From a virus (lineage: Duplodnaviria; Caudoviricetes): a stretch of DNA of 24,615 bases. Positions 1 to 24,615 of this stretch are shown here, piece by piece. Below the pieces are notes generated by a model. The model ran no database searches, was not told the origin of the DNA, and was given only the letters and a program-made list of their open reading frames with translations. The stretch is from the IMG/VR virus record IMGVR_UViG_3300022183_000069, positions 1-24,615 of that record; one strand, given 5' to 3'. Made by a program: the position numbers and the translations under genes. Position 1 is the first letter of the stretch; each line of letters begins with the position of its first letter.

Positions 1-2
1 TT

Positions 3-3000
3 GCTAAGTTTGCAAAAGAAGTTGGTAATAGTGAAGCGACAATAAAAGGTCAGATCAAAGCGTTTGAAGGCTTGCGCGAACAGGCCGCTATGGGCGGCAA
101 GGTTTATCGCGAGCTTGGTGCAAGTATCGGCAATCTTAAGTCAACCCTTAGAGGCTCCACTGATGAGCTAGAGCAGCAAAGGGCTGGATTTGTCAAAACA
201 GGTAATGCTGCCAAGTCTTCTGCTGCTGATATTAAAGCCGTAATTTCGCAACTTGAAGTTTTAAAAGGCAGAGCCAGGCCAGGGTCTTCAGCCTTTGCTC
301 AAATTGCAAAAGATATTGATGCTTTGCAGGGTCGATTAAAGGAAGTCAACATAGAAGTCAAGAAATTTAATGCTGGCTTTGAGACTTCTCAGCGCCCTGC
401 GATGAATCTTGAAAAAATTCAGCGACAGATTGGTCGATTATCCGAGGGGATGAAAACCCTTAATTTTACGAGCAATGAATACCTTCAAACTCAGACGAGA
501 ATTGCTTTGCTTGGCCAAGTCCAGAGTCGCTCCGTGGGGAGGCAGCAAGTAAGGGCAAACGCCGAAATGTTTAGTAGTGCTGCATTTCAAAATTTCGCGC
601 AGGGACCAGCTGGAAAACTTGGCCTGCCAAATACAGCAGCAGCTTTAAATCTTGAGATTTCTGAGCTTCAGGCTCAATTAGCCAATACAACTCCAGGGGA
701 ATCTTATAAAAGAATTACCCAAGAAATAGCTTCAAAGCAGGCAGACCTGAACACAATACTTAACAGTACGGCTGACGCTTACGACAGGGTTGCGGCTGCT
801 CAGTCTGCGTCAACTCGTAGAGCGCAAAAAATCGCAGACCAGCAAGAATATGCGCGTAGTTCAGGTCTTGCCCCTGGGGCTGGAGGCTATCGGGATCCAC
901 AAACCGGCGCAATTATTGCAAGAGGGCGCGGCAGCATTGCGAGCAGAAGAGCTTATAGGCAAAGAGGGCAAGCATTCTTGGATTCGATAAACCAAGAAGC
1001 TCAAAGGTTGCGGCAAACTTTAGCTCTGCCTGCTGCAGGCGGGACAACATCAACTGGTCCTGGTATGGCCAGACGGATAGGTGTTGGGAGGGAAGTGGTT
1101 AGGGGCGCCCCAGCTGTAGACGTGACATCTCCCGCTGTAGGGCTGAGCGAGCCAATCAAAAAGCAAGCCAATGCGCTAAGAAAAGCTGCCACTGCATATA
1201 AGCCATACAACGCAGAGATCAGGAAAGCTAAAGCCGCAAACAATGGGAGTATTTCTGGAATAAATAACCTTAGAGCCGCTTTGGAGAGAAAGCGCAACGA
1301 GCTGCCTACGACTACGGCTGCATTTAAGCGTTTAACCCAGCAGATTGAAAGCCTGGACAGGCAGGCGGAAAAAGCTAGTAAGCGCATGAGCCGCCGCAAA
1401 TTCTCCCCCGGCAAAGCAGCCCAGGTTGCTGGTGCAACGATTTCAGGCGGAATCTTTGGTGGTCCTGAAGGATTTCTTGGTGGCGCAATTGGTGGCGCGG
1501 TTGGTGGTGTTGGCGGGTCTTTTGCTGGTGCTGCACTTGGCGCTCAGGTAGGCCAGCTCAGACAGCAACTTGGTGGGTTTGCTGACTATGCAGCGAGTAT
1601 TACGAGACTGAAGATCGCCCTAGAAGGGATTACGGAGGTGCAAGGCGATGCGATTGCAAGTCAAGGAAACTATGCAAGAGCCGTAGCCGCTGCCGCCAAT
1701 GTCACGAAGGAATTAAATGTTCCACAAGAAGTCGCTATCAAGGGAATCACTCGACTTACTGCAGCAGTAAAAGGCGCTGGTGGCGGTGTTGCTGATGCAG
1801 AGCTTGCTTTTAAAAATATCACTGCTGCTATTACGGCCACTGGCGGTGGGGCAGAACAAGTTGAAGGAGCCGTAACTGCACTCGTACAAATTTTCTCGAA
1901 GGGCAAGGTCAGTGCAGAAGAGATCAACCAGATTGCAGAAAGATTGCCCGGTACGTTCAACAAGATTGCTGAGGCATCAGGCAGGACCGGGCCAGAACTG
2001 ACAAAAGCCTTGCAAAGTGGCGAGGTTGGCCTGAACGACCTGATGAAGTTCTTGGTTCAATTAGGCGGTGAATACGGCGAATTGGCTGAAAAGATCGCGG
2101 GGTCTTCCGAGTCCGCTGGAGCAAGATTAACAGTCGCATATAACAATATGCGGATTGAGATAGGTAAAGCTCTTCAGCCGATTGGTGCTGAGTTTCAAGA
2201 GGCATTTTTGGAATTTATTACTGACATTGGTCCGGGCTTGGTCAAGACAGCCAAGGCTGTTGGGGAAGGTATGCAGTTTATTCTTAGGAATAGAGAGGCA
2301 ATCGGTACGGCAGCTGCACTTGCCGCAAAATTAGTCTTAGTATCCAAGGCAATGAAGTTGATCGCAGGTCTTAAGCTTGCGACTATTGCCTCTTTAGTAG
2401 GAACCGGAACTGCCGCAAAAATTACTGGAGACGTTTCTGGAATTGCAGCAGGCAAGGTTGCCTTGCTGGGTAAAGCATTAGGGAGTCTTGCTGCTATCGG
2501 CATTGTTACTGTTGGCGTTAATTATGTAGTCAACGGCATTGGCTCTGGGAAAAAACAAGAAAATTTGCTGCAAGGTCTTGAGTCAGGCGAGTTTGATAAC
2601 ACTCTTCAGAATCTTCCCTATGATCAAGCTCAAGCTGCTTTGAGAGCAGAAGAGCAAAATCTTACACAGCTTCTAGCGAAAAGAGATAAGCAGCGTCAAG
2701 AGATAAAAGATCTCGGCGGACTCGCCGGTATCCCAGGGATTGGCCCAATGATGGTTGGGGCAAAAAGAGGCAGGCTAAATGAAACTTTACTGGAGATTCA
2801 AAAATCTCAAAGAATTTTAAGCTCAAAGACTGTGGCACCGCCAAAAAGAGAACCTCTAACCGTATATGACGATCCTACCGGCACTGATACCGGCGGCGGC
2901 GGCGGCGGCAAAGGTAGTGCGGATCAAACGCTTTCGCGATTGATTAGCTTGCAGAACGAATACGATTCAATTCTCCGATCAAGCCCATTATTAGAAATTC

Positions 3001-4253
3001 AAAGATTTCAACTTGCTAATTCACTGGCCCTAGTCCGAGCGCAAGAGGATAACAACGCAGAACTCGTAAATACGATAAAAAACAATGAAATAAACCTTGA
3101 TTTTGCGGATCAAGAGCTGCGAATAAGAAATCAATACATAGACGCTATGAATGCTGCGAATAGCATAGAAAATCCACAGGAGAGGCTTTTAAAAGAGAGG
3201 ATTGCAGGGGAAAAGCAAGCTTTTGAGCTTGAGAAGCTTGTAATTTCAGCCAATGGCCGTAAACTTGATCTTACGCAAGAAACTGCTATAGCTGCAGAAA
3301 GAATTGCCAAAGCTTCTGAAGACGAGCTTTTCAACCTACGCGATCAGCTTGGGCTGGTCGGCAAGCAGGAAAGGATAGATAGATTTAGGCAGTCAAGGAT
3401 AGACGCAGGAGATCCAAATGCTGAACAGCAGACTGACTTATTCCGCCAAACAATAGATCCCACGTTGACGGAAGGTTTAGGCCAAAACATTCGCAGTTTG
3501 AAAAAAGAGCTGGAAGATCTAGTAAATCCAATCAATCAAATCACTGGCGCAGCAAACGCTATTGGCGGGGCATTTTCGCAGTCGTTTACGGATGCAATCA
3601 GTGGATCAAAAAGCGCAAAAGAAGCATTGGCTGATTTCTTCAAGAGTGTTGGCAGTTATTTCTTGGATATGGCTGGTCAGATTATTGCAAAGATGGTGAC
3701 AATGGCGATTCTGAATGCTGTTGTCGGGTTGCTGCCTGGTGGCCCCCCTGGTGGCATCGGGTTTAATCCCAGCGCACCAAGCATTACAGGCAACTCCCTC
3801 GGAGACTTTGGCGGCGGAAGTTTCGGTGGTTTCATGGCAAACGGCGGCCCAGTAAGTGCAAACACGCCCTACATCGTGGGAGAGCGCGGCCCAGAGTTGA
3901 TGATTCCATCCAGCAGCGGCATGGTGCTGTCTAACAGCGAAACCCGTCAGCAGCTAACGCAACAAGGTTCTGCAATGCGTAGCACCGAGGCTACCCGTCA
4001 GCAGCTGAACACGCAGCGAAACACAATGATCACCAACAGCACCCGCGAAACAGAACGCATGACCGAAATGATGCTGTCAAATCCAGATCCAATTGATGTG
4101 AGGTATGAATCAACGGTAATCAATAATGTTGAATACGTTACGGCAGAACAGCATCGTCAGGGCATGGCGCAGGCTGCTGAACGCGGCAGATCACTAACAC
4201 TCTCCGCTTTGCAAGGTAGTGTTAAAACAAGAAAGAAAGTAGGACTTAGCTAA
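3..4253 (+). CDS. Tail tape measure protein (5'-truncated by the window edge)
   Basis: The frame is open from nt 3 (AKFAKEVGNSEATIKGQIKAFEGLREQ...), so the TTG at 72 is not the true start. Ala/Gly-rich coiled coil, tape-measure motif ALVQIFSKGKVSAEEINQIAERLPG, lambda-H-like C-terminal ANGGPVSANTPYIVGERGPELMIP. TAATG coupling to the next gene. Confidence 0.93.
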   Translation, partial: AKFAKEVGNSEATIKGQIKAFEGLREQAAMGGKVYRELGASIGNLKSTLRGSTDELEQQRAGFVKTGNAAKSSAADIKAVISQLEVLKGRARPGSSAFAQIAKDIDALQGRLKEVNIEVKKFNAGFETSQRPAMNLEKIQRQIGRLSEGMKTLNFTSNEYLQTQTRIALLGQVQSRSVGRQQVRANAEMFSSAAFQNFAQGPAGKLGLPNTAAALNLEISELQAQLANTTPGESYKRITQEIASKQADLNTILNSTADAYDRVAAAQSASTRRAQKIADQQEYARSSGLAPGAGGYRDPQTGAIIARGRGSIASRRAYRQRGQAFLDSINQEAQRLRQTLALPAAGGTTSTGPGMARRIGVGREVVRGAPAVDVTSPAVGLSEPIKKQANALRKAATAYKPYNAEIRKAKAANNGSISGINNLRAALERKRNELPTTTAAFKRLTQQIESLDRQAEKASKRMSRRKFSPGKAAQVAGATISGGIFGGPEGFLGGAIGGAVGGVGGSFAGAALGAQVGQLRQQLGGFADYAASITRLKIALEGITEVQGDAIASQGNYARAVAAAANVTKELNVPQEVAIKGITRLTAAVKGAGGGVADAELAFKNITAAITATGGGAEQVEGAVTALVQIFSKGKVSAEEINQIAERLPGTFNKIAEASGRTGPELTKALQSGEVGLNDLMKFLVQLGGEYGELAEKIAGSSESAGARLTVAYNNMRIEIGKALQPIGAEFQEAFLEFITDIGPGLVKTAKAVGEGMQFILRNREAIGTAAALAAKLVLVSKAMKLIAGLKLATIASLVGTGTAAKITGDVSGIAAGKVALLGKALGSLAAIGIVTVGVNYVVNGIGSGKKQENLLQGLESGEFDNTLQNLPYDQAQAALRAEEQNLTQLLAKRDKQRQEIKDLGGLAGIPGIGPMMVGAKRGRLNETLLEIQKSQRILSSKTVAPPKREPLTVYDDPTGTDTGGGGGGKGSADQTLSRLISLQNEYDSILRSSPLLEIQRFQLANSLALVRAQEDNNAELVNTIKNNEINLDFADQELRIRNQYIDAMNAANSIENPQERLLKERIAGEKQAFELEKLVISANGRKLDLTQETAIAAERIAKASEDELFNLRDQLGLVGKQERIDRFRQSRIDAGDPNAEQQTDLFRQTIDPTLTEGLGQNIRSLKKELEDLVNPINQITGAANAIGGAFSQSFTDAISGSKSAKEALADFFKSVGSYFLDMAGQIIAKMVTMAILNAVVGLLPGGPPGGIGFNPSAPSITGNSLGDFGGGSFGGFMANGGPVSANTPYIVGERGPELMIPSSSGMVLSNSETRQQLTQQGSAMRSTEATRQQLNTQRNTMITNSTRETERMTEMMLSNPDPIDVRYESTVINNVEYVTAEQHRQGMAQAAERGRSLTLSALQGSVKTRKKVGLS
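2892..2909 (+). repeat. (GGC)6 microsatellite encoding a poly-Gly linker in the tape measure protein
   Basis: ggcggcggcggcggcggc read directly; protein DTGGGGGGKG. Confidence 0.9.
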
Positions 4254-4726
4254 TGAGCGCATTTGCCTTCGTCAACTATGCACGGTTTATGCAGGACTCG
4301 TCCACACCAACCGTTTACGCCTATCAAAATTTTTCAGTCAATTTAACAAGAACGTACAGCGGAGTCACATATAGCTTTCTGCCCTTTGCTGTTTCAACTG
4401 GCGCAGGTAGTAAAGGTGGCGACCGCTCCGAAGCAGTGTTAGGCGCTGCGACTAACGAGATCAGCGTGAACATTTTTGCCGAGGCCGTTCAAAGCCGCTG
4501 GCTGTTGGATTTAAAAACTGTCAGCCTCGATGTGACGAACTTTAGTGATGTTGCACTGATTCGATCTGAGTTATGGCGTGTCGCTAGTTACGACATGGAT
4601 ACAGAGAAGGTGCTGTTGAAACTAACTTCACCGCTGGATGCTGTTGCGTCAGACGTTCCAAGGCGTGTCTTGAATACAAAAATCGTTGGGGCGTTACCAA
4701 CGTCTGGTTCATTGGTGGTTAGCTGA
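4253..4726 (+). CDS. Minor tail protein (gpL/DUF1833-like tail tip hub component)
   Basis: 157 aa directly after the TMP, TAATG/TGATG coupled. Pattern 'TYSGVTYSFLPF ... LKLTSPLDAV...VPRRVL' resembles siphovirus L-like proteins. Confidence 0.6.
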   Translation: MSAFAFVNYARFMQDSSTPTVYAYQNFSVNLTRTYSGVTYSFLPFAVSTGAGSKGGDRSEAVLGAATNEISVNIFAEAVQSRWLLDLKTVSLDVTNFSDVALIRSELWRVASYDMDTEKVLLKLTSPLDAVASDVPRRVLNTKIVGALPTSGSLVVS

Positions 4727-5103
4727 TGATTGACTGGAAGCCTTGGATTGGTTTGCCTCATGTCTTTGGTGAGCATCCAAAGAATGGTCGGGGTGCTGAT
4801 TGCGTAGTAATGGTCTGGGCGATATTAGATTCTGTTGGTGTTTACCACCCGCCATTTGATTACAAATGGATGGAATTAGCAGCTGCTGGTGGATGGGAAG
4901 AATTGCAGGCGCTATGGGACGAAGCAACGGAGGTATTGCCAGAAATAGAAGAACATGCAGTTTGCATGTTTGAAAATGGTGCAAGCGGTCTTGGCGTCGG
5001 TATCGTAGTAGAGAACGGGGTTTTAGTTGTCCATCACAAGCGTGGCGTGTGCTGGTTACCACCGCGAGCCATGCGAGAATCCCAGTATCGTCGATTTGTG
5101 TAA
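4726..5103 (+). CDS. NlpC/P60-fold tail assembly protein (gpK-like)
   Basis: WIGLPHVFG...GADCVVMV motif with the catalytic-position Cys; lies between the L-like and J-like genes. Confidence 0.75.
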   Translation: MIDWKPWIGLPHVFGEHPKNGRGADCVVMVWAILDSVGVYHPPFDYKWMELAAAGGWEELQALWDEATEVLPEIEEHAVCMFENGASGLGVGIVVENGVLVVHHKRGVCWLPPRAMRESQYRRFV

Positions 5104-8100
5104 TGAGCAGCTTACTTCCATCCGATAAGTATCTTGCCTCAATGCTGGGGTTGACGGATGAGGAGTATTCTTGGTTTAAGGCTGAGGTACGAAAGCGCAG
5201 TGCAGAAGCTCCTGAGCCTGCCGTAGTTGCGGGGCTTGAAACTGCTGCAATTATTGCAATCGCCAATTTAGTGATTGGCGTTGGCCTCACTGTTGTTTCG
5301 ACGCTGCTAAGACCAAAGCCATCATTTGATCAAAACGAACCAGGCAGACCGCCCGAATTAAGGGCGACAAGTAGCGGCGGCCAAACAACAACACAAAACC
5401 AACGCTTTGCACCAAGATACGGCTTCAATTCAACGCAAGAGATCTCAACTTTAGGATCAGTTATACCGCTTGTTTATACAAATAAAGAAACGATTGCATC
5501 TATTGTGTATGGTGGCGTTCGAGTTAATACGCAGCTGCTCTGGTCGCAGATCTATAGCCTTGGCGGATCGCAGATGCTCAGGGCAATCTTTCTGGTTGGT
5601 GAGGGGCCAATAGCCGCTATTGAGCCTAGTAATTTTGCGTCTGGTGGCAATACTTTAACTAGCTACGACTTCGGCAATACAACTGCCAACCAAATTGGTT
5701 CGAGGATGGCAGTATACGCAAGATATGCAAGTGGTCTTACAACACGTATTGCACCAGGAGATCACGTTTACGGGCGTAGTGCAAGCGAAGACGTAGGAAA
5801 TAGCAGCAACTTAGCCGGTTCAGAAGTGTTTGGTGTTCGTGTCGGAAATAATGTAACTCAGGATTTTTGCGCGAGTCATAAGCCAGCTAACCAAACAACG
5901 TTTGGTGTGTACGCATTTTGTGGCAATGATTTTGGGATGCGTCCTAACCCGACGTTTGAACCGCAGGTACGGGCACAGCTGCTACCTGAAGGCGACGAGG
6001 GAAAGACTGAAGTTAAATGCGTATTAGACGAGGCAAAATATGCAAGCCGCAAAAAGGCTCAAGCATTTTATGGATCGCGCAGCGGGATCACGTCTTCAGG
6101 GCTGGGAGCTATCGGTGGAACGACCACTTATAAGCTTTTTTCTTCAAGTGACAAGGACACTACTTTTGGTCGTGACATTGAAGATCTTACAAATACAGGT
6201 TCATGGGTAATTGAAAAAGAGCTAATTACCCCAGAAACTCCAGCGGGTTATGTAAAGCAATTCGACACAGGATCGGGCTCCAACAAAAAAGCTGTTTCTC
6301 GTTTCAAAAGCAGCAACATTGAAAATTTAGCTCAAAGCCTTCTTAACAGGCTGACCGTAAGTATCACTACAGTAGTTGTAGGCAATAGCGTCAACGTTAC
6401 GTGGGGAGGAACTACCGTAATTGACAGCACAAACGTAGCGGGATCAAATAAGGCATATATTGCCGTGAATATTTCTTTTAACAGCAGCGGTCTTGATAGC
6501 GTCAGCAACAACAACGCAGTTGACACAGAGCTTGAATTACTCAAGGCAAGTAAGTTTAAGCTTAGATTTAAAAATGATCTTACCGCTGACGATCCCGAAG
6601 ATGATATAAAAGTAGTTCAGTTTCACAAAATCCTTGTAGAAGACGACACCCAGCAAGAAATTGGGCTTACAGCTCCTTCGTATTCAGGGCCTTCTCTTTT
6701 TACAAGCACGGCAGATATTGACGGGACAACTGTGCTAACCAGTGCGTCGATGAGCAGCGGCTCTGTTACGTTTTCAGAACTTGACGTTACGACAACTCAA
6801 CAATACCCAACGTTTAGATTTGATCGTAGTACTACGAGTTGGCAGGGTCCAGGGACGACTAGCAACTCATTCACTTTTGTAAGTTGGTTTTCTATTAAAG
6901 ACGCATACTCCGAGAATTGCAAGGACATTGCATCTGTCGTCGCAGGCCGTCAACAAAGCTGGGATGATTCTATTGTTGTAGGAGAGTTGTATAAAATTGG
7001 TACTGGATTGGCAATTTGTACGAACAGAACCAATGGACCATTTAAGTCTGAAGTTGACGGATCGACACTAACTGTTGAGGCAACATTCAAAACAGTTCGT
7101 ACCGGAGTCGTTACCACAAATAGTCAATCACAAATAGAAAAAGACGGCGACACATGGCTTAACCAGTCGCTTGCTGGTAGTAGTCCTGAGCCTCGTAATG
7201 TCGCAACAACTGATGGCCATATTATGCGTTGTGCTATTGCAAGCGTATCAACAACAAGGCCGTGTAAAACAGTTGAGTTTGGCATCAGATCTACCTTAGG
7301 CACACGCATTAACGGGCTAACTAATTTTGACACTACCAAAGGTTACAATGAGTGCGATAACCGTGCGTGTTTGGATTACAAAGGAAATATTTTAAACGAA
7401 GGCACGGCTTTATACACTGACATACATTCTTCAAACCTTGTCTCAACGACTGTTGAACGGTATAGCTTTTTCTATATCAGTTATCGAGCCGCTGCAACTT
7501 CTGGAGCATTCACACGACTAAGTAATGCATACGGGATCCGGGGCGCAACGTCACAGCAAATATTCAATTACATTCAGCTTGAAATGCCCAGTGTAAAGCA
7601 ATGGGAGTATCAGATCGAGCCGCTTACGGGATACGAAGTTCGCAATCATGTGACAGGCAGTTTATACGTCTTAGACGCAAGTTACATATTTGGAACTACC
7701 CAACTGGTTTCGGAAACAGGTGGCATTAGCGTGCTATTCACAGGCGTACAAGTCACAAAGAGCGCAGATACGTTTGCAATCAGTATTGGCCGCAGACCAT
7801 CCGCTGAAGGGCAATTAAACTACCCACAAACAGATGCAGATTTCAGCAACGGCGATACTTCGTTAATAGACACTTGGGGTAAATTGGCTGAAAGTTTTGT
7901 GTATGAAGAAATTTCATCTTCTGCCGAGAAAGGGCCAGAACATGAAATTGTTTACATTAATGAGATAGTACCAAACTCTACTCAAGCAAATTACGACAAC
8001 CTCGCATTAGTAGGCGTCAACATAAATTCGTCAGTGGAATGGCAACAATTCAGCCAATTTAGTTGTTATGTGACTGGCGGTAAAACCTGCCGTCAACTGC

Positions 8101-9131
8101 GGAGCAGCTTGGCCGTAGGTGCAACGCATTTACTCCCAGACATTGTGTTGGACTTAATGACCAACAGCACCTACGGGAGAGGCGATTTAATTACTGACGA
8201 CATGGTGAACTTCACTGAGTTCACAGCTGCAGCCACTTGGTGCTATGAACGCAAATATTTCTTTGATGGCGTAATAGCTGATAAAATCAACATCCGTCAA
8301 TGGTGCGCTGATGTTGCTGCAACGCATCTATTGATATTTGGCGAGTCTGACGGCAAATTCTTCTTGCGTCCAGCTCTGCAGTTTGATGCTGTGGCAATCA
8401 CGGGCCTTTTTACTGCAGGCAATATCGTCGAAAATAGCTTCAAGCTTCAATATTTTGATCCTGAGGAACGTGACCCGATCCAGGTTTCGGTTCGTTATCG
8501 CGAAGAGCGGGCAAGCACAAATCTGGACAACCCTGGCATGTTCCCAACCGTTCGCGAAGTGTTGGTGCGTGAATCATCCGCCAGCTCCAGTGTCGCGCTA
8601 GAAACCATCGATATGTCTGACTACTGCACGAATCGCGACCATGCGATCGATGCGGCCAAGTTCATTATCCGTATGCGGCGCATCCCAACTCATACTGTTT
8701 CGTTTACCACGACTCATGAAGGCGTTTTGATGGCAATGGCGCCGGGCGATTACATCAAAGTGGGCATGGACGCTACTGAGTACGATGAGTTCAATAATGG
8801 CGTTGTAACGCCTGAGGGTGCATTAGTCAGTACAAAATCATTAACTGATGGTTCTTATACCGTAATTGCTTGGAACGGTGACGCCGATACAGCACCAGCT
8901 GACACCACGCTGGTTGTTAGCAACAGCGGCACAACAGCAACGCCTGTAGGAGTTGTGTTTACGGTTAAGCTTCCCAGCACACAAGTTCGCACTTATCAGA
9001 TTGAGCGCATAACTCCAACTGAAGAAGGCACGTTTACAATTGAAGCAGTACACATGCCAACTAACAGCTCAGACATTCTGGAGCTAGCAGATGGTTTCGA
9101 TACCGCTGGTAACTGGAGCATTCAAGACTGA
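5103..9131 (+). CDS. Tail tip / host-specificity protein (gpI+gpJ-like), about 1342 aa
   Basis: Start reassigned to ATG 5103 (TAATG overlap with the K-like stop). N-terminal hydrophobic stretch followed by 'GSVIPLVY'; C-terminal 'RKYFFDGVI...GESDGKF...LFTAGNI...APGDYIKV...YQIERIT' typical of J-like tip proteins. Confidence 0.8.
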   Translation: MSSLLPSDKYLASMLGLTDEEYSWFKAEVRKRSAEAPEPAVVAGLETAAIIAIANLVIGVGLTVVSTLLRPKPSFDQNEPGRPPELRATSSGGQTTTQNQRFAPRYGFNSTQEISTLGSVIPLVYTNKETIASIVYGGVRVNTQLLWSQIYSLGGSQMLRAIFLVGEGPIAAIEPSNFASGGNTLTSYDFGNTTANQIGSRMAVYARYASGLTTRIAPGDHVYGRSASEDVGNSSNLAGSEVFGVRVGNNVTQDFCASHKPANQTTFGVYAFCGNDFGMRPNPTFEPQVRAQLLPEGDEGKTEVKCVLDEAKYASRKKAQAFYGSRSGITSSGLGAIGGTTTYKLFSSSDKDTTFGRDIEDLTNTGSWVIEKELITPETPAGYVKQFDTGSGSNKKAVSRFKSSNIENLAQSLLNRLTVSITTVVVGNSVNVTWGGTTVIDSTNVAGSNKAYIAVNISFNSSGLDSVSNNNAVDTELELLKASKFKLRFKNDLTADDPEDDIKVVQFHKILVEDDTQQEIGLTAPSYSGPSLFTSTADIDGTTVLTSASMSSGSVTFSELDVTTTQQYPTFRFDRSTTSWQGPGTTSNSFTFVSWFSIKDAYSENCKDIASVVAGRQQSWDDSIVVGELYKIGTGLAICTNRTNGPFKSEVDGSTLTVEATFKTVRTGVVTTNSQSQIEKDGDTWLNQSLAGSSPEPRNVATTDGHIMRCAIASVSTTRPCKTVEFGIRSTLGTRINGLTNFDTTKGYNECDNRACLDYKGNILNEGTALYTDIHSSNLVSTTVERYSFFYISYRAAATSGAFTRLSNAYGIRGATSQQIFNYIQLEMPSVKQWEYQIEPLTGYEVRNHVTGSLYVLDASYIFGTTQLVSETGGISVLFTGVQVTKSADTFAISIGRRPSAEGQLNYPQTDADFSNGDTSLIDTWGKLAESFVYEEISSSAEKGPEHEIVYINEIVPNSTQANYDNLALVGVNINSSVEWQQFSQFSCYVTGGKTCRQLRSSLAVGATHLLPDIVLDLMTNSTYGRGDLITDDMVNFTEFTAAATWCYERKYFFDGVIADKINIRQWCADVAATHLLIFGESDGKFFLRPALQFDAVAITGLFTAGNIVENSFKLQYFDPEERDPIQVSVRYREERASTNLDNPGMFPTVREVLVRESSASSSVALETIDMSDYCTNRDHAIDAAKFIIRMRRIPTHTVSFTTTHEGVLMAMAPGDYIKVGMDATEYDEFNNGVVTPEGALVSTKSLTDGSYTVIAWNGDADTAPADTTLVVSNSGTTATPVGVVFTVKLPSTQVRTYQIERITPTEEGTFTIEAVHMPTNSSDILELADGFDTAGNWSIQD

Positions 9132-9538
9132 TGGCGACAACATTTCCCAGCATTGCACCAACAAGACGCAGCTTTGTTGCGCCAACATGGCCGACCAAGA
9201 CACAGATGTCACAATCTGGTGTAATCACTCGTAGGTTGTGGGGCAGCAGGCCCAGCCAGGCAAAACTCAACCTGACATTTGGGAACGTCAACGACACCAA
9301 CACAGCGGCAATCCTTAGCGCATACAACGCAGCAAAAGGTTCAGTCGATAGCCTGACATTACCGGCGCAGATATTTGCTGGAGCAGATGCAACATTGCAA
9401 AGCTGGCTGAATGCCTCGGCTACAGGGGCCGGTTTGCTGTGGTCTTTTAGCGAAGGCACCTCGCCACAAGTTGAAAGCGTTGCTCCTGGTCGTTCCAATG
9501 TGGCTGTTGAATTGACAGCAGAGCTTAGAATGAGCTAA
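9131..9538 (+). CDS. Minor tail protein (gpM/Dit-like)
   Basis: 135 aa, TGATG coupled. 'FPSIAPTRRSF...SQSGVITRRL...LNLTFGNV...ILSAYNAAKG' matches the distal tail protein pattern. Confidence 0.6.
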   Translation: MATTFPSIAPTRRSFVAPTWPTKTQMSQSGVITRRLWGSRPSQAKLNLTFGNVNDTNTAAILSAYNAAKGSVDSLTLPAQIFAGADATLQSWLNASATGAGLLWSFSEGTSPQVESVAPGRSNVAVELTAELRMS

Positions 9539-9550
9539 AAGGAGTACAAA

Positions 9551-9937
9551 ATGGCAGTCACCAGCACAACAGGCAACTTTGCGATCACCGGGCTCGACTC
9601 GACGGTTGTGGTTCGTGACGCAAGCATTGATATTTCACGCGACACACTGGAGACCACAAACTTAGGTGAATCAAGCAGAGCGTATGTGACGGGGTTGCGT
9701 GGCGCGTCAGGTAGTGCAACTTTGCTTTATGAAAACAGTCTGCTTGATGATGTCTACGCCAAAATCAATACCGATTCGCAAAGTAGTATTACCGCAACAC
9801 TGACGCTGACCACAGGCAAGACGATTTCAGGCAGTGTGTTGATTACCAGTGTTGGTTCAACCGTGACTGTAGGTGACGTTACAAGCACAAATGTTGCATT
9901 TACGTTTACTGGTGGCCTGACCATCTCCTCGACGTAA
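9551..9937 (+). CDS. Tail-tube-fold protein
   Basis: Strong SD AAAGGAG upstream. 'SIDISRDTLETTNLGESSRAYVTGLRGASGSATL...ITSVGSTVTVGDV...FTFTG' is the tail tube signature. Confidence 0.7.
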   Translation: MAVTSTTGNFAITGLDSTVVVRDASIDISRDTLETTNLGESSRAYVTGLRGASGSATLLYENSLLDDVYAKINTDSQSSITATLTLTTGKTISGSVLITSVGSTVTVGDVTSTNVAFTFTGGLTISST

Positions 9938-11124
9938 TGGCAGTCCTCGGCACATTCGGCAAGATCGTCCTCAACCGCTCGGCGCCAACGCCTGTTGCTG
10001 TTGATGTCACTGCGCTGAACCAAGACAAGGATATTATCTCGCTGACGGCGCAGGGCTTTCGCAGTGGCGATCTGGTCGAGGTCGCCAGTATTGATAACTG
10101 GCCGAACGCGGATCTTGCGGATGCACCGCTGATTCCGACCTACGCCAACATTTACGACTACCAGGACTATCCCGAACTCGTCGGCTACAGCACGGCATAT
10201 CCTGCTGCACTGTTGCGTCCGTATCGATGGCTGGCAACTGAAAGCAACGACGCGCTGACAACCGAGAGCGGCGACATCATCGCAGTGCAGTCAGACGCGG
10301 ACACTACGCCGTACCGCAACCGCTTGTACGTTCACGTTGACCCGCTTAATCGGCTGTCGTTCTACCGCACTCGTTCGGCGGCGCTGGCTGGTGCGAACGA
10401 CTCAACACGCGAGAACATCAGCCAAGCCGCTTTTACGCTAGACCCGACCGCTCCAATTGAATTGCGATTGGTCAATGAGTGGAAGCTAGAGACATGTTTG
10501 CAGGGGTGGGAATTGAGCTTAAACTCAAACGAAATCGATACCACTGGTCTTGGCGACAAGTTTTTTGATGGCGTCAAATCACTAATACAAGGCGGTGGTT
10601 CGTTTGATTTCTTAATTGAGCGCGAAGCAAACGACACTCGTAATACGGCAATTATTAGCCAAAGTCGCTACGCAAATGCGCGTTGTTTTGTTGACGTAGA
10701 TCAAAACATAACTTACGCCGATGCTGATATCGTCGGCACTGCTGGCAGCATTGCGGATTATGGCCCGAATTACAACGACTCAAGCTTAAATCCAGGCGTA
10801 GCCGCCTATGACAATGCGAATATCACGCCACGCAGTGAAATCATTGTCTGGTCAGCTCAAGCCATTGCAACTGTTGGCACCAGCAATTTGCTGCGTTTAC
10901 TTTTGAATACCAATGAGCAGTCTGAAGCTGAGGCCCAATTCTGGATGATTGACAGCGACGCATTAAATCGCGATAGCTACAGCACGGGCTTAGAATCCGG
11001 TGATCTGTACTACAAAGCGCAGATCATGCTGACGAGCAGTGCTGTCAGCGTTCGAGCGGCAGACGTTATCACTGGCTCAGCTAGCTTCGTGACCGTCAGG
11101 GAAGTAGAATTGAGAGAAGGCTAG
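9937..11124 (+). CDS. Tail-tube-fold protein with large insertions (possible fibre-attachment collar)
   Basis: 'WELSLNSNEIDTTGLGDKFFDGVKSLIQGGGSFDF' and 'LTSSAVSVRAADVITGSASFVT' align by eye with the preceding tube-like gene; it has extra inserted segments. Confidence 0.55.
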   Translation: MAVLGTFGKIVLNRSAPTPVAVDVTALNQDKDIISLTAQGFRSGDLVEVASIDNWPNADLADAPLIPTYANIYDYQDYPELVGYSTAYPAALLRPYRWLATESNDALTTESGDIIAVQSDADTTPYRNRLYVHVDPLNRLSFYRTRSAALAGANDSTRENISQAAFTLDPTAPIELRLVNEWKLETCLQGWELSLNSNEIDTTGLGDKFFDGVKSLIQGGGSFDFLIEREANDTRNTAIISQSRYANARCFVDVDQNITYADADIVGTAGSIADYGPNYNDSSLNPGVAAYDNANITPRSEIIVWSAQAIATVGTSNLLRLLLNTNEQSEAEAQFWMIDSDALNRDSYSTGLESGDLYYKAQIMLTSSAVSVRAADVITGSASFVTVREVELREG

Positions 11125-11127
11125 ACT
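11120..11127 (+). promoter_or_regulatory. -10-like box GCTAGACT
   Basis: 22 nt upstream of ATG 11150; member of a recurring motif. Confidence 0.45.
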
Positions 11128-11149
11128 GCACTCACAGCGCCGCAGCATT

Positions 11150-13270
11150 ATGACGCTCAAGATTACGCATAAACACAGCACCGCCACTGGCACGCCACCT
11201 GCAGCGGGTGACATTGATGTGGGTGAGATAGCAATTAACGCGGCGGATGCTGAGCTGTATACAAAGGACACCGCAGGCAATATCCGCAAGTTTCAGAACA
11301 CCACTACCGGCACCGCCGATGGTGTGCAGTTTACGCAGAGCGGCACTGGCGCTGTGCGGCGCACCGTTAAGTCAAAGCTGCAAGATGTGGTGAGTGTTAA
11401 AGATTTTGGTGCGACTGGAGATGGCCTAACAAATGATTTCTCTGCGTTTACAGCAGCCATTGCCGCTTCAAGTGTCATATATGTTCCGGCTGGCACGTAT
11501 TTAATAAATGGAACCGTCACGGCAACTTCTGATAAAACGCTCATTTTGCAAGGCACACTTGACTGCACGGGCGTCAGCACTGCTGTATTACTAAGTGGCC
11601 CAATCGATGTTCAAGGTGGCGGATTTATTGTTGATTACGAGGCAAACCCCGCCGCGCAAAAGCTAAAAATCAGAAATTCAGACACAACAAGTTTTAATCA
11701 ATACATTAACTCGTTGAATCCTTTATGGTTTAATGGGTCAGACATAGGCGAAAAAATAAACAAGGCTTTTCAATGCGGAGGCAACAAAACGACTGTTTCT
11801 GTGCCCTGCGGCACCTACGATCTCACTACAACCATAAATCTAAACGAGACCGTCAACGGACAACAGTTGACATTGCGTGGACAAAGCACAATGTCGCCTA
11901 CTTTTGAGATGGGCGCAAACTCGGCCTTGGTTGGAATCTCAACAGCTGGTTCCGATGAGGGCTACGTGGAAAATGTTCGTGTTCTAGAGACAACAGGATC
12001 ACGGACAGGAGTTGGAATTACGCTTGGCGGTACCAGTCTAACAGTAACCAACTGCTGGTTTAGCAATACAAAGTATGGCATGTTGTTAAATGGTGGGCAA
12101 GGCATTCATGCAAGTAATATTTACGTTGAAGCCTGTGATTATGGCTTGCTTTGCGGCGCTCGATTTGCTGACTACTCGATTTCCGGCATGACTGCAGGCA
12201 CAACAGTTCTGAATAGTCGCTTTCACGAGTGCTATTTATATAATTGTGGAAGCGGTAATAACTTAAAAAAATCTGGACTGCGTGTATCAAATTACAGCGC
12301 ACTTGCTGTAAGCGGTGTCACTGGCGCGATTGCAGAGGGCGATACCTTGACAACTGCCGGCGGCGCCACTGTTCCGGTCGTAAGCATTAACAGTGACAAA
12401 ACCAGCATTTGCGTAGAGATTGACGAAATCAGCGGATCGTTTTCTTCGTCAGAAACGTTCACGACTAGCAGCGGCGGGGCGGGAACAATCGCTAGTGCGC
12501 AATCAAATCAAACTAAAGCGCTAGATTTTTCACAACTTGCTGTAGTCAGCAACGACAGAAACGGGGCGTATATTACAAACGGGCTTGGATTAACAATCCA
12601 AGGACAGTTTAGAAGTAATGGGACAAACGCTGCGACAACATCAGCAGGCATTTATTCACCAAGCGACTCTTTTTCTACAGTAACTATTTGCAATACTCTG
12701 TTTGCAGATCAGGAAGTTAGTGGATCGTCCGGCGGGAATGGTGCTGATATTAGAGGAGGCAGCTTTTCCTTCTTAGGTTGTAATTTTGCTAATCAGCAAG
12801 GAGCAAATCAAACTATAGGCATAAGACGCTCCTCTGGAACTGTGAGTGCTACAGGGTGCATTTTTAGCGGAATTACTACAGCAACTACCGGCACAATCAC
12901 AAAGGTTAACTGTTTTGGAAGTAATGTCGCTAACTCTGACCCTGTTGGCCCCGTTGGCAATTCTCTTGTTTTTGATGTTGGTCCTATCAATGCATCTACT
13001 GTCACTGTGGTCACCAATCAACCATTAACTAATGGGCAGAATGAATCCTGGCGATGCTATGGTCACAACGCAAATGATACACTTGCCAGCTTCTATGTAA
13101 TAAATGTAACAAACGAAGACGGAACAATAGATTCTTTGTCTTTGAATAATGGCACCGGCATCGCTTTTGCAGTTGTAGACAATGGAGATAACACCTACAA
13201 TATCACCGCAACAAATCCTAACGCAAACAATAGATATGCCAAAGGTTACCTGTCCTCTTATGCGTCTTAA
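11150..13270 (+). CDS. Tailspike / receptor-binding protein with a pectate-lyase-like right-handed beta-helix
   Basis: T4 gp36/gp37-like N-terminus (HSTATGTPPAAGDIDVGEIAINAADAELYTKD), linker FTQSGTGAVRRTVKSKLQD, Pectate_lyase_3 motif VSVKDFGATGDG...YVPAGTY, beta-helix repeats. Confidence 0.8.
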   Translation: MTLKITHKHSTATGTPPAAGDIDVGEIAINAADAELYTKDTAGNIRKFQNTTTGTADGVQFTQSGTGAVRRTVKSKLQDVVSVKDFGATGDGLTNDFSAFTAAIAASSVIYVPAGTYLINGTVTATSDKTLILQGTLDCTGVSTAVLLSGPIDVQGGGFIVDYEANPAAQKLKIRNSDTTSFNQYINSLNPLWFNGSDIGEKINKAFQCGGNKTTVSVPCGTYDLTTTINLNETVNGQQLTLRGQSTMSPTFEMGANSALVGISTAGSDEGYVENVRVLETTGSRTGVGITLGGTSLTVTNCWFSNTKYGMLLNGGQGIHASNIYVEACDYGLLCGARFADYSISGMTAGTTVLNSRFHECYLYNCGSGNNLKKSGLRVSNYSALAVSGVTGAIAEGDTLTTAGGATVPVVSINSDKTSICVEIDEISGSFSSSETFTTSSGGAGTIASAQSNQTKALDFSQLAVVSNDRNGAYITNGLGLTIQGQFRSNGTNAATTSAGIYSPSDSFSTVTICNTLFADQEVSGSSGGNGADIRGGSFSFLGCNFANQQGANQTIGIRRSSGTVSATGCIFSGITTATTGTITKVNCFGSNVANSDPVGPVGNSLVFDVGPINASTVTVVTNQPLTNGQNESWRCYGHNANDTLASFYVINVTNEDGTIDSLSLNNGTGIAFAVVDNGDNTYNITATNPNANNRYAKGYLSSYAS

Positions 13271-13317
13271 GCCCGGAACGGCTCAAAACTATTTTGTTCC
13301 TTTGCCCTTTTCCCATC

Positions 13318-13563
13318 ATGCCTTTTTCTGAGTCCTCAACAGAAAAAATTGAAGTATTAGGCGACGGTGTGATTAACTGCCAATGCAATATTTTAATTTA
13401 CAAAAATGACGCGGTTTTTGCCGCCAGCAATGTTAAGTCATGCTATTTTCCCGGACAAGATTTAAGCGATGCACCTCAAATGGTCCAAAAAGCTGCCTCT
13501 GCTTTCTGGACGCCTGAAATCATCGCCGACTATAAAACTAAAGTTGTTTCGGTTGCTTCGTAA
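13318..13563 (+). CDS. Small tail-fibre-associated protein
   Basis: ATG 13318 preferred over TTG 13294. 'EKIEVLGDGVI...IYKND...PGQDLSDAPQMVQKAASAFWTPEIIADYK' resembles small proteins that follow fibre genes in aquatic phages (recollection). TAATG coupled. Confidence 0.6.
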   Translation: MPFSESSTEKIEVLGDGVINCQCNILIYKNDAVFAASNVKSCYFPGQDLSDAPQMVQKAASAFWTPEIIADYKTKVVSVAS

Positions 13564-16295
13564 TGGCCAACATCAAGATCTCCGAGCTAACTGCTCTCAC
13601 CCCGCCTGATGCCGCCGACCTCGTGCCGGTGACAGACAGCAGCGCCAGTCAAACCAAGCGCACCACTGTCGGCGAAATTGTCGGCATCGTGAACGGCGAT
13701 GTTGATGTTGCCAATGACGGCACTGCGACGATCAGCGAGCTGCCGGTCTACAAACTGCAGGATGGCAGCGCTCGCCAGCTGCTGCAGACCGATGCCGCTG
13801 GCACTGGCGTTGAGTGGACCAGCAATGTTGATGTGCCTGGCACGCTGGATGTAACTGGTGCAGCAACGCTTGATAGCACGCTGGATGTAACTGGTGTCAC
13901 CACACTTAACGCTGCACTTAATGTCTCCGGTCTTGCAAGCCTTGACGGCGGCATTGATGTTGATGGTGCGTTTACTGTTGCCGACACCAGCGGCAACATT
14001 GCTACCTCCGGCACGCTCGGAGTTGACGGTCAATCCACGCTGGCTAGTGCTGCAGTCAGTGACTTGATCAGCGGGCGTGTGGTACTGGCGGGCACTAGCG
14101 GTGAGCTAGAGGACAATGCTGGGCTGACCTTTAACGGCACGCAGCTTGATGTTGGTGGTGATGTCGTCATTGCTGGCGATCTAACTGTTGAAGGTGCATC
14201 GACGATTCTTGAAACCGAGACCGTCAAGGTTGAAGACAAAAATATCGAGCTTGGCGTCGTTGCATCACCAACCGATGGCACAGCAGACGGCGGCGGCATC
14301 ACGCTAAAGGGCGCTACCGACAAAACCCTTAACTGGCTTGATGCAACGGATAGCTGGACCAGCAGCGAAAACTTCGATCTAGCTAGCGGCAAAAGCTACC
14401 GCATCAATAACACTGAAGTTCTGAACAGCACCACGCTGGGTAGTGGTGTTACTGGATCTAGCCTCACCAGCGTCGGCACGATCAGCAGCGGCACCTGGCA
14501 AGGCACTGCAATTGATGATGCTTACCTCGACACAATCAGCACTGCAGGTAAAGTCAGCAACAGTGCCACTACAGCCACCAGCGCTAACACCGCAAGTGCA
14601 ATCGTTGCGCGGGATGGAACAGGAAACTTCTCGGCTGGCACGATTACAGCCGCACTAACCGGCAATGCCGATACAGCTACGGCACTTAGCAGCAACAGAA
14701 CATTTGCCGTTACCGGCGACGTTACAGGTACTGTCAGCAGTGACCTAACCAGCGGCGCAAGTATCGCTACATCGATCGCATCAGGTGTGATTGTTGATGG
14801 TGATGTCAACGCCTCGGCTGCGATTGCTGGCACAAAGATCAGCCCAGACTTTGGTAGCCAAGCTGTTACTACCACCGGGTTGATTTCTGCCGATGGAAAA
14901 GTCAGCTTCCCGCTTAGTACGGCTGCCCTGCCATCGCTATATCCAGGGTCTGATACCAACACTGGCATCTATTCACCTGGAGCGGACACAATAGCCATCA
15001 GCACTGCTGGTAGCGAGCGCCTACGAATCGACAGCTCGGGCAACGTGGGGATTGGGACTACGAGCCCCGCTCAAAACATCCACGTAACTGGCAACCAGAC
15101 GCGGATATTTATCGACAGCACTAACTCAAGCAGCAACACAGGGGTTAGTTTTGGTGACAACGGTACAACTGTTGGAGGTGTGCTTTACAGCAACAGCGAC
15201 GACGCATTGCTGTTTCAAACCAATGGAACCACAGAGCGCGTTCGCATCGACAGCTCGGGCAGGCTCTTAATTGGTACGTCTAGTGCGCAAACGATTGGCA
15301 ATAGCCAAGCACAGCTAGAAATTTCGACAGATTCTGCATCTGGCTACGCCCTGTCCTTGAGCCGCTCTGTCACTGATATTTACGGTCCGCAGATTAACCT
15401 TCGATCCACCAGAGGAACAGCCGCTTCTCCTGTAGTCGTTGATAACGGCGATCAACTCGGTTCAATCGCTTTCTATGGATACGACGGAACAGACTCTAAC
15501 CATCAGTTTGCTTCGATTGTGGCTTCAGTTGATGGGACACCTGGAAATAATGATTGCCCAGGCCGCCTAGTGTTCTCCACTACTGCGGATGGGGCGAGTT
15601 CTCCGACGGAGCGGATGAGGATTACAAATGGGGGAAATATTCGCATAGGATCCGCATTGGCATATGCCTCCGAGTTTTTTACTGTAAATAATGGTGGTAC
15701 ACTCGCATCAGAAATTACAGCTTTTGGCGGATCTGGCGGCGTCAATCATAAATTCTATTTCCATAATGGAGCGGCTGGAAATGCTGCTGGTACAGTCTAT
15801 TGGACAAATGCTAACTCCACTACTGGAAGATCTATTAACGCAGGTGGAACAATCAACGCATCAGGCGCGGATTATGCCGAGTACATGGTAAAGGCTGGTG
15901 ATTTTACCATTAATAAAGGTGATATATGTGGAGTTACATCTGACGGTTTACTAACTCTTATTTACCAAGAATCTGCTGGTTTCCTTGTTAAATCCACAAA
16001 TCCTTCATATGTCGGAAATGATGGTTGGGGTGCCGGATATGAAGATGATACTGATGGCTTGGAATTAGTTCGTAAAACTGTTGATCGCATTGCCTTTGCT
16101 GGTCAGGTGCCAGTCAACGTCATGGGCGCAGTTCCTGGTCAGTACATTGTTCCTACTGAGGCTGCTGATGGTGGCATTGAAGGTGTTGCCAAGAATGAAG
16201 CTGACCTAACTCTTGCTGAGTACATGCGTGCCGTTGGTAAGGTTATTGCCATTGAAGATGACGGGCGTGCTCGCATCATCGTCAAAGTCGCTTAG
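13563..16295 (+). CDS. Long tail fibre with a C-terminal intramolecular-chaperone/autocleavage-type domain
   Basis: MANIKISELTAL N-terminus, 12-aa TLDVTG repeats, three ERxRI(DSSG) modules, and a C-terminal 'ASGADYAEY...INKGDI...IAFAGQVPV...GQYIVP...VGKVI' pattern (peptidase G2-like IMC). Confidence 0.85.
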   Translation: MANIKISELTALTPPDAADLVPVTDSSASQTKRTTVGEIVGIVNGDVDVANDGTATISELPVYKLQDGSARQLLQTDAAGTGVEWTSNVDVPGTLDVTGAATLDSTLDVTGVTTLNAALNVSGLASLDGGIDVDGAFTVADTSGNIATSGTLGVDGQSTLASAAVSDLISGRVVLAGTSGELEDNAGLTFNGTQLDVGGDVVIAGDLTVEGASTILETETVKVEDKNIELGVVASPTDGTADGGGITLKGATDKTLNWLDATDSWTSSENFDLASGKSYRINNTEVLNSTTLGSGVTGSSLTSVGTISSGTWQGTAIDDAYLDTISTAGKVSNSATTATSANTASAIVARDGTGNFSAGTITAALTGNADTATALSSNRTFAVTGDVTGTVSSDLTSGASIATSIASGVIVDGDVNASAAIAGTKISPDFGSQAVTTTGLISADGKVSFPLSTAALPSLYPGSDTNTGIYSPGADTIAISTAGSERLRIDSSGNVGIGTTSPAQNIHVTGNQTRIFIDSTNSSSNTGVSFGDNGTTVGGVLYSNSDDALLFQTNGTTERVRIDSSGRLLIGTSSAQTIGNSQAQLEISTDSASGYALSLSRSVTDIYGPQINLRSTRGTAASPVVVDNGDQLGSIAFYGYDGTDSNHQFASIVASVDGTPGNNDCPGRLVFSTTADGASSPTERMRITNGGNIRIGSALAYASEFFTVNNGGTLASEITAFGGSGGVNHKFYFHNGAAGNAAGTVYWTNANSTTGRSINAGGTINASGADYAEYMVKAGDFTINKGDICGVTSDGLLTLIYQESAGFLVKSTNPSYVGNDGWGAGYEDDTDGLELVRKTVDRIAFAGQVPVNVMGAVPGQYIVPTEAADGGIEGVAKNEADLTLAEYMRAVGKVIAIEDDGRARIIVKVA
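13840..13896 (+). repeat. 21-bp exact direct repeat, 36-nt period, in the fibre shaft
   Basis: gcacgctggatgtaactggtg at 13840-13860 and 13876-13896 (TLDVTG twice). Confidence 0.9.
15027..15261 (+). repeat. 16-bp exact direct repeat at the boundaries of a 73-aa fibre module
   Basis: atcgacagctcgggca at 15027-15042 and 15246-15261 (IDSSG), 219 nt apart and in frame. Confidence 0.9.
15564..15624 (+). repeat. Fibre cassette repeat, copy 1 (inside the gene; encodes RLVFSTTADGASSPTERMRI)
   Basis: Colinear with 16289-16349 at an offset of 725. 41/47 identical over 15578-15624, with the last 17 bp exact. Contains TAGT-N7-ACTA at 15568-15582. Confidence 0.9.
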
Positions 16296-16349
16296 TCCCC
16301 TTCACTACTGCTGATGGGTCGTCTTCTCCGTTGGAGCGGATGAGGATTA
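16289..16349 (+). repeat. Fibre cassette repeat, copy 2 (spans the fibre stop codon)
   Basis: cgcttagtccccttcactactgctgatgggtcgtcttctccgttggagcggatgaggatta, with TAGT-N7-ACTA at 16293-16307. Confidence 0.9.
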
Positions 16350-16417
16350 AGTCAGACGGTGCTATGACAAAGATCGAAACCTTAGAACAACGCCTAACTG
16401 ATGCTGGTATCGCCTAG
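16304..16417 (+). pseudogene. Startless, internally deleted remnant of an alternative fibre C-terminus
   Basis: Reads TTADGSSSPLERMRIKSDG-AMTKIETLEQRLTDAGIA*. The first half copies the fibre motif; the second half resembles the terminal coiled coil of S74-type chaperone domains. Confidence 0.75.
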
Positions 16418-16421
16418 CGGC

Positions 16422-16447
16422 AACCCGCCCCGTGTTACAGCGGGGTT
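16422..16447 (+). other. GC-rich stem-loop after the fibre locus (possible terminator or RNA processing site)
   Basis: ccccg-tgttacag-cgggg (16428-16445). Alternative pairing of aacccgc with gcggggtt. Only a weak U tract follows. Confidence 0.4.
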
Positions 16448-16452
16448 CTCAG

Positions 16453-16460
16453 GCTACACT
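16453..16460 (+). promoter_or_regulatory. -10-like box GCTACACT
   Basis: 20 nt upstream of ATG 16481. Confidence 0.45.
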
Positions 16461-16480
16461 AACCCTATTGCTTTTCTTTC

Positions 16481-16801
16481 ATGGCAAACACCTATACCTG
16501 GAAGGTTGCTCAATGCGACCGCACCTTGGCTGATGGCGTAATCTCTACGCTCCATTACACCGTTACAGCCGTAACAGATGATGGCGTCTATTCGGCTGGT
16601 GCGTATGGCTCAATCGGTCTTGAAGCACCTGATCCTGAGACGATGATCCCTTATGACAGCGTAACTGAAGCGAACTGCATCGCTTGGGTACAAGCTGCCC
16701 TTGGTGGTGATGAAAAGGTCACTGAAATCCAAACTGCACTGGATAATCAACTGACTGAAAAGCGCACTCCAACCACAGGAGCCGGTGTTCCCTGGGCCTA
16801 A
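16481..16801 (+). CDS. Conserved small fibre-associated protein
   Basis: 106 aa 'TYTWKVAQCDR...HYTV...GAYGSIGL...IPYDSVTE...AWVQAALG...GVPW'; a family I recall as typically downstream of fibre genes. Confidence 0.7.
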   Translation: MANTYTWKVAQCDRTLADGVISTLHYTVTAVTDDGVYSAGAYGSIGLEAPDPETMIPYDSVTEANCIAWVQAALGGDEKVTEIQTALDNQLTEKRTPTTGAGVPWA

Positions 16802-16875
16802 TAAAACGCCCTGACCCAATGATGCCCAGCAAGCCTGGAGCGGAAGACCAAGAGGCAATAAGCATCAATGGCTAA
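16801..16875 (+). pseudogene. Possible decayed small gene (ATA where a coupled ATG would be)
   Basis: TAATA instead of TAATG at the 16799-16803 junction, then KRPDPMMPSKPGAEDQEAISING*. Resembles the N-terminus of a longer cyanophage family (recollection only). Confidence 0.35.
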
Positions 16876-17008
16876 ACCCAAGCCCCTGAACGGCGCACAA
16901 TTCGTTGTGAGCAAACCAAAAAAAACACGCCAAGGCAACGGTTTAAACAGCAAGTCTTCGCATGGTCGTAAAAACGGGAGGAAGTATCGCGGTCAAGGGA
17001 AAGGTTGA
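16868..17008 (+). CDS. Small, highly basic protein (46 aa; KKTRQG...KYRGQG type), not in the ORF track
   Basis: MAKPKPLNGAQFVVSKPKKTRQGNGLNSKSSHGRKNGRKYRGQGKG*, TGATG coupled to the next ORF. Confidence 0.8.
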   Translation: MAKPKPLNGAQFVVSKPKKTRQGNGLNSKSSHGRKNGRKYRGQGKG

Positions 17009-17136
17009 TGGATTCCCGCACTTACGAAAATTGGAAAAAGGTAAAAGAAGCTCTAGAAAGTGCCGGGAAAACTGACTCCATGTTCTATCGACGAGCTGTG
17101 ACAATATTGAATGGCAAGCCTGACCCGCTAAAGTGA
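17008..17136 (+). CDS. Small hypothetical protein (42 aa), not in the ORF track
   Basis: MDSRTYENWKKVKEALESAGKTDSMFYRRAVTILNGKPDPLK*; coupled start; resembles a cyanophage microprotein family (recollection). Confidence 0.8.
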   Translation: MDSRTYENWKKVKEALESAGKTDSMFYRRAVTILNGKPDPLK

Positions 17137-17157
17137 CGGGGAAGGAGCGCGTCAGCC

Positions 17158-17439
17158 GTGATTGAAATCTACGCCGCAATTTTAGGCGCGTCTCTTGGTA
17201 TTGCAGGGATGAGCGTTTCTGGATTCACCAGACGCACCAGCGAAAGCCGTGAAGCGGTTATTCGCCTCACAGCAGGCGTTGAATCCATAGCGATGAAGCT
17301 GGAAGATTTACATCAGGACATGAAAGCGGAAAAAATTCAGGCCACTGCTGACCGCCGCGAAATTTACGAACGCCTAAACGATCACGGCAACCGAATAATT
17401 GTGCTGGAGAGCTATAGCGCTAGAATCAATCCAGATTAA
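17158..17439 (+). CDS. Membrane-anchored coiled-coil protein, lysis region (holin/antiholin or spanin-like candidate)
   Basis: GTG start with AAGGAG upstream; N-terminal hydrophobic helix followed by heptads; upstream of the endolysin. Confidence 0.6.
   Translation: MIEIYAAILGASLGIAGMSVSGFTRRTSESREAVIRLTAGVESIAMKLEDLHQDMKAEKIQATADRREIYERLNDHGNRIIVLESYSARINPD
17419..17426 (+). promoter_or_regulatory. -10-like box GCTAGAAT
   Basis: 23 nt upstream of ATG 17450. Confidence 0.45.
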
Positions 17440-17449
17440 AGAGCAGCTC

Positions 17450-17602
17450 ATGGGCATCGAAGAGATTCTGACTTCCCCGATCACATGGATCATCGTTGCG
17501 GCGGCATCTGAGGTTATTGCATTGTCACCAGCTCTAAAATCAAACTCTGTAATCCAGTTGATTTTTCAAGTGCTTCACGCGCTAAAAACAAAAAAGGACT
17601 AA
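17450..17602 (+). CDS. Small holin-like membrane protein (50 aa)
   Basis: ATG 17450; MGIEEILTSPITWIIVAAASEVIALSPALKSNSVIQLIFQVLHALKTKKD has two hydrophobic/amphipathic segments and a basic tail. Confidence 0.7.
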   Translation: MGIEEILTSPITWIIVAAASEVIALSPALKSNSVIQLIFQVLHALKTKKD

Positions 17603-17620
17603 TACCCGCCGACGGGCGGT
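17590..17620 (+). promoter_or_regulatory. Candidate -1 programmed ribosomal frameshift signal
   Basis: In-frame A AAA AAG at 17590-17596, followed by the hairpin CCGCC-GACG-GGCGG at 17606-17619. Confidence 0.7.
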
Positions 17621-17835
17621 GGCTGCTGAGATTCTCGACACGATCACCATTTGAGGGCTTGAAGCGCGAGATTCAGCGCCGTAAGTTCGAGGCCACGTTA
17701 AAGCCTCGTATCGACGCTGAGGTTGAACGCTGGCATAAAGCACAACCGCCAACTATGCCGCCACCTGAGCGCGTAGACGACCTCCACATAAGATCACCCT
17801 GGAGTAATGACGAACAGCAAACCGATCAGCCTTGA
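17596..17835 (+). CDS. -1 frame extension (79 aa) of the holin-like gene
   Basis: Open frame GLIPADGRWLLRFSTRSPFEGLKREIQRRKFEATLKPRIDAEVERWHKAQPPTMPPPERVDDLHIRSPWSNDEQQTDQP* fills the apparent 200-nt gap. No ATG until 17755; only a TTG at 17659. Confidence 0.65.
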   Translation, partial: GLIPADGRWLLRFSTRSPFEGLKREIQRRKFEATLKPRIDAEVERWHKAQPPTMPPPERVDDLHIRSPWSNDEQQTDQP

Positions 17836-18874
17836 GCAGCTTTTCAGGTACTACAAAGAGTTGCCGCATCAAACCGCAGCGATTCAGGAGCTAGAAGCGG
17901 ATCTAGCTGCCAATGGCTATGAAGTCGCGATGCGTCGCGATCGGGGCTGGTTTGCGACGTGGAGCCAGTCAGGCAAACAGCGCGACTATCAAGGGGCAAT
18001 CGCACTGATCCAGCAGTTTGAAGGCTTCCATCACGATGCGTACCTCTGCCCCGCTGGGGTGTGGTCACTGGGCTGGGGGAACACGACAAAGGCTGACGGT
18101 TCACCGGTAGTTCCTGGCGACCGGATCAGCCAAGAGGACGGCGATGCCCTTTTGCAGAAAACGATTGATGGGATTGTTAGGGTATTGGCCGGGTCGATTC
18201 CGTACTGGTCCGCCATGAAGGAAAATCAGCAATCGGTGCTGATCAGTTTCGCGTACAACCTGGGGAGCTATTTCTACGGGCAACCAGGCTTTGAGACGAT
18301 TAGCCGTTGCCTGCGCGAGCGGACCTACAAGAGCGTGCCGAGTGCGCTGCTGCTCTACTGCAATCCGGGCAGCGCGTTTGAAGCTGGCCTTACGCGCAGG
18401 CGCAAAGCTGAGGGCATGTTGTGGGCTGGGGAACAGGCTGCAGCGCCAGAGCCTGCAAAGATCAGGCCAGAGTCACCATTTAGCACCCGGCTAACGCCAC
18501 ATATCACGCTAGGTGAATTTGCGCTGGGTCAAGAGGCACGCAGGTTTGAGCATCAATACCAAGTGGATATGGCCGCTGAGCTGGCGGCATTCCTTGAGCG
18601 TGTTCGCGTCAGATTTGACGGGAAGCCAATCATCATCACGTCTGGCTACAGGCCACCGGCAATTAATCGCTCAGTCGGCGGAGCAAGCGGATCCGAGCAC
18701 CTGTATCGGTACGGGGAAGGCGCTGTGGACTTTTACGTGCAAGGTGTTGATATTTACGACGTACAAGATTGGTGTGATCAAAACTGGCTTCATAGTCTAG
18801 GATATGGTGCGGATAAAGGTTTCGTTCATCTTGGAATTAGAAAAGGCAGGCCAAGAATACGCTGGGATTATTAA
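17807..18874 (+). CDS. Modular endolysin: N-terminal helical domain + GH24 lysozyme + peptidase M15
   Basis: IQQFEGFHHDAYLCPAGVWSLGWGNT, LISFAYNLG and GLTRRRKAE (GH24); ITSGYRP...GGASGSEH...AVDF...FVHLG (M15 Zn peptidase). Confidence 0.9.
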   Translation: MTNSKPISLEQLFRYYKELPHQTAAIQELEADLAANGYEVAMRRDRGWFATWSQSGKQRDYQGAIALIQQFEGFHHDAYLCPAGVWSLGWGNTTKADGSPVVPGDRISQEDGDALLQKTIDGIVRVLAGSIPYWSAMKENQQSVLISFAYNLGSYFYGQPGFETISRCLRERTYKSVPSALLLYCNPGSAFEAGLTRRRKAEGMLWAGEQAAAPEPAKIRPESPFSTRLTPHITLGEFALGQEARRFEHQYQVDMAAELAAFLERVRVRFDGKPIIITSGYRPPAINRSVGGASGSEHLYRYGEGAVDFYVQGVDIYDVQDWCDQNWLHSLGYGADKGFVHLGIRKGRPRIRWDY

Positions 18875-19393
18875 ATGACTGTTCTTTGTGACTGGGAAAT
18901 TAAATCGCTTTGCTACGGCGGAGCGATGGAAGATTGGTCTGAAGATCTAATCAACCCGGCCTCGCTTGATGTAAGGCTGGGCAGTGGATTGATGATTGAA
19001 GTCGCAGGGCAGAAAGACCTGCTCCATGTTGACATCTCCAGCCGGACAGAAAAGAACCCTTATCGCTTGACCCCAGGAGAATTTGTCCTGGCCGAAACGC
19101 ATGAAACTTTCAAGCAAATACCTGATTACATTTGCGCTCAGTTTGCACTGAAATCGAGCAGGGCCAGGGAGGGGTACGAAAATCTTCTTGCCGGATGGAT
19201 TGATCCAGGCTTTTGCAACAGTAAGCTTACGCTTGAGCTAGTAAACGTAAGGCGACATTACGATCTTCCGCTATACCCTGGCTTAAAAATAGGGCAAATC
19301 GTGTTCATGAGGATGAGCGAAACTCCTCTAAATAGTTACTCAAAGACGGGGCGCTATAACGGTGACGCAAGGGTACAGGGCAGCAAAGGGTGA
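18875..19393 (+). CDS. dcd: dCTP deaminase
   Basis: INPASLDVRLG, PGEFVLAETHE, KSSRAREG, AGWIDPGF, LTLELVN, PGLKIGQIVF, GRY motifs. Confidence 0.92.
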   Translation: MTVLCDWEIKSLCYGGAMEDWSEDLINPASLDVRLGSGLMIEVAGQKDLLHVDISSRTEKNPYRLTPGEFVLAETHETFKQIPDYICAQFALKSSRAREGYENLLAGWIDPGFCNSKLTLELVNVRRHYDLPLYPGLKIGQIVFMRMSETPLNSYSKTGRYNGDARVQGSKG

Positions 19394-19472
19394 AGCAGGG
19401 TGCTTGGCTACCATTAGGAAGCCTGATGACGGCAGTGAGTGGCAGCTGAGTTCAGGCAGTGTCGAAGAAGCA

Positions 19473-19501
19473 GTCTGTGCCGGGAGTACCTCAGCACAGA
19501 C
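19473..19501 (+). promoter_or_regulatory. Hairpin directly upstream of the HNH start codon
   Basis: gtctgtgc (19473-80) is the perfect reverse complement of gcacagac (19494-501); ATG is at 19505. Confidence 0.5.
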
Positions 19502-19504
19502 CTA

Positions 19505-20071
19505 ATGAAGCATGAAAAAAATGGATGGGTATGCGATCCTCACATGTGCCCTCGGAGGGTGCCGGAAAATAATAATTCTTATCAAGTCGAAAAGCGCTAT
19601 CTGACAACAGCGAGAATCATGTTTCTGACCTCGGCAAAAGAGGACCAAGACCCTGAAGAGTTTAGTGAAATTTTCGCTTCAAGACTTGAAGAGTTGACAG
19701 AAGAAATAGTAAGTTTTGACTTAGAAGTTGTGCCGTTAAATGGCGGCTTTATTGGTCATGAGATCATAGGCTCTGAACTTGTACCTAAAAAAGCAAGCAA
19801 ACACAGGTTCAGAAAGCAGATTTTAGACGAATGGGATAATCGCTGCGCCTACTGCGGCCAGCCCGGTGACACGCTGGATCACATTCTTGCAAGATCCAAA
19901 GGCGGCAGCATGAGCGTCACTAACAATCTCTTATGCTGTTGCAGGTTTTGCAACGGATCCAAGAGCGACAAACCTGTATGGGAATGGTTCAGGCGTCAGC
20001 CTTTTTGGAGTCAAGAGCGTGAAGACCATATCAAATACTGGATGGAGCATGGAACACTAGACGAGATTTAG
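19505..20071 (+). CDS. HNH endonuclease with an acidic N-terminal extension
   Basis: CAYCG...TLDHILARSKGG...NLLCCCRFCNGSKSD. Start taken as ATG 19505 (the track uses GTG 19439). Confidence 0.85.
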   Translation: MKHEKNGWVCDPHMCPRRVPENNNSYQVEKRYLTTARIMFLTSAKEDQDPEEFSEIFASRLEELTEEIVSFDLEVVPLNGGFIGHEIIGSELVPKKASKHRFRKQILDEWDNRCAYCGQPGDTLDHILARSKGGSMSVTNNLLCCCRFCNGSKSDKPVWEWFRRQPFWSQEREDHIKYWMEHGTLDEI

Positions 20072-20310
20072 GGGCTCATCATGTGATACAAGTAAGTTTT
20101 TGCACGCCAAAAGTTATCTGAATATCTGCAAATTGCTCCACCTGGGCCGCAAGACCTGTAGTGAACGCCTTGCTCGTTATCGCGCAAGATCTCAATATAG
20201 AATCCATTGCCAAAATCTATCGCCCAGCTAGGGACTTCAGTCGTTGATCCAAAAGGCCGAGCATTGGCTGGCAAATCTTCCGCCACTTGATTTCCCCTCG
20301 GCAAAACCAA
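20068..20310 (-). CDS. Hypothetical protein (start uncertain)
   Basis: Protein-like C-terminal part (IDFGNGFYIEIL...YRSCGPGGAICRYSDNFWRA). The 5' part overlaps the upstream gene. Confidence 0.6.
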   Translation of the reverse strand: MVLPRGNQVAEDLPANARPFGSTTEVPSWAIDFGNGFYIEILRDNEQGVHYRSCGPGGAICRYSDNFWRAKTYLYHMMSP

Positions 20311-20545
20311 GACTGCATTCTGATTTTACTAACTTCCAATGCAGGCACTGCCAACAATACGGCTTTGGATTAGCAACCGCTCGCAAATCAGCATAAAGCT
20401 GCTCGCCTAGCAGTATTGCGCTTTCAGCTGTGACTGCGTTTAGACCTATCTCGAAAACATCAGAATCGGTCTTGATAGTCGCAATCCATTCTCCGTTTTT
20501 TTCGGAAATGTTTAATTTGCCGGAATGAGAGCGATGGCTTGTCAT
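20237..20545 (-). CDS. Hypothetical protein with a C-terminal Cys4 putative metal-binding motif
   Basis: CWQCLHW...C...C; ATGA coupled. Confidence 0.75.
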   Translation of the reverse strand: MTSHRSHSGKLNISEKNGEWIATIKTDSDVFEIGLNAVTAESAILLGEQLYADLRAVANPKPYCWQCLHWKLVKSECSLGFAEGKSSGGRFASQCSAFWIND

Positions 20546-20715
20546 TTGGGGCGATCAAGAAAAAAAGCTTTTAGTTCTTGCGCTGAAGCTTGGGCGTCTG
20601 ACTCAGTCTGCTCCGAATTGCCCCAATAGACAACTTTCCCATCAAAATACCAGGGCTTGAAGTACGATTCCACCCCGTGTGCGATTAATTTTATACCTGT
20701 TTCGGATAAATTCAT
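20542..20715 (-). CDS. Hypothetical protein (57 aa), not in the ORF track
   Basis: MNLSETGIKLIAHGVESYFKPWYFDGKVVYWGNSEQTESDAQASAQELKAFFLDRPK*; fills the gap exactly with an ATGA overlap. Confidence 0.75.
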   Translation of the reverse strand: MNLSETGIKLIAHGVESYFKPWYFDGKVVYWGNSEQTESDAQASAQELKAFFLDRPK

Positions 20716-20718
20716 CGC

Positions 20719-21015
20719 TCAATCGTGATTCAAAATCAGGTCTTCCTCCAAGGACTTCAGTTCCTTGGCTGCACATACTCTCATTTGGTCGTGCTCAGAT
20801 GATGAGTTGAACCCATCCCAGCGCACAGCAAGATACTTGCGCTGATGGCCATCTTTTCTGGTCTTGGTCCTAAGTTCTGTTACGGTGCCAACCCGCGAGG
20901 AGTAGCGGCGCTGATTCTCTGCCTTAACAGCAATGCCCAGGTGAATGCGAGGTTTTTCAGCAACTCGATCACCAACGGCAAACTTAAACGGAGTGCGACG
21001 TGATTCTTTTGTCAT
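20719..21015 (-). CDS. Basic hypothetical protein, possible SH3/Tudor-like fold
   Basis: Start at ATG 21015 overlapping the thyX stop (ATGA). 'KFAVGDRV...VGTVTE...YLAVRWD' pattern. Confidence 0.7.
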   Translation of the reverse strand: MTKESRRTPFKFAVGDRVAEKPRIHLGIAVKAENQRRYSSRVGTVTELRTKTRKDGHQRKYLAVRWDGFNSSSEHDQMRVCAAKELKSLEEDLILNHD

Positions 21016-21737
21016 GGTGCTAAACGGGCCTTGCCCCAGCGATTTTTTGTGTACCAGCCGTGAACTGATGGGATCCATTGCTCGAAATGAGGCATCATCA
21101 ACTGACACAGCTGATGAATTTCTATCTGGGCATCAGTCTTGCCCCGTAGGTCAAGGAAGTGCATCAGGCTGCGGAGGTTAAACGTTACGACAAAATGTTG
21201 GCGGTAGTCAAATGGCAGCACTCCTCTAGCGTGTTCCTCCGAAATACCAGCATCCAAAGCTTGCTTATAGCGCCGAGCAGAATCCTCGCAGTGCTGCAGA
21301 TCCTTAGCTCGTAGTCGCTCGTCGTATGTGTATCGCTTGCCTTGGCGGTTGGTGTAGTCACCAATAGGCCGGAGGTAGAAAGCTTCCTCGACATCGACAA
21401 TGCCCTCAGCCACAGCAGCAATGCGCTGGCCGGTGTAGCGCATCGACTGAACGTCCCAGCTGGTGCCCACCCGGTGCGTTCGTGCTTGTTGGATCACCGA
21501 GTGGGGAAAATAGCCAACAGCGAACGTGATGCTGGCGTGTTCGAGTGGGCCGTAATGGCCGCGACCTCCCAGCAGTAGGTGCTTGACAATTCGATCACCA
21601 GCGTCTGGCTCCCCAAGGGGTTCGTCATAAAAAATCCAGCCCTCTGAATAGTCCTGATGCATCGCTTGCCAGCAAAGCGTGGCCGGATCTTTGGTTCGGC
21701 TCAAGATGCCAACCTGAAAACGTGGGTCAATTTTCAT
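21012..21737 (-). CDS. thyX: Flavin-dependent thymidylate synthase
   Basis: GHYGPLEH, QQARTHRVGTSWDVQSMRY (ThyX motif, cyanobacterial-like), EEHARGVLP, NLRSLMHFLDLR, AQIEI; SD AAGGAG. Confidence 0.95.
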   Translation of the reverse strand: MKIDPRFQVGILSRTKDPATLCWQAMHQDYSEGWIFYDEPLGEPDAGDRIVKHLLLGGRGHYGPLEHASITFAVGYFPHSVIQQARTHRVGTSWDVQSMRYTGQRIAAVAEGIVDVEEAFYLRPIGDYTNRQGKRYTYDERLRAKDLQHCEDSARRYKQALDAGISEEHARGVLPFDYRQHFVVTFNLRSLMHFLDLRGKTDAQIEIHQLCQLMMPHFEQWIPSVHGWYTKNRWGKARLAP

Positions 21738-21897
21738 TGCTGATCTCCTTTACGAGCATTCTCAGTTCATCCTCGTCTAACGAATCAACGGCTGACAAGA
21801 ATCCAGCTGTGATTGCAGTGACGAGACGTTGAGGGCTAATCATTGCTAGGAACGCAAATTGCAAGCGGGTTAAAAGGCTAAATTTGAGATTAGGCAT
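21727..21897 (-). CDS. Hypothetical protein (56 aa), not in the ORF track
   Basis: MPNLKFSLLTRLQFAFLAMISPQRLVTAITAGFLSAVDSLDEDELRMLVKEISNEN*; SD AGGAGG, TAATG coupled. Confidence 0.75.
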   Translation of the reverse strand: MPNLKFSLLTRLQFAFLAMISPQRLVTAITAGFLSAVDSLDEDELRMLVKEISNEN

Positions 21898-22079
21898 TAG
21901 TTTTCCTCCTGTGTTGTTGGTAAAATGATGTCATCGGGTTTGATGTACCCTGCCTTGCGAGCAAAATGAAAAAGGGTGGTCAACATCCCGAAGTTGCTTT
22001 GGATCTCTATGGAGTCCTTGAAAGCGCTCGACTGGTGGGTTGGCTCAGAGGGTGTCAAATCTTTGTTGTTATGTGTCAT
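21897..22079 (-). CDS. Hypothetical protein (60 aa)
   Basis: Start at ATG 22079 behind CAGGAGG; ends PTTQEEN*. Confidence 0.7.
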   Translation of the reverse strand: MTHNNKDLTPSEPTHQSSAFKDSIEIQSNFGMLTTLFHFARKAGYIKPDDIILPTTQEEN

Positions 22080-22356
22080 TGTTGTCCTCCTGTGTTGTTG
22101 TTGTTGTTGGGCGCATTGCTTCTCTGAAGGCATTGACCACTAAGTAGCGATCACTCCGGTATTCACCGTCATAGCTCAGGCTATGGTCCATATTACAATT
22201 CTTAAGCCACTCAATTGCCTGCTCCAACTGGGCCTCACGACCTAAATCGTAAGCGGCTTGAATGGCTGGAGTACCAAAGACTCTCACTGAAATCCAAGAC
22301 ACAGAAATGGCCACCACAATGAGCGCCATTTCTGTCAATACAATGGTTGTTTCCAT
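22069..22356 (-). CDS. Hypothetical protein with an N-terminal TM helix; C-terminal half paralogous to 22553-22795
   Basis: REAQLEQAIEWL...EAMRPTTTTTQEDN; SD AAGGAGG. Confidence 0.75.
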   Translation of the reverse strand: METTIVLTEMALIVVAISVSWISVRVFGTPAIQAAYDLGREAQLEQAIEWLKNCNMDHSLSYDGEYRSDRYLVVNAFREAMRPTTTTTQEDNNDT

Positions 22357-22556
22357 CAGTTGTCCTCCTTAACCCAAAGACAGGAGAAGAAAATTTTCAT
22401 CATAAATCTTACGAAACGATTTGGAACTTGACCCTTTACTGGAAAGTAAATAATCCCTTGGCCATCGGGTCTGTTTCCAAATAAATAGCACTTCCAGTCA
22501 GAAGGTTCTGGTTGATTGAAAATTGGGTAGGTTTTTAATCCCTTTGGCTCATTCAT
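22356..22556 (-). CDS. Hypothetical protein
   Basis: 66 aa, SD CAGGAGG, coupled at both ends. Confidence 0.75.
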   Translation of the reverse strand: MNEPKGLKTYPIFNQPEPSDWKCYLFGNRPDGQGIIYFPVKGQVPNRFVRFMMKIFFSCLWVKEDN

Positions 22557-22795
22557 GAGTCCTCCTGTGGTTTTGTTGGGCGCATTGCTTTCAACTTTTG
22601 ACCAAAATCAAGAAGATCCTGAATGTCAGTCCTTGGTGATTCCAAGCACTGCTCCCAGGCTGTAATCACCTTCTCAAGCTGCCAGTCAGCAGCAGCTCGC
22701 ATGTCCGTCATAATCCCTTCTTCATCGCAATCCTCAAAGGGAAAGCAAGAAAGCTCTTCGCAGATTGTGTCAGTCAGTGGGTGTTGGTCAGTCAT
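22553..22795 (-). CDS. Hypothetical protein (80 aa)
   Basis: Start at ATG 22795 (ATGA overlap); MTDQHPLTD...DMRAAADWQLEKVI...AMRPTKPQEDS*. Confidence 0.75.
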   Translation of the reverse strand: MTDQHPLTDTICEELSCFPFEDCDEEGIMTDMRAAADWQLEKVITAWEQCLESPRTDIQDLLDFGQKLKAMRPTKPQEDS

Positions 22796-22956
22796 TGATT
22801 GTGCATCTCCAAGACATGCTTGCAGGCCATTATGTAACCATCCCAATAACGGGAATCATCATGACGGCGCTGGAGCGCCTTTTCATAGCTGTTGTAGGCA
22901 TCAATTAATAAGCCCTTTACGGACTCAACACTGATGTCTAATGGTGTTTCATTCAT
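22792..22956 (-). CDS. Hypothetical protein (54 aa), not in the ORF track
   Basis: MNETPLDISVESVKGLLIDAYNSYEKALQRRHDDSRYWDGYIMACKHVLEMHNQ*; overlaps both neighbours. Confidence 0.75.
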   Translation of the reverse strand: MNETPLDISVESVKGLLIDAYNSYEKALQRRHDDSRYWDGYIMACKHVLEMHNQ

Positions 22957-23338
22957 TGGATTCTGCGCGAGCGATCACTGAGGCTTCATCTTGAATTTTT
23001 TTAAGTGAAGTAGGGCCAAGTTCTTCGAGAAGAATGCGAAGAAAATGATCCTGATAAAGATCCGAATAGCTTTTAGGGAGAGGCTTGCTTACTGCCTCAA
23101 CCTTTGTCGCAAACTGCATGGAAATCCTGAGCTTTTTCTTTGCCCTGTACTCCCATTGCCGGTCTGGCTTGTGGCCGTACTTTGTCTCAAAACTTGAAAC
23201 TTCTTCGATTTGAGTCGTGATTTCATCGATGCACTCCATAAGCTCGTCATAAAGCTTGCGAAGATCTTGAGGCTGCATGTTTGGCAGCTCTTCAGTTAAG
23301 ACTGGCCTGCCAAGAGAGGTGCTGTTGTAAATTGCCAT
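22949..23338 (-). CDS. Helical hypothetical protein
   Basis: 129-aa ORF in operon orientation with coiled-coil character. Confidence 0.75.
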   Translation of the reverse strand: MAIYNSTSLGRPVLTEELPNMQPQDLRKLYDELMECIDEITTQIEEVSSFETKYGHKPDRQWEYRAKKKLRISMQFATKVEAVSKPLPKSYSDLYQDHFLRILLEELGPTSLKKIQDEASVIARAESNE

Positions 23339-23343
23339 TTTTT

Positions 23344-23368
23344 AAAAAAGGGCAGAATAAATCTGCCC
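23344..23368 (-). terminator. Rho-independent terminator
   Basis: On the - strand GGGCAGA-TTTAT-TCTGCCC-TTTTTT, starting 9 nt after the SSB-like stop. Confidence 0.8.
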
Positions 23369-23377
23369 CGGTAGGGT

Positions 23378-23746
23378 TCAAAAGATGTCGTCTATGACGT
23401 TGCCGTCAGTGGCTTTGGCCACAGACTGGGCTGCGTCATTGACAGCGCCTTCAGTGTTTTTCTCGTACTTATAGTGAGGCTTGAAGGACAGGCTGACGTA
23501 AGTCTTGCCGCTTGCTGATTGCTTCTTCCAGCCGCTAATAGCGAGTGGAATTTCATTGCGCTCACCAATAGGCTTGCCCTGCATGATGTACTCCGCTAAA
23601 GCGTAAGCCTGGTCAGCAGGAATGTTGATGACGCCCTCAGCAGTTGGGTACGACTTGGAGGGGTCGTACTTGTCTTTCATTCGAGCCTTTAAGTCCTCAG
23701 CGGTTTGAGGAAATAATGCTCCATTTACTGAGAATGAATCGGTCAT
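23378..23746 (-). CDS. Putative single-stranded DNA-binding protein (DUF736-like OB fold)
   Basis: ISGWKKQSASGKTYVSLSF motif and an acidic-aromatic tail (IDDIF). Confidence 0.6.
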   Translation of the reverse strand: MTDSFSVNGALFPQTAEDLKARMKDKYDPSKSYPTAEGVINIPADQAYALAEYIMQGKPIGERNEIPLAISGWKKQSASGKTYVSLSFKPHYKYEKNTEGAVNDAAQSVAKATDGNVIDDIF

Positions 23747-24018
23747 GATTTTGCTTTGCAGATGATGTAGCAGCCGTTTTGGATTGGCTCGGACTGGACT
23801 GAAAACTTGTACTGATCAGACTCCTTGGTCATGCGACCAGCGATCTGAGCGATAGTGCTGGCCCTATAGCCTTCATTGCTTTCATTGCTGTAATAAGAAA
23901 CAAAAAGACTGGTCTCAGGAGTCAAAGAAGCGATTTTATCTCGCAATGGGCCTGTTTTGATGTGTCGGCTTGTGCGTGCTGGAATGTCAGCAGCGCTGAC
24001 AACCTTAATGGAAGACAT
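23743..24018 (-). CDS. Hypothetical protein
   Basis: 91 aa with an ATGA overlap. Confidence 0.7.
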   Translation of the reverse strand: MSSIKVVSAADIPARTSRHIKTGPLRDKIASLTPETSLFVSYYSNESNEGYRASTIAQIAGRMTKESDQYKFSVQSEPIQNGCYIICKAKS

Positions 24019-24045
24019 GGAAGGTGTTGGCTTGCGATAAATATT

Positions 24046-24603
24046 TTAACTCAAGCTTGCGATTTTAGCAATAAGCTGACTGTGCTCCTCCTCTGAAAGA
24101 TCGTTTGAAGCCCTTAGTTCCGAAATGCGCTGACGAATCGAATCAAGCTGCGATGGGTCAGCCTCATCAATCTTTTTCATTGCAGGCTTGAACACACCTG
24201 TAGGGTGCAGCTTTTGCACGATTTTGCGCCGTTTTGGCGGTGTCCACTCACAGCTGATCTCTTCGTCAATCTCAGGACTGCCATAAACGCGGATGCAAGG
24301 TTCGTCCTTGCGAAGCGGGTGAGGCATGACCTGATTAGTCGCGTAGAAAGTCACACGCTTGCCAGGCCATAGCGCCACATCATTACCCAAGAGCTTGATC
24401 AGCGGAATGGCGTTGATTTTGGCCAGAGTCAGTTCGGAATTGATTTCTTGAAACGACATGATCGTTTGAAGCTTGGGCTCCTGATCGTCGAAAGTAACCT
24501 CAGCCTTGCGAACGCCTTTGACTGTCAGAGTCATGCGCCCGGAAGCCGGGAACATAAATGCCTTGAGCCAAGGCTCGTTCATCAAGTCACCTACAAATTG
24601 CAT
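24046..24603 (-). CDS. Putative OB-fold ssDNA-binding/recombination-module protein
   Basis: 'LTLAKINA...LLGND...WPGKRVTFY...CIRV' pattern resembles phage SSB-like proteins. GGAGG upstream and a TGATG junction at 24601-24605. Confidence 0.5.
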   Translation of the reverse strand: MQFVGDLMNEPWLKAFMFPASGRMTLTVKGVRKAEVTFDDQEPKLQTIMSFQEINSELTLAKINAIPLIKLLGNDVALWPGKRVTFYATNQVMPHPLRKDEPCIRVYGSPEIDEEISCEWTPPKRRKIVQKLHPTGVFKPAMKKIDEADPSQLDSIRQRISELRASNDLSEEEHSQLIAKIASLS

Positions 24604-24615
24604 CAGACTCCCTCC

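Follow-up and report, generated by a model that had tools for sequence, protein, structure and literature searches.

Mosaic fibre genes of phages are usually attributed to recombination of the homologous or illegitimate kind; dedicated systems of fibre variation are also known, which either invert stored tips or mutate the tips. Integrons are characterized by an integrase (IntI), an attI site, and attC sites. In recombinase-mediated cassette exchange, heterospecific lox or FRT sites have the same arms but different spacers, and a double crossover of like with like swaps the module. The Rin shufflon of Bifidobacterium prophages (PMC6109161) uses identical asymmetric 11-bp sites, some of them inverted, through which silent tips present in cis are flipped in. 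In phage S-LBS1, the A12 protein has been read as a lysogeny integrase (Zhong 2018; PMC6157547); the available part of that paper names other putative attachment sites, reports that no integration was found, and does not mention the fibre sites described below.

Here we analyze a stretch of 24,615 nucleotides from a lake phage of the Caudoviricetes (IMG/VR record IMGVR_UViG_3300022183_000069; the whole stretch is referred to as the window), in which the end of a tail-fibre gene lies between two direct repeats. In our opinion, the chances are slightly better than even that ordered 15-bp sites divide the fibres of cyanophages and that an A12-type recombinase recombines sites of equal spacer between genomes, thereby swapping modules in frame.

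Results

The fibre gene (13563..16295, + strand, as are all features given below) encodes a mosaic protein of 910 aa that matches PHROG tail-fibre families (E 5.8e-41); a Pfam search of the gene gave no match. An Atlas feature match to a Peptidase_G2 cluster (score 0.93) offers a lead, according to which the C-terminal end of the protein may be a Peptidase_G2-like intramolecular chaperone. The repeat pair on which the original prediction was based is real. The direct repeats (15550-15624 and 16275-16349) are 725 bp apart, 50 of the 61 positions are identical between 15564-15624 and 16289-16349, and the identity of 41/47 holds when counted from the last spacer base onward. TAGT-N7-ACTA occurs exactly twice in the window, at 15568 and 16293 (0.20 expected; at least two in 1 of 100 shuffles). 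A frame check agrees that the TAG of copy 1 is out of frame, while that of copy 2 is the stop codon.

Both copies belong to a family of 15-bp TAG-N9-CTA sites. The core of copy 1 is an intact in-gene site, E (TAGT-GTTCTCC-ACTA, encoding LVFST; 15568..15582), upstream of which the gene carries three decayed sites with one arm mismatch each: A (IAIST; 14992..15006; right arm), C (VGIGT; 15046..15060; left arm), and D (LIGTS; 15268..15282; left arm). The core of copy 2 is a stop-type site, S2 (TAGT-CCCCTTC-ACTA; 16293..16307), which gives the stop codon and whose 15-mer is also found behind unrelated tips in loci L254, L059, L065, and L076. Between E and the stop site lies the tip module (15583..16292), which comprises about 100 residues of distal fibre and the chaperone-like domain; its GC3 is below that of the remaining fibre gene. 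The description of this cassette as AT-rich was partly right: the spot GC values of 0.30 and 0.65 are correct but are extremes rather than typical values, the cassette as a whole having a GC of 0.459 against 0.543 upstream and a GC3 of 0.31 against 0.53. Similarly, the longer hairpin proposed for copy 1 does fold (-11.6 kcal/mol), although just 24 of 195 E sites have the full outer stem of 4 bp; being not conserved, the extended hairpin was rejected.

The stop site is followed by a startless remnant of another tip (16308..16417), in which the right-hand flank of an E site, up to ERMRIKSDG (16360), is joined to the final 18 chaperone codons (AMTKIETLEQRLTDAGIA*). Copy 2 is a hybrid site, in which an E-type right flank stands on the S2 spacer. 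It had been suggested that the old tip was pushed downstream; tip sequence is indeed present 3' of copy 2, but it amounts to merely 41 codons. Intact tips that share the ending of the remnant have 184-209 aa in 12 of 13 cases, and the remnant is short by about 145-170 codons. Next comes an intergenic stretch (16418..16480), where relatives carry a recombinase gene and the window has none, and then a DUF7936 gene (16481..16801; Pfam PF25590, E 7.4e-33), the usual downstream neighbour of the site array.

An assembly chimera, which the shared E box could cause, had been named as a possible source of the layout. Consistent with such an artefact, the E box is common to many phages in the same samples, with a depth 1.3 to 18 times that of the flanks, and the majority of contigs break at it. 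Against it, the same layout recurs in three further viral contigs, which show 0, 0, and 1 difference up to 17075, and is kept in contigs that diverge beyond 17076. Moreover, in all examined runs, which may include the source sample, single error-free contigs cross from copy 1 to copy 2, with no differences in the cassette; one contig covers 15300-16700 entirely, both copies included, and depth is flat over the cassette. The chimera is, for practical purposes, refuted.

Site types, order, and conservation

The fibre genes of cyanophages contain five types of in-frame sites as well as stop-type sites, with a fixed spacer for each type, a fixed order, and a single orientation; the freely varying spacer of the original prediction is not borne out. 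Consecutive sites follow the order A<B<C<D<E<S in 401 of 421 pairs, and orientation is the same in 48 cases and opposite in 1. Arrays of small genes parted by co-oriented stop sites also exist. Among 768 triplet-dyad classes, TAG-N9-CTA ranks first in 80 fibre loci (242 occurrences vs 46.8 expected, i.e., 5.2-fold; the next class reaches 2.06-fold). Where E is intact (44 genes), both arms of the other four boxes are preserved in 99 of 118 cases (8.6 expected), compared with 14 of 236 (14.6 expected) at control positions.

The anticipated conservation of the dyad at silent positions is observed in 76 of 130 peptide-selected boxes (about 12 expected; 122 scorable). This conservation stops sharply at the edge of the 15-mer: in loci not chosen by boxes, the third-base majority is 0.88-0.97 within E and 0.46-0.76 at adjacent codons, and the Leu codon directly outside the E arm is free at its first base (0.58). 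A second block, the non-palindromic ERxRID, has a silent-site conservation of 0.83-0.95, equal to that of the dyad. Non-coding stop sites carry the same arms, one 15-mer being located at the stop or at most 10 nt after it in 87 of 101 contexts; a related site does recur at fibre stop codons beside unrelated tips, as expected. Decay is frequent in the right arm of stop sites (C in 23, T in 26, and A in 21 of 32).

All 21 box-matching isolate records are Synechococcus phages, which belong to several families. The exact E box had no match in a bacterial genome collection, and a search of bacterial genomes for the box-region protein gave one stray contig among 600 candidates. The sites had no match in Rfam, and no description of them was found in the full-text literature, a scope with few subscription papers. 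The 15-mer resembles a T7-like promoter; this function was rejected because conservation does not extend past the 15-mer and because no T7-type polymerase is annotated in two siphoviruses that bear sites.

Module sharing and breakpoints

Five gene pairs have one inter-site module in common (216-291 bp, 96.5-99.5% identity), with unrelated flanks. At site C, the switch lies no farther than 8 nt from the 15-mer in all 13 informative pairs; at D, it lies to the left of the site in 2-4 of 9 pairs; and at E, several pairs are indistinguishable from crossovers within the ERMRI block. At B and C, homology at the joint is limited to about 15-20 bp. Among the 77 internal ends of near-identical segments, 25 are at sites (9.3 expected) and 39 are at least 100 nt from any site. 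Stop sites with different spacers often share flanks (59 and 56 pairs), and spacer matching at stop sites is therefore loose.

Hybrid sites, in which the two halves are mismatched, make up 2 of 769 typed sites, copy 2 of the window included, and both cross right of the spacer. Two hybrid-pattern scans (36 loci) returned, apart from this phage, a single in-frame A-to-E hybrid (L653); the other matches were ordinary E boxes or chance. The predicted tandem startless tips did not materialize, as neither a profile scan of the first 120 loci nor the hybrid-pattern scans found another phage in which a stop site precedes a startless tip. No excision joint or 725-bp circle was seen among the joints listed for eight contig runs, contigs being apt to drop rare forms, and no excision joint among 15 of 22 joints listed in one check of runs.

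A tyrosine recombinase in relatives

The family of the S-LBS1 A12 recombinase is present in 194 viral contigs. Its gene lies directly behind the site arrays, in the order fibre, site, recombinase, DUF7936, lysin; the window has the same order without the recombinase. A DUF7936 homologue is found at 75 of 80 recombinase loci. In S-LBS1, A12 lies behind a fibre gene with sites C, D, and E plus stop-type sites. In-gene sites occur in 29 of 30 recombinase contigs with 2.5 kb upstream, all 123 typed sites at recombinase loci are upstream and co-oriented, and a stop-type site is located at most 600 bp from the recombinase in 45 of 56 cases (1 of 180 in shuffles).

Family members (282-294 aa) match PF00589 alone (E 3.5e-13; the fold is assigned from sequence profiles) and are without an N-terminal arm-binding domain; outgroup relatives are mostly 350-410 aa long, with the PF12167 arm-binding domain in 6 of the 10 nearest scanned. 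A PDB sequence search gave one weak integrase match (E 0.005). R142, K176, R238, W258, and Y270, which we take to belong to the catalytic R-K-H-R-H/W-Y motif, are invariant in 20 sequences, with Tyr at the first His position, and the gene has a pN of 0.11 at a pS of 0.84. The motif is intact; cleavage and strand exchange at TAG-N9-CTA sites are putative.

The recombinase is present in 8 of 43 dyad-type and 0 of 28 other fibre records (p 0.019), a contrast confounded by host, and in 1 of 7 isolate genomes with sites. Both arms are kept in 89 of 130 boxes with the recombinase and in 113 of 154 without it (p 0.43), i.e., there is no cis effect. Since the A12-type enzyme is the sole tyrosine recombinase in 40 of 40 records, a lysogeny role may remain. 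In the one provirus-class record, tail genes rather than a boundary lie beyond the recombinase, and a search of plasmids gave only distant recombinases (<60%). A PF00940 search (0/40) was without a positive control and is not counted as evidence. The reported lack of a recombinase in the window, which makes up the entire genome record, extends to three records identical to it in this region, which had no match, and PF00589 was not matched in a 27.5-kb sister record. As to the recombinase expected elsewhere, a tyrosine recombinase does adjoin the arrays in relatives, but it is not an integron integrase, and its connection with the sites is circumstantial.

Discussion

The sites mark where fibre pieces differ between cyanobacterial phages, and the recombinase encoded beside the fibre in some relatives likely does the swapping. 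An arm-less tyrosine recombinase, carried beside the fibre by a minority of phages, would act on TAG-N9-CTA sites, and the spacer would decide which sites pair, equal with equal, in the manner of cassette exchange between heterospecific lox or FRT sites. In co-infection, the enzyme could work in trans on phages such as that of the window, and the exchanged modules may alter host recognition. Copy 2 would represent a rare mismatched event between S2 and E, with the crossover right of the spacer and subsequent deletion of most of the displaced tip; the leftover gene fragment of the window is likely the result of such a swap. The broader view, that unrelated cyanophage families share a natural modular fibre cloning, with at least six address-coded in-frame sites and a minority-carried recombinase that would serve all co-infecting phages, swapping modules and downstream cassettes, is one that we believe and doubt in equal measure. 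The proposed exchange is weakened by the lack of a cis effect of the recombinase on site integrity, by the many breakpoints elsewhere, by ERxRID, which without a dyad is as conserved as the dyad, and by the decayed right arms and loose spacer matching of stop sites.

Some of these observations agree with ordinary recombination, homologous or by single-strand annealing, at short conserved linkers, an explanation that we consider possible but doubtful. The 15-mers would then be frozen spellings at domain joints with inherited or incidental TAG/CTA ends, the recombinase would be a passenger of a variable patch, and copy 2 a microhomology join, for which the shared right arm at the window's junction could serve. 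The fact that sites are as intact with the recombinase as without it, the half of segment ends far from sites, and the conserved ERxRID block are compatible with this, as are the single-strand annealing protein encoded by S-LBS1 and the ssDNA-binding protein and exonuclease of podoviruses. Tetart and co-workers are said to have described, in 1998, recombination of T-even fibres at conserved motifs, which would be a precedent; another is given by the PeSLs (PMC2839356). This explanation does not account, however, for the occurrence of the same palindromic ends in one frame in five peptides with different spacers and at non-coding stop sites, or for the sharp edges at the 15-mer. The shortness of the homology at B and C also speaks against it. 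If it holds, the common palindrome across six contexts remains to be explained.

It is improbable, in our opinion, that the dyad is bound by some other protein, be it a recombinase of the host, a nuclease, or a DNA-binding protein, which concentrates crossovers there, and that the recombinase of the phage has a different task, for instance lysogeny or genome resolution. Sites are retained in phages without the recombinase, A12 was read as a lysogeny integrase (Zhong 2018), and the restriction of box-matching isolates to Synechococcus phages of several families fits a host factor. Yet bacterial genomes yielded no E box and the single stray contig, the S-LBS1 paper (PMC6157547) reports no integration, the sole provirus-class record runs into tail genes, and no candidate factor is named. 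Hardly credible any longer is the integron-like course of the original prediction, in which circular tip cassettes enter at E and older tips are displaced downstream. The layout of the window is compatible with one such insertion, co-oriented small-gene arrays exist, and both known hybrids cross right of the spacer; but hybrids are rare, no further startless tip was found by the scans, no attC-like fold is seen, none of 20 A12-family members matches an integron integrase, and a single unequal cross between two genomes yields the same layout. Such insertion is an exception at most, not a general route.

If true, the proposed exchange of address-coded modules between genomes would constitute a third route to host-range change, one common to phage families on one host group. 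The 'lysogeny' integrase of S-LBS1 would need a new reading, and a recombinase that handles many orthogonal short sites would have practical value as a tool.

Comparison with known systems

The Rin shufflon shares with the present arrangement an arm-less tyrosine recombinase adjoining the receptor-binding gene (here only in relatives, and absent from the window's records), a short site in the gene with another just past its 3' end in direct orientation, and a variable C-terminal part. Unlike those of Rin, the sites described here are co-oriented (123/123 typed sites), palindrome-ended, and up to five per gene, with a spacer that differs by position; there are no silent tips, exchange apparently takes place between genomes, and most site-bearing phages are without the enzyme. 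The Gin, Cin, and Min systems also change the distal fibre site-specifically at an in-gene site, but, according to PMC6109161, by serine invertases and inverted sites, neither of which was found here; with uniform co-orientation, the inverted sites and opposite-strand silent tips of shufflons and invertases are absent. As regards DGRs, the differences between copies are not adenine-specific, and the scanned window proteins, a subset of the ORFs of a fragmentary contig, include no reverse transcriptase.

In integrons, too, small genes end in co-oriented sites and a tyrosine recombinase lies beside the array, but here the recombinase is downstream and co-directional, sites are also located within coding sequence, and hybrids are rare. 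The NCBIfam matches of 20 members are weak XerC/XerD ones without IntI, and copy 2 folds at -2.4/-2.6 kcal/mol, unlike attC. The arm-binding domain of lambda-type lysogeny integrases is likewise absent, PF00589 being the only match. PeSL cassettes of T4-type phages resemble the sites as conserved linkers where genes or segments swap; they are, according to PMC2839356, ~100-bp promoter/stem-loop units without a dedicated recombinase, whereas the unit described here has 15 bp, is palindrome-ended, has no promoter tie (no forward promoter or terminator was called in 15400-16900), and has a recombinase gene nearby. Finally, compared with lox/FRT cassette exchange, a laboratory construct, the arms are here a conserved palindrome of 3-4 bp, and the activity is putative.

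The repeat and cassette of the window

Re-examination of the window confirms the original prediction as regards the direct repeat, whose copies are 725 bp apart and each have a TAGT-N7-ACTA core, and as regards the reading frames: copy 1 (15568..15582, TAGT-GTTCTCC-ACTA) lies inside the tail-fibre gene (13563..16295, + strand), and copy 2 (16293..16307, TAGT-CCCCTTC-ACTA) contributes its stop codon. The enclosed cassette, which had been described as more AT-rich on spot checks, is moderately so (GC 0.459 vs 0.543; GC3 0.31 vs 0.53), not extremely. Downstream of copy 2, where the old tip was thought to have been displaced, there are only 41 codons, in which a tip start is fused to a chaperone's final 18 residues; intact tips sharing this ending have 184–209 residues in 12 of 13 cases. 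Three other viral contigs show an identical layout, which is also found on error-free contigs of flat depth in freshwater metagenome runs, among which the source sample may be included.

A GC-rich inverted repeat common to many other fibre loci follows the remnant's stop (16420-16450). On other contigs of the same samples (L020, L347), the repeat comes after a stop-type site and just the last tip-end bases, an arrangement that suggests tip remnants eroded further.

The 24.6-kb phage fragment has genes for tape measure, tail, fibre and lysin proteins as well as for ThyX and a dCTP deaminase-like protein. The main fibre gene is preceded by another fibre/spike gene, which has a pectate-lyase-like domain and no typed sites (11150-13270), and by a small partner gene (13294-13563). 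The main fibre's shaft contains 36-nt tandem repeats of GTLDVTG units (13840-13911 and 14011-14046). A sister genotype (contigs L015/L250; metagenome runs X9 and X15) matches the window through the fibre region except at position 13315 and departs from it from 17076 onward; the holin/lysin-side block has been swapped between strains there, not at a typed site. Since all 21 isolate records matching the region are Synechococcus phages, including podo-, sipho- and large phages, we infer a picocyanobacterial host.

Conservation of in-gene sites

Five types of the 15-bp TAG-N9-CTA site occur inside fibre genes, all in one frame: A is read as xAIST, B as xGLGT or xGIGT, C as xGIGT, D as LVGTS, and E, the type of copy 1, as LVFST. 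Across all 768 triplet-dyad/spacing classes in 80 fibre loci, TAG-N9-CTA is enriched 5.2-fold, and the next class 2.06-fold. E boxes were sought by the peptide LVFSTTADG only, whatever its codons, in 6 of 64 collection parts, which gave 129 stretches; among 130 distinct boxes so chosen, 76 have both arms, 39 neither and 15 one. The dyad is indeed kept at synonymous positions, both arms being present in 70 of the 122 boxes with enough codons vs 12.4 expected, and the spacer of the peptide-chosen boxes is fixed to the same degree as the arms. In the 44 genes with an intact E, A–D boxes have both arms in 99/118 cases (8.6 expected), and control positions in 14/236 (14.6 expected).

At loci picked irrespective of boxes, silent positions are 0.88–0.97 conserved inside E and 0.46–0.76 at the codons either side; silent conservation likewise drops at the left edge of D, and A is weakly kept (both arms in 11/32). 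It should be noted that an ERxRID-coding block, 13–50 nt away, is conserved equally with the dyad at silent positions, which counts against a dyad-only view; the block is possibly an accessory site or a second hot spot. In the window, this non-palindromic block is located at 15015-15042, 15234-15261 and 15604-15624; E is intact there, and A, C and D each have a single arm mismatch. One E box (contig L648, 2001-2028) keeps normal flanks around an unusual spacer (LAFAT), which looks to have been replaced on its own.

Stop-type sites and the hybrid copy 2

In box-bearing genes, tips related to that of the window end in the 15-mer of copy 2 or a similar one (loci L254, L255, L263, L265 and L305); most of the other 67 tip relatives, from other phage kinds, have no such terminal 15-mer. 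A scan for one stop-site variant yielded 101 distinct contexts with freely recombining flanks, 87 of them at a stop codon or at most 10 nt after it. A stop-type site, its right arm often decayed, stands behind 28 of 40 dyad-type fibre genes vs 4 of 27 others (p 1e-5), and further ones, all of one orientation, separate the small genes downstream. Judged by these tip endings and contexts, copy 2 is a hybrid at the sequence level, with arm and spacer of the stop-type site S2 and the right flank of E. Hybrids constitute 2 of 769 typed contexts, the other being an in-frame A-to-E join in locus L653, and both cross right of the spacer; stop-type sites mix with one another more freely.

At eight loci (L449, L461, L467, L478, L480, L481, L177 and L479), two stop-type sites overlap by TA with no gene between, which looks like an empty cassette state. 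In DSL-LC07 (L532, 13246-13260), a stop-type-like site lies far from the fibre, directly before an HNH endonuclease gene.

Location of exchanges

When each typed site is compared with the next, 401 of the 421 intervening stretches follow A<B<C<D<E<S. Eleven pairs share an inter-site module at 95% or more, with flanks unrelated on both sides in five and on one side in five. In 40 breakpoint pairs, not all independent, near-identity up to a site gives way to unrelated sequence beyond it; followed base by base, the switch falls within 8 nt of the 15-mer in 13/13 pairs at C and 4/5 at B, while pairs at D and E vary, some crossing over inside neighbouring conserved blocks. If near-identical segments are considered irrespective of sites, 25 of their 77 internal ends fall at sites vs 9.3 expected, an enrichment that is partly built in because the sites themselves are homologous. 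Since 39 of the 77 are far away, ordinary recombination also shapes these genes.

The recombinase gene

No PF00589 gene is present in the window, its sister records or three complete podovirus records, all of which were examined for it. In S-LBS1, such a gene lies directly behind the fibre stop site, and its relatives occur on 194 viral contigs. Among the best 80 of these (65 distinct), a site-bearing fibre gene precedes the recombinase in 29 of 30 loci with 2.5 kb upstream, a stop-type site lies within 600 bp of it in 45/56 loci (shuffles, 1/180), typed sites are absent from the 259 kb examined downstream, and DUF7936 comes after it. The window has this gene order with the recombinase slot empty. 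The window's lysozyme, which carries a fused peptidase M15 domain (17807-18874), is also encoded behind 32 of 80 recombinase loci, and S-LBS1 (L534, 11201-11460) has a ~130-bp tandem duplication at the DUF7936 gene end.

The recombinases form a compact clade of 282–294 residues, with an invariant catalytic set and under strong purifying selection; they have no arm-binding domain, which most of the nearest relatives scanned possess. They are not integron integrases, none of 20 members examined matching that family. The gene is present in 8/43 dyad-type vs 0/28 other fibre records, in genomes of ~35–45 kb and 70–85 kb, and the window's tail hub protein is common to just 6 of 42 recombinase-bearing genomes.

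Discussion

The site system is a real, widespread feature. Tyrosine recombinases bind inverted arms flanking a 6–8 bp spacer, and spacer identity is normally needed. Ordered, co-oriented sites with the same arms and different spacers would resist deletion within one genome and would allow single or double crossovers of like with like between genomes; because every in-gene site shares one frame, the exchanged modules would stay in frame. We incline, with some reserve, to such recombinase-driven exchange, in which all enzyme steps are inferred; the scheme agrees with the order of the sites and their fixed spacers, with the sharing of single modules and with how rare hybrids are. In the window, S2 would then have recombined with E despite their mismatch, through a single unequal crossover of two genomes or through the insertion of a tip that had been excised, both of which the sequence fits alike, and the displaced tip would afterwards have shed most of its length. 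What the window adds to the system would be a product of mismatched sites.

Homologous recombination at frozen linkers, with the enzyme a passenger, is in our opinion a doubtful but serious alternative, for which the PeSLs (PMC2839356), as presented in the accessible part of that article, are a model. A direct test of a cis link between enzyme and sites was negative (intact boxes 89/130 beside the recombinase vs 113/154 without it); such equality is expected from an irrelevant enzyme, and equally from fast circulation of modules between phages. Site integrity does not hinge on having the enzyme next door, but the analysis bears out neither a palindrome that arose as an accident of spelling nor a lack of crossover preference at the sites.

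Turning back to recombinase-driven exchange, the accessible text of Zhong 2018 (PMC6157547) interprets the S-LBS1 recombinase, A12, as a lysogeny integrase, with no integration found, and our full-text search of mainly open-access literature returned no account of TAG-N9-CTA fibre sites. The nearest described system, going by the accessible part of its report, is the Rin shufflon (PMC6109161), which likewise combines an arm-less tyrosine recombinase with one site in the gene and one past its end. The Rin shufflon inverts stored tips, whereas the cyanophage fibre loci are without any inverted site; they probably represent a new way of varying fibres by means of a recombinase, with a putative role for the enzyme.

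What the first reader, a model, noticed from the sequence alone, without database searches (positions are those of the whole stretch)
17450..17835. Candidate programmed -1 frameshift giving two forms of a holin-like lysis protein
Seen: the 50-aa membrane ORF ends ACA AAA AAG GAC TAA, so A AAA AAG (17590-17596) is in frame just before the last sense codon and the stop. A GC hairpin CCGCC-GACG-GGCGG starts 9 nt later. The -1 frame stays open for 79 codons to TGA 17835, filling an otherwise empty 200-nt gap in a tightly coupled operon, and it has no good start of its own (TTG 17659 with GAGG only 2 nt away; first ATG at 17755). Established: A AAA AAG plus a 3' stem-loop is the dnaX/IS3-family -1 signal, and phage frameshifts are best known in tail chaperone and capsid genes. 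Inference: a 50-aa product and a roughly 128-aa product (basic amphipathic helix + Pro-rich + acidic tail) are made at a fixed ratio, possibly a holin/antiholin-type lysis timer or an envelope-disruption component. No lipoprotein spanin is visible in the window.
Basis: partly seen in the sequence, partly recalled or inferred. Interest (0 to 1): 0.82.

Follow-up and report, generated by a model that had tools for sequence, protein, structure and literature searches.

The report
Conserved frameshift in cyanophage lysis gene
A tiny membrane-protein gene beside the cell-wall-cutting enzyme of this likely cyanobacterial virus ends in a ribosome-slip sequence that most related viruses keep together with a second reading frame lacking its own start, so the gene likely makes a short protein plus a rarer long form that is predicted to help time the bursting of the host cell.

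Summary
The frameshift is strongly supported; the hairpin stimulator is not; the role in lysis is inferred. A_AAA_AAG (17590-17596) precedes the last codon of a 50-aa ORF, and the -1 frame is open for 79 codons. In 86 clusters of related junctions, 72 have both a slippery heptamer and a homologous -1 extension and 11 have neither. A held-out set gave 38 and 10 of 52. Variants stay slippery (G_GGA_AAG, A_AAA_AAC). The -1 frame is under purifying selection upstream of its first possible start, and no start is conserved. The hairpin is not conserved, so efficiency is probably low. The family sits beside endolysins of unrelated types, in the T7 holin slot, and in distant cassettes with spanin-like pairs, but matches no holin profile. 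Against: two distant cyanophages appear to encode the extension as a separate gene, and several lineages lack it. Ten literature searches found no description. This scan noted the same system before on other genomes.

The parts
17158..17439 (+). Upstream 93-aa gene with an N-terminal hydrophobic helix followed by a probable coiled coil (phrog_26178, unknown function); a recurring neighbour and likely second lysis membrane protein
   Evidence: KD19 max 1.65 at residue 1; its family F2 lies within 1.5 kb in 45 of 86 cluster representatives. Coiled coil judged by eye.
17450..17602 (+). ORF1: 50-aa membrane-type protein (phrog_22542, unknown function) with a hydrophobic helix 10-25, an amphipathic helix 33-49 and a basic C-terminus; zero-frame product
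   Evidence: (AF2 pLDDT 77.6)
17590..17596 (+). Slippery heptamer A_AAA_AAG (predicted -1 shift site), one codon before the TAA stop
17596..17835 (+). -1 frame extension, 79 codons: predicted long helix, Pro-rich linker, conserved C-terminal hydrophobic-x-hydrophobic-x-[AS]-P-W motif; no transmembrane segment, no Cys
17606..17619 (+).
17807..18874 (+). Endolysin (phage lysozyme plus peptidase M15 domains); its ATG lies inside the last codons of the extension

Best explanation
The 50-codon gene likely encodes a holin-like lysis membrane protein, and a small share of ribosomes likely slip back one base at A_AAA_AAG to make a 128-aa form whose added tail is predicted to lie in the cytoplasm and to modulate lysis, most likely by slowing or organising the short form as an antiholin-like minor subunit. 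[quoted passage not shown] Inferred: tandem slippage of tRNA-Lys(UUU), at low efficiency because no stimulator is conserved. Inferred: N-out/C-in topology, since the N-terminus is acidic and the part after the helix is basic. Inferred: co-assembly of the two forms through their shared 49 residues, with the terminal [AS]PW motif binding a partner. My odds: frameshift real about 0.95; ORF1 a lysis membrane protein about 0.8; long form a regulator of the short form about 0.5 given those.
For: Frameshift. 72 of 86 clusters have site plus extension, 11 neither, 2 site only, 1 extension only (Fisher p 4e-11; kin are not independent). Held-out loci fetched with an ORF1-family alignment: 38, 10, 2, 2 of 52 (p 2.5e-7). 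The Lys-Lys pair is AAA AAG in 64 of 65 junctions against 19 of 85 in neighbouring long ORFs, and the preceding four-fold codon ends in A in 60 of 60 against 23%. Heptamers among the clusters: A_AAA_AAG 66, G_GGA_AAG 5, A_AAA_AAC 2, G_GGA_AAA 1. In 17603-17658, before the first start, 22 of 134 ORF1-found loci were close enough to compare: -1 frame 144 synonymous, 50 non-synonymous, 0 stops; zero frame 24, 172, 0; +1 frame 4, 173, 21. Of 73 extensions, 6 have no ATG/GTG/TTG, 18 no ATG and 49 none in the first 15 codons. L044/L047 have a decayed site and a truncated extension, and L197/L209/L254/L255 lack both, with the ORF1 stop overlapping the endolysin ATG. Absence of the site needs at least 3 changes on the ORF1 tree. 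A tRNA-Lys(UUU) pattern is in 60 of 61 genomes of the family of a Prochlorococcaceae MAG, and a CUU pattern in 6 of 61. Lysis context. An endolysin-like family lies within 1.5 kb in 57 of 86 representatives. In T7-like cyanopodoviruses the gene lies between tail fibre and small terminase; that this is the T7 holin 17.5 slot is recalled. Distant homologues lie directly before a lysozyme gene in S-CBP3, S-SRP01 and DSL-LC07. Seven distant loci place ORF1 before a lipoprotein-like ORF, six of them after a profile-confirmed endolysin. Charge after the conserved SE motif is +2 to +6 and the N-terminal mean is -1.3, n=72.
Against: No protein-level evidence exists for either product. No holin or antiholin profile matches: P0001 in Pfam and PHROGs, 83 distant members in PHROGs, 14 in NCBIfam. 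Fold searches gave nothing at E<=0.001. A second membrane gene with a hydrophobic N-terminus is usually adjacent and could be the true holin. A product made at a few percent is a weak stoichiometric inhibitor. The extension is dispensable: 11 of 86 clusters lack it, as do P60, S-CBP1/3/4, S-SRP01 and DSL-LC07. S-CBS2 and S-CRES3 appear to make it as a separate gene. L396 and L399 keep the extension without a canonical heptamer. 80 of the first 325 loci were fetched with the extension as query, which inflates the first table. The hydrophobic helix is short (16 residues in the model) and carries an invariant Glu, so topology is uncertain. Some members (S-EIV1, S-CBS2, S-CRES3, DSL-LC02) are not next to an annotated endolysin.
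Confidence: 0.45

Rival explanations
1. The frameshift is real, but the long form acts on the outer layers of the envelope as a stand-in for the spanins these phages lack, or recruits an envelope or host factor through its terminal motif.
For: 20 of 91 spanin-less phages infect Prochlorococcus or Synechococcus (PMC6139136, passages). 0 of 73 extension clusters have a lipoprotein-like ORF within 600 nt, while 7 of 7 distant cassettes examined do. In those cassettes a helical gene with its own ATG follows ORF1 closely. The extension has a long predicted helix plus a Pro-rich linker.
Against: Charge distribution predicts a cytoplasmic tail. The extension has no TM segment and Cys in only 1 of 74. 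It shows no similarity to the spanin-like gene of the distant cassettes (hhalign probability 0.5%). Cyanopodoviruses without the extension also have no annotated spanin in the 4-kb regions fetched. ORF1 net charge is -1 to +4, whereas the disruptin gp28 is described as cationic.
Confidence: 0.17
2. The frameshift mainly throttles the next gene: only shifted ribosomes reach and re-initiate at the endolysin or terminase start that overlaps the end of the extension, which sets the holin-to-endolysin ratio.
For: The next ATG lies 1-29 nt before the extension stop in most loci where one was found, often 4 or 7 nt after the Trp codon, with no clear SD by eye. Where the extension is absent, the ORF1 stop overlaps the endolysin ATG (L197, L209, L254, L255).
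Against: The extension is conserved as protein along its length, and the Pro codon of the motif uses all four synonyms (24/13/12/8). The following gene varies among endolysin, small terminase, membrane gene and HNH. Overlapping genes are the norm in phage operons.
Confidence: 0.13
3. The frameshift is real but the two forms are not lysis proteins (for example virion-associated, assembly or exclusion membrane proteins).
For: No holin profile matches. A homologue occurs in a microvirus record with no annotated endolysin. Some members lie away from lysis genes.
Against: The family is repeatedly linked to endolysins of unrelated families in unrelated phages. It occurs in short-tailed phages, which have no G/GT role to fill.
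Confidence: 0.18
4. No frameshift: the downstream ORF is a separate gene, started by re-initiation at a CTG overlapping the TGA stop or at an internal GTG/TTG, and the Lys-Lys codons only encode a basic tail.
For: The codon overlapping the stop is CTG in 46 of 73. S-CBS2 uses a GTG overlapping the stop, and S-CRES3 has an ATG, for extension homologues.
Against: That codon is CTA in the window and is not CTG in 27 of 73 (one TTG). 6 of 73 have no common start at all. This view cannot explain 60 of 60 A at a silent position, 64 of 65 AAA AAG, the G_GGA_AAG substitutions, or joint loss of site and ORF.
Confidence: 0.04
5. Transcriptional slippage or sequencing error in the A-run, not ribosomal slippage.
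For: Some database proteins are in-frame fusions at this spot.
Against: Those fusions are nearly all single-contig records and include read-through into an unrelated frame, as homopolymer errors would give. The run is only six A. G_GGA_AAG members have three. No indel is listed in bridging DNA or RNA-library contigs, though contigs drop rare variants.
Confidence: 0.03

Closest known systems
Tail assembly chaperone G/GT -1 frameshift of lambda and other long-tailed phages (PMC5009743, passages)
   Same: A slippery heptamer near the 3' end of a short gene gives a major short and a minor C-terminally extended protein. Lys-codon sites are used; that G_GGA_AAG is the lambda site is recalled and also appears in earlier scan notes.
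   Different: This gene is a membrane-type protein in the lysis region after the tail fibres, not before the tape measure gene (which starts at window 72). It also occurs in T7-like short-tailed phages. No chaperone profile matches.
E. coli dnaX A_AAA_AAG -1 frameshift (PMC5009743, passages)
   Same: Identical heptamer. The likely hosts mostly carry only tRNA-Lys(UUU).
   Different: No conserved 3' stem-loop or upstream SD was found. The shift here extends the protein; that the dnaX shift truncates it is recalled.
Lambda S holin/antiholin dual start, and the similar SPP1 motifs (PMC6316719, passage)
   Same: One lysis gene gives two nearly identical membrane proteins, with the longer proposed to regulate the shorter.
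   Different: There the long form differs at the N-terminus by an alternative start. Here it would differ by a 79-aa C-terminal domain added by recoding. No homology, and antiholin action is untested.
phiKT gp28 disruptin (10.1101/515445, abstract)
   Same: Small amphipathic helical protein of a spanin-less phage.
   Different: gp28 is a cationic peptide. ORF1 has net charge -1 to +4 with a hydrophobic helix. No frameshift is mentioned in that abstract, and homology was not tested.
MS2 coat/lysis frameshift coupling (cited in PMC10885494, passage)
   Same: The only link between frameshifting and a lysis gene that I met in print.
   Different: An RNA phage. The shift ends coat synthesis early to deliver ribosomes to a separate lysis start, and no fused lysis protein is made.

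Membership tests
Programmed -1 ribosomal frameshift | In-frame X_XXY_YYZ heptamer conserved beyond what the amino acids require | tested here: met
Programmed -1 ribosomal frameshift | -1 ORF under purifying selection from the site, without a conserved start | tested here: met
   exceptions S-CBS2 and S-CRES3
Programmed -1 ribosomal frameshift | Fusion product or shifted ribosomes observed | not testable with these tools
   needs a reporter, MS or Ribo-seq
dnaX/IS3-type stimulated site | Conserved 3' stem-loop or pseudoknot 5-9 nt downstream | tested here: not met
   pseudoknots were not searched for specifically
dnaX/IS3-type stimulated site | Internal SD about 10-14 nt upstream | tested here: not met
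   mean duplex energy near zero at all offsets, n=73
Tail assembly chaperone G/GT | Lies between major tail and tape measure genes of long-tailed phages | tested here: not met
Holin | Small protein with at least one TM helix and a basic C-terminus | tested here: met
   predicted only: KD19 1.83, helix 10-25, charge
Holin | Linked to an endolysin gene | tested here: met
   57 of 86 representatives
Holin | Similarity to a described holin family | tested here: not met
Holin | Timed permeabilisation of the inner membrane that releases endolysin | not testable with these tools
   needs complementation of a holin-null phage
Antiholin | Delays holin triggering | not testable with these tools
   needs co-expression lysis curves
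Spanin (two-component or unimolecular) | Lipoprotein signal on the product or a linked lipoprotein partner | tested here: not met
   Cys in 1 of 74 extensions; 0 of 73 with a lipoprotein-like ORF within 600 nt
Disruptin | Strongly cationic amphipathic peptide that disrupts the outer membrane | tested here: inconclusive
   amphipathic helix present, net charge only -1 to +4; activity untested

The most novel reading that the evidence does not exclude
Phages of picocyanobacteria build their lysis machine from one recoded gene: the short form makes the membrane lesion, and the frameshifted form, made at a fixed low ratio, supplies the envelope-breaching or partner-recruiting step that spanins supply elsewhere. 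This would be a recoding-controlled lysis component and an answer to how spanin-less cyanophages exit.
Probability: 0.17. Interest if true: 0.9.

Novelty: new variant of a known kind. Interest (0 to 1): 0.72.

Why it matters
Utilised frameshifts in tailed phages are described for tail chaperones and capsid or tail proteins. A conserved one in a lysis-cassette membrane gene was not found in my ten searches. The family is large: 3699 proteins at 90% clustering and 194 at 50%. It spans long-tailed and T7-like cyanophages, including cultured S-CBS1, S-CBS3, KBS-S-2A, S-EIV1, S-B28, WH11-B and 7B11-B, where the extension is unannotated or annotated as a separate gene with a doubtful start. It names a candidate holin for phages of Synechococcus, whose lysis genes are poorly known and which mostly lack spanins. 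It also gives a single-site handle, the heptamer, for testing how lysis timing is set in these abundant aquatic viruses.

Tried and rejected
Hairpin as stimulator: rejected. Against synonymous recoding, codons 2-14 are mildly more structured (mean z -0.68, n=73), but codons 28-40 are equally so (-0.78, n=71), so the excess is not specific. Upstream SD: none. Natural fusions: 59 longer proteins were listed, some in frame with the extension, but nearly all are single-contig records and others read into an unrelated frame, so I treat them as indel errors and not as support. L056 was dropped for a frame break inside ORF1 and L003 for an open end. AF2 of one such fused record, P0124, as a stand-in for the long form: pLDDT 65, pTM 0.25, only helix 66-97 confident, and no fold match. 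Fold search of ORF1: nothing significant; a Thermus holin at E 3.5 is noise. ESM Atlas: only unnamed clusters for ORF1 and no usable hit for the extension. Complex prediction of the upstream protein with the fused alignment: no verdict; the two chains also came from different phages. Extension as a descendant of the spanin-like gene: no similarity. The RNA-library contigs (X15, X16) cover the region but cannot show expression or rare slippage. The ORF1 tree is a quick one with few supported forks. Literature searches without a description of this system: (listings only). The library lacks most subscription journals, the original S-CBS1/S-CBS3 genome paper did not come up, and I read no supplements.

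Full report
Setting. The window is a whole 24.6-kb virus record, estimated 34% complete. It carries tape measure and tail genes, then small genes, an endolysin, dCTP deaminase and an HNH gene. The closest named relatives of the 50-aa ORF are hypothetical genes of Synechococcus phages S-CBS1 (74%), S-CBS3, KBS-S-2A, WH11-B, S-B28, 7B11-B and S-EIV1. A picocyanobacterial host is therefore inferred, not shown. The runs holding half or more of the sampled words of this stretch are freshwater metagenomes.

Observation. On their own they are not above chance: the heptamer occurs 7 times against 8.8 expected, and the local folds have z between -0.4 and -1.0. Contigs of X2, X15 and X16 bridge the site, with no indel listed in the A-run.

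Conservation of the shift site. I analysed 324 loci plus the window. All had an ORF1 homologue. L003 (open end) and L056 (frame break inside ORF1) were dropped, leaving 179 distinct junctions in 86 clusters at 80% identity. Site plus extension, site only, extension only and neither were 158, 2, 2, 17 of 179 and 72, 2, 1, 11 of 86. One 'site only' case (L049) has the terminal motif by eye and the other (L025) has a shortened extension. The extension profile, seeded on -1 frame sequences, hit 160 -1 frames and no 0 or +1 frame. Eighty loci had been fetched with the extension itself, so I tested 79 further loci fetched with an ORF1-family alignment. After removing 18 duplicates and 9 already seen, the 52 left gave 38, 2, 2, 10. 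The codon choice is not explained by the protein: AAA AAG in 64 of 65 Lys-Lys pairs (background 19 of 85), and A at the silent third position before it in 60 of 60 (background 23%) across Ala, Gly, Pro, Ser, Thr and Val codons. Where the amino acids change, the site stays slippery (G_GGA_AAG in 5 clusters including S-EIV1, A_AAA_AAC in 2, G_GGA_AAA in 1). These p-values overstate the case because loci are related. On a quick tree, absence of the site needs 5 changes, 3 forced by well-supported branches. L044/L047 show a damaged site with a truncated extension, and L197/L209/L254/L255 have neither, with ORF1 abutting the endolysin ATG.

The extension has no start of its own in this clade. Of 73 extensions, 18 lack ATG, 6 lack ATG/GTG/TTG and 49 have none in the first 15 codons. 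In the 56 nt before the window's first start, 22 of 134 ORF1-found loci were at least 65% identical. They give 144 synonymous and 50 non-synonymous changes in the -1 frame, against 24/172 in frame 0 and 4/173 with 21 stops in +1. The CTG that overlaps a TGA stop in 46 of 73 is CTA here and is not CTG in 27 of 73. Two distant genomes go the other way. S-CBS2 has no heptamer and a GTG overlapping the stop for an extension homologue (E 1e-9). S-CRES3 has a hairpin and T-run after the stop and then an in-frame ATG for a weaker homologue (E 0.008). The domain can therefore apparently be made separately in a far lineage.

Stimulators. The named hairpin pairs in 63.9% of cells over 62 distinct sequences (I gave 65 of the 71 clade members) with no covariation above shuffles. 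The consensus fold is -2.1 kcal/mol. Over 73 clusters, folding at +5 to +50 has mean z -0.53 against -0.45 for a control region, and no SD-like pairing is seen upstream. [quoted passage not shown] A UUU pattern is in 60 of 61 genomes of the family of a Prochlorococcaceae MAG. A CUU pattern is in 6 of 61; ARAGORN confirmed one and rejected two of the three fetched. I infer a low, roughly fixed ratio.

The proteins. ORF1 is modelled as helices 3-8, 10-25 and 33-49 (pLDDT 78). It has an acidic N-terminus and +2 to +6 charge after the invariant Ser-Glu, which suggests one membrane pass with the C-terminus inside. Extensions are 35-114 aa (median 79), have no TM segment, and end in [AS]P[WF] or a close variant in 58 of 74. 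A stand-in model shows one long confident helix and a disordered tail. No Pfam, PHROG or NCBIfam family of known lysis function matches, and there is no fold match.

Context. An endolysin-like family lies within 1.5 kb in 57 of 86 representatives, and the upstream helix-plus-coiled-coil family in 45. In T7-like cyanophages the gene precedes the small terminase. More distant 65-76-aa homologues without a site lie next to a lysozyme or terminase gene in P60, S-CBP1/3/4, S-SRP01 and DSL-LC07. In seven still more distant loci, ORF1 is followed by a lipoprotein-like ORF (7 of 7 by my relaxed rule), in six via an overlapping helical gene of about 80 aa. Six have a profile-confirmed endolysin just upstream. 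That pair looks like a two-component spanin, which is my inference, since no spanin profile hit. ORF1 is the only other recurring hydrophobic small gene there, though L375 has a second candidate. This is the best argument that ORF1 fills the holin role. The extension is not detectably related to that helical gene.

Mechanism. I commit to a holin-like short form with a minor frameshifted form acting as its regulator (0.45). The rivals are envelope breaching or recruitment (0.17), a non-lysis role (0.18), throttling of the next gene (0.13), a separate gene (0.04) and slippage or error (0.03). The frameshift itself I put near 0.95.

Novelty. Passages of the 2016 frameshifting review (first 300,000 of 449,034 characters held; 'holin' 0 hits), the PRFect paper ('holin' and 'cyanophage' 0 hits) and the SPP1 paper list tail chaperone, capsid and tail cases and the MS2 coat/lysis coupling. 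Ten searches (listings only) showed no title or abstract start describing this system. Subscription papers and supplements were not seen. Kongari 2018 (passages) leaves the exit of spanin-less cyanophages open. Earlier notes of this scan report the same arrangement on other genomes. I read them after reaching this view and do not count them as evidence. It works like G/GT but is not a member of that family: a known recoding device in a new gene class.

Noticed in passing
L341:2004-2144 (Microviridae record MH572431): An unannotated ORF of about 46 aa is a clear ORF1 homologue (HMM E 1.4e-12) in a microvirus whose five annotated genes include no endolysin; a candidate single-gene lysis protein. 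No other obvious microvirus came up among the 80 loci.
   Followed up: partly
L339:1986-2429 (S-CRES3 gp116-gp115): ORF1 homologue, TGA, a strong hairpin with a T-run, then an in-frame ATG for a weak extension homologue; read-through, termination-tuned expression or a separate start are all possible.
   Followed up: partly
L336:1920-2410 (S-CBS2 gp49-gp48): The extension homologue is a separate gene in the -1 frame, with GTG overlapping the TAG stop and no heptamer.
   Followed up: partly
L342, L343, L345, L348, L350, L352, L375, just 3' of the ORF1 homologue: Candidate two-component spanins (a helical gene of about 80 aa in six, and a lipoprotein-like gene in all seven) with no spanin profile hit.
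   Followed up: partly
L279:2964-3296 (family F11, 11 loci): NblA-like phycobilisome degradation gene (Pfam E 1.2e-4, below the curated cutoff) near the lysis genes of a group of larger phages.
   Followed up: no
window 16868-17136: Two tiny recurring genes precede the cassette: a very basic 46-aa ORF (phrog_516; family F6, 16 loci) and a roughly 42-aa ORF (family F7, 15 loci), both of unknown function.
   Followed up: no
window 17807-18874: Two-domain endolysin (lysozyme plus peptidase M15) whose catalytic content appears to vary among relatives while the N-terminal segment recurs.
   Followed up: no
L330 (G037): A tRNA-Lys(CUU) gene lies about 130 nt from tRNA-Lys(UUU); the same pattern string is in 4 of 61 genomes. 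Such hosts might shift less at this site.
   Followed up: partly
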